From Macrostomum lignano (Eukaryota), in the NCBI GenBank assembly GCA_002269645.1, contig NIVC01003234.1:45621-109620 (forward strand): DNA of 64,000 nucleotides. The letters are read 5' to 3'. Of the stretch, positions 1 through 64,000 are shown piece after piece. A model generated the notes under the pieces. The model was not told the origin of the DNA. It searched no databases and worked only from the letters and a program-made list of their open reading frames with translations. The translations under genes and the position numbers were made by a program. Within the stretch, counting starts at the first letter, position 1, and every line of letters starts with the position of its first letter.

Positions 1-1963
1 CAGTCCATGCTAGGAGTGACAGTCCATGCTAGCAGTGACAGTCCATGCTAGTAGTGACAGCCCATGCTAGAAGTGACAGTCCATGCTAGGAGTGACAGTC
101 CATGCTAGGAGTGACAGTCCATCCTGTCCATGCTCGGAGTGACGTTCATGCTAGGAGTGACAGTCCATGCTCGGAGTGACGTTCATGCTAGGAGTGACAG
201 TCCATCCTGTCCATGCTAGGAGTGACAGTTCATGCTAGGAGTGACAGTCCATGCTAGAAGTGACAGTCCATGCTAGGAGTGACAGTCCATGCTAGGAGTG
301 ACAGTCCATCCTGTCCATGCTAGGAGTGACAATTCATCCTAGGATTGACAGTCCATGCTAGAAGTGACAGTCCATGCTAGGAGTGACAGCCCATGCTAGG
401 AGTGACAGTCCATGCTCGGAGTGACAATTCATGCTAGGAGTGACAGTCCATCCTGTCCATGCTAGGAGTGGCAGTTCATGCTAGGAGTGACGTTCATGCT
501 AGGAGTGACAGTTTATGCTAGGAGTGACAGTCCATGCTAGGAGTGACAGTCCATGCTAGCAGTGACAGTCCATGCTAGTAGTGACAGCCCATGCTAGAAG
601 TGACAGTCCATGCTAGGAGTGACAATTCATTCTAGTAGTGACAGTCCATGCTAGGAGTGACAGTCAATGCTAGGAGTGACAGTCCATGCTAGGAGTGACA
701 GTCAATGCTAGGAGTGACGGTCCATGCTAGGAGTGACAGTCCATCCTGTCCATGCTCGGAGTGACGTTCATGCTAGGAGTGACAGTCCATGCTCGGAGTG
801 ACAATTCATGCTAGGAGTGACAGTCCATCCTGTCCATGCTAGGAGTGGCAGTTCATGCTAGGAGTGACGTTCATGCTAGGAGTGACAGTTTATGCTAGGA
901 GTGACAGTCCATGCTAGGAGTGACAGTCCATGCTAGCAGTGACAGTCCATGCTAGTAGTGACAGCCCATGCTAGAAGTGACAGTCCATGCTAGGAGTGAC
1001 AATTCATTCTAGTAGTGACAGTCCATGCTAGGAGTGACAGTCCATGCTAGTAGTGACAGCCCATGCTAGAAGTGACAGTCCATGCTAGGAGTGACAGTCC
1101 ATGCTAGGAGTGACAGTCCATCCTGTCCATGCTCGGAGTGACGTTCATGCTAGGAGTGACAGTCCATGCTCGGAGTGACGTTCATGCTAGGAGTGACAGT
1201 CCATCCTGTCCATGCTAGGAGTGACAGTTCATGCTAGGAGTGACAGTCCATGCTAGAAGTGACAGTCCATGCTAGGAGTGACAGTCCATGCTAGGAGTGA
1301 CAGTCCATCCTGTCCATGCTAGGAGTGACAATTCATCCTAGGATTGACAGTCCATGCTAGAAGTGACAGTCCATGCTAGGAGTGACAGCCCATGCTAGGA
1401 GTGACAGTCCATGCTCGGAGTGACAATTCATGCTAGGAGTGACAGTCCATCCTGTCCATGCTAGGAGTGGCAGTTCATGCTAGGAGTGACGTTCATGCTA
1501 GGAGTGACAGTTTATGCTAGGAGTGACAGTCCATGCTAGGAGTGACAGTCCATGCTAGCAGTGACAGTCCATGCTAGTAGTGACAGCCCATGCTAGAAGT
1601 GACAGTCCATGCTAGGAGTGACAATTCATTCTAGTAGTGACAGTCCATGCTAGGAGTGACAGTCAATGCTAGGAGTGACAGTCCATGCTAGGAGTGACAG
1701 TCAATGCTAGGAGTGACGGTCCATGCCAGGGGTGACAGTCCATGCCAGGGGTGACAGTCAATGCTAGGAGTGACGGTCAGTGCCAGGGGTGACAGTCAAT
1801 GCTAGGAGTGACGGTCCATGCCAGGGGTGACAGTCAATGCTAGGAGTGACGGTCAGTGCCAGGGGTGACAGTCAATGCTAGGAGTGACGGTCCATGCCAG
1901 GGGTGACAGTCAATGCTAGGAGTGACGGTCAGTGTCGGGGTTGACGGTCAGTGCAAGGGTGAC
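1..1963. repeat. 19-bp minisatellite (CAGTCCATGCTAGGAGTGA) with a 999-bp higher-order duplication; runs off the window start
   Basis: Direct tandem copies; variant order at 121 recurs at 1120 and at 601 recurs at 1600. Confidence 0.97.
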
Positions 1964-3389
1964 CAATTAGCAGTCAATTAAAGCTGTGACTAAGAGGCTG
2001 GGCAGCCCAATGCCCGGGGGACTTACTCTGAATGAATGCCCTGACTCGATTTCCCATCCATTCACTCAGGCGAAGGCTCTCGGGGGGGCAGCGCAGAGAA
2101 TTCTGCAGTAAACTCGAACTCAGCTCTAAACCCCCCAGACTTATAGCGCGCTGGCTGGCTCAAGAGCTCAGCTCGAGGAAGCTGCGGATCTCACTTGATG
2201 AAGATCCGGACTTGGCGGAGGCTGGACCGGCTGGGGCTCGAGCCTGGGACCCAGATGTGATTGAAGGGCAAAAAGTGTGAAAGTTTTGCCAGCAACACTG
2301 GGAGAATCTCCGGGCTCAGATGGGGCACTCGAGTGTGTCGGCCCAGCCTCCCCGCACATTGATGCAACTTCGATCCTTTCTGAAATCCCGGACCTGAACT
2401 TTCAATACCTGGCCACGGAGCCTCGCTTCCCCTCTGCCCCCCCCCCCCGCCTCACCTCTCGCTTCCCATGGCATCGGAAGTAAGGGAGGCTCTGCGGCCC
2501 AAAGTTCAGCCAGCGCCACTCCCCAGCGGCTGAGTGGCCGCTGCAATTCAATGAACGGCTCGGGTAGCCTCGAGCAACAGGCGCCATGCAGCAGCCCTCA
2601 GCAACTCTTTTGTGTCCACAAAATCTTCGCTACACAGCAGCTTCCAGCCATGCCAGGCCGCTCAGCTCCCGCTTTTTTCTGCAATGCAGCTGCATGACAG
2701 CCGGCTGGCAACTTGGCCCAGCCTCTCCAACCTGCTGCATCAGGAGCTGGTGCTCCGGCACAGAACAAAGCATTCGGGCTGGGAGCTGGGAATAGATTTT
2801 TGAAAGGCCTGAGTTTAGCAGACCGAACCGATGGGGCGATGCGTTCAGCCTCTTCAGGTGGTCCGGGGACAAAGCGGGGCTTGTGCGCGACCCCGGCGTG
2901 ATTAGCGCAGCATCACTTAGGGAGCCGAGCGGCTGAGACTCCTGCCCGAAAAAACTGTTCCGCTCTGCTTTCTGTCTGAGTCAAAACTCCAGCAGTAGCT
3001 TTTTTATCCCCGGGAGAGGCTTTTAAAACAAAACAAAATGCGAAAGAGAAAAGAGGCCCCACTTAAGCTCGCATCACTCTGGGGATAATAATAACTGAGT
3101 GGAATTTCAAAAGCGGAATTGAACTGCAGTCACTTTAGAGACGCGCCATCATCCTCCCCAGTCTCCGCTATTGAGAGCAGATGCTCACAGCTTAGCGTTA
3201 CCGAGCTGTCTTCTTGATTGCGTCCGCCACCTCCGCGACTGCGCAGCCGTGCAGGCAGGCAGCGCCTCTGAGTGACTGCGGGCTGCATAACTTGCAGCAC
3301 CGCTGCCTTCGTGCTGCGCCAGGTTGAATTCGACTTTGACCAGCTCCGCCAGCTGCTGTGGTGCTGGTGGGAGAGCCGCCTCATCTGCG

Positions 3390-3497
3390 CTGACTACCCT
3401 GCGCCACCCTGACTACCCTGGCGCCACCCTGACTACCCTGGCGCCACCCTGACTACCCTGGTGCCACTCTGACCACCCTGGTGTCACTCTGACTACT
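3390..3497. repeat. about 20-bp minisatellite (CTGACTACCCTGGCGCCACC), about 5 copies
   Basis: Visible tandem copies. Confidence 0.9.
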
Positions 3498-4034
3498 AGG
3501 CCAACTTCATTGTCTAACCAATCTGAATGCAGAGGATTATTAACAGCGGGATGAGCGAGTCTTGGGGGGGCCTTCAACATTTTCCCGAGCGCGACCCTCC
3601 CGCAGTCATTAAAAATTCCGTGTCGTACCGGCCGCTCCCTTTGTGACTCGAATTGACTCGGCCAGGCCATGCGGAATGGCGCGGATAACAAAAGGTAATT
3701 AGAGGCGAATTGGGAGGCTGGGCCGCTGCCTTCCTGGCCCTCGAGGGCTGCTCGGAGATCGAGAAGGCCTGGCATCCCAGCCTCCGCACGCAACTCCAGC
3801 TTCTCAGCTTCATCTGTTTGACTGGAAATGAGACTGCAGAATCTTTTGAACTGCTTGATATGCCAATCTAGTTTTTAGATTTTGCTAACAAAGCTAAAGA
3901 AAATATTAACCATCATTCTAATTGCCGCCGTGCCGTGTGGAGGCGAGCCATCGCGCTTCGGCTTGTTGCAAATCTGCTTGTCTTCTCGGTTGGATGGAGA
4001 GGCATCAGCTTCCAGCTCCCTTGGCAGCTGCCTC

Positions 4035-4318
4035 ATCCCCTCACCGCGCCCCTTCCCTCTCCTTGCGGCACCCCTTCCCTCTCCTCACCGCGCCCCTTCC
4101 CTCTCCTTGCGGCGCCCCTTCCCTCTCCTCACCGCGCCCCTTCCCTCTCCCTGCGGCGCCCCTTCCCTCTCCCTGCGGCGCCCCTTCCCTCTCCCTGCGG
4201 CGCCCCTTCCCTCTCCCTGCGGCGCCCCTTCCCTCTCCCTGCGGCGCCCCTTCCCTCTCCCTGCGGCGCCCCTTCCCTCTCCCTGCGGCGCCCCTTCCCT
4301 CTCCCTGCGGCGCCCCTC
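4035..4318. repeat. 22-bp minisatellite (CGCCCCTTCCCTCTCCCTGCGG)
   Basis: Tandem copies; 22-aa periodicity in the overlapping ORFs. Confidence 0.97.
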
Positions 4319-5271
4319 ATCTTTCAACCGCTCGCCGGGCCCTCTCCACACGGGACCAGCGCAGTTCCTATCAATTCTTCAGAGGCAAACAAAGCCGCTG
4401 CCGCCACCGCCCACTTTCTTTAATTCCTTTGGCTTTCCCGCCTCCGCCCTGCAGTCTCTCGGGCTCTCGGATTTCGCTGCACGGCTGATGCGCGGGCAGC
4501 CGCTGGGATCAATCAGCGGGCGCCAGCCGGAATCTGGCACAGCTCAGCACAGCTCAGCTCAGCTCGGCTGTCACTTGAGACTCCCGGCGGTAACTTTTCC
4601 TCTTCAAGCAGCAAGTGTCGCGCGGTGTCGAGTAGCTTGAAAATCTCCCAAAAAGAAGAAACAGAGAAGTGAGCAGGGGGGGGGGGGTAAAAGGAATGCC
4701 GAAGATCGGCAGGGATCAGCCCTTCAATCAACTCCGCTACGGCCCGAGCTCCATCTGCCTATAGAATTTCCTCAGCCCCGACACCCTGCTAGAAGTGTCG
4801 GCTCTCACCAGGCACTCAACAGCGAAACAGATGAAAGGAAACAAGCGATGAGGCGCTCCCAGCCTCCAGTTGCCACGCCCGAGCGAGCATGGATAGCGGA
4901 GCAATTTTTCATTGCAATTTTTTAGTTTGTTTTCGCATTCGAGCCTCAGCCAGTCACCCTCCCGGCTGGCAAGTGTGGAACAGGTGGCGGAGCGCATCTC
5001 GGGGCCCTTCAAACCGGCAGATCGCTATCGCTAAAAATTTTGCAGATTTTTTAAATTGTTAAAATCTCAGCAAACTGAACAATGGGAGCCCCCGGATTGC
5101 TGCATCAAGTGAATTACTTTGCTCCGAGGATGAGTGCGCTGAGCAGCGCCCGCATCTGATGCGGGAAATTTTTCATTCTTTGTCTGACAGCCTCCCGCCC
5201 CGCAATTTCATCGCGTCAATGACGGCTCGGCGCTCAATAGCGAGCCAAGCCTTTGCTCACAGCGATGGCAG

Positions 5272-5633
5272 GCTATGGCAGTTTGTCCTCAGGTCTGAGC
5301 TAAGAATATGGCAGTTTGTCCTCTGATCTGAGCTGAGACAATGGCAGTTTGTCCTCTGATCTGAGCTGAGACAATGGCAGTTTGTCCTCAGGTCTGAGCT
5401 GAGACTATGGCAGTTTGTCCTCTGGTCTGAGCTGAGACTATGGCAGTTTGTCCTCTGATCTGAGCTGAGACTATGGCAGTTTGTCCTCTGGTCTGAGCTA
5501 AGACTATGGCAGTTTGTCTTCTAGTCTGAGCTAAGAATATGGCAGTTTGTCCTCTGGTCTGAGCTGAGCCTATGGCAGTTTGTCTTCTGGTCTGAGCTAA
5601 GACTATGGCAGTTTGTCCTCTGGTCTGAGCTGA
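5272..5633. repeat. 33-bp minisatellite (CTATGGCAGTTTGTCCTCTGGTCTGAGCTGAGA)
   Basis: Tandem copies; 11-aa periodicity in ORF 5388..5666. Confidence 0.97.
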
Positions 5634-7096
5634 GGCAGCGTCACTGCTCTCTCCATCCCAGCGCACTGGCAGACCTGCGATGGCTGCATCAGCCCCAGCA
5701 GATGCTGCGCTCCGTCACTTCTAATCGGTTTGTCACCTCACACTGGGAGTCGAAATTAGGAGATTTATGACCCCAGCTCAACAGACGGCCGTCCCCAGAA
5801 ACCGTTCTCAGCACGGTTGGCCCCCTGGGTGCAGCTCGGCCTGGGCACCGGCCTGGCCGCTCTCATTGGTCCCGGCTGGCCAGGGGCGGGGAGGCGATGA
5901 GGTGGCTGTCGGGCTGTCCCGGCCCGAAACTCGTGTCTGAGCTGCTGCCCCCTCCGCCCCAAGCCAGAAGTCTTCATAAAGCTGCAGCAGCAGGGGCTCA
6001 ACAGTTTGCCGTCGCGTCCTCAACTTTGCAGTTTCTGTTCTCCCGACGATCTTCTCTCTACACTTCTGCCAAACTCTCGGCTCAAGGCGCAAGGTGAGTG
6101 AGCAGGGTGAGTGGTTTCCTCATTAGCTGAACACGTGTTGCGCGAGACTCTTTGATCCCCGGGCCTGAATTTGATGGGCGGGGCTCCCAGCGGGCCGCAA
6201 ACTTGGAGAAGGAGGGCATCCGCGGAGCCTGGGAGACAAGGCAGGACGAGTTTGAAGAGGGGAGTGGGAAAGAGTTTGAAGCCAAGATGAAGAGGCTTCT
6301 GGGATCTTGGCATTGTACAGGGGGAATATTACTGGGATCAAATTACCTCCTTTCAGAAAGAAAAAACCCTGCCAGCCCGAGCTGCCCTCCCCGTCTCTGG
6401 GAGGAGTTTGTTGAAGGGGCTGAAACAACTTTCTCCGCGGGTGGGGATCAACTTTTCCACTCCAGCGATGCCTGCATCCCAAACACAGCAGCTGCAGGTC
6501 GCCTCCCATTTGTTGTCAGTCTGCATTTATCCAGCAACTCCAGCGCCTCCTTCTCCCCTGAGCCGCTCCCCCCGTAGCTCAGGAAATTTCCCAGCCCAGA
6601 AGCAATTCTGCTGAGTGGGAGCTCGCGATCCAGCAGTTATTACCTGAGCAAAATCTTGTTACGGTTTTGACAGCAGAGAGGTAGGGAATGAGGATAAGTT
6701 GCAGGCTCTGCTCCATCAATTTTTTTCATTTCTTCTCAAACTTTCCTCTGTCACGGGCTCGAAGGAAATGGAAAGGAGAGGGGGAAGTGGAGGGGTAGGG
6801 ACTGCAGGGCGCAGGAAGCTGGAGAGGAAGACCCTGTTTCCGCCGGGAGAGAAGGGATCTAGGAGACAAGGAGACCTGTATGCGCCTCAGAAGAGGCTGG
6901 GAAAGGTGAAACGCGAAGCGGATGAGGCAGCGGCCGAGAAGCCATGAGCAGATTTCGTGCAGTGCCATCGCTCATAAATCAGCGGCCGGCCCGACCGTTG
7001 ACTTGGCCGGCCGAAGTTGCTCAGATCCCCTTCGTTTTAACTTATCCTTCATCTGTTCCCTGTCTCCCGCTGTCTTTCAGTTCATTCGGAGCAAAA

Positions 7097-7388
7097 ATGC
7101 TGAAGGCCGAAGAATCGCAGCAGCAGCCGCCGCCGGAGTCTCCCGCGGTGCCGCCCGTTCCATCGCCGCATCTAGGCGAAATCAAGGTTGAGGCCGAGCT
7201 GGGTGATGAGGCTGAGCCGGATGCTGAAGCTGAGTCGGATGATGAGGCTGGGCTGGTTGATGAGGCTGAACCGAGAAACGAGCTGCTCGTCAATGATGCG
7301 CGGAGTCAGCTGCCGTTTCCTTTGTCGGAGGTGAAACCGGCGTCTAAGAGCGGGGGAACTCGGCCCAGTTCTTGGGGCTCGGCAGATG
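7097..7388 (+). CDS. MYT1: MYT1-like gene, probable first coding exon (acidic, MLKAEESQQQPPPE...SWGSAD); exon likely begins 7081
   Basis: Acceptor tgtctttcag at 7080; ATG 7097; donor ATG|GTGAGT at 7389 is phase 1 and joins in frame to the first zinc-finger exon. An upstream coding exon cannot be excluded. Confidence 0.7.
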
Positions 7389-7398
7389 GTGAGTGCCC

Positions 7399-8700
7399 GG
7401 TGAGGGAGAGTCGGTGAGGGAGAGTCGGTGAGGGAGAGTCGGTGAGGGAGAGTCGGTGAGGGAGAGTCGGTGAGGGAGAGTCGGTGAGGGAGAGTCGGTG
7501 AGGGAGAGTCGGTGAGGGAGAGTCGGTGAGGGAGAGTCGGTGAGGGAGAGTCGGTGAGGGAGAGTCGGTGAGGGAGAGTCGGTGAGGGAGAGTCGGTGAG
7601 GGAGAGTCGGTGAGGGAGAGTCGGTGAGGGAGAGTCGGTGAGGGAGAGTCGGTGAGGGAGAGTCGGTGAGGGAGAGTCGGTGAGGGAGAGTCGGTGAGGG
7701 AGAGTCGGTGAGGGAGAGTCGGTGAGGGAGAGTCGGTGAGGGAGAGTCGGTGAGGGAGAGTCGGTGAGGGAGAGTCGGTGAGGGAGAGTCGGTGAGGGAG
7801 AGTCGGTGAGGGAGAGTCGGTGAGGGAGAGTCGGTGAGGGAGAGTCGGTGAGGGAGAGTCGGTGAGGGAGAGTCGGTGAGGGAGAGTCGGTGAGGGAGAG
7901 TCGGTGAGGGAGAGTCGGTGAGGGAGAGTCGGTGAGGGAGAGTCGGTGAGGGAGAGTCGGTGAGGGAGAGTCGGTGAGGGAGAGTCGGTGAGGGAGAGTC
8001 GGTGAGGGAGAGTCGGTGAGGGAGAGTCGGTGAGGGAGAGTCGGTGAGGGAGAGTCGGTGAGGGAGAGTCGGTGAGGGAGAGTCGGTGAGGGAGAGTCGG
8101 TGAGGGAGAGTCGGTGAGGGAGAGTCGGTGAGGGAGAGTCGGTGAGGGAGAGTCGGTGAGGGAGAGTCGGTGAGGGAGAGTCGGTGAGGAGAGTCGGTGA
8201 GGGAGAGTCGGTGAGGGAGAGTCGGTGAGGGAGAGTCGGTGAGGGAGAGTCGGAGAGTCGGTGAGGGAGTCGGTGAGGGAGAGTCGGTGAGGGAGAGTCG
8301 GTGAGGGAGAGTCGGTGAGGGAGAGTCGGTGAGGGAGAGTCGGTGAGGGAGAGTCGGTGAGGGAGAGTCGGTGAGGGAGAGTCGGTGAGGGAGAGTCGGT
8401 GAGGGAGAGTCGGTGAGGGAGAGTCGGTGAGGGAGAGTCGGTGAGGGAGAGTCGGTGAGGGAGAGTCGGTGAGGGAGAGTCGGTGAGGGAGAGTCGGTGA
8501 GGGAGAGTCGGTGAGGGAGAGTCGGTGAGGGAGAGTCGGTGAGGGAGAGTCGGTGAGGGAGAGTCGGTGAGGGAGAGTCGGTGAGGAGAGTCGGTGAGGG
8601 AGAGTCGGTGAGGGAGAGTCGGTGAGGGAGAGTCGGTGAGGGAGAGTCGGTGAGGGAGAGTCGGTGAGGGAGAGTCGGTGAAGGAGAGTCGGTGAAGGAG
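7399..8700. repeat. 14-bp minisatellite (GGTGAGGGAGAGTC), about 93 copies, starting about 10 nt after a splice donor
   Basis: Near-perfect tandem array. Confidence 0.99.
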
Positions 8701-9349
8701 GTGCAGTGAATCCAGTATTCAGTGAATGTGTTTCTGAGTTTTTGAGCCATCAACAAAGCAATTGTTGTGCAGCGGCACCTCACAGCCGAATGCCTCTTTA
8801 AAAAAGCAGGTTTCTCCAAGCCTTTACTCTGACATTCCGTGAGTTTACGAGCCGCAGTTGTCGGATATCTGTGGGGTATCTGGAACGGGGAGGCGGTCTG
8901 AGAATTGCGCACCCCAGGCACCGGAGCTGCTGTAGGTCGTCCGACCGCAGCCCGCGTGGTTTCAATTTTTAAACACACAGAGAAAGTGGCGGAGAAAAAA
9001 AAGTAAAATTTAAACAGGACGGATTACTAGCCCGGGAGTGAGCAAAGCCGAGACAAGAAAATTAACAAATTTACGTAGCAAGTTGACTGAGGCGAATTCC
9101 GAGACAAGTTTTTCGCGCCTGTTAGGTTTTTTGTTTCTGTCATGCCTGCTTGAGTGTGGAACCATTTTTTTCTGAAATCTTTTTAAATAAGCAATTGCGC
9201 ACCTCGGCAGAACTGAGCTCAGGTCCCCCGGCTGGCCAGTGCTGCAGTCAAGCTGATGCTGCGGTGCCTCTGAACTGCGATGCGGAGAACTTGGGGAGTC
9301 AGGATTTGTTTGTAGGCTGAGTCAATCCGCAGTCAGGAGTGAGTCTCTG

Positions 9350-10070
9350 CCCACCCCTGTCTGTCCCCGATCTGTCAGTCTGTCACCCCTGTCTGTCCCC
9401 GATCTGTCAGTCTGTTACCCCTGTCTGTCCCCGATCTGTCAGTCTGTCACCCCTGTCTGTCCCCGATCTGTCAGTCTGTTACCCCTGTCTGTCCCCGATC
9501 TGTCAGTCTGTTACCCCTGTCTGTCCCGATCTGTCAGTCTGTCACCCCTGTCTGTCCCCGATCTGTCAGTCTGTCACCCCTGTCTGTCCCCGATCTGTCA
9601 GTCTGTTACCCCTGTCTGTCCCCGATCTGTCAGTCTGTCACCCCTGTCTGTCCCCGATCTGTCAGTCTGTTACCCCTGTCTGTCCCCGATCTGTCAGTCT
9701 GTTACCCCTGTCTGTCCCCGATCTGTCAGTCTGTCACCCCTGTCTGTCCCCGATCTGTCAGTCTGTCACCCCTGTCTGTCCCCGATCTGTCAGTCTGTTA
9801 CCCCTGTCTGTCCCCGATCTGTCAGTCTGTCACCCCTGTCTGTCCCCGATCTGTCAGTCTGTTACCCCTGTCTGTCCTTCATCTACAAGTTTGTCTCTGT
9901 CCCTGCCTGTAGATTGTCTGCCCCTGTCTGTAATCTGTCTGCCCCTGCCTATAATCTGTCTGCCCCTGCCTGTAATCTGTCTGCCTCTACCTGTTATCTG
10001 TCTGTCCCTGTCTGTCATCTGTCTGCCCCTACCTGTAGTCTGCCTACATCCAGTCAGTCCCCACCTGTAG
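9350..10070. repeat. 32-bp minisatellite (CTGTCTGTCCCCGATCTGTCAGTCTGTTACCC), degenerate after about 9880
   Basis: Tandem copies; 32-aa periodicity in ORF 9339..10070. Confidence 0.95.
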
Positions 10071-11043
10071 TATCAATTACGCGACCCCCTATCTGAGTCA
10101 TGTCCGCTCCTCATCTAGAACAGGGAGTGAGTTTTGAGTCGCGGGCCAGTGAACTTTGAGTATCAGTTTGCAGGAATTGCAAAAGCCTCAGACTGGGGCT
10201 GCGAACGGGATCAAATTTAAAAAAAATTTCTATCTTATCGCCACTGAGGATGGCGCGTTTTTATTTGTCTTTTATCTTCACTGGCCTCGGGGAAAAAATT
10301 CTGCGTTTCTCATCCGCAGACGCTGGCGGCCCGGCCGCATCGGACCGGCTTCCTAGCTCGTATCCTTGAGCAAAACTTTTTGCCTCTCTAGCCGCATTTC
10401 ATCCCAGGTTGCGGGCCAGGAGGGGGCTTTTATCCCCCAGCGGCTGCTTTCACTTTCCCCCTGCCTCCGCGGCCATTGTTTGGCGCGGCCTGGGCCGCTT
10501 TTTGCTCCTGTCCCGATTTTTTTCTGGGAACGAAGGGAGAAGCCAGCAGGGACTAAGAAATATTTTTGAAAAAAAAACAACTTTGTTCCTGCTCGATGAA
10601 CGAGAACGGACTGGAGGGCCCACCGAGTCTGTCCTGTGGGAGGCAGGCGGGGGATGCGAAATGCGGGGATAAAAGTGGCATCCATCGGCAAAAATGTTAA
10701 TTGTGTTTGCCAGCAGCGGCTCAAACAGGCATTTGGGACCGCAACAACTTCAGAGGCCGCGCTCGCTGTGTGTGTGGGGGGGGGTCAAAGCGCGGCCGGG
10801 GGGGGCCGCCTCGCCTTTTACGTCCAGAACGGCAGGCGGGCGGCGAAGTTGCGTCGGACGCTAAATAATTGCCCGGCCGTGGCCGCCGCTACGGCCGCCT
10901 GTTTTTAAAATCTCCCATGAGAATCCGCTGGATGGCGGGCAGGGCAGGGGTGGGCGGCCCAAGTTTACCAACCCCCCTCCTGAGATGATACAGCTCACCG
11001 ATGCCGCTTCTCAACTGCCAACCCCCCCGCTCTCCCGCCGCAG

Positions 11044-11134
11044 ACTGCAGCCTCAGCGGCGCCGACTCGAAGTGCCCGAACCCGGCGTGCGACGGCTCGG
11101 GCCACTCCACCGGCCTCTACTCCCGGCACAGGAG
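11044..11134 (+). CDS. MYT1: MYT1-like exon: N-terminal part of C2HC finger 1 (KCPNPACDGSGHSTGLYSRHRS)
   Basis: cgccgcag acceptor, AG|GTGAGT donor; matches CPxPxCDGxGHxxGxYxxHRS. Confidence 0.93.
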
Positions 11135-12204
11135 GTGAGTCCTGCTTCATCTATTATGCTTCCCAACAGCGCTGCTGCTTCAAGTGGACCGTGGCCAATC
11201 TGCAACGATTGGGGAAATGTTTTTCGATAATTCTTTGAGGAGATCTCACAGCCCCGCTCTCTGCTGCATTGAAGAGGAATCCGAAATTCATGCATTTCAA
11301 CAAAGCCGAGCGGCTCACGAATAGGCGCAGGGGAGGCCGGGCATGCGGGCCATTTGAATTGAATTACATTTTTTGCTTATCAATCTCGCACAGGTTGGCT
11401 GTGGCTCAACTGATGGGTTTTATTAACCTGCCGAGCTTTCACTTCCGAGATGCCGAGAAGATATGGGAGCTGCAGGAGGAGCTGAGGCCTCTTCTCCCTT
11501 TTCCCGATTAGTTCTGTCCCAGCTCCGCGGGGAAGAGGGGCAGATGCTGGAGTTGGTTTTGAAAAAAGCAACATCAATTCAATTCCTGTGAGAGCTCGGG
11601 GGGATTTCTGCCGGCGCTAAAAAGTAGCTTGGCAGGCCGGGGCTGACACCGCGGCGCGGGGGAGTCGGGGAGCACAGATTGCGAGGCTGAAGAGGGAATT
11701 GAAAAAGCAGAGATCCGCAATGCTGGTATCCCACAGATACTTGTTGCGATTGTCAACTTGGGACAGGGAAATATGCTGGCCTTTTAATGCAGTTTTATCA
11801 AAAGCCCCCGGCTCAGGTTCCCCCAGCCAACTCTCCCTGCTTCTGTTTTTCTTTTCATTTTTTGCGTCTGCCCGGCCCAGCAGTTTCTGCAGCCCATCCC
11901 TTCGCTGATGGGGAACAGAAACGGATAAGTAGGAGGCTGGGGCATTGTGCCTGAAGAGGCCTGAGTCTCAACTGCCTCTGAGAGCTTTGAGCGCTGGGAC
12001 TTTTGTTCAAAAGCCGAATTTTCCCCATCTTCCTCTTGGGGATTTTCTCCTGCGGGTGTTTTTGCTGGCCCGAGAATTGCAGATTCCCGAAAGCCCGCAG
12101 GGGAGGCGCTCCCATGGGGAGAGCACCCTGAGCTGGAAAACTGAGGCCGGTCGTGAAAGCCGATGCGCCCCCGTAATGGCCGCAGAGTCCCCGGCTCGGA
12201 CCCC

Positions 12205-12910
12205 CGATCTCTGATCTCTGATCTCCGTCTGATCTCTTCTCATCTCCGATCTCTCATCTCTCATCTCCGGTCTCTGATCTCTTCTCATCTCCGATCTCTA
12301 ATCTCTCATCTCCGGTCTCTGATCTCCGATCTCTGATCTCCGATCTCTGATCTCCGATCTCTCATCTATTCTCATCTCCGATCTTTGATCTCTTCTCATC
12401 TCTTATCTTTGATCTCTTATCTCCGGTCTCTGATCTCTCATATCTCATGTCTCATGTCTCATCTCCGATCTGTCATCTCTGATCTCTTCTCATCTCTCAT
12501 CTCCGATCTCTCATCTCTGATCTCTTCTCATCTCCGATCTCTAATCTCTCATCTCCGGTCTCTGATCTCCGATCTCTCATCACCGATCTCTCATCTATTC
12601 TCATCTCCGATCTTTGATCTCTTCTCCTCTCTTATCTTTGATCTCTTATCTCCGGTCTCTGATCTCTCATATCTCATGTCTCATGTCTCATCTCCGATCT
12701 GTCATCTCTGATCTCTTCTCATCTCTCATCTCCGATCTCTCATCTCTGATCTCTTCTCATCTCTGATCTCTGATCTCTGATCTCTGATCTCCGGTCTCTG
12801 ATCTCTGATCTCTGATCTCTGATCTCTGATCTCTGATCTCTGATCTCTGATCTCTCAGCTCTGATCCCTGATCTCTCGTCTCTCATCTCCGATCTTTGAT
12901 ATCTTCTCAA
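12205..12910. repeat. Pyrimidine-rich degenerate 7-mer repeat (TCTCTGA/TCTCCGA)
   Basis: Visible low-complexity tandem array. Confidence 0.93.
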
Positions 12911-13623
12911 CCCTGCTCTCTGTTCTCTCTCAGATCTCTCTCGCATTTTTTCTAATCTGCATCTCAGTTCTCTTATACCCCTGATTTCTGATCCCAGAGC
13001 TCTAATCCATCTCAACTTTCCTCCCCTCTCATTCTCGTCCGCTCTCCTCACCTTATTTTCCCTCAATTAATTTTCACTCAAGTGCTCATCTTTTCCAATT
13101 CCACGGAGCATTCAAGCTGAAAAGGAGCAAATCGTCAGCCACCCCTGCTGGCTCATTGTGCGGCCCGGTGCCCGAAACTCAACAGGCTGTTGGTGAAGTT
13201 TTTACAACATCAGCGGGAGATTACCGAGGACTTCGGGGGGCTCTGCAGCTCCGCACAGAAGCAGAATCCGTTTAGAGCCGGGCAATAAACCCCAGCTCGA
13301 TGAGATACGACTCCTGTCGCCAGTCCAGTTCACAAACAAAAACAGAAGATGCTGACTATTGATGAGGCCGGTCATAAACTGCTCAAGAAGGCTTAAAAGC
13401 TTCCTGCAGCCCAGATTGGCCAAGTTGGGGCTCAGCAGTCCTGCCGGGCCGCTGCTGCAGTCCCAGGTGTTTTATGAGCACAGCAGCTCGGCCACCGCAT
13501 TTGCCTGACAGGAGCGGAAGCCCGCAGGGTGGGGGATGACAGACTCAAACTTGACCAACTGGGTCTCTGCCCTGTCAGCGAGGGTCACACATTATTCCAA
13601 ATCTATTCCCCACTCTGTTGCAG

Positions 13624-13664
13624 CTTATCCGGCTGTCCCAGAAAAGACAAGTCTGTAATTCAAG
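13624..13664 (+). CDS. MYT1: MYT1-like 41-bp exon completing finger 1 (SLSGCPRKDKSVIQ)
   Basis: tgttgcag acceptor, AAG|GTGAGT donor; phases 2 to 1 fit both neighbours. Confidence 0.92.
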
Positions 13665-14091
13665 GTGAGTTGCCATTTGCCTATATGCTTTTTAGTTCGA
13701 CTGTGTGTTTCTGCGCGCTGCTGCTCTCTGCTCCTGTTTGCTGGAGTTCGCTGCCATCCGCTGTCCCGACCTCCCATTTCTGCTTGCCCCCCCCCCTGCT
13801 GCAGTGAAGTTGTAAAATTCCTGGCGGAAGTCAACTTTCTGGCCAGCTGCCCTCCTCCCTCCGCGCTGCTGCGCTGACCGCCGCCTGTCAGAGCCGCCTG
13901 CCCGCCGCGGTCCGGGCCTTCCTGTCCCACTTCTTGTCCTCCTGCCGCTTCTTCTACTGATTTTTATTTTCCTGAATTTCTTTCTCTGCTGTTGAGTTGT
14001 TGCAGTTGTTTTCTTTGAGTCACAGTGAGTGCTGCAGATGTCCCGGTTTCAGCGGTGCGGTCTGAATTAATTGAGATTTTAAACCCACTCG

Positions 14092-14625
14092 GTGGTGAGC
14101 AATCGGTGAGATAAGGTGTGCAATCGGTGAGATAAGGTGTGCAATCGGTGAGATAAGGTGTGCAATCGGTGAGATAAGGTGTGCAATCGGTGAGATAAGG
14201 TGTGCAATCGGTGAGATAAGGTGTGCAATCGGTGAGATAAGGTGTGCAATCGGTGAGATAAGGTGTGCAATCGGTGAGATAAGGTGTGCAATCGGTGAGA
14301 TAAGGTGTGCAATCGGTGAGATAAGGTGTGCAATCGGTGAGATAAGGTGTGCAATCGGTGAGATAAGGTGTGCAATCGGTGAGATAAGGTGTGCAATCGG
14401 TGAGATAAGGGGTGCAATCAGTGAGATAGTGTGCAATCGGTGAGATAAGGTGGGCAATCGGTGAGATAAGGTGTGCAATCGGTGAGATAAGGGGTGCAAT
14501 CAGTGAGATAGTGTGCAATCGGTGAGATAAGGTGGGCAATCGGTGAGATAAGGTGGGCAATCGGTGAGATAAGGTGTGCAATCAGTGAGATAAGGTGTGC
14601 AATCGGTGAGATAAGGTGTGCAATC
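14092..14625. repeat. 21-bp minisatellite (CAATCGGTGAGATAAGGTGTG) abutting a splice acceptor
   Basis: Tandem copies; 7-aa periodicity. Confidence 0.98.
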
Positions 14626-14634
14626 CGCCCGCAG

Positions 14635-14725
14635 GTCTGCAGAGCAGCGCCCAGAGCACCAAGTGCCCCACCGAGGGCTGCCAGGGCAAGGGCCACGTGA
14701 ACGGCCGCCGCAGTCACCACAGGAG
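14635..14725 (+). CDS. MYT1: MYT1-like exon: N-terminal part of finger 2 (KCPTEGCQGKGHVNGRRSHHRS)
   Basis: cccgcag acceptor, AG|GTGAGT donor; resembles the second MYT1 finger (CPTPGCxGxGHVN...HRS). Confidence 0.92.
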
Positions 14726-16419
14726 GTGAGTGAAGCGGAGTCTCAGAAATGCCTGTCGTTTTTGCTTCTTTTACAAGAAGATTTTAGCGACAAAGCCTCG
14801 AAATTCGAAGTCGCAGCAGTTTCATTCTGTGTCCCCATCCAGCCAGTGAGTACGGTGCTCATTATGCAAATGGTGCTGGCGTTGATGGGCAAGTTTTATG
14901 ACTCAAGCAATCAGCAGCACCGATTTCTGCTGTTAATGCCTGCGCGCCCGCCCCCCCCCTCCCCCAGGCGACTTTGACAGTTTATGCAAATAATTGCCTG
15001 TTGCAACTTATCTTCCGCAAATCCCCGGGAGCCAGAAATCCCTTCTCAGCCTCGTCCCCGCTATTTCCCCTCCCCTCTTTCCCCCACTTCTCCGTCCCTA
15101 AGCTCTGGGCCGTGTCTTTTAAAAAACACAGGCCATGGTAACAAATTGTGGAGTGCTGCATCTGTCGAGTATTGCTGAGAGGCCGCGGCCCGGCCACTTG
15201 TGGCTGCTGAAAGTTGCAGCGACGAGTTGGCAAACAGCCTCGGACCCCGGCCGGGCGCGCAGTCTGTTTATCCACAGCCCCGCTCTCAACATCTGTCAGA
15301 AGCTTTCTGCCATCGATTCCCGACTTTCAACTTGGCCTTGAGAAGCCCCAGAGCCCGCAAAACTGTCTCCTAGCGGGCCTGCAGCTTCTCCGCCTGGCCC
15401 GTTCATTCTCCATCATCTTCGGCGCACCTCGCAGCCCGCGGACCCCTTGGGAGCAGCGGTGGGGGAGACGGCAGCAAGGATGGCCACTGGAACACCGGGA
15501 CAAAGTGAGGAGTGGCTGAGGACAGAGGAAGATATGAGGCAGAGAGGCAGAGGGTGGACAGGCAACTTGGGGCGGGCGTCACTCTGGAGTCTTGTTTGCC
15601 GTGAGTTATCAGTTTTATTTAAAGAGAGTCAGTAATTTCCGCCTCTAACAAATTTTCCCATAATTATCCCCGGACAGCGCCCAGCTCTGCCCCTCCTAGT
15701 CACCTGGGATAAGCCGAGCTCTCAGGACTCACCATTATTACAGAGTCCCCCCCGGTCGCAGCACTCAGCCTCCGCCTTTGCCTGCGTCTTCCCTTTTCCT
15801 TTCCTTCCTCTCCATCCCCAGCATCTCCCGTCTTCATCAACTCCCGTCTCTGTTTCCCCCTGATGGCTGCTGGGTAAAGTTTGAGTTGTCACCGGCACAC
15901 CGGGCTGTAATCTGTCAATTTCATCAGCACCTCCTTGCCGTCCCCCGCCTCTTTCGGCCCTCCCAGCCTCCCTGGGCCTCATCAGCAGTGCCGAGCTGTC
16001 GTGTCCGCATTCTGGGCTGCCCTCACCGGAGCAGCCCGGCATGTGCGGCCGAGAGGCAGGCCGGGAAAGCGGGCCAGCCACCCCAGATAAAAGTTAATTA
16101 AATCTCTGAGCTGACAAACTTTGCAGCCTCCGGTGTCAGGCAGATGTAGCGAGCGGCCTTAATCCCCTGCTGCACCCGTCAATGGCCTGTCTTGAGCAGG
16201 CTTCCCAGCTTCCTAGCTTTTCCCTGAAATCCCGCCATTTTGGAGGCTGGTCCCGGGGCTCGAATCGCTACTTGCTCCCCGCGTTTCTCTGCTCGTCGGA
16301 CTGGGAGGATTCTCCCAAGATTTTTCTCCTCACTTATTTTTACACAGCTGTCGCGGAGTTGCAGCGCTCTGAGATTTTTGTCTTTCTGCCTGGCAGCGTC
16401 GGATTGGGAATGCTGAGTG

Positions 16420-17882
16420 GCTGGGGAGGTGGCTGAAACAACTGGCATTGTGGAAACTGCAGAGTGGCTGGGGAGGTGGCTGAAACGACTGGCATTGTGG
16501 AAACTGCAGAGTGGCACTTGTTGGCATGGCAACTGGCATTATGGAAACTGCAGAGTGGCACTGTTGGCATGGCAACTGGCATTATGGAAACTGCAGAGTG
16601 GCACTTGTTGGCATGGCAACTGGCATTATGGAAACTGCAGAGTGGCACTTGTTGGCATGGCAACTGGCATTATGGAAACTGCAGAGTGGCACTCGTTGGC
16701 ATGACAACTGGCATTATGAAAACTGCAGAGTGGCACTTGTTGGCATGGCAACTGGCATTATGAAAACTGCAGAGTGGCACTTGTTGGCATGGCAACTGGC
16801 ATTATGAAAACTGCAGAGTGGCACTTGTTGGCATGGCAACTGGCATTATGAAAACTGCAGAGTGGCACTTGTTGGCATGGCAACTGGCATTATGGAAACT
16901 GCAGAGTGGCACTTGTTGGCATGGCAACTGGCATTATGAAAACTGCAGAGCGGCACTTGTTGGCATGACAACTGGCATTATGGAAACTGCAGAGTGGCAC
17001 TTTTTGGCATGGCAACTGGCATTATGAAAACTGCAGAGTGGCACTTGTTCGCATGACAACTGGCATTATGGAAACTGCAGAGTGGCACCTGTTGGCATGG
17101 CAACTGGCATTATGGAAACTGTACAGTGGCACTTGTTCGCATGACAACTGGCATTATGGAAACTGCAGAGTGGCACTTGTTGGCATGGCAACTGGCATTA
17201 TGGAAACTGTACAGTGGCACTTGTTGGCATGGCAACTGGCATTATGGAAACTGCAGAGTGGCACTTGTTGGCATGGCAACTGGCATTATGGAAACTGTAC
17301 AGTGGCACTTGTTGGCATGGCAACTGGCATTATGGAAACTGTACAGTGGCACTTGTTCGCATGACAACTGGCATTATGGAAACTGCAGAGTGGCACTTGT
17401 TGGCATGGCAACTGGCATTATGAAAACTGCAGAGCGGCACTTGTTGGCATGACAACTGGCATTATGGAAACTGCAGAGTGGCACTTTTTGGCATGGCAAC
17501 TGGCATTATGAAAACTGCAGAGTGGCACTTGTTCGCATGACAACTGGCATTATGGAAACTGCAGAGTGGCACCTGTTGGCATGGCAACTGGCATTATGGA
17601 AACTGTACAGTGGCACTTGTTCGCATGACAACTGGCATTATGGAAACTGCAGAGTGGCACTTGTTGGCATGGCAACTGGCATTATGGAAACTGTACAGTG
17701 GCACTTGTTGGCATGGCAACTGGCATTATGGAAACTGCAGAGTGGCACTTGTTGGCATGGCAACTGGCATTATGGAAACTGTACAGTGGCACTTGTTGGC
17801 ATGGCAACTGGCATTATGGAAACTGTACAGTGGCACTTGTTCGCATGACAACTGGCATTATGGAAACTGCAGAGTGGCACCT
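16420..17882. repeat. 44-bp minisatellite (GGCACTTGTTGGCATGGCAACTGGCATTATGGAAACTGCAGAGT) with 484-bp higher-order duplication
   Basis: ORF starts recur at +484 (17038/17522, 17126/17610, 17214/17698). Confidence 0.97.
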
Positions 17883-18793
17883 GTTTGTGAGACCAGTAGC
17901 ACAGAGCCAGCGCAATTAACAAGAATGTCAACCTGAGTTTTCAAAATGCTTCGATCAAAACTGTGAAGGGACAAAACTTTAAGTTCTCAATCTCGAAAGC
18001 AGAAATCTGCTTCTCGGGGAGAGGGGGCCAGAAGACAGCGAGCAAGCAGCCATGAAACTCATCTGTTGCAGTTTCCTCTCAAGGAGGCGATGATGAATCA
18101 GGCCCCCAGCACTCATAAGCCTGCAGGTGAGCTTCCTCCCCAGCTCTCTCCTAGAGTGGCCCATATTTTATGGCTTAATGCTGCACTCCCCCAAAACAAG
18201 GCTGCAATGAAAAGCCGGGAGCGCAGATTTCTCGGATGGGATCCGGCGCCCCCCTCCCCCCCTTATTTTTCCCAGTTCCCGGCCAGGCTGCCGTTCTCAG
18301 CACCGAGAGTGATGGGGAAGAGGCGAGGCTGGGAGAGGCTCGGGATCAGAAGTTCTGAGCAGGCTGCGAGAGTGATTAGACGGAGGGAGGACTCTCGGAT
18401 GAAAAGTTGAGGACGGAAAGTTAATAATCATGGAGGCCAGTCTCCCAGCCTCATCTGCCTTGACCGCTGCAGCCTCTCCAGGCAATATCTGCGGCTTAGC
18501 AGCCCCGCCTGCTGCGCCCACTCGGCCGAAATGAAAACGAAAAACAGTTGTAGCTCGCATTGCGGGGTCAGGCTGGGGCCGCTGGAGACGATGAGGCCGA
18601 GCAGGGGAGGCTGCACAGTCCGAAAAGCAGCAAGCCTTCTTTTACAGATGGCGACCGCCAAAAGGCGTCAACACTTTCTGCCCCTTTTTGAAAATCCCCC
18701 GAACTTACCTGTGAGCCGTTTGGAGCAGCAAGTTTCGCTTTGATCCCCTCGGTCCTCATCAAGCCGACTTGCCGCCCCCTCTACCCTCCGCAG

Positions 18794-18861
18794 CCTCTCC
18801 GGCTGTCCAGTGGCCGCCCTCAACAAGCTGGTGAAGGGACGCAACCCGGGCAAGATCGCAG
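18794..18861 (+). CDS. MYT1: MYT1-like exon completing finger 2 (SLSGCPVAALNKLVKGRNPGKIA)
   Basis: ctccgcag acceptor, CAG|GTGAGA donor; matches SLSGCPIAAAEKL of MYT1. Confidence 0.92.
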
Positions 18862-19069
18862 GTGAGAGCCGCTCCTGTTCCTGCTCGGCAACTTAAGCCG
18901 TTTCTGATAGCAGAAAAGAACAAAAAAGAAGATTATTCCGCATGGCCGCGGCCGGGAAAGTTGAGCCTCTGACTCAGCCGGCTCGCTGCGGAACTGAGAA
19001 TGAAATTGATTTGCAAACTGCGCTTTGATGAAGCCTCAGGCCGCCTCGCCTCCGCCTGCCCGCCCCCAG

Positions 19070-19688
19070 AGCTGCAGTCCGTGCTGTGCCGCATCAGGGA
19101 GGGCGGCGCCGCCCCGGAGCCGCTCGGCCCGCAGCCGCCGCCGCCGCTGACGGGCATGCAGCCCGCGCCCCCGACATCCGCTGGCATTGGCCCGACCGGC
19201 TTCGGGGAAGATGCTTTCGAAGCCGGAGATGGCGATGACAGCGGCGAGGCCGGCAGCCTCCACACCGCCGGCGGTGGCTGCTGCAGCGTCCTCGGCGTCG
19301 ACAGCTGCGTCCTCGCAGACGAAGGCTCCGCCCAGCCGCTGGGCGCTGACAGTCCAGACGCTGATGAGGGCAACAAGACTCTCTTTGGCGGCGAGGACGC
19401 CATCGGTGTCAAAGACCGCGCAGGTGACGCAGCCGACGGTGCTGAACGAGCCGCGGCAGCTGATGGGCCGATCGACCTGCGTGTCGCGACCGTCGCCAGC
19501 GAGGAGGTGGCACCGAAGGAGGATGCGATGATGGAGAAGACGGAAGCGGCTCCTGCGATGGAAGACGGTGATGAGCTTTTAGAAGAGCATCAGCAGCAGC
19601 AGCAACAGCAGCAGCAACAGCAGACAGAAAGGCCAGATGACTTCCAGGCTGGGGACATCACTGTGCCAGAGTACACGGCGGTGAAAAG
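19070..19688 (+). CDS. MYT1: MYT1-like exon: Pro/acidic/Gln-rich linker
   Basis: gcccccag acceptor (phase 1), open frame of ORF 19000..20706, donor AAG|GTGGGC at 19689. Confidence 0.8.
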
Positions 19689-19693
19689 GTGGG

Positions 19694-20365
<672 letters not shown>

Positions 20366-20387
20366 TAATTTCCCTGCATTCCCGCAG

Positions 20388-20702
20388 CTACTCGACCCAC
20401 CGCAGGGAGAAGGAGCTGCTGCACTGCCCGACCCCCGGATGCGACGGCTCCGGGCACGTGCTCGGGAGCTACTCCAGCCATCGCTCCTTGTCCGGCTGTC
20501 CGAGGGCCGACCGCAGCCTGGTTCTGCTGCACCACGTTGAGCAAAAATGCCCGACGCCCGGCTGCGACGGCTCTGGCCACGCCACCGGCAACTACAGCTC
20601 GCACCGGTCTCTGTCCGGCTGTCCGAGGGCCCGCGGCGCCAAGAGGAGCGCCGCTGCGGTCGCCGCCTCGACTGTCGCAAACAGACAGGGCGACAGCGGC
20701 AG
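20388..20702 (+). CDS. MYT1: MYT1-like exon with C2HC fingers 3 and 4 ([11 protein letters not shown]...HRSLSGCP, twice)
   Basis: ttcccgcag acceptor, CAG|GTGAGG donor; two canonical fingers. Confidence 0.97.
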
Positions 20703-20790
20703 GTGAGGCCCGCAAGTCCCTCTTTAAAGCCCTCACAATACTACTGCTCCTACTGAGTAGTCAATTGCTGCATTCAAATTCCACCCGCAG

Positions 20791-21706
20791 AGCCTCGCAG
20801 TCTCCGTCGTGCAGCGAGCCGAGCAAGAAGGCCCGCTCAGAGACGCGCACGCCGCCGACCCCGCACCAGGCGGCTTCGCCTCCGCCGCCACAGCCGCCGC
20901 CGCCTCTGCCGCCACTGCCGCCTCCGCCGCCAGCTCAGCAGGCGGCAAACCCTTCATCTGCAGCCGCCGCCGCCGCCGCAGTCAGTGCAGCCAGATTCGC
21001 CAGTAACGGCCTCCGAGTGCCGCAGATTCCCCAGCTGCCGCAGCAGCAGCCGCCGCCCCCACCGCCGCCGCCGCCGCCGCCTCCGCCGCCGCCGCCGCCG
21101 CTAGCTGAAGCGCCCGAGGCGGAGCGCAGGCGGGCCCTGTGCGAGCAAAACGCGGCAGTGCAGGACCACATCATGCGGATGCAGGCGGCTTACCTGGCTT
21201 CGGCAGCTGAGATCCAGCTTCTTGAAGAGCGGCATCAAATGATGTCGCAGCACATTCACCTGCTGCGGGCGGCCATGCTGGAGTACAGCGCATTCGGACA
21301 GACCACAGCGGCGGCCGCGGCGGCAGCAGCCGCCATCTCGGCTCCGCAGCCTCACCAGCCGATGCCGCCGCCCATGTCGGCGCCCTTTCCGCCCCTGGCA
21401 GCCGCCGCAGCTGCCGCCGCTGCCGCAGCCGCGGCCAGCTCAGCCGGACGGAGCAACAGCGAAGGTGGCAGCGGGCCGAGCTCGCCGCCCCGGCCTCCGG
21501 GCGCGGTGCTCAGCCTCGACAAAATCCTTGGCGGCGGTGCAGCTCCGCCGGTGCCGCCGCACCAGCAGATGCCGCTGCAGCAGCTCCAGGCGCACCGGCT
21601 GGCCGGCAAGGATTTCGCTTCCGTGTCGACGTCGATCGCCGGCCCGTTCGTGCTGGCACCGTTCCTGCCGCCCGGGCTCGGAGGAGGCGGCATCGGCGGA
21701 ATCTGA
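20791..21706 (+). CDS. MYT1: MYT1-like last coding exon: Pro/Ala-rich region and coiled coil (NAAVQDHIMRMQ...EERHQMMSQHIHLL), stop TGA
   Basis: acccgcag acceptor in frame; heptad segment positioned like the MYT1-family C-terminal coiled coil. Joined CDS is 2433 nt (810 aa plus stop). Confidence 0.88.
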
Positions 21707-21944
21707 GCAGCCCGGGACTGCCCAGCATTCATTCATATTCTCACGCTGTGTTTCTCTATTCGCTTGTCTGCCTAACCTGTCGTGTCCGTGCCGTGTTCTG
21801 TGCTTTGCGCAGGCGGGCTGTCCGAACATTTCCGGCTTTTCTCTGTGTATAAAAAAACCGCCCGCCGGCCAGCCCGCCGTCTCTCCAGCTTCATCAATTA
21901 GTCTGAGTTCCCAGAGTTCATCGCCTGCCACTTGTACACCGCGG

Positions 21945-22390
21945 CTGTCTTCGACTGCCTGTCCTCAAATGTCTGTCCTCGACTGTCTGTCCTCAACTGC
22001 CTGTCCTCGACTGCCTGTCCTCAAATGTCTGTCCTCAAATGTCTGTCCTCGACTGACTGTCCTCGACTGTCTGTCCTCAAATGTCTGTCCTCGACTGTCT
22101 GTCCTCGACTGTCTGTCGTCGACTGTCTGTCCTCAACTGCCTGTCCTCGACTGCCTGTCCTCGACTGTCTGTCCTCGACTGTCTGTCCTCGAATGTCTGT
22201 CCTCAACTGCCTGTCCTCGACTGTCTGTCCTCGACTGCCTGTCCTCGACTGTCTGTCCTCGACTGCCTGTCCTCGACTGTCTGTCCTCGACTGTCTGTCC
22301 TCAACTGCCTGTCCCCGACTGTCTGTCTTCAACTGCCTGTCCTCGACTGTCTGTCCTCGACTGCCTGTCCTCGACTGTCTGTCCTCAAAT
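21945..22390. repeat. 14-bp minisatellite (CTGTCCTCGACTGT)
   Basis: Tandem copies. Confidence 0.95.
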
Positions 22391-22984
22391 GTATGTCCCG
22401 TGCCAATCCGTTCAGTTTTTTCTCCTCATCACAGATGCTTGAGCTGAGCAGAACAGCAGGCACTGCTTCAAAAAAATCAGGCAAATTTGGACCCTGTTGA
22501 TGTCCTCTGTTACTTATCTATTCGCGAACCTGAATAAGAAATTTATTGATTATTAATTTTGTCCGACACCATAAATGACTATAAAACCGATTACAGTTTC
22601 TGATGCCTGCAAATACACCGCACCCCTTCGCTATTAAACTCCTCAGCTTTTGCATAAACTTCTTAGCAATAGGATTAAACTGTTTTATGCTTTTCAGTCT
22701 GCATCGTATGAAGGATATATCTTGGCAACAACCAGAGTACCGTCTCAACGGACTACTCAAAGTAGTGCTGCAGCTGCAGCTGCAGCGGAAAGCTTGTTAT
22801 TGAACATTATATGTATGCATCGAGAGGGTCAAAGTTGTCGACAAATTTAGCACCTTGGCAGTCTTAAATTGCCTTGAATATTTGTTTGATTGCGATAAAC
22901 ACACCTCATAGAAAACCCTAGTCCAGATCTACCGACTAGTTGGATTGCCATTACACCCATAGATACGTATGACTTCCCTATTGG

Positions 22985-23632
22985 CTAAATTATCCCATTA
23001 TCTAGATTCCCCATTAGCTAGATTTGCCATTAGCTGGATTTGACATTACCTAAATTCCCCATTAGCTAGATTTGCCATTACCTAGATTCCCCATTAGCTA
23101 GATTTGCCATTAGCTAGATTCCCTATCCACTAGGAATCCCCATTAGCTAGATTCCCCATTAGCTAGATTCCCTATTAGCTAGATTCCCCATTAGCTAGAT
23201 TTGCCATTACCTAGATTCCCTATTAGCTAGATTCCCTATCCACTAGGAATCCCCATTAGCTAGATTCCCCCCATTAGCTAGATTCCCCCCATTAGCTAGA
23301 TTCCCCCCATTAGCTAGATTCCCCCCATTAGCTAGATTCCACCCATTAGCTAGATTCCCCCATTAGCTAGATTCCCCCCATTAGCTAGATTCCCCCATTA
23401 GCTAGATTTGCCATTACTTAGATTCCCTATTAGCTAGATTCCCCAATAGTTAGATTTGCCATTAGCTAGATTCCCTATCCACTAGGAATCCCCATTAGCT
23501 AGATTCCCCATTAGCTAGATTCCCCCCATTAGCTAGATTCCCCCCATTAGCTAGATTCCCCCATTAGCTAGATTCCCCCCATTAGCTAGATTCCCCCCAT
23601 TAGCTAGATTCCCCCTATTAGCTAGATTCCCA
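22985..23632. repeat. 16-18-bp minisatellite (CCCCATTAGCTAGATT)
   Basis: Tandem copies with variable C-run. Confidence 0.95.
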
Positions 23633-24144
23633 GTTAGTCAGCTGAAATTCGACAAGATTATACCAGATTATGCTACATTATCTAAAAATCGCATACTCTC
23701 ATATCAAGATACCCCGGTATCTTCCCTACAATCTTTAATCTTACTGATGCTCCATATACTACTTATCCGGCAGCTGTCAGTAGCCAACAGCGCACTGGAG
23801 CTAAAAACTCGCTCAAAAAGCGGAGCTGGCAGACTGCCAATCGCGTCAAAGCCAACAGAGGACAGCGAGCGATCGCAGCAACAGCAGACTGTTGCCATGA
23901 CGACGAGCTGATTCTCTTCCCTCTAAGGAATTCCAGCTCAGCCGCGGCTAAGAGAACAGTTCTCTGGGGGGATGGATTTGTCATGGAGATGTCTGGCTCA
24001 GATGCTGCGGAACTGGCCCGCCCCCGCAGAGCACAAGAGTAAAGAGTTGGGATATCAAAGCTTTGCGGGGCTGCGAGACTTTGGCAGAGTCATTTCTGCT
24101 TCATGCTCAGCTCAGACAGACTTCTCGTAAAATACTCCCTTTTC

Positions 24145-24367
24145 CTCTGTCAATGACAGGGGACAGGAGACACAGGTGAGAGTCAATGATGAGGGACAGG
24201 AGACACAGGTGAGAGTCAATGATGAGGGACAGGAGACACAGGTGAGAGTCAATGATGAGGGACAGGAGACACAGGTGAGAGTCAATGATGAGGGACAGGA
24301 GACACAGGTGAGAGTCAATGATGAGGGACAGGAGACACAGGTGAGAGTCAATGATAAGGGACAGGAG
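24145..24367. repeat. 33-bp minisatellite (GACAGGAGACACAGGTGAGAGTCAATGATGAGG), about 6.5 copies
   Basis: Tandem copies; 11-aa periodicity. Confidence 0.97.
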
Positions 24368-25019
24368 ATACCTCCCTGGGTGGCGCCAACCCTTCGTCCA
24401 TAGCGACGCGTCGGCCGTTCAGGGATTAGCGGAATGGGACAGCCCTGCAGCTAGGTAAGTGTGGATTCGAACTCTAAACTTCGTAGAGTTTTGTTAAACC
24501 GGATTAAACCGGTACAGCTTTGGCACCCGGAGTGCTCGCCAGCAGAGGTTGCCCTCAAATCCGATTGAGCCGTCAAAGATCTGAGATTCGCTGAGCCTCT
24601 GAGAACGGGCCAGCTGGGGCATGTGTTTGTGTAGTTGAAAAAGCACACAAGGCTCTGTTCAGATATCACAGCGGCAGAATGCGGGAGTTTAAAAAAAGGT
24701 TTATTTCAACAATTAAAATACAGGGCACAGGCTATGCACAGCCGAGGAGGAGCAGATTCAATTTTATCCAAGTGAGCGAGCACCACCGTGAGAGCTAATT
24801 TTGAAAATTTTTAACACAATGCATGACTTTTGGAAAAACAAACACGTGCCTCGGAATGACCAATTAAGCATAGCAACACGGAATCCGTCCGAGCTAAATA
24901 ACTGTTAGGTAGATTAAACTCATCTTAAATACATGTAATTAGATTAGTACATAGACTGAATGCATGCCATTAGGCCAATATTTAGGTGGTACGCTCGCAT
25001 ACGATTAGGTGGTCAGAAA

Positions 25020-26030
25020 CCAGCCAATTAGGTAGCTATTAGGCAGTCGGCAACCAACCCAATTAGGTAGCTATTAGGCAGTCGGCAACTAACCCAATTA
25101 TGTAGCTATTAGGGTGTCCGCAACCACCCAATTAGGTAGCTATTAGACAGTCGGCAACCACCCAATTAGGTAGCTATTAGGCAGTCGGCAACCAACCCAA
25201 TTAGGTAGCTATTAGGCAGTCGGCAACCACCCAATTAGGTAGCTATTAGGCAGTCGGCAACCACCCAATTAGGTAGCTATTAGATAGCCTGAAGCCACCC
25301 AATTAGGTAGTTAGCAACCACCCAATTAGGTAACTATTAGGCAGTCAGCAACCACCCAATTAGGTAACTATTAGGCAGTCAGCAACCACCCAATTAGGTA
25401 GCTATTAGGCAGTCGGCAACCAACCCAATTAGGTAGCTATTAGACAGTCGGCAACCAACCCAATTAGGTAGCTATTAGGCAGTCGGCAACCAACCCAATT
25501 AGGTAACTATTAGGCAGTCGGCAACCAACCCAATTAGGTAGCTATTAGACAGTCGGCAACCAACCCAATTAGGTAGCTATTAGGCAGTTAGCAACCACCC
25601 AATTAGGTAACTATTAGGCAGTCAGCAACCACCCAATTAGGTAGCTATTAGGCAGTCAGCAACCACCCAATTAGGTAACTATTAGGCAGTTAGCAACCAC
25701 CCAATTAGGTAACTATTAGGCAGTCAGCAACCACCCAATTAGGTAACTATTAGGCAGTCAGCAACCACCCAATTAGGTAACTATTAGGCAGTTAGCAACC
25801 ACCCAATTAGGTAACTATTAGGCAGTCAGCAACCACTTAATTAGGTAACTATTAGGCAGTTAGCAACCACCCAATTAGGTAACTATTAGGCAGTCAGCAA
25901 CCACCCAATTAGGTAACTATTAGGCAGTCAGCAACCACCCAATTAGGTAGCTATTAGGGTGTCCGTAACCACCCAATTAGGTAGCTATTAGGGTGTCCGT
26001 AACCACCCAATTAGGTAACTATTAGGCAGT
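25020..26030. repeat. 34-35-bp minisatellite (CAACCACCCAATTAGGTAGCTATTAGGCAGTCGG)
   Basis: Tandem copies. Confidence 0.96.
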
Positions 26031-26058
26031 CAATGCCCGGCAGCCGGGCGGCAGTCTG

Positions 26059-26678
26059 TTAGCCCTCTTTGAACAGCACAGCGAAGCTGTCCTTGACGGA
26101 GTCTCCATAGAAGCGCCACTGGCTCCAGAAGCCCATTGTGGCCGGTCCCAACGGTCCGCCGCTGGTTCGGCGCACCTCGCTGACGACTACAACGCAAGCG
26201 GAGGAGACGCCGCCGCCGCCGACGCCGCCGCCGCTGTCGGACACCAGCAGGCGGCTGACGCGGCCCAGCGCGAATCCGGCTGGCGCCTGTCCGCAGTCCG
26301 GGTCGGCCACCGTCCAGACGTTGCCCGCCTCTGGCCCGTCAGTACGCAGGGCGACGACGTCGCCAACCGAACGGCCGGCGAGCAGGAGGCCGGTCCCGGG
26401 TTCGAGTCCCAGCCGGCTGACGAACGCGGCGTTTGGGCTGGGTGGCCGACGCGAAATGGCCGAAGAAGCGGCCACCGCCTCGCAGTTGGCCGCGGTCTCC
26501 GCGTCGCAGAGGAGGCTTTCGCTGACGACTGGCGGCCCGGGGCCGGCCAGGGTGAAGTAGCGGGAGAAGCGCAGCGCCGCGGTGTCGAACTCGCGGATGA
26601 TGGGGCTCCAGCGCAGCGACAGGAACAGGCGGCTGCCGGTGGAGTCGGCTATCAGACACTCCACCTCGGCTGGCAGTT
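26059..26678 (-). CDS. LRRK1: LRRK-like kinase, last coding exon (end of WD40-like domain, ...SFAVLFKEG*)
   Basis: cccgcag acceptor at 26679-80, phase 1 fits the upstream exon; stop TAA at 26059. LRRK1 versus LRRK2 orthology is not resolvable by eye. Confidence 0.8.
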
Positions 26679-26769
26679 CTGCGGGTGGGGCGGAGCGGAG
26701 CGTGTTCGGGAAGTAAAGCGGTTGCCATGGCAGCCCACTAATCCCATAGCAGCATTCTATTAATTAACA

Positions 26770-27262
26770 CAGCAATCCGCTGTTCACATAGCAACCCGCT
26801 GTTCTCACAGCAACCCGCTGTTCACACAGCAACCCGCTGTTCACACAGCAACCCGCTGTTCACACAGAAAGCCACTATTCATACAGATACCCACTGTTCA
26901 CACAGCTACCCGCTGTTCACAAAGAAAGCCGCTATTCACACAGCAACCCGCTATTCACACAGAAACCCACTATTCACACAGATACCCACTGTTCACACAG
27001 ATACCCACTATTCACACACAAACCCACTATTCACACAGATACCCACTGTTCACACAGATACCCACTATTCACACAGAAACCCACTATTCACACAGATACC
27101 CACTATTCACACAGAAACCCACTATTCACACAGATACCCACTATTCACACAGATACCCACTATTCACGCAGATACCCACTGTTCACACAGAAAGCTACTG
27201 TTCACACAGCAACCCGCTGTTCACAACAGAAACCCACTGTTCACACAGCAACACAGTTCACA
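26770..27262. repeat. 19-bp minisatellite (CACACAGATACCCACTATT)
   Basis: Tandem copies in an LRRK intron. Confidence 0.93.
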
Positions 27263-27324
27263 CGCTTGGTGATTACACTGTTAACAGGGCATTCCGATTC
27301 ACACAGCCGCGCCGCTGTCCTTAC

Positions 27325-27946
27325 CGTCAGTCACTGGCAGGATGCTGAGGCTCTCCTTGTTCACCGAGATGAGCTGCGAGCAGCGCCGCCTCTGGCCGGA
27401 CCGCTCCAGCTGGAGGATGCGCACAGCGAACCAGTCGGCCTGCGGGCAATGCGCCACGGCGCTCACCTGGTGCTCCTCGGTCAGCAGGCGGATCTCGTGG
27501 TGCAGCTGGCGGACAGGCGAGGCGGACAACCCGATCAGCTGCGGATCGCTGAAGCCAGTGAACAGCAGGAGGCTCTGCTGGCCGGTGACGACCAGGCGGT
27601 CCCTGTCCCCATCGTAGGACAGCGCCGTCTCCACGGGGCTCGGCCGGCAGGCCAGGGGGATCTCCCGCAGCATGTGGAAGCCCTCCGGCTGGCCGTTCAT
27701 GTAGGAGCAGATCTGCAGCTGCGGCTGGCCGCCCGCCATGTCGAACCAGGTGAGCAGGCAGTAGACTGAGCGGGCCCGGCGCATGCTCACCACAGGGGGG
27801 CCCGCGAAGAACGTCGGCGCCTGGCGCCACCAGCCGGTGTCCAAATCCAGGATGGCGAACTGCCGGCTCTGCTGGCGGCCGGGTACAGCAGCCGACACCG
27901 CCAGCTGCTTCCACAGGAACAGCACCAGGATGGAGGACTCCAGCAG
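27325..27946 (-). CDS. LRRK1: LRRK-like exon: WD40-like beta-propeller (LLESSILVLFLWKQ...QFAILDLDTG...)
   Basis: ctcccag acceptor phase 0, G|GTAAGG donor; joined to exon 41562-41957 it reads like LRRK2 VECMVAT...IWLGCG...QLSFLDLNTEG. Confidence 0.82.
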
Positions 27947-28019
27947 CTGGGAGGAAGAGGGAAGCGGGGATCAGGGATTAACAGCATAGCGCGGACAGGC
28001 GGACAATCGAGTAGCATCA

Positions 28020-28528
28020 AGATTCACGGCCATTGGAACAGGGTGCACGGATTCACGGCCCCATGCTGGCCATTGGAACAGGGTGCACGGATTCACGGCC
28101 CCATGCTGGCCATTGGAACAGGGTGCACGGATTCACGGCCCCATGCTGGCCATTGGAACAGGGTGCACGGATTCACGGCCCCATGCTGGCCATTGGAACA
28201 GGGTGCACGGATTCACGGCCCCATGCTGGCCATTGGAACAGGGTGCACGGATTCACGGCCCCATGCTGGCCATTGGAACAGGGTGCACGGATTCACGGCC
28301 CCATGCTCGCCACTAGAACAGGGTGCACGGATTCACGGCCCCATGCTGGCCACTGGAGCGGGGTGCACGGATTCACGGCTCCATGCTCGCCACTGGAACA
28401 GGGTGCACGGATTCACGGCCCCATGCTGGCCACTGGAGCCGGGTGCACGGATTCACGGCCCCATGCTGGCCACTGGAGCGGGGTGGACGGATTCACGGCC
28501 CCATGCTGGCCACTGGAGCGGGTGCACA
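28020..28528. repeat. 40-bp minisatellite (CATTGGAACAGGGTGCACGGATTCACGGCCCCATGCTGGC)
   Basis: Tandem copies; 40-aa periodicity. Confidence 0.97.
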
Positions 28529-29034
28529 ATTACCCGAGGTACAAGAGGACAGGTCAGGAGGTCAATATCTTTTCTATCAGTAGAGAATTCTATCTGTTTG
28601 CCTCTGCGTGAGTGGCCGCTGGACCTGTCTTTATCTATAATGCCGAGTTCGAGTTGCGCAATGCAGCCCAGCGCAGTCTTGACTTTTATCAGTTAGCGAG
28701 AGCCCACCTGAGCCCGACTGAGCCTGCTCACACCCAAGCATTCCAGGGTGCCCGCCGCATTGAGACAGCTCAGCTTCCGGGGCATCGATCTAATCGGAAC
28801 TGATAATGGGAGGAAGTGGAGCATTTATTTGGGGAGCAGTTCGTAGTTCGGGATGCACCAAAGCTGCCCCCACTTTCAAATTCATTCAGTTGTCAGGTCA
28901 CGAAAAACAAATTAGTTTGTTAAATGTTGATTTCACAAAACTGGGAAAAAGAGGAAATCATTTCACTGGCTAGGACTGTATAAACACCGCGGTGACTGGG
29001 AGAAATCGGACTTTGCCTGTCTTTTTACCTGCGC

Positions 29035-30902
29035 CCTGCGCATCTCAGGCACCCCTGATAGCACCCCGGCACTCCAGAGCGTATCCTGGCACCCCTGCTA
29101 GCACCCCGGCACTCCAGAGCGTATCCTGGCACCCCTGCTAGCACCCGGGCACTCCAGAGCGCATCTCAGGCATCCCTGCTAGCACCCGGGCACTCCAGAG
29201 CGTATCCTGGCACCCCTGCTAGCACCCGGGCACTCCAGAGCACATCCTGGCACCCCTGCTAGCACCCGGGCACTCCAGAGCGTATCCTGGCACCCCTGCT
29301 AGCACCCGGGCACTCCAGAGCACATCCTGGCACCCCTGCTAGCACCCCGGCACTCCAGAGCGCATCCTGGCACCCCTGCTAGCACCCGGGCACTCCAGAG
29401 CGCATCCTGGCACCCCTGCTAGCACCCGGGCACTCCAGAGCGTATCCTAGCACCCCTGCTAGCACCCGGGCACTCCAAAGCGCATCCTGGCACCCCTGCT
29501 AGCACCCGGGTACTCCAAAGCGCATCCTGGCACCCCTGCTAGCACCCGGGCACTCCAGAGCGCATCCTGGCACCCCTGCTAGCACCCGGGCACTCCAGAG
29601 CACATCCTGGCACCCCTGCTAGCACCCGGGCACTCCAGAGCGTATCCTGGCACCCCTGCTAGCACCCGGGCACTCCAGAGCGCATCCTGGCACCCCTGCT
29701 AGCACCCGGGCACTCCAGAGCGCATCCTGGCACCCCTGCTAGCACCCGGGCACTCCAGAGCACATCCTGGCACCCCTGCTAGCACCCGGGCACTCCAGAG
29801 CGCATCCTGGCACCCCTGCTAGCACCCGGGCACTCCAGAGCACATCCTGGCACCCCTGCTAGCACCCGGGCACTCCAGAGCACATCCTGGCACCCCTGCT
29901 AGCACCCGGGCACTCCAGAGCACATCCTGGCACCCCTGCTAGCACCCGGGCACTCCAGAGCGCATCTCAGGCATCCCTGCTAGCACCCGGGCACTCCAGA
30001 GCACATCCTGGCACTCCAGAGCGCATCCTGGCACCCCTGCTAGCACCCGGGCACTCCAGAGCGCATCCTGGCACCCCTGCTAGCACCCGGGCACTCCAGA
30101 GCACATCCTGGCACTCCTGCTAGCACCCGGGCACTCCAGAGCGCATCCTGGCACCCCTGCTAGCACCCGGGCACTCCAGAGCGCATCCTGGCACCCCTGC
30201 TAGCACCCGGGCACTCCAGAGCGTATCCTGGCACCCCTGCTAGCACCCGGGCACTCCAGAGCGTATCCTAGCACCCCTGCTAGCACCCGGGCACTCCAAA
30301 GCGCATCCTGGCACCCCTGCTAGCACCCGGGCACTCCAAAGCGCATCCTGGCACTCCTGCTAGCACCCGGGCACTCCGAGCGCATCCTGGCACCCCTGCT
30401 AGCACCCGGGCACTCCAAAGCGCATCCTGGCACTCCTGCTAGCACCCGGGCACTCCAGAGCGCATCCTGGCACCCCTGCTAGCACCCGGGCACTCCAAAG
30501 CGCATCCTGGCACCCCTGCTAGCACCCGGGCACTCCAAAGCGCATCCTGGCACCCCTGCTAGCACCCGGGCACTCCAAAGCGCATCCTGGCACTCCTGCT
30601 AGCACCCGGGCACTCCAAAGCGCATCCTGGCACCCCTGCTAGCACCCGGGCACTCCAAAGCGCATCCTGGCACTCCTGCTAGCACCCGGGCACTCCAGAG
30701 CACATCCTGGCACCCCTGCTAGCACCCGGGCACTCCAGAGCACATCCTGGCACCCCTGCTAGCACCCGGGCACTCCAGAGCGCATCCTGGCACCCCTGCT
30801 AGCACCCGGGCACTCCAGAGCGCATCCTGGCACCCCTGCTAGCACCCGGGCACTCCAGAGCGCATCCTGGCACCCCTGCTAGCACCCGGGCACTCCAGAG
30901 CA
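29035..30902. repeat. 40-bp minisatellite (GCACCCCTGCTAGCACCCGGGCACTCCAGAGCGCATCCTG), about 46 copies
   Basis: Tandem copies. Confidence 0.98.
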
Positions 30903-31284
30903 CAATAAACATAGTCAATCCCAGTCTCAACCGCTGAGCCGGACTCATAGCCAGCTCAAACTGCATGACTGAGCTATAAAAGGAACTGAGGCAGCCCAAG
31001 TCAATAGGGGCAAACGGGGTGCAGTCTGAGGCCAGCTCACAGCAGTGGAGGGTTTAAACAACTGGGTCTGCATTATCGAGGGGGTGTGGCCGGGGGGCAG
31101 TGCCTGGTGCGTGCAAGACAGACAGTCTGGGGAGCCCAGGATTAGCAGCGCAGTGCTGGCATTCAGACAGCAACTGGAAGCCCGAGCTCCGGCAGAGTCA
31201 CACTATCTGGGACTGTGACGCTCGAGAACCGGACTCAGATACCCCCCTCCTAACCAAAAGACATAGAGCCCCCCCCCCCTTATA

Positions 31285-31560
31285 CTAGAAGATCTTTATT
31301 GAAGGTCCGCTAGATTCCCATACTGAAGCCGAGTCGTCAGAGCCAGTAAAATACAACAAAAAATTGCACATCGAGTTAGAGAACGACTGATTGACCTGGA
31401 AGTCAGGGCGGTCGCGGCTCAAAGTGACAGACACCCCCCCCCCCTGCAAGACATGGACAGTGTAGAATTCCGCGAATAAAGCAGCTTTCGCATTCTCATC
31501 TGCTGCATGCGACACCCTGAGTGGGCGACTGGGGCTCTAACCGCGGACCGCGAAATGACC
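31285..31560 (-). mobile_element. Possible decayed LINE (CR1/L2-like) fragment
   Basis: DENAKAALFAEFY resembles the LINE ORF2 linker motif D..KA.LF..FF, followed by SSGP (cf. KSSGPD). Short and degenerate. Confidence 0.3.
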
Positions 31561-31726
31561 TTCAGTTGAGCTTACAGCAGCCGGCAGCAACAGCTTGCAG
31601 CAAGAAAAAACTACGAGTATTTAAATACGACCCCTAGGGTCATGCAATGAGTGTGTCAGCTGAAGCAGGCATTTTGGTTTAAGGGATTTCAATGCTGAAT
31701 CCATGACAGTAGCGTTTCAAAAAAAG

Positions 31727-31990
31727 AGGGAGAGGTTAGACAGGGTAGACGGATAGGGGGGAGTAGAAGACAGGGAGAGGGAGAGGTTAGACAGGGTAGA
31801 CGGATAGGGGGGAGTAGAAGACAGGGAGAGGGAGAGGTTAGACAGGGTAGACGGATAGGGGGGAGTAGAAGACAGAGAGAGGGAGAGGTTAGACTAGACG
31901 GATAGGGGGGAGTAGAAGACAGAGAGAGGGAGAGGTTAGACAGGGTAGACGGATAGGGGGAGAGTAGGGAGACAGGGAGAGGGAGAGGGA
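31727..31990. repeat. about 51-bp purine-rich minisatellite
   Basis: CAGGGTAGACGGATAGGGGGGAGTAGAAG recurs at a 51-bp period. Confidence 0.9.
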
Positions 31991-34803
31991 GATGGAGGGG
32001 ACACAGAGAGGGGACGGACAGTAACAGTCAGAGGCTGAAGCGGTCAGCCACAGCAGGAGCTCAGCCTAGCAGTGGCAGATAAGCGAAGACCCAGCCGGGC
32101 TGTCAGCCGGCCATCTCGCAGACAAGGGAGATAAGAAAGCCGGAAAAAATAGGCAAAAAGCAGGCTCTCAGAGATGGGGAAATTGAGCAGAAGCAGAAGC
32201 GGGCAAAGGGGAGAGCAGACTGGGGGGGGTTATGAATATGCATATTGTTGTTGACCTGCCCAGCGTAAACACGCCGACGAAGGATCCCGGATGCCAGACG
32301 GGTTAATTGTGAGTCAACATAAACTGCGGTCGAATAGCCGGTCTGGCAGGCAGCCAACCAACAACCGCACTCGATATCTAGCGGATGGAGCGGAGGGGAG
32401 GAGGCTGTGCAAGTGAGGGGAAGCAAAGCGATGGGTAAGCGGTCTCAACTGCAGACAGAAACTCAGACGGGGGGGGGCAAGCAATTTGCATAAACACTGC
32501 AAGGCCCGGGGAGCCCCGGTTTGACAGGCGGCCGCCGGGTGATGGATGGGCGCCGATTGGCATCCATTGGGATCCCCGGACACTGGCGCATAGAACTCCC
32601 AGCTGCTCAGCTCAGCTCTGCTCAGATCAGACAGCCACAGCTGCATCAGGTTCGACCCTTCGAGTTCTTCTGAAAGAGAGACAGAGAGGCAGGGAGGGAG
32701 AGGCCACCGCAGCAGCTGCTAACAGAAGTGAGTCAGTCACGTGAGCGACCGCTTATCGCTTGTAATCGTTGAGCTGGGGGGGGGGGGGGGGCTGGGCAGC
32801 TTGTTCTCACTGCTTGCTGCTGAATATTCGGGTTACGCCACTCACTGCTGCATGGCACAAAGTTTCTTCTACTTGAGAGGAAAGATAAACTCTCTCTCTC
32901 TCTGTCCCTCTCGGCCCTCCCACTCAGTTGCTGGAATGCAGGAATGCAACACCAAGAACTTGTGACTTTTGAGTAGAGCCGGAGCTAACGCAGGCTTTGG
33001 AGAGCGCAGAAGGCGAAGGCACAGAAGTCAGCCAGAGAGAGGCCAGCTGACACGGCAGGGCCACCCACTCCAAGTCAAGCCTGCGTCAAGTGAGGCGCGA
33101 AAAATCCCCCGAGTGTTTCCTGGAAATCTGTCAAAAACGTCACCTTCCCCAGTCCCCCACCGCTCTGCGGGGGAGCAAAAGTGCGAAAACGCTCGTATAA
33201 AAAGCGCTGACATTTGCGCGAAAGTTTTTCTATCGGTGTCCGTTTCTCGGACTCCGAGTGGAGCTAAAATGGGGAGAGAGGTTGGAGCGGGAGGCAGGCA
33301 GCAGTCAGTTTTTCTTTAGAATTCACTCTTTGCTTAAAGCCTACACTATTGCTTTGAACTTCTGCCAAACTCCAAGTAAAAGGATTGGCTCCTGCCCCAC
33401 CTGAGTTACCCAGCCCCAAGCCTGTCCCTCACATGTCAGACATCTCTCAACGTGTGATAGAATGCATGCGCTGCGAGTGTGGGAGCGGGAAGGTAGAGTT
33501 CACGCTGCACATGCAGGGAGACTTAAATCAAACAAAGCCATGGTCGCCATGGCAGGCCAGCGCACCCGCCCTCCTGTCTCTCCCCTCGTCTCCCCCTCAG
33601 CACTCCACAGCCGTAACTCAATCGCCTTGGCTCAATAAAGTACGCGCGCACTAATCCAGCGATGACTATACAGCGCAAGGTACAAATCCGTTTATAATGC
33701 CGATTGATCTGCATCCTGTATTATCACTGCTTACTTCTAAATGCTGGCATTTAAGATTCCTTCGGATTCGGGTAGTTACTGAGGCTCCGGGGATCGGTTG
33801 GCAAACCACAACTACTGCGTGCTGTGCTGAGTGCAGGCGCACTGCTGTCCTGTGCTATGCCCTCTGGAGGGAGGGGAGCCTCTCGATTAATCCCTGGAAC
33901 TATCAGTATTACACTATGCGGCGGTTTTATTTTCATTTGTTTGTCACTAAAATTGGGACATTTCAAGGCAGCTGTTTTTCTTCACTTCGGTGGAGAAATG
34001 GCGAAACCAACCAAGGCAGGGAGACTGAGGCAACAACAGGAAGAGAGAAAAAGAGAAAAGGGCAAGCAAACCTTGGCAAGACTGTGCCATAATCTGCGTC
34101 GTGTGCCAATAGAGAAGTTCGGCTTCGCAGGACTGCCCTCTCTGCGTCTCTCACTGGGCCTTTGGCGGGAATCACAATGTACCGATAAGGGGCAGGCGGA
34201 CGGAATGCGTGTGAATCATGCATGGCCGGGGAAAGGAACAGGGGGGTTTAGGGGACTGAATTTCCCTCGTGACCCGAGAGACGAGGACGAGAGTGGAAGG
34301 GAGGAGGGGGGTGGGGTAGAGGGGGAGTAGCGATGTGGCCCAGACGCGTGGGTCTAAAAATAGAGCAGCCCGAACACCGAGATGCAAACTGAACTGAAGA
34401 GGCGAACTAGGCGAGATGGCTGAAGCGGAAGGGTTGGGGGCTGGGGGGGGGGCGTTTGCGTCACGCAGCCTGTATTGAAGTGGAGCTGGAGTGGAGAGGA
34501 GCTGGGGTGGGCCGCCCCTCTCCCCCGTGACCGGCAGACCATGTGACTGTCTGGGGTCGTAAAGGCCGAACGCACGCCATTGGCTGGGGCGTTGGATGAG
34601 GGGGCGTTTGTATAACAGTGTGTGTGTGAGCGTGTGTGTTGGAGCCCGGGCCAACGCCCTCGGGACAAGGCGGAGAATCACGTGCTTCCCAGACGGCCAA
34701 CCCCTCGCCCGCCCACCGGGGCCCACAAAAGCAAGGAGATCCGAGCCAAAAATTTCAGTCTCGAAAACAAGCCGTACTCGAAGCGTCCGCGTTTAGTGCC
34801 TAG

Positions 34804-34811
34804 TATATAAA
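34804..34811 (+). promoter_or_regulatory. Candidate TATA box of the nested MPPED-like gene
   Basis: TATATAAA about 120 nt upstream of ATG 34932. An alternative is splicing or trans-splicing at the AG at 34919-20. Confidence 0.3.
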
Positions 34812-34931
34812 TTGTGCTAGCAGATTTGCGTATCGGTCCCGTCTCAGCGGCTAATTTAATCCACCTAAGTCTGCAACAAACAGTATATCTAGCAAATAAG
34901 TAACTGGCAAACATTGGCAGGCCATGCGAGC

Positions 34932-35653
34932 ATGAGCGGCAGTGTTCAACTGTTCCATAGTCAAGGCAGCGGCCTGATCAATCCCCCCACAGCACAGCAG
35001 CAGAAACTCAGCAGCGGAGGCAGCCAGCTCGGCAGACATCTGAAGCGCCTGATCGGGCAGCGCCAGCAGCGCGGCAGCAAAAAGCAACGCCAGCAACAGC
35101 CGAACCACCTATTCATGCAGCCGCAGGTGTACGTTGTGGGCAGCCCGAACATCAAGTCGCCATTCCTGCGCATCGCTCACATTAGCGACACGTGCGAGGT
35201 TGACGACAAAGGCGCCTCCTCCATCTACGAGGCCGACGTGCTGGTGCACTGTGGCAACCTCAACAACTACCAGTTCAGCAAGCACTTCTTCAAGGATAGC
35301 GAATTCCATAGCCAGATCAAGGCCATCGATGCGTTCTTTGCCAAGATGCCTCACAAGTACAAAATCTTCGTGGCCGGGCCCAACGAAATCTTCGACGGGG
35401 AGTCGCGCGAAAAGCTTCAGGCGCTGCTGCCCAACTGCATCTACCTGCAGGACTCCAGCTGCGTCATCGAGGGCGTCCGGTTCTACGGCACGCCCTGGAC
35501 CGTCAGCAGGCGCGGCATCGACGGCCGAGGCTTCGTGAAGTCGCACGCCGAGCTCAAAACAATTTGGTCGAACATCCCGGACGACGTTGATGTGTTCGTG
35601 GCACCGTCGATTCCCACGAATTCCATGTACGAGGAGCTCGTTGCGAGGATCAG
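34932..35653 (+). CDS. MPPED2: MPPED1/2-like calcineurin-fold metallophosphoesterase homolog, exon 1 (probable pseudoenzyme)
   Basis: RIAHISDT, DVLVHCG, PHKYKIFVAG, LLPNCIYLQDS..IEGVRFYGTPW and W..IP.DVDV align with MPPED2; donor CAG|GTGAGA at 35654. Confidence 0.92.
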
Positions 35654-35744
35654 GTGAGAGTTGCCCTCCCTACAGCCTTGAAGCTCAGCTACCCCAAGCC
35701 TGTACTTGCATGGCTAAGCTGGCAAAACCAACTCGAACCCGCAG

Positions 35745-36021
35745 GCCCAAGCTGTTTCTGTACGGAGCGCGACCCGATCGGCCCAGCAAGTCCGATCCGC
35801 ACTCGGAGGAGAACTGCGTCAAGTTCAAGGACAACGTCATCTTCGCCAATGGCCACGTCGCCTGTGCTGGCAAGCGCGGCCTGTTCGACTTCTATGCCGA
35901 GGCGCAGAGCTCCAGGGAGACTCGGTTACCCAAAGTGTCGCCGCAGGTGGCCAGCGAGGCCCTGCAGTCGCTGCCGTTGCCAAGGCGACGGTACAGCCTC
36001 CTGAGCTGCATCCAGTCCTGA
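35745..36021 (+). CDS. MPPED2: MPPED-like exon 2 (RPKLFLYG...; C-terminus SCIQS*)
   Basis: cccgcag acceptor; spliced RIRPKL matches MPPED RVRPKL. Total CDS 999 nt (332 aa plus stop). Confidence 0.9.
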
Positions 36022-36921
36022 TGCCAGCCGGGAGTAGCCTACAGTCCAGCAACACAATCAATCCAAGTCTCTAATGCGAGATGGCAATACAAACTGTAAA
36101 TGCAAGTTTAGATGTCTGTACATAACGCCTGGTGTCCCCAGTTGTACATAATCAACACCTGTACAGTGCCATGGAGAAATCCGATGTATATAGATGTGAT
36201 TAGTCAGAATGCGTTGCTCTGGTTAAATTGTGATAAACGCCAATGTGAAGCCACCTCGATATATCGCTCACTACAAGTATATATATATATATATTTACAT
36301 TTATGCATTTATTTTCCACTATAATGGATTTATCCTGACAACCCAGCTAAATACCTCCTGAGCTATGCCGTCAGCCGCCATGCAATTCACCTCACCACTG
36401 TTCTCTATTGGCAGTGAATCTGATTGTAATCTGCTAATTTTGTACAGAGAAGCAAATTCAATTATCCCTGTTAGCTATAAATAGCGTACCTCAAGGATGC
36501 TAAATACTGATTAACAATATCCCTGTGTGGGCTATTCATCCCCCAATGTACAGATTGCCTGCGCTCTAACTCTGGCGCATCATCTCCATGGAGATGAAAC
36601 AAGCCAGACTGTAAATATGACTGAAAATATACTCTGCCAGTTTATAACTGCGGCGGCGGAGCCAGAGAGAGAGGGGGGGGGGGGTGGTCACGAGTCCTCC
36701 CTGACTCCGCCTGCCGGATTCCAGGAAATTGAAAATTTTTCCAATTCACTTCCTTTGTTTATGCAGTCTTGTTAGAATTAAGCTCTGGCCAGGACCAGGA
36801 CATCCTGGATTTGTTTACGCAGTTTATCTCGTGACAGATTGACATTCCATGTAATACCTAACACTGGGTTGGTTATCGAACTGTGCGAATGTCCAGCTCT
36901 TCTGCCCGGTGAACTGCGGTA

Positions 36922-38712
36922 GATCTACTCTGATGTCTAATATCTACTCTGATATCTAATATCTACTCTGATATCTAATATCTACTCTGATATCTAATAC
37001 CCTGATATCTAATATTACCCTGATATCTAATATCTAATCTGATATCTAATCTCTACTCTGATATCTAATATCTACTTTGATATCTAATATCTACTCTGAT
37101 ATCTAATATCTACTCTGATATCTAATATCTACTCTGATATCTAATATCTACTCTGATATCTAATATCTACTCTGATATCTAATATCTACTCTGATATCTA
37201 ATATCTACCCTGATATCTAATATCAACCCTGATATCTAATATCTACTCTGATATCTAATATCTACCCTGATATCTAATATCTACCCTGATATCTAATATC
37301 TACTCTGATATCTAATATCTACTCTGATATCTAATATCTAATCTGATATATAATATCTACTCTGATATCTAATATCTACTATGATATCTAATATCTACCC
37401 TGATATCTAATATCTACTCTGATATCTAATATCTACTCTGATATCTAATATCTACTCTGATATCTAATATCTACCCTGATATCTAATATCTACTCTGATA
37501 TCTAATATCTACTCTGATATCTAATATCTACCCTGATATCTAATATCTACCCTGATATCTAATATCTACTCTGATATCTAATATCTACTCTGATATCTAA
37601 TATCTAATCTTATATATAATATCTACTCTGATATCTAATATCTACTATGATATCTAATATCTACCCTGATATCTAATATCTACTCTGATATCTAATATCT
37701 ACTCTGATATCTAATATCTACCCTGATATCTAATATTACCCAGATATCTAATATCTACTCTGATATCTAATATCTACTCTGATATCTAATATCTACTCTG
37801 ATATCTAATATCTACTTTGATATCTAATATCTACTCTGATATCTAATATCTACTCTGATATCTAATATCTACTCTGATATCTAATATCTACTCTGATATC
37901 TAATATCTACTCTGATATCTAATATCTACTCTGATATCTAATATCTACCCTGATATCTAATATCAACCCTGATATCTAATATCTACTCTGATATCTAATA
38001 TCTACCCTGATATCTAATATCTACCCTGATATCTAATATCTACTCTGATATCTAATATCTACTCTGATATCTAATATCTAATCTGATATATAATATCTAC
38101 TCTGATATCTAATATCTACTATGATATCTAATATCTACCCTGATATCTAATATCTACTCTGATATCTAATATCTACTCTGATATCTAATATCTACTCTGA
38201 TATCTAATATCTACCCTGATATCTAATATCTACTCTGATATCTAATATCTACTCTGATATCTAATATCTACCCTGATATCTAATATCTACCCTGATATCT
38301 AATATCTACTCTGATATCTAATATCTACTCTGATATCTAATATCTAATCTTATATATAATATCTACTCTGATATCTAATATCTACTATGATATCTAATAT
38401 CTACCCTGATATCTAATATCTACTCTGATATCTAATATCTACTCTGATATCTAATATCTACCCTGATATCTAATATTACCCAGATATCTAATATCTACTC
38501 TGATATCTAATATCTACTCTGATATCTAATATCTACTCTGATATCTAATATCTACTCTGATATCTAATATCTACTCTGATATCTAATATCTACTCTGATA
38601 TCTAATATCTACTCTGATATCTAATATCTACCCTGATATCTAATATCTACTCTGATATCTAATATCTACCCTGATATCTAATATCTACTCTAATATCTAA
38701 TATCTACTATCA
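36922..38712. repeat. 19-bp AT-rich minisatellite (GATATCTAATATCTACTCT) with 740-bp higher-order duplication
   Basis: Variants recur at +740 (37221/37961, 37601/38341). Confidence 0.98.
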
Positions 38713-41189
38713 TGTCTAACATCCACCCCACTAAACTTATCCCCATGTTAACCTTGAACTTCAATAACTGAAACTCACGAGCTGTCAGTCAGACTGCTCT
38801 TCTCACCAAATAATTGAATTGAAGTTGCAATTTGGACAGCGGTTTGGACGAAGGGGGCGACTTTGGAAAGCAAACACTTGAAGCCCTGTATTGACAGACT
38901 GTTTCAGTGTCGCCCCCTTCGAGACATTCCAAATTCTTGAGAAAGTCAATTGCTTCTTAGCCAATATTTGAATCTTGCTCACTTCGAAGACAAAGTTTTT
39001 AAGACAGAAGACAGACAGAAGACAACCTCTCGCTGATCAAAACTTTGCGGGAGGGGGCTGTTTAATCAGACATGTTGGCCGGGCACCCAGAGTTAAAATA
39101 TCCAAGTATCTGCTGAAGCAGCAATAATGCGATCCGTCGGGCCACTTCAGAGCTACCCCTCCCTCCCCCAAAGCTATCGCAAATAGCTTTGCGATTTGAA
39201 AAGTATAAGGGGGCAGTTATCGATAGATAAGAGAATTAGGGCATAGATAGCACCTTCAGCTCACGTGGCATGGCGCCGTGTTTGAGCTGCTTGCAAGTTC
39301 CTCCGGAGCACCTCCCCCCACAGTCATGTAATTTGCCAGCTTTACAACCCCCCCCCTCCTAGTGGCAGCAATCCCCCCGCCTGTCTGTGTCATAATAAAA
39401 CTAGTTGTTGCAGCCCCTCCCAACAATGCATGGTCAGGTTGCTCCCAAAACACACGAAGCATTATAACCTGCCCCAGCCCCCTGCTTGGGTGGAGCAGGT
39501 GCTGCACCAGTGGCGCGGCACTGAAGTTTTATTACACCGGGACACAGCCTGATCCCCTGTTTTCCACTGGGATTAAGCTACCGCGATGGGCTTAGCGCTT
39601 GTGTTGTGACGCGCCAGGGCAACAGCGAGCCGAGCTGCTTACGTCAGTCAGGCCGCTTCCCCCTGGGGACACCGGGGGGGGGGGGCGGTGTTTCAACTCT
39701 TGTTGAAGAGGCTTCTCGACGCGAGGCGAGGGACCCTCGGGGTCACATGATCGAGGGGCTAAGACGACAGGAGGGGAAAATGGGAACACCTGGACAGACA
39801 GGGGGAACCTGTCGTGTCCCCTCAGTTCCTCCGCGATGCTGCCGTCTGTTTTCCACACCTCTTCCCTGCCGCTGCGAGAGACACAGAAAGAGGGCGGCGA
39901 AGCTTTCAATTTCTTTCGCAACTCGCGCATTCAACGACTTTTGCCGCCTATTGGTCACCCGCGGCAGCAGGCGGGCCGCGGCTCAGGCAAGGCACGTGAC
40001 TGCAGACAAAAATAAGTCCTATAGCGATTTTATAACCTCTATCCCCCAAGGCATCTCGTCTGGCTCCCCAGCCGCCTCCGCTCCTTCCCTCCAAAATGTC
40101 CCAAGACTCACGTGACCCGTTCTGTCCCCAGGCTGCGACTGCTGAACTCTCACAGTGCGTCCCCCAAGCCAGCCAGACAGCCCTGCCCGCCCCCTCGGCA
40201 GGCTAAGAGGGGTAAGGGAGGCGGGTTGGGGGTAAATTGGCAGCAGCGAAGATGAAAGAGCGGGGATCGCTGCGGCCCGGGAGGCATTAAGATGGCGATG
40301 ATAGCCTGCCTACGAGGCCCCTGGCACTCGGCCAGAGCTCGGCAGTGACTCAATTCTGGAACTCCCCCGGCCCTTGCAGCAGAGATTAGCCTTGACCTGA
40401 TGGAGCGAGGGGGAGGCCGGAGACTCCAGAAAAACTAAACGGGGATTAATGCTTGAGCGGCCGTTTTGAGATCGGCCTCGCTGCTGCTCTGAGCGGCAGA
40501 TAAGAAGATAAGAGAGGCTCATGCTGCTGGCTCGGGACGCTTCCGGAGGCAGGCCAGACTGGGGGGGGGGGAGGTGAAGCCAGGTAAACAGGAACTGGAT
40601 TCTCCCATACTGCTGCCTCATCCTCGTCTCGGCTTTGGGCCGAGGAAGCCCACGGCTCTGGAACAGCGGGACCACGTGACCGGCTTGCCCAGGTGAGATA
40701 CGATATTAACGCAAAGGCGAGATTCCCTCTGGCCATGCGTAACAAACAGCTTTATCGATTGTAAGCAATAAATGCTTGGAGACAGAGGAAATGACAGGAG
40801 CTCGCTGAGAGACTCCGTGACTGATAAACGCAGCCTGGACTGGGGCAGCCGGGGCGGCGTCTTTTGTAGCGGCTGGGAGCAGCTTATCTATCCAGGCATT
40901 GAGGCGGTCATGCGCTAATCCACGCATGCCGGTCACGTGCTCTGCAGATTTGAGGCTTTCTCTTTTATTATCTGCTTTTTGTGTTTCTGTCTCGGGTTTC
41001 CCTTTGTCCGACTCTTAGCAGCGGCCGAGGTGCCGCCTGCTCCTTCCCGCGGCTGGCGTGACGCACACGAGTTTCAGGGGGATGTGGCTGGGCGGAGGCT
41101 GGGTAGGCCGGGTTCAGGTCGAGGACGCGGGGCGAGGCTGGACAGGCCGGCAGACAGTGCGCTTGCACTTGCGGGTGAGTAGGCGAATA

Positions 41190-41550
41190 GGCAGGTCAGT
41201 AGGCAGGTCAGTAGGTAGATAAGCAGGCAAGTAGGCAGGTCAGTAGGTAGATAAGCAGGCAAGTAGGCAGGTCAGTAGGTAGATAAGCAGGCAAGTAGGC
41301 AGGTCAGTAGGTAGATAAGCAGGCAAGTAGGCAGGTCAGTAGGTAGATAAGCAGGCAAGTAGGCAGGTCAGTAGGTAGATAAGCAGGCAAGTAGGCAGGT
41401 CAGTAGGTAGATAAGCAGGCAAGTAGGCAGGTCAGTATTTATGTAGGTAAGTCGCAAGTAGGTGGGCAAGTAGGCAAGCAAGTAGGTGGGCAAGTAGGCA
41501 AGAAAGTAGGTGGGCAAGTAGGCAAGCAAGTAGGTGGGCAAGTAGGCAAG
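41190..41550. repeat. 32-bp (GCAGGCAAGTAGGCAGGTCAGTAGGTAGATAA) then 24-bp minisatellite
   Basis: Tandem copies next to the LRRK donor at 41561. Confidence 0.93.
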
Positions 41551-41561
41551 CCGCTACTTAC

Positions 41562-41957
41562 TTCGGTGATGCAGGCACAAGTCGGCTCCGCCATGGCCCC
41601 CACAAAGTCGGGGATGCCGCCGCCGTCTCTCTCTTCAGCCGCTGCCTCCACCGGCGCCTCGGTCCGCGCTGCCCCGTCGTTTGGCAGGGCGATGAACCTC
41701 TCCAAGGCCCAGCGGCTGTGCGTCTTCATGGCAACGCGAATGCCAGCCGCGGTGGGCCGGGCGCCGGGGCTGAGACGCCAGCACTGCTGGGCCAGCTGGC
41801 CCATGAAGGCGGCCTGCTCGGCCTCCTGAACTGTGAACTCGGGGTGCCCGCCGTCCAGCACCACCTTGGTGAGGTTCTCGCTGCTGGGCAGCTTGCTGAA
41901 CGGCCGCTCGCCGCAGATGAGCTCGTAGAGCACCATGCCGAAGGAGTACACGTCCAC
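41562..41957 (-). CDS. LRRK1: LRRK-like exon: kinase subdomains IX-XI (DVYSFGMVLYELICGERPF...CW...RPTA) and start of WD40-like domain
   Basis: ttcag acceptor, GAA|GTAAGT donor, phase 0/0. Confidence 0.95.
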
Positions 41958-42039
41958 CTGAAGGGGACGGGCCGGACATCAGTAGCCAATCCTAATGCCT
42001 CAAATCCCACACCCCGAATCTAAACTCGAAGTTAAAAAT

Positions 42040-43180
42040 CCCACATCCCCATACCGGCAGCTAGGAGCTCAGAATCCCCCATCCCATCCCACATTCGCAT
42101 ATTGGGAGCCAAGAGCTCAGAATCCCACATCCCCATACCGGCAGCTAGGAGCTCAGAATCCCACATCCCCATATTGGGAGTTGGAAGCTCTGAATCCCAC
42201 ATCCCCATATTGGGAGTTGGAAGCTCTGAATCCCACATCCCCATACCGGCAGCTAGGAGCTCTGAATCCCACATCCCCATACCGGCAGCTAGGAGCTCAG
42301 AATCCCACATCCCTATATTGGGAGTTGGAAGCTCAGAATCCCACATCCCCATATTGGGAGTTGGAAGCTCAGAATCCCACATCCCATATTGGGAATTGGA
42401 ATCTCAGAATCCCACATCCCCATATTGGGAGTTGGAAGCTCAGAATCCCACATCCCCATATTGGGAGTTGGAAGCTCAGAATCCCACATCCCCATATTGG
42501 GAGCTGGGAGCTCAGAATCCCACATCCCCATATTGGGAGTTGGAAGCTCAGAATCCCACATCCCCATATTGGGAGCTGGGAGCTCAGAATCCCACATCCC
42601 CATATTGGGAGTTGGGAGCTCAGAATCCCACATCCCCATATTGGGAGTTGGAAGCTCAGAATCCCACATCCCCATATTGGGAGTTGGAAGCTCAGAATCC
42701 CACATCCCCATATTGGGAGTTGGAAGCTCAGAATCCCACATCCCCATATTGGGAGTTGGAAGCTCAGAATCCCACATCCCCATATTGGGAGCTGGGAGCT
42801 CAGAATCCCACATCCCCATATTGGGAGTTGGAAGCTCAGAATCCCACATCCCCATATTGGGAGCTGGGAGCTCAGAATCCCACATCCCCATATTGGGAGT
42901 TGGAAGCTCAGAATCCCACATCCCCATATTGGGAGCTGGGAGCTCAGAATCCCACATCCCCATATTGGGAGTTGGGAGCTCAGAATCCCACATCCCCATA
43001 TTGGGAGCTGGGAGCTCAGAATCCCACATCCCCATATTGGGAGTTGGGAGCTCAGAATCCCACATCCCCATATTGGGAGCTGGGAGCTCAGAATCCCACA
43101 TCCCCATATTGGGAGTTGGGAGCTCAGAATCCCACATCCCCATATTGGGAATTGGGAGCTCAGAATCCCACATCCCCACA
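42040..43180. repeat. 36-bp minisatellite (GAATCCCACATCCCCATATTGGGAGTTGGAAGCTCA)
   Basis: Tandem copies; 12-aa periodicity in five ORFs. Confidence 0.98.
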
Positions 43181-45029
43181 CAAAAAACCCTGGCTGACAA
43201 TTCCCAAGAATATAACAGAATACCAGAACACAGATACAGAACAGCATTAGCTAGCTTGATGACGTCAACCCACAAATCCCGCTCATTCGCGAGGCTCATC
43301 CGTAAGGCCAAAATACCCTTACTGGCGAACTCTCCCCCAGCTACGCCAGCTTCCCAAGCTACGCGCCATCGCGGCTTTGATGCTTTGAAAAAATCAAGAC
43401 AAGAACAGCACCGCTGAGAATCAATCAGGATAAAAGGCGGCATTCAAATATGGGAGCAGAGAAATGAAATGGGGGCGGCAGCGGCGCACACGGCCAGGTC
43501 GGAACAGAAGCCAGACGCCCGTACCGCTGCTGTGTATAAAATTAGAATGACTTTCACAGTGGCATCTCGAACTGATGGGATACCAATGGGGATGAATAAT
43601 AATGCCTAATGAAAGCCGTGAAAGCGCTCTCAGGCTTCAGCAGCCCTGCCTTCGCATTGCCTTGTTTTCATTTTTTGCTTTGGCTACCGCGGATTTCCCA
43701 TAGGGCCGAGGGCTCCGCCATAGAAATGCCGGAATAAGAACGGAAAGGCGGAGCGGAACCTGGGCGGGGCGGCCGCTGATTTTTGTCGGGGAGGCCGGCC
43801 GGCGGGGCAATGGGATCTCGGCTTGGCGAACGGGGCTTTCAGAATCATAAAATAGGCGGCAGATTCGGCGATAAGGGAGGCGCAAGCGGCGGAACAGCTG
43901 CCTCGCTCGGGTCAGTGATGAAGCTGGCTGGGGGGATGCTGGGCCACAGTTTTGACGTCTGGCCGCCCCGCAGTGCAGCTGCTGGTTATTTTTAGAGACT
44001 TCCATACGCGTAGTGGCAGCCTCTCTCTCCAGTGAATGATGACCAGCCAGTGCACGCAGTGTGCCCGCACTAGTTTTTATAAACACCGCCCTATCATGCA
44101 AATTCATTGCTTAGCTCTGCTATTTTTAGGCCAAGGCGTTGAATTGTTGTTAGCTTAATATTATTGACCAATTAATTTGTAAATATTAAAGGCAGCTGGG
44201 CCAGGCAATTCTTTACAAAATGAAATATTTGTGTTATCTCTGCACAGATTGAGTCACGCAGAAATGTGAGAGAGAGGGCAGAAATAGATAACAGGTGAAT
44301 GAAGGCCCTGCATGACAACCAACTGTCACTTGGCAGCCGCCGCCCCCGCACAAAGCAGCCGCAGTAGCTGCCGCTGCCCCCCCCCGCCCAAGCTCAAACT
44401 CGAAAGCCACTTTAAACTCGTCCCGGCCTGTTGTCTCTCGGTTGCTTTCTTTTGAGTCAGTCGGTGGGGGCAGAGAGGCAAACAAGTGGACTCAAAATCT
44501 TCTTATTTTTGAGCGCCACTCTATGCACCGCGCTGACCCAGCCTGGCACACTTGCTGTGCTGTCTGCAGCAGCTTGCAGACTCTGCCCCCCCCTAACGGG
44601 GCTGCCGCACGAACAATGGGAACAGGGGCTCGCATTGCTAAAGGGCAAAAAACAGGCATGGCAAACAGCAGAAAACAAACAACAAGAGAAATTTCATGCT
44701 ATTTATAGCCTGGGGTATAGCGGAGCTCAAGGAAGGCGAAGTAGCTGAGATTAGTGTCTGGTCACATGACTCAGACAGAGGGGCCAAGGTGGAGAAACTG
44801 AGCTCTCAGTTCGGCAGGAGTGTAAAGAAGAGATGGAGGCTGAGAGGCTGGGGAGTCACAGATGAAGTTGATACGCAAGACAGAAGTAGAGACTCATGCG
44901 CGAAGATTCAAAATATGAAAATAGTATTTACGAGTAAGAAAGAGAATATGAGAGGCCAGAGAGGGATAGAAAGAGATGGAGAGATGAAGAGAGATGAAGA
45001 AAGGTAAAGAGAAGTTAGAGAGAAAGTAG

Positions 45030-46022
45030 AGAGTAGGTAGGCAGATGCAGAGAGAGGTAGGCAGATGTAGAGAGAGGAAGGCAGATGTAGAGAGAGGTAG
45101 GCAGATGTAGAGAGAGGTAGGCAGATGTAGAGAGAGGTAGGCAGATGCAGAGAGAGGTAGGCAGATGTAGAGAGAGGTAGGCAGATGTAGAGAGAGGTAG
45201 GCAGATGCAGAGAGAGGTAGGCAGATGCAGAGAGAGGTAGGCAGATGTAGAGAGAGGAAGGCAGATGTAGAGAGAGGTAGGCAGATGCAGAGAGAGGTAG
45301 GCAGATGCAGAGAGAGGTAGGCAGATGTAGAGAGAGGTAGGCAGATGTAGAGAGAGGTAGGCAGATGCAGAGAGAGGTAGGCAGATGCAGAGAGAGGTAG
45401 GCAGATGTAGAGAGAGGAAGGCAGATGTAGAGAGAGGTAGGCAGATGTAGAGAGAGGTAGGCAGATGCAGAGAGAGGTAGGCAGATGTAGAGAGAGGTAG
45501 GCAGATGTAGAGAGAGGTAGGCAGATGCAGAGAGAGGTAGGCAGATGCAGAGAGAGGTAGGCAGATGTAGAGAGAGGAAGGCAGATGTAGAGAGAGGTAG
45601 GCAGATGTAGAGAGAGGTAGGCAGATGCAGAGAGAGGTAGGCAGATGCAGAGAGAGGTAGGCAGATGCAGAGAGAGGTAGGCAGATGCAGAGAGAGGTAG
45701 GCAGATGCAGAGAGAGGTAGGCAGATGCAGAGAGAGGTAGGCAGATGTAGAGAGAGGTAGGCAGATGTAGAGAGAGGTAGGCAGATGCAGAGAGAGGTAG
45801 GCAGATGCAGAGAGAGGTAGGCAGATGTAGAGAGAGGAAGGCAGATGTAGAGAGAGGTAGGCAGATGTAGAGAGAGGTAGGGAGATGTAGAGAGAGGTAG
45901 GCAGATGTAGATAGAGGTAGGCAGATGTAGAGAGAGGTAGGCAGATGCAGAGAGAGGTAGTCAACTTCAGAGAGAGGTAGGCAGATGCAGAGAGAGGTAG
46001 GGAGATGTAGAGAGAGGTAGAG
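45030..46022. repeat. 20-bp minisatellite (GCAGATGTAGAGAGAGGTAG)
   Basis: Tandem copies. Confidence 0.98.
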
Positions 46023-47011
46023 AGAAGAGCAGAGCGGTTTCGCCAGCCAAAGGCCGAATTCAACTCCAAATTCGTCTCTGAGGGTTTCCACAAGCCCCAG
46101 CCTCACACCTGGGCATGGGCGCACAAAGGTGGTAAGAAGATCGAGAATCACATTGGGCAGACAAGCAATAACAATAAATAAATGAATGCAAATTGAGCCA
46201 AAGGCCGGGGCGGCACTGGCAGAGTACAGGCAGACCTGCTAGGTCCAGCTGACACCAGCAGGGGAGCGAGGCTGCCCCCAGGGTCGGCCGCCTCAGCGGT
46301 AAGCAGGCGGAAGTTTACGGCTGCGCTAATTATGTAAGCACGGACAGGGAGCGGCTCGATTTAATCAAGGCGGGACTGGGGGGATATTGAGGTGGGGCCG
46401 GTCGCAGGTGTTGATTAGCAAGACAGCAAGGCCAGCTCATGACGCAGGCTGGCAGTGTCAAGTAAACAACAGCAGAGCCAATTGCTCAGCTGTTCTGCGT
46501 GTCTTAAAAGAAAAGCAAGAAGCAGAAGCAGACACGGCCCCGGTGTCAATTTCTTGCACGCCACGAGTTAACCGCTCGGGCCGAGAGGGACGCACGGGGC
46601 CGGTGGCTGATTGATCAGCGCAGGCCGCAGGAAGGAATGCAAGCAAGTTACGTTTGCAAAACTCTGCTTTCAGCTGGAATGCCAAGGCCATAAAATGCTG
46701 TTGCCGACCTACCGGCTCCGGTGTTTTTGGAAATGAAGGCCAGCCATGGCGGTGGCCGCACAGTTCGGAAAACAGAGCGCGTGGAGATAAAAGCCTTGAA
46801 GCTGAACCTTTCCTTGCTTACCTATGCCTGGGCCTAAAGCGAAACTCGACTGGCAGGCTTAAACCAATTCACCCGAATTGCACTACTTATAGTAGGCGAC
46901 TAGAGCCAGAAGACAGGCAGGCAGCCTCGGAAATCATTGCTGAAGTTCATCGAATACTGTTGATTGCTTCCGTTCTGTCCCGAATACTGAGAGTTCTGTC
47001 CCGGTGGGAAA

Positions 47012-48075
47012 ACTAAACACTCCCAAATCTCATTGGGATAGCTAAACACTCCCAGAACCCAATTGGGTAACTAAACACTCCCAGATCCCAATGGGAAAGT
47101 TAAACACCCCAGATCCCTGTGGGATAACTAAACACTCCCAGCTCCCAATGGGAAAACTAAACACTCCCAGATCCCAATGGGGTAACTAAACACTCCCAGC
47201 TCCCAATGGGATAACTAAACACTCCCAGATCCCAATGGAATAACTAAACACTCCCAAATCTCATTGGGATAGCTAAACACTCCCAGATCCTAATGGGAAA
47301 GTTAAACACCCCAGATCCCTATGGGATAACTAAGCACTCCCAGATCCCAATGAGATAACAAAACATTCCCAGATCCCAATGGGATTACTAGACACTCCTA
47401 GATCCCAATGGGATAACTAAACACTCCCAGCTCCCAATGGGACAACTAAACACTCCCAGCTCCCAATGGGGTAGCTAAACACTCCCAGCTCCCAATGGGA
47501 TAACTAAACACTCCCAGCTCCCAATGGGAAAACTAAACACTCCCAGCTCCCAATAGGGTAGCTAAACACTCCCAGCTCCCAATGGGATAACTAAACACTC
47601 CCAGCTCCCAATGGGAAAACTAAACACTCCCAGCTCCCAATGGGGTAGCTAAACACTCCCAGCTCCCAATGGGATAACTAAACACTCCCAGCTCCCAATG
47701 GGAAAACTAAACACTCCCAGCTCCCAATGGGGTAGCTAAACACTCCCAGCTCCCAATGGGATAACTAAACACTCCCAGCTCCCAATGGGAAAACTAAACA
47801 CTCCCAGCTCCCAATGGGGTAGCTAAACACTCCCAGCTCCCAATGGGAAAACTAAACACTCCCAGCTCCCAATGGGGTAGCTAAACACTCCCAGCTCCCA
47901 ATGGGATAACTAAACACTTCCCAGCTCCCAATGGGAAAACTAAACACTCCCAGCTCCCAATGGGGTAGCTAAACACTCACAGAACCCGATTGGGTAACTA
48001 AACACTCCCAGATCCCAATGGGAAAGTTAAAAACTCCCAGATCCCAATGGGATAACTAAACACTCCCAGATCCCA
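47012..48075. repeat. 29-30-bp minisatellite (AAACACTCCCAGCTCCCAATGGGATAACT)
   Basis: Tandem copies. Confidence 0.96.
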
Positions 48076-48101
48076 ACACCCAGTTGCCAGCAGCCGCTCA
48101 C

Positions 48102-48326
48102 CTTCTCATCGTAGGTGCAGTCCCGCAGCACCTCGGGCGCCATGTAGCCCGGGGTCCCCTGTCTGCCGGTGGTGCCCTGCAGGCCGGTGTTCAGCGAGGT
48201 GCCGTAGTCGCCCAGCTTGACGTGCAGCCTGGCCGCCGGGTCCTTGGAGAAGACCAGCACGTTGTCGGACTTGAGGTCGCGGTACAGCACGCTGAGGGAG
48301 TGCATGTAGGCCACCGCGGTGATCAC
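48102..48326 (-). CDS. LRRK1: LRRK-like exon: catalytic and activation loops (YRDLKSDN, KLGDYG, GTPGYMAPE)
   Basis: YRD and DYG are LRRK hallmarks; cgcag acceptor, AAG|GTGAGC donor. Confidence 0.97.
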
Positions 48327-48379
48327 CTGCGCAGGGCGGGGTTCCAGGATGGTTAGGGTGATTCGGTTCTAATGACAGG

Positions 48380-48950
48380 AGTGACTAATTGGATTTTAAT
48401 GATACAATAAAATGACTAATTGGACTCTAATGATACAATACAGTGACTAATTGGACTCTAATGATACAATACAGTGACTAATTGGACTCTAGTGATACAA
48501 TACAGTGACTAATTGGACTCTAATGATACAATACAGTGACTAATTGGACTCTAGTGATACAATACAGTGACTAATTGGACTCTAGTGATACAATACAGTG
48601 ACTAATTGGACTCTAGTGATACAATACAGTGACTAATTGGACTCTAGTGATACAATACAGTGACTAATTGGACTCTAATGATAAAATAAAGTGACTAATT
48701 AGATTCTAATGATACAATAAAATGCCTAATTGGACTCTAATGAAACAATAGTGACTAATTGAACTCTAATGATACAATAAAGTGACTAATTGAACTCTAA
48801 TGATACAATAAAGTGACTAATTGAACTCTAATGATACAATAAAGTGACTAATTGAACTCTAATGATACAATAAAGTGACTAATTTGACTCTAATGATACA
48901 ATAGAGTGACTAATTGAACTCTAATGATACAATAAAGTGACTAATGGGAC
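48380..48950. repeat. 31-bp minisatellite (GTGACTAATTGGACTCTAATGATACAATACA)
   Basis: Tandem copies. Confidence 0.96.
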
Positions 48951-49064
48951 TCCTAACGATAGCTCGTACAGTAGAATTAATTAATAAGATTCTAATGAAA
49001 CTGCAAAATGACTAATTTGATGCTGCAGACATTAAACGCTTGCCGTCTCCCCCCTCAGTCTCAC

Positions 49065-49518
49065 CTCGTACGCCATCTTGTAGCTGAGCTGGCGGCCCAG
49101 CGGCAGTGCGGTGCCGGGCCGCTGCTTGCGCGCCTCCTCGCGCACCTCAGCCAGAGAGCCGAGGGGCGCCAGCTCGGTGAGGAAGCAGAGCGGCTCCAGG
49201 CAGATGCCGCGGAAGGCCACCAGGAAGGGGCTGCGCAGCGCCTGCAGCACGTTGGCCTCGTGGCGCATCCGTTTCAGGCCGTCGATGGCCTGGTCAAGCC
49301 GGCGGGCCCGCTCCAGCTGCACCAGCGAGTCCGCCGCCGATTCCGCCGAGGGCGCCTCGTTGGTGGCGCCGGCGCTTTCCAGACTCCGCGTGCTGGAGGA
49401 GCCTCGGCGACCGGACTGGAGGCGCAGCTTGACGGGCTCGTCAGTCTGCTGCTGCTGCTGGTCCACGAAGTTCTCCAAGAATTTGCTGATTTTGGCCGCT
49501 ACTTGGGTGTCGCCCAGC
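49065..49518 (-). CDS. LRRK1: LRRK-like exon: kinase N-lobe (VAAK, long insert, RHEANVL, ELAPLGSL)
   Basis: ttccag acceptor, GAG|GTGAGA donor; ELAPLGSL and KMAYE match LRRK family motifs. Confidence 0.95.
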
Positions 49519-49589
49519 CTGGAATATCGGATAGCAGAGCTTCTGCTGAGAGATGCACAAGACTCCAAATTCAATCAGTCGCCCACATA

Positions 49590-49890
49590 CCAGAAGTCAC
49601 TCAATGCACTCAGAAATCACTCCATGCACTCAGAAGTCACCCCATACACTCAGAAATCACTCCATGCACTCAGAAGTCACTCAATGCACTCAGAAATCAC
49701 TCCATGCAGTCAGAAGTCACTGAATACACTCCAAAATCAATCAATGCACTCAGAAGTCCCTCCATGCCACTCAGAAGCCACAATCCACAAATTGCACCCT
49801 GGAGTCACTAATTGCACTCGGAAGTCACTAATTGCACCCGGAAGTCACAAATTGCTTCCGGAAGTCACTAATTGCACGCCGAAGTCACCA
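49590..49890. repeat. Two adjacent about 20-bp minisatellites (TGCACTCAGAAGTCACTCAA; CGGAAGTCACTAATTGCAC)
   Basis: Tandem copies filling the intron. Confidence 0.9.
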
Positions 49891-49908
49891 CAGCAATCCG
49901 ACCCTCAC

Positions 49909-50225
49909 CAGGCCCGGTAGACGCTGCCAAAGGCACCCTCGCCCAGCAGGCAGTCGGGCTCCCGCCGCAGTCTGAGCCGTCCGGCCTCCACAATGGCCGA
50001 GCGATCGACGTCAGCAAACAGCAGCTCCGGCACGAGGCTGCGCGGCTCCGGGGCGGCGCCGCACCGAGGGCAGCGCAGCGGCCGGCTGGTCAGGGCGCGC
50101 TCAGCGCATAGTCGGTAGCCGAACCAGTGCACCTTGGCGCGCCAGTCCGGTACCCGCTCGGACAGAGCGCTCAGTGACACGTAGCCTCCGTCCATGAGGC
50201 TGGACAGGCACTCCGGACATGGCAC
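49909..50225 (-). CDS. LRRK1: LRRK-like exon: end of COR and kinase Gly loop (LVPELLFAD...LLGEGAFGSVYRA)
   Basis: Matches LRRK1 LVPELFMTD...LGQGGSG; catcag acceptor, TG|GTGAGG donor. Confidence 0.95.
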
Positions 50226-50254
50226 CTGATGGGGCGGATCGATTCATCTCAACC

Positions 50255-50610
50255 AGTTTACCCACAGATTTCTACAGTTTACCCTCAGATTTCTACAGTT
50301 TACCCACAGATGTCTAAAGTTTACCCACAGATTTCTACAGTTTACCCACAGATTTCTAAAGTTTACCCACAGATTTCTACAGTTTACCCACAGATTTATA
50401 CAGTTTACCCACAGATTTCTACAGTTTACCCACAGATTTCTACAGTTTACCTACAGATTTCTACAGTTTACCCTCAGATTTCTACAGTTTACCCACAGAT
50501 TTCTACAGTTTACCCACAGATTTCTACAGTTTACCTACAGATTTCTACAGTTTACCCTCAGATTTCTACAGTTTACCCACAGATTTCTACAGTTTACCCA
50601 AAGATTTCTA
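50255..50610. repeat. 21-bp minisatellite (AGTTTACCCACAGATTTCTAC)
   Basis: Tandem copies. Confidence 0.97.
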
Positions 50611-50624
50611 CCCTATCCACTCAC

Positions 50625-51285
50625 CAGCCGGCGCATCAGCCCGCTAGTCGCGCCGCCGACCAGCCCTTCATCGGCGTTGCTCTCGCCGTCATCCTCGGCT
50701 ACGTCGGCGTAGCCGTCCTCCTCGAAGCTGGCCAGGCCGGGGAACCAGGTGTCCAGCAGCAGGTCGACCTCGTCAACCAGCAGACCGATCGGGGCGAAGT
50801 TCCTGCTCTGGCTGAGCACGCACAGCTCCAGCTCCACGCCGCTGTCGCCCAGCTGGATGCCGAACCGGCCGTCGTCGTGCTTCACCATGAAGCCGCGGCG
50901 CCAGCAGCAGATGCTGGTCCGCTTGCCGAGCAGCTCGCGCTCCCAGCCGCCGAGCGAGCGGCTGCTCCGGCTGAGAATCTGGACGGAGTCGGCCGCCCCG
51001 ATGGAGGAGGAGTACAGCAGCCGGGAGGCCGCGCTGGGCTGTCGGGCGAGCAGCCGCGGCTGGTCGCGGCGCCGATTGCCGGCGTAGAAGAAGCGGGCGC
51101 GCTCCTTCAGGTCGGCCACGGTGGAATGCAGGCGGGCGGCCAGGCGGGGCCAGAGGCCGGGAGGGAAGTAGGGGAAGCGGTACACGCGGAGCAGGGCGCG
51201 GCAAGGCTGCAGGGACTCGCGCGGCACGTACTCCGGGTCCAGCGGCTCGGTCGGGCGCTCGGCCAGGTCGTTGGGGAACAGCAGG
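50625..51285 (-). CDS. LRRK1: LRRK-like exon: COR-B (RVYRFPYFPPGLWPRLAARL...ICCWRRG...LLDTWFPGL)
   Basis: COR consensus Y.P.G.W.RL and .WFPGL; ttccag acceptor, CTG|GTGAGT donor. Confidence 0.95.
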
Positions 51286-51344
51286 CTGGAATGAGAAATA
51301 TTATTAAATCAAGTTTGCCACCTGTGGCAGCATGACAGGAGGTC

Positions 51345-52380
51345 TAGATCTGGGACCGGAATGGGTCTAGATCTGGCATCGGCAGAGGTCTAGATCTGGC
51401 ATCGGGAGAGGTCTAGATCTGGGACTGGGAGAAGTCTAGATCTAAGAAGTGGTAGATTTAGATTTAAAGAGAAGATAAACTTAGGTGTGAAAAGAAGGGT
51501 CTAGACATGATGGAAAGGAGATTTAGATCTGTGGCGCAGGGGGTTCTAGATCTAAGGTGGAGGGGGTTTAGATCTGTGGTGGAGGGGGTCTAGATCTGTG
51601 GTGGAGGGGGTCTAGATCTGTGGCGGGGGTCTAGATCTGTGGCGGAGGTGATCTAGATCTGTGGCGGAGGGGGTCTAGATCTGTGGCGGGGGGTCTAGAT
51701 CTGTGGCAGAGGGGGTCTAGATCTGTGGCAGAGGGGGTCTAGATCTGTGGCGGGGGTCTAGATCTGTGGTGAAGGGGGTCTAGATCTGTGGCGGGGGGTC
51801 TAGATCTGTGGTGGGGGGTCTAGATCTGTGGTGGAGGTGGTCTACGAGTAGATGTGTGGCGGAGGGGATCTAGATCTGTGGCGGGGGGTCTAGATCTGTG
51901 GCGGGGGTCTAGATCTGTGGCGGGGGTCTAGACCTGTGGTGGAGATGGTCTACGAGTAGATGTGTGGCGGAGGGGATCTAGATCTGTGGCGGGGGGTCTA
52001 GATCTGTGGCGGGGGGTCTAGACCTGTGGTGGAGATGGTCTACGAGTAGATGTGTGGCGGAGGGGATCTAGATCTGTGGCGGGGGTCTAGATCTGTGGCA
52101 GGGGTCTAGATCTGTGGCGGGGGGTCTAGATCTGTGGCAGGGGGTCTAGATCTGTGGCGGGGGGTCTAGATCTGTGGCGGGGGTCTAGATCTGTGGCGGG
52201 GGTCTAGATCTGTGGCGGAGGGGGCTAGATCTGTGGCGGGGGGTCTAGATCTGTGGCGGGGGTCTAGATCTGTGGCGGGGGTCTAGATCTGTGGCGGGGG
52301 GTCTACATCTGTGGCGGGGGGTCTAGATCTGTGGCGGGGGGTCTAGATCTGTGGCGGGGGGTCTAGATCTGTGGCGGAGG
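51345..52380. repeat. 19-21-bp G-rich minisatellite (TCTAGATCTGTGGCGGGGG)
   Basis: Tandem copies. Confidence 0.96.
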
Positions 52381-52447
52381 GGGCTAATTCGTGCTGGGGA
52401 GGCAAAAGTGCAGGCACTAGCAATCTCAGAAAGAGCATCTCGCTCAC

Positions 52448-52593
52448 GTCTTATCGTTGAGTTTGTGGCAGATGTTGAGGTCGTGAAAGAGGTGCAGGAA
52501 GGTGTCGGTGTGGCTCTCCGGCATCTCCAGGTCGGCGGTGAGGAATCGTTTCAGCTGGCTGATCTGCAGCTCGCCGCGCTGCGACAGGGTGGC
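52448..52593 (-). CDS. LRRK1: LRRK-like exon: COR-A (ATLSQRGELQISQLKRFL...FLHLFHDLNICHKL)
   Basis: cgccag acceptor, AC|GTGAGC donor; frame joins both neighbours. Confidence 0.88.
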
Positions 52594-52764
52594 CTGGCGG
52601 GGCGGGCAGCTCGGCAATGTACATTCGAATAAAAATATTTACAGATTCCAAGCTCAGCCACAGTACCGGTAATTTGGGGCTTGCGCATGAGATATTGCCC
52701 AGTGGGTGCCGCAGCCCCCTTGCGAACACCATTATCATTATTGCCAGGCAGACGGCTGACTCAC

Positions 52765-52892
52765 CGTGCTCTTGAACAGAACCACCGACTGCAGCACGAA
52801 GAGGAACCACTCCGCGTCTGGGCAGAACAGGGAGGGATTGAAGTCGCCGCGGATGTGCAGCAGCAGGCCCAGCTCGTGCATGAAGTCGATGG
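52765..52892 (-). CDS. LRRK1: LRRK-like exon: COR-A start (IDFMHELGLLLH...PDAEWFLFVL); most 5' exon visible
   Basis: Roco COR motif FLH.LG.LLH...P.W; atccgcag acceptor, ACG|GTGAGT donor. Confidence 0.9.
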
Positions 52893-53009
52893 CTGCGGAT
52901 GGTTTTGGGATTTGGATTATCAAAGTGATGCTTTAAAAGCCTGATTAAAATCGCAGAGAAAATACGAACTCTAAAGAATTCTATAATTCAAGTACCAAAT
53001 GCCAAGATT

Positions 53010-54091
53010 AACTCCTAAATCCCGAGATTGACTCTTAAATCCTAAGTTTAACTCCAAAATCCCGAGATTAACTCCCAAATCCCGAGATTAACTCCAAATC
53101 CCAAGATTAACTCCCAAATCCCGAGATTAACTCCCAAATCCCAAGATAACTCTTAAATCCCGAGATTGACTCTTAAATCCCGAGATTAACTCTTAAATCC
53201 CGAGATTAACTCCTAAATTCCGAGATTGACTCTTAAATCCTAAGTTTAACTCCAAAATCCCGAGATTAACTCCCAAATCCCGAGATTACCTCTTAAATCC
53301 CGAGATTAACTCTTAAATCCCGAGATTAACTCTTAAATCCCGAGATTGACTCTTAAATCCAAAGTTTAACTCCAAAATCCCGAGATTAACTCCCAAATCC
53401 CGAGATTAACTCTTAAATCCCGAGATTAACTCTTAAATCCCGAGATTAACTCTTAAATCCCGAGATTAACTCCCAAATCCCAAGATTAACTCCCAAATCC
53501 CGAGATTAACTCTTAAATCCCGAGATTAACTCTTAAATCCCGAGATTAACTCTTAAATCCCGAGATTGACTCTTAAATCCAAAGTTTAACTCCAAAATCC
53601 CGAGATTAACTCCCAAATCCCGAAATTAACTCTTAAATCCCGAGATTAACTCTTAAATCTCGAGATTAACTCTTAAATCCCGAGATTAACTCCTAAATTC
53701 CGAGATTAACTCCCAAATCCCAAGATTAACTTCCAAATCCCGAGATTAACTCCCAAATCCCAAGATAACTCTTAAATCCCGAGATTAACTCTTAAATCCC
53801 GAGATTAACTCTTAAATCCCGAGATTAACTCCCAAATCCCAAGATTAACTTCCAAATCCTAAGTTTAACTCCCAAATCCCGAGATTAACTTCAAAATCTC
53901 AAGATTAACTCCCAAATCCCGAGATTAACTCTGGACTACCAAAATTAAATCCCAAATCTCAAGATTAACTCCCAAATCCCGAGATTAACTCACAAATCCC
54001 GAGATTAACTTCTAAATCTCAAGATTAACTCCAGAATCCCAAGACTAACTCCCAAATCCTGAGATTAACTCCCAAATCTCAAGATTAACTC
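53010..54091. repeat. 20-bp minisatellite (CCCGAGATTAACTCTTAAAT)
   Basis: Tandem copies ending abruptly at the Helitron-like terminus. Confidence 0.97.
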
Positions 54092-54092
54092 G

Positions 54093-54370
54093 TCTATCTC
54101 TACATATAAAAATCAAAACTCTGTCTGTGTGTATGTGTGTCTGTGTACAAATTACTTCGCTATGGACTACCAAACCGCTCAACCAAATTACACCAAATTT
54201 TGCACCCACCCTAAATTCACTACAGAAAGTGTCATAGGCTACCTTAAAATTTCCTAAATTTGAGTCTTCCTACTTAAAAGTGCAAAAAAACTGCCCAAAA
54301 TGCGCGATTTTTTTACTAAATCCTCCATAGCGCCGCTCCACTGCTACCAATCCTCTTCAAATTTGACACA
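54093..54370 (+). mobile_element. Helitron-like (Lep1-type non-autonomous) 5' terminus; 3' end not located
   Basis: TC...TACATATAAAA, then a TGTC/TGTG microsatellite, AAACCGCTCAACCAAAT..CCAAATTTTG, and CATAGGCTAC at 54233-54242. This order matches animal non-autonomous Helitron 5' ends as I recall them; not database-verified. Confidence 0.6.
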
Positions 54371-55319
54371 ATTAATCTTGAACTATTTCGACACAATCGT
54401 GCACTTTTAAAGTTAGGCTGTTTTTTGTCAGCGAGGCAGCCACCCCAACCTCCGCCTGCCTCTCTTTCCCGAACTGGGCCTGGTGTGTAAAGGGGGTTAT
54501 AAAAATTGACTTAACTTTCGGCTGCCATAGGTTTGCTCTACGTGAAGCCATTGACTTGAAACTTGACTCAATTCTTCTTTGACTCATTCACTGTCTAAAT
54601 ATAAAGTCTCAACTCTGTAACTCAATCAGAACAGAAACTGTAAGCATGTGAAATTTGTCTGCTTTTTCTGTTGTTTGTGCCGCTCACTCACTCAATCCCC
54701 CAGCCCAGACAAAGGGTCAGGCTATAGGGCTCAGTGTACATAGCGAATGTACAGTGTTTTGGAATAACTTTTTAATAGCCTTCTCCGCACCCCCGCGTGT
54801 GGAGAGGCTACGTTTGGTCATGACAGTTTAGTGAGAGATTCAAACCACTGTCCTCTGTATAGACATTAGACAAGCGTGCAGCAGTTTATCAGTGGATGGA
54901 TGGCAATTGGCAAATCAACAAGGCGATGCGGCATGGTTTGTAAAAATAGCGAAAAATTAATGAATAACCGATTACATGCAATCCTACTAAATTAGTTACA
55001 CCATGAAAATTTTAACATTAAGATTCGCATAAGGTACTTTAAAATTTAAATGGCCTCCTAAGAAATGCGTATGTCCTTGGTTGTTAGACTGCTGCAGACT
55101 GTGGTGGTGGAGGAGAATGGAGATACACAAATTCCTCTCAGGGCTGCTAATTGGTCAGAAAGATGACGTGATTAAAGCATGAGAAATGATAACAACCGTG
55201 ATAGTACTACATCCCACAAACTAGCTTTCGAAGCAGGGATCGGCAGATTTTTATCTCAAAGGCCAGATAAAGAATCCAACTCATGGCTGCGGGCCAGATG
55301 AGAGTGAAAAGAAAAAGGA

Positions 55320-55810
55320 ATAGACTATTAGAAAGGGAGGAGGGGCGAGAGGGGGATAAGAGAAAGATAGAAGATAACAGCAGAGACGAGGGGGTTGAGG
55401 AGAGAGCAGAGAATATGGGACGAAGAAGCGAAAGGAGGGGAGAGAGAAGTGAGAGGAAATAGTAGAGGTGAGAAGATGGAGAGAGAAGAGGGGAGAGATG
55501 AGACAGATGATCGATGAGAGAGGAGAGTATAGAAGAGTGAGAAGAGATAAGAGTTGAGAGAACAGAGAGGCAGATGAGAGAGGATCGAGAGAAGAGATTA
55601 GAAAGGATAGAGAAGAGAGGAGATAAGAGGGGGAGAGAGGGAGAGAGAGGAGTGAGAAGAGAGGAGATAAGAGATTAGAGAGAGAGTTGAGAAAGAAGAG
55701 AGGAAAAAGGAGAGATGATAGAGTAAAGGGAAGAGGAGGAGAGAGGAAAGAGATGAGATTGTAGAGATGAGAGAGATGAAAGGAAAGATGAGAGAGTAGA
55801 GATGAGATAA
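55320..55810. repeat. Polypurine (GA-rich) low-complexity tract
   Basis: Almost exclusively G/A on the + strand. Confidence 0.9.
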
Positions 55811-56007
55811 CTACTAAGGGATTCCGTAAGTGTTGATTTTGGAGGTGAGGTGGGTGTCAACCCTCCTCGCCTCTCATTGGCTGGCGCCCCGATCACTAGG
55901 TGATCGATACCCGTATCGATATCGGCGCTCGGCGCGCGCGCGCGCGCCGCAGGCGCCAAGCGCCGCAGGCGACCCTCCCAGCCGCAGGCGCACCTACCGA
56001 TATTAGA

Positions 56008-56063
56008 TCCCAATAAATCAATCAGATCCCAAATCAATCAGATCCCAAATCAATCAGATCCCA
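56008..56063. repeat. 16-bp direct repeat (AATCAATCAGATCCCA), 3 copies
   Basis: Visible tandem copies. Confidence 0.9.
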
Positions 56064-56814
56064 AGCGCACCCACCCGAGCCGCAGGCGCCCATGCAGCAG
56101 GCGCCCCTCCCCGCCGCACGCGCCCTCCCCCGACATGTATGCCGCAGGCGCCCTCCCCGTCTCAGGCGCCCCTCCCGATATGTATGCGCACTCTCCCTAT
56201 ATGTACACCGATATGTATGCAGCAGGCGCCCCGAGTGTACACTCCCCCGATATGTGTGTACACCGATATGTAGTCATCGATACGGGCCTCTTTCCCTCTC
56301 TCACCTACATCTCAACTAGCGAAATCGAACCCAGGTCGCGCCCATACTAGGACACTACACGGTTGTGGGGTATAGGGAGCGAGAAGTTTCAACCCTAACG
56401 CTGACGCAGCCCTGTACAGTGAGAGTGTACGGGCAGAGAGGGGTGGCGCGGACAGAGAACCAGCCACTAGGTTGTTATACTGTTGAAGCATAGGGAGCGA
56501 GAAGTTTTAACCCCGATGCTGACGCAGCCCTGTACACTGAGCGTGTACGGGCAGAGGGTGGGTGGAAAGAGATGTGAATAACACAGCCTGCTGCAGGAGC
56601 CGGATAGAGAGGCGCATGCTAGGACAGAGAGGTAGTGTGAGTCACACACACACCCCACAGAGAAAGCCATACAGAGGATAGAGAGCTCCCTCCCCAGTTG
56701 CAGGGGACAGAGAGGCAGGCTGGGTATGCAGGGGCATGCGAACCGTCAAGGGGCCACGCGAGGATAGAGTGGAGGAGCAGAGATGTGTTTGGACAGAGAG
56801 CCAGCCACGTGTGC

Positions 56815-59800
56815 GTAGTGTGAGGGAACAGAAACATATGGAGCAGGAGGGAGATAGGAAGCAAACGCGCAGGGTAAGGGAGCCACACAGGGCGGTACAG
56901 TGAGACACGGGCAGGGGTGGAGCCGTGCGTGGACAGAGCTGAACGGCACGGTCAGCTGCAGGAATAGGATGATAGAGAGGCGCGGAGGGGGACAGAGAGC
57001 AGTGTGCAGGGGTAGGCAGCCACGCAGGCTGGGGAACAGAGAGGCGCGTGTCAGCCAGTTGCAGCCCGGGACAGAGAAGTATGAAGGGGGCCTGGGACAG
57101 AGTTCCGAGCAAGGCACAGAGGTAGGGTCCTGTAGCTATGTATAGGCAGGGAGCCACGCGAGGGCAGGACAGGGGAGCAGACATGCAAGTTGCATGCAAG
57201 GCCAGAGAGGTGTGCGCGGAGGGAGACAGAGAGCAGTGTGTAGGGGTAGGTAACAGCAAACTTTAGTAGCGGCGCGTGCGGGGACGGAGAAACCAGTCAG
57301 AGCATACAGAGACGTTACAGAGAGGTACACAAGCAGAGACCAAAGCGAGCAGAGCACATGTGTAGGGACAGAGACGTGAGGGAGAATCGACCAAAACACG
57401 CTATGTATTTTCAAAAGTTGGTTTTAGTGCAACATGTTTAATAGTGGGTAGTATAATAGTATGTACATAGTAGGTATAATAGTAGTAATAATAGTAAGCA
57501 TATTAGCCCAAAAGGTAGACTAAAACAGGCTAAACTGTGTGTACGCATCCTCATCACCCCACAAGCCCCCTCTCCCGCCAGACTCACTCTACCAAACCCT
57601 CCTGTATTGCTGCATGAAGGAAAATATAGTGTAAAAATACAGATCTTAACCGTCAGACCGCTGAAATCAGGGCACACTAGAGGGGGTTTCGGGGTCTGCA
57701 TGCTCTATGTAAGCTGCTTGAGGAGGTTCCAAGGGCGTTGTGAGGGTTTCCATTATGTTTTGAAAAAAACTAGGGCTTAAATACAACGTTTTATTCAAAA
57801 GTAGGTTATTTTAATGAAATAGCTGACACAATCATTGTCGAGAGTAGAAATTTTTATAAGAAACCAGGCATTTTAGCAAAAATAAACCTTCAAACCACAT
57901 AAAATTGAATAAAAAGCAGACATTTTCAATTATAAACCGCAAGTATTTTAATAGAAAAGTAAGCAAACAAGGCACAAAACCAGCAAATTTTACCTTTTTA
58001 TTTTAATGTTACTGATAAGGTAGAGAGTAGAAACTTGTGAGCTGTACGGAGTTAGAAAGTATTAACCATTATGTATCGTATGAATTATTAGTTCAGTACC
58101 AGCCATTGGTCAAGCGAGCATTTATGAAGTTATTACGAGTGATGAAGGGATAGAGAGCTATATACAGGAAGACAGTATCCTTCTAAACCACCACGAACAG
58201 ATTGCTAATAGAGATAAGCTTTGTCTGTGTGCAGTATGAGTAAGCGAAGGCGGGGCAAATACTTTTCCACATGCCGGACAGAACAGTATTGTGCTAGGAT
58301 TTCTCTCGAAATCGCGGTACGTTACTAGTTTTTATCACACCATCCAGATGCGTCAACTAGTCAGCAGTAGTCATTTATATGTTATTAGAACTTACAAACC
58401 CAGGTCAAGTAAATATTACAAAGAGTATATTACGTACACACGCCAACTCCGAATACCAAGCCATACTAGTCTACTTGCAGTGCTCCTGGAGGGAAGGGAC
58501 GGCGGGGTGTACATCCGGCAGGGTGGGCGTCCAGCGAGTGTACATCTGACAGGATGGGTGTTCAGCAAGTGTACATCTGACAGGGTGGGCGTTCAGCAAG
58601 TGTACCTTCAGCGTCGAGTAGGTGTACACCCGTCAGTGGGAACTCAGCCCCTCCCACCAATGTCGTGTGCATGCGGTTAGTCAGTATAGTGGTGGGGTAG
58701 ACGGTGCAGGAAGGAAACCCAGATGCTGACGCTGCCCTGTACAGCGAGCAACCAGCCCTCCTGTAGCAGGAGGGGGACAGAGAGTGCGTGGAGGCAGTAG
58801 GAGATAGAGGACGCTACCCGGCATGTCGCAGCACGCGGCGCGGGACAGAGAGGCAGTGTGTAAGTCACCCCCGCGAGGGACAGAGAGCTACCCTGGCAGG
58901 AGGCGCGGGACAGAGAGGCGGTGAATCACACCCCACGGAGAGAGCCGTACAACGAGCTTCCCCACCCGAGTCCGGTAAATATTACAGAGTATTACGTGCA
59001 CACGCCAGCCCTGAATACCAAGCCATACTAGTCTACCTGCAGTGCTCCCAGAGGGAAGGGATGGTCAGGAGTTACACACCAAGAATGCATTCATACAAAG
59101 AGTACACAACTCGAGCCAGACACCAAGTCACAGTCTACTTACAGTAGAGATGGTAGATTAATAGCAAGATTATATTACAATTAGACCTCCCTAGCACATG
59201 AGGAGTGAAATTCAATAATAATTGAATTCAATAATAATACAACATTTAGACGTAGTAATTTAATTACAAAATACCACTAACACTGAGCCAACGAATTGTA
59301 GGTTACAAAGGAGTTGTCACTCATATGGAAAGTCAGTATAATGCAGGTGTATATTATTAAAACATAGACAAAAACGATGCAGACGTATATACACACTATT
59401 GATTTTGTACATGTACATTTCGGCATATTACCACACATCGCAGGCACATATTATATATCGGGGGATAGGTTAAAATACACACATCGTAGATGTAGAAGCA
59501 GACACAATGCAGGAAAATTATGATACGAGTGTACATATTAGTGCGTAAAAGTATCATATTATGACACCCTGTAGCACATATTGACATAATGCAGGGGAAA
59601 ATATTGACAGAAATAGTACACAATTGTAGAGGTAACAACCCGCCAACTAGTAAGGACATCCAGCACTTGTTCAGGTTTTTATTATTTCGAGACGAGTGTC
59701 ATGCCCCCCCGCAAGAGATCTTATCAGAAATTTGTTGAACTCCACTGCAACTCTCCCCAGAGCCTCCAAATGTGAGTTTTTAACCCAGGGTCGAGTACAA

Positions 59801-62800
59801 AGGACCCGCCCACTCTTAACCCCAAGGGGTGATCGTAGCGGAGACCAAGTACAGTGCGGACGGAGAGGGGTAACAGAAAGCGCTGCATCAGACCGCAGGG
59901 CTGCATTCCTCCCCCGAGGTAGGCGCGTCAGCTCCCACTCCTCATTTAACCATCAAGTAAACTAAAGAAGTCAAGCAGAAAGCCTTACAATCACCCGCAA
60001 CCAGCACAAGTAAGAGTACTTTCCACTAGAGAGCCATAGTGCAAGATTCGCGAGCCAAGTTGAAGAAGCACACCAAATTACACTAAAGACATATGTATTA
60101 AAAAGCATACAGGCACCTCTACAAAAACACAGTATGTACCGATTAAAGTTGCTTTTGGTGCAGTGTATTTAATAAAAAGCAGGTACCTAACACAAAAGTA
60201 GGCATCAATGCAGTGCACGGGCTAAACTGTATTTACAAACGCAGGGCAACGAACTACACACAATGTAGCGCATAGACATAATTGTACGCATAAATGTACG
60301 CAATTTCCGGTATATAGGACCAAATGTACACAATGTACACAAACACACACACACACACACACACTCAGGCGCATCCTGCAGCGCATCCTGCAGCACCGAT
60401 CGCCGCAGGCGATGGCGCCATCGGCAGGAAGCTCTTGCTGTGAATACGCCTGAGTGTGTGTGTGTGTGTGTGTGTTTGTGTACATTGTGTACATTTGGTC
60501 CTATATACCGGAAATTGCGTACATTTATGCGTACAATTATGTCTATGCGCTACATTGTGTGTAGTTCGTTGCCCTGCGTTTGTAAATACAGTTTAGCCCG
60601 TGCACTGCATTGATGCCTACTTTTGTGTTAGGTACCAGCTTTTTATTAAATACACTGCACCAAAAGCAACTTTAATCGGTACATACTGTGTTTTTGTAGA
60701 GGTGCCGGTATGCTTTTTAATACATATGTCTTTAGTGTAATTTGGTGTGCTTCTTCAACTTGGCTCGCGAATCTTGCACTATGGCTCTCTAGTGGAAAGT
60801 ACTCTTACTTGTGCTGGTTGCGGGTGATTGTAAGGCTTTCTGCTTGACTTCTTTAGTTTACTTGATGGTTAAATGAGGAGTGGGAGCTGACGCGCCTACC
60901 TCGGGGGAGGAATGCAGCCCTGCGGTCTGATGCAGCGCTTTCTGTTACCCCTCTCCGTCCGCACTGTACTTGGTCTCCGCTACGATCACCCCTTGGGGTT
61001 AAGAGTGGGCGGGTCCTTTGTACTCGACCCTGGGTTAAAAACTCACATTTGGAGGCTCTGGGGAGAGTTGCAGTGGAGTTCAACAAATTTCTGATAAGAT
61101 CTCTTGCGGGGGGCATGACACTCGTCTCGAAATAATAAAAACCTGAACAAGTGCTGGATGTCCTTACTAGTTGGCGGGTTGTTACCTCTACAATTGTGTA
61201 CTATTTCTGTCAATATTTTCCCCTGCATTATGTCAATATGTGCTACAGGGTGTCATAATATGATACTTTTACGCACTAATATGTACACTCGTATCATAAT
61301 TTTCCTGCATTGTGTCTGCTTCTACATCTACGATGTGTGTATTTTAACCTATCCCCCGATATATAATATGTGCCTGCGATGTGTGGTAATATGCCGAAAT
61401 GTACATGTACAAAATCAATAGTGTGTATATACGTCTGCATCGTTTTTGTCTATGTTTTAATAATATACACCTGCATTATACTGACTTTCCATATGAGTGA
61501 CAACTCCTTTGTAACCTACAATTCGTTGGCTCAGTGTTAGTGGTATTTTGTAATTAAATTACTACGTCTAAATGTTGTATTATTATTGAATTCAATTATT
61601 ATTGAATTTCACTCCTCATGTGCTAGGGAGGTCTAATTGTAATATAATCTTGCTATTAATCTACCATCTCTACTGTAAGTAGACTGTGACTTGGTGTCTG
61701 GCTCGAGTTGTGTACTCTTTGTATGAATGCATTCTTGTGTGTAACTCCTGACCATCCCTTCCCTCTGGGAGCACTGCAGGTAGACTAGTATGGCTTGGTA
61801 TTCAGGGCTGGCGTGTGCACGTAATACTCTGTAATATTTACCGGACTCGGGTGGGGAAGCTCGTTGTACGGCTCTCTCCGTGGGGTGTGATTCACCGCCT
61901 CTCTGTCCCGCGCCTCCTGCCAGGGTAGCTCTCTGTCCTCCGCGGGGGTGACTTACACACTGCCTCTCTGTCCCGCGCCGCGTGCTGCGACATGCCGGGT
62001 AGCGTCCTCTATCTCCTACTGCCTCCACGCACTCTCTGTCCCCCTCCTGCTACAGGAGGGCTGGTTGCTCGCTGTACAGGGCAGCGTCAGCATCTGGGTT
62101 TCCTTCCTGCACCGTCTACCCCACCACTATACTGACTAACCGCATGCACACGACATTGGTGGGAGGGGCTGAGTTCCCACTGACGGGTGTACACCTACTC
62201 GACGCTGAAGGTACACTTGCTGAACGCCCACCCTGTCAGATGTACACTTGCTGAACACCCATCCTGTCAGATGTACACTCGCTGGACGCCCACCCTGCCG
62301 GATGTACACCCCGCCGTCCCTTCCCTCCAGGAGCACTGCAAGTAGACTAGTATGGCTTGGTATTCGGAGTTGGCGTGTGTACGTAATATACTCTTTGTAA
62401 TATTTACTTGACCTGGGTTTGTAAGTTCTAATAACATATAAATGACTACTGCTGACTAGTTGACGCATCTGGATGGTGTGATAAAAACTAGTAACGTACG
62501 CGCGATTTCGAGAGAAATCCTAGCACAATACTGTTCTGTCCGGCATGTGGAAAAGTATTTGCCCCGCCTTCGCTTACTCATACTGCACACAGACAAAGCT
62601 TATCTCTATTAGCAATCTGTTCGTGGTGGTTTAGAAGGATACTGTCTTCCTGTATATAGCTCTCTATCCCTTCATCACTCGTAATAACTTCATAAATGCT
62701 CGCTTGACCAATGGCTGGTACTGAACTAATAATTCATACGATACATAATGGTTAATACTTTCTAACTCCGTACAGCTCACAAGTTTCTACTCTCTACCTT

Positions 62801-64000
62801 ATCAGTAACATTAAAATAAAAAGGTAAAATTTGCTGGTTTTGTGCCTTGTTTGCTTACTTTTCTATTAAAATACTTGCGGTTTATAATTGAAAATGTCTG
62901 CTTTTTATTCAATTTTATGTGGTTTGAAGGTTTATTTTTGCTAAAATGCCTGGTTTCTTATAAAAATTTCTACTCTCGACAATGATTGTGTCAGCTATTT
63001 CATTAAAATAACCTACTTTTGAATAAAACGTTGTATTTAAGCCCTAGTTTTTTTCAAAACATAATGGAAACCCTCACAACGCCCTTGGAACCTCCTCAAG
63101 CAGCTTACATAGAGCATGCAGACCCCGAAACCCCCTCTAGTGTGCCCTGATTTCAGCGGTCTGACGGTTAAGATCTGTATTTTTACACTATATTTTCCTT
63201 CATGCAGCAATACAGGAGGGTTTGGTAGAGTGAGTCTGGCGGGAGAGGGGCTTGTGGGGTGATGAGGATGCGTACACACAGTTTAGCCTGTTTTAGTCTA
63301 CCTTTTGGGCTAATATGCTTACTATTATTACTACTATTATACCTACTATGTACATACTATTATACTACCCACTATTATTAAACATGTTGCACTAAAACCA
63401 ACTTTTGAAAATACATAGCGTGTTTTGGTCGATTCTCCCTCACGTCTCTGTCCCTACACATGTGCTCTGCTCGCTTTGGTCTCTGCTTGTGTACCTCTCT
63501 GTAACGTCTCTGTATGCTCTGACTGGTTTCTCCGTCCCCGCACGCGCCGCTACTAAAGTTTGCTGTTACCTACCCCTACACACTGCTCTCTGTCTCCCTC
63601 CGCGCACACCTCTCTGGCCTTGCATGCAACTTGCATGTCTGCTCCCTGTCCTGCCCTCGCGTGGTCCCTGCCTATACATAGCTACAGGACCCTACCTCTG
63701 TGCCTTGCTCGGAACTCTGTCCCAGGCCCCCCTTCATACTTCTCTGTCCCGGGCTGCAACTGGCTGACACGCGCCTCTCTGTTCCCCAGCCTGCGTGGCT
63801 GCCTACCCTGCACATGCTCTCTGTCCCCCTCCGCGCCTCTCTATCATCCTATTCCTGCAGCTGACCGTGCCGTTCAGCTCTGTCCACGCACGGCTCCACC
63901 CCTGCCCGTGTCTCACTGTACCGCCCTGTGTGGCTCCCTTACCCTGCGCGTTTGCTTCCTATCTCCCTCCTGCTCCATATGTTTCTGTTCCTCACACTAC
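56815..64000. repeat. Giant inverted repeat: left arm 56815-60371, 75-bp spacer, right arm 60447 to beyond 64000
   Basis: Mirror positions sum to about 120816-120818; the ORF track has mirrored pairs (59396..59659- / 61158..61421+; 58677..58868- / 61948..62139+); the last 27 nt of the window reverse-complement 56815-56842. Confidence 0.98.

Follow-up and report, generated by a model that had tools for sequence, protein, structure and literature searches.

The asymmetric spacer at positions 60372-60446 of the window, which is the whole 64,000-nucleotide stretch of Macrostomum lignano DNA analysed here, is the centre of a palindromic element of about 9 kb that starts at window position 55810. 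We consider it fairly probable that this spacer is the fixed centre of a gene-less, Polinton-type palindrome acting as a snap-back satellite to a polymerase-only relative whose ends it shares. Pairing between the arms extends from 56815 to the window end, a stretch of 3.56 kb with 4 substitutions and 11 gap openings, and the contig that contains the window (C3234) stops inside the right arm. The same locus is present in reverse on contig C2944, which matches the window at 99.7% over 10.1 kb, left flank included, and holds the whole element as a single palindrome of 9,207 bp with the same hexamer on both sides. The element comprises the following features.

55804-55809, no strand: left copy of the 6-bp target-site duplication (TSD), GAGATA (TATCTC on both sides in C2944)
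55810-55816, + strand: invariant terminus ACTACTA with the (ACT)2 end motif; 0% pairwise difference in 25 copies
55817-55836, + strand: hypervariable end cassette, occupying nt 8-27; the 25 copies have 18 variants of it and differ pairwise by 46.6% on average
55837-55866, + strand: conserved subterminal core, nt 28-57, common to all of the end family; 199 exact genome matches (control 0), pairwise difference 1.7%
55940-56225, + strand: subterminal repeats with CCGCAGG (in the arm, 6 on the + strand and 0 on the - strand), shared with the class B TIR
55810-60371, + strand: left arm, 4.56 kb, non-coding, with 16% internal direct duplications
60337-60364, + strand: (CA)n tract at the inner end of the left arm, with a (TG)n counterpart at 60454-60481; its length differs among copies
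60372-60446, no strand: asymmetric apex spacer, 75 bp, axis at 60409
60369-60392, apex: 12-mer in two tandem copies
60399-60413, apex: mini-hairpin with a GCA loop, ATCGCC-GCA-GGCGAT
60410-60423, apex: perfect 14-bp palindrome
60386-60391 and 60424-60429, apex: enclosing pair TCCTGC/GCAGGA
60447-64000, - strand: right arm, broken off where contig C3234 ends; C2944 supplies roughly a further 1 kb, along with the right end and the TSD

No ATG-initiated frame longer than 180 aa was found in the arm, and the two longest frames had no Pfam match. The arm was covered by reads of four runs presumed to be RNA, among which no GT..AG joint was seen. The flank at 54097-55806 is a repeat with a GA-rich tract, and the copy of the element on contig C3377 sits inside a related repeat that is 77-82% alike to this flank.

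Every motif listed in an earlier sequence-only reading of this DNA was found where that reading had placed it, and its view that the spacer is not random received modest support. Among 5,000 dinucleotide shuffles of the spacer, a palindrome as long occurred in 120, a triloop stem as long in 275 and both in 5, these features having been picked post hoc. The fold does not add to this, since the 69-nt loop folded no better than its shuffles (z -0.63 and -1.69), whereas the strong values obtained for the 119-nt fold around the apex (z -7.8/-10.1) arise because the arms contribute the pairing. The branched T- or Y-shaped fold that had been proposed is indeed among the predicted structures, as one of many near-equal ones (MFE frequency 0.06 for the + strand loop). 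In addition, the CCGCAGG within the apex mini-hairpin is the motif that is repeated near the element ends on one strand only, while the TIRs of canonical Polintons hold it once or twice. The only Rfam match, of mir-3149 to the CA/TG hairpin, was rejected, as its 55 bits lie below the family's 100-bit threshold.

The spacer belongs to a genome-wide family. A 30-mer from the apex had 30 exact matches in the genome (control 0), some of them in redundant contigs, and a looser end pattern had 233 (control 4). The insertion set consisted of 25 complete, non-redundant, apex-bearing insertions, after exclusion of five redundant contigs, the rearranged C201, C843 and C1283, and nine copies with one end only in the sequence retrieved. 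The length of these insertions ranges from 7.5 to 9.4 kb with a median of 8.8 kb, their arms are about 4.4 kb long, and all 25 have the ends 5'-(ACT)2...(AGT)2-3'. An exact 6-bp TSD bounds 24 of them, and all 25 duplications are distinct, the remaining one fitting if the left end is allowed one extra ACT, which is the outcome that slide-back priming would give. When 38 apexes were aligned, they showed a single orientation relative to their own closing stem and few variants; some lineages carry symmetric changes that reach the closing stem, and the apex is not visibly more conserved than the arms. Three rearranged copies have their breakpoints at the mini-hairpin or at the spacer edges. Apparent extra 'segments' on C558 and C190 were discarded, since they are insertions of a gypsy retrotransposon and of a mariner into deleted copies.

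Matches to PF03175 (pPolB) lie within elements of about 9.4 kb, here called class B, that have the ends of the palindrome, TIRs of about 890 bp and 6-bp TSDs. Palindrome and class B have only the first ~300 bp of the arm in common, at 85-98% similarity. Six polymerase motifs occur with conserved spacing in 11 of 12 class B copies, spread over several frames, and the gaps, which are the same across copies, look like introns. The largest class B frame shows 61% identity to an ACTACG-ended family and 25-29% identity to PF03175 proteins elsewhere; it gave no tblastn match to four canonical Polinton polymerases of this genome, and no relative of the polymerase was found among the viral contigs searched. 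The ends and TSDs of class B, its conserved polymerase motifs and the cassettes that it has in common with the palindrome make it a candidate helper. The ACTACG-ended relative is represented by an element of 10.4 kb at C1263:48014-58456 (L120-L121) with 370-bp TIRs and a PC4-like ORF, and no integrase was seen in its 10.4 kb.

The palindrome itself carries no retroviral-like integrase, ATPase or capsid gene, and no intrinsic gene of these kinds was detected in 100 end-bearing loci (of the 233 pattern matches) searched by tblastn with the ORFs of two canonical Polintons; 7 of the 100 loci did match proteins of canonical Polintons, the matches lying in flanking DNA, in short fragments or in nested elements with AGTAGT ends. 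The genome is rich in integrase-bearing canonical Polintons, and those whose ends were read all begin with AGTAGT and not ACTACT: ten integrase loci were read, and all 8 with a detected TIR end in AGTAGT. Integrase searches, the examination of 25 odd ends and a pooled tblastn yielded no integrase or capsid partner for ACTACT ends.

The two arms of a copy are nearly identical to each other and considerably less so to the arms of other copies, with a median substitution distance of 0.07% between the arms of one copy vs 1.6% between copies. Minor alleles occurred in both arms 2,567 times and in one arm 181 times, counted over all alignment columns, misaligned ones included. In a tree, 16 of the 25 copies formed arm pairs, and the copies that did not were placed among near-identical copies or were recombinant. 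Polishing may have equalised the arms of assembled copies, and redundant contigs of one locus conflict at several arm sites, so that differences near 0.1% are partly noise. With up to 1 difference allowed, the cassettes at the two ends of a copy agree in all 25 palindromes vs 9 of 13 polymerase elements, discordant cassettes being found in 0/25 and 4/13, respectively (p=0.01, in the set with C271x swapped for C1607). This concordance is not an effect of polishing, because unique flanks anchor the ends. Moreover, four identical end cassettes are common to palindrome and class B elements. The cassette appears to be modular, with blocks of about 9, 4 and 6 nt in many combinations and a fixed length between invariant sequences.

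Close to the loop the pattern is different. In a subfamily of seven insertions, two mismatches located ~25 and ~66 nt outside the spacer lie on the same side in 7/7, and they persisted within this subfamily over a period in which several cassettes and, among six copies compared, six symmetric substitutions arose. A folded single strand predicts homogenisation of arms and ends with escape near the loop; this is the pattern observed, and it speaks for the snap-back model.

Protein-primed strand-displacement replication is established in adenovirus and phi29 and is assumed for Polintons. In the palindrome, we infer that a protein-primed polymerase would begin at the (ACT)n end and displace one strand. 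Being fully palindromic, the displaced strand would then fold up into a 4.6-kb hairpin whose loop is the 75-nt spacer and whose paired ends would restore a duplex origin. Within this hairpin, fold-back copying with a turn close to the loop, or else mismatch repair, could equalise the arms and both cassettes, mismatches adjoining the loop would escape this equalisation, and an integrase supplied in trans by a putative donor would insert the duplex. The analysis, which covered assembled contigs, showed no extrachromosomal, hairpin or protein-linked form. The ends and TSDs suggest that the palindrome may be mobilised in trans by Polinton polymerase and integrase. The apex is probably where copying turns and where rearrangements concentrate, and not a telomere that is nicked and resolved. 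A broader possibility, which we put forward only tentatively, is a multipartite system of Polinton type, with a stable, gene-less snap-back satellite as the parasite of a polymerase-only replicon. In such a system the apex would be a selected fold-back signal, packaging would hold the length at ~9 kb (like that of the helper), and helper and parasite would go on exchanging a hypervariable origin cassette. If true, a hairpin genome of the defective-interfering kind would have turned into a heritable family of transposons.

The strongest competitor of the snap-back satellite, unlikely but with several observations in its favour, is an ordinary non-autonomous transposon of the foldback type, in which one template switch gave rise to the family, the spacer is a functionless frozen junction, copying takes place in duplex form, and arm-to-arm gene conversion in chromosomal donors keeps the arms alike. 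The apex that folds no better than shuffles agrees with such an origin, as do four palindromic copies without the apex (C100, C176, C1944 and C1197), each with its own breakpoint. The copy on C660 points the same way, as its arms differ by 1.2% and one of them is partly converted to another subfamily, and so may an inherited asymmetry 1 kb from the apex: at ~1,040 nt, some assemblies show two asymmetric sites in a pair of sister insertions, and strict fold-back at every round is therefore doubtful. Besides, a fold-back derivative of a canonical Polinton exists, which indicates that such palindromes arise readily. Against an ordinary foldback element stand the ends and cassettes held in common with a pPolB element, the fact that the two cassettes of a copy agree more often in palindromes than in elements with TIRs, and the near lack of inherited asymmetries away from the apex in the seven-copy subfamily.

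It is considerably less probable that the apex is the hairpin telomere of a linear replicon of the parvovirus or poxvirus style, nicked and resolved into flip and flop forms, with the genomic copies as integrated dimers. The sequence-only reading had likened the apex to such virus-like telomeres, and part of this stands, since the apex is real, repeated and tied to a virus-like replicon; it lies, however, in the middle of the element, with the true ends 4.6 kb away on each side. An asymmetric loop with small internal hairpins and perfect arms on either side is what a telomere would offer, and a head-to-head dimer would have this appearance, but the arm holds no ORF for a Rep or a resolvase, and the complete copies are all dimers while copies of monomer length have irregular breakpoints. 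Both orientations had been anticipated among genomic copies, and a single one was found in the 7/7 insertions with arm markers, although these markers (~25 and ~66 nt from the spacer) lie near the loop and could invert along with it. With identical outer arms, the flip and flop forms cannot be told apart, being one molecule, and the orientation test therefore has no hold on genomic copies. The sole apparent flip, at one arm site, was dismissed as assembly noise, as redundant contigs of that locus are inconsistent. We infer that the apex would act as a hairpin loop solely in single-stranded DNA that has folded back.

An assembly or library artefact, whether a fold-back chimeric read or an adapter, is hardly credible: the window's contig does terminate inside an arm, and the C201 and C843 loci have an inverted flank duplication that resembles misassembly, but the identical spacer is present at 30 places with different flanks and 25 different TSDs, the copies show subfamily structure, arm sequence is found in runs from 7 studies, and the TSD-bounded copies refute this origin, which upholds the earlier rejection of a SMRTbell adapter and disposes of a template-switch chimera.

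The snap-back satellite proposed here has counterparts in several known systems. The palindrome is like Polintons/Mavericks in the 6-bp TSD and in a short tandem end motif suited to jumping-back priming (PMC8097293; 10.1101/2023.08.22.554363), and its relative with the same ends encodes a PF03175 polymerase. Vertebrate Mavericks have 6-bp TSDs and ends of the types (AGT)2//(ACT)2, (AG)3//(CT)3 or (AC)3A//T(GT)3, which are linked there to jumping-back priming (PMC8097293). The (ACT)2//(AGT)2 ends of the palindrome are of a similar kind and fall outside the three types listed there (PMC8097293). Unlike Polintons, which have 13-25 kb and TIRs of 46-1,500 bp, the palindrome measures 9 kb, is one whole inverted repeat with 4.6-kb arms, and lacks genes, including a pPolB of its own. 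In its workings it matches both a non-autonomous Polinton and a snap-back defective genome; judged by its size and its lack of genes, it falls outside the Polintons.

Copy-back defective interfering genomes have one end and its adjacent sequence mirrored about a turning point and depend on a helper. Foldback transposons such as Drosophila FB and Tetris have long, non-coding inverted arms with internal repeats and a small centre. The palindrome resembles the latter in its long inverted non-coding arms with internal repeats and its small centre, but its ends and TSD tie it to a protein-primed polymerase element, not to a DDE cut-and-paste family, and it has a hypervariable end cassette. In AAV vectors, hairpin-induced template switching produces self-complementary (snap-back) truncated genomes (PMC7397707). 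The palindrome shares with snap-back AAV and copy-back genomes the mirrored end and adjacent sequence, a structured turning point and the need for helper enzymes. Snap-back AAV and copy-back genomes are transient by-products, whereas the palindrome is stable, heritable and integrating, with subfamilies and one fixed apex.

The palindrome, the pPolB element and further gene-poor families have an end in common. This recalls bidnaviruses and the Vesanto virus, which have several molecules with matching termini, one of them encoding pPolB, and possible satellite segments (PMC8502044, PMC8363768). In contrast to these viruses, all forms found here are integrated with 6-bp TSDs, the palindrome is non-coding and fully palindromic, and no capsid or integrase segment with ACTACT ends was found in 100 of 233 loci searched with two query elements. 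A pPolB with TIRs and without integrase, at 10 loci, is described for C. elegans in a preprint (10.1101/2024.01.15.575659 or 10.1101/2023.08.22.554363).

The main-text literature searched showed no fully palindromic Polinton-type family and no description of Polintons in Macrostomum lignano. Non-autonomous Polintons are reportedly known from Kapitonov and Jurka in 2006 or from Repbase reports. The non-autonomous class as such is probably known already; novelty would lie in the complete palindromic form, the type of end, the cassette and a partner that has only a polymerase. Passages of further sources likewise describe neither a fully palindromic family of Polinton type nor Polintons in this species (PMC6431247, PMC3014272, PMC11161782, 10.1101/2024.01.15.575659, 10.1101/2023.08.22.554363). 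Polinton replication has so far been inferred almost entirely from gene content, and a young, multi-copy, gene-less palindrome would represent a sequence record of a replication intermediate. The palindrome also brings a further end motif, an end cassette that is shuffled rapidly and a probable pair of parasite and helper, and the family accounts for a class of giant palindromes where this assembly breaks.

Other elements with related ends were also observed. Mini elements of 145-1,300 bp have the same ends (C493, L263:75-219; C670, L198:9277-9739; L168; L185), and the one of 145 bp has at its centre a 12-nt match to the apex mini-hairpin region. Three more families combine the same end core with unrelated interiors (C96/C95/C1380, corresponding to L167/L166/L204; L192/L194/L195; L193/L207), one of which has an ORF with F5/8 type C lectin domains. 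Among AGTAGT-ended Polintons, a family of 10.7-12.9 kb has an intact integrase (L210-L225), and in most of its 8 copies the polymerase region is short or fragmentary. Canonical Polinton sequence lies within three ACTACT-ended elements, and three ACTACT-ended elements lie in canonical Polinton genes (the nesting loci being C106 (L146), C271 (L139/L142), C382 (L163), C1944 (L133), C2932 (L188) and C1157 (L201)); shared replication sites may be the cause of this mutual nesting. The fold-back derivative of an AGTAGT-ended Polinton (C3189:41271-55822 and C2301; L170-L173) consists of the first 8.6 kb followed by the mirror of the first 6 kb, with integrase on both arms and without polymerase. Its two contigs are 99.7% alike over 14.5 kb, may be one locus, and both stop inside an arm. 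Elsewhere in the window, we take 19000-20706, 34932-35657 and 41439-41936 to be host-like coding pieces, labelled from their motifs: presumably two C2HC-type zinc fingers in a frame that a perfect (CTA)224 run interrupts, one frame resembling a metallophosphoesterase and a fragment resembling a kinase.
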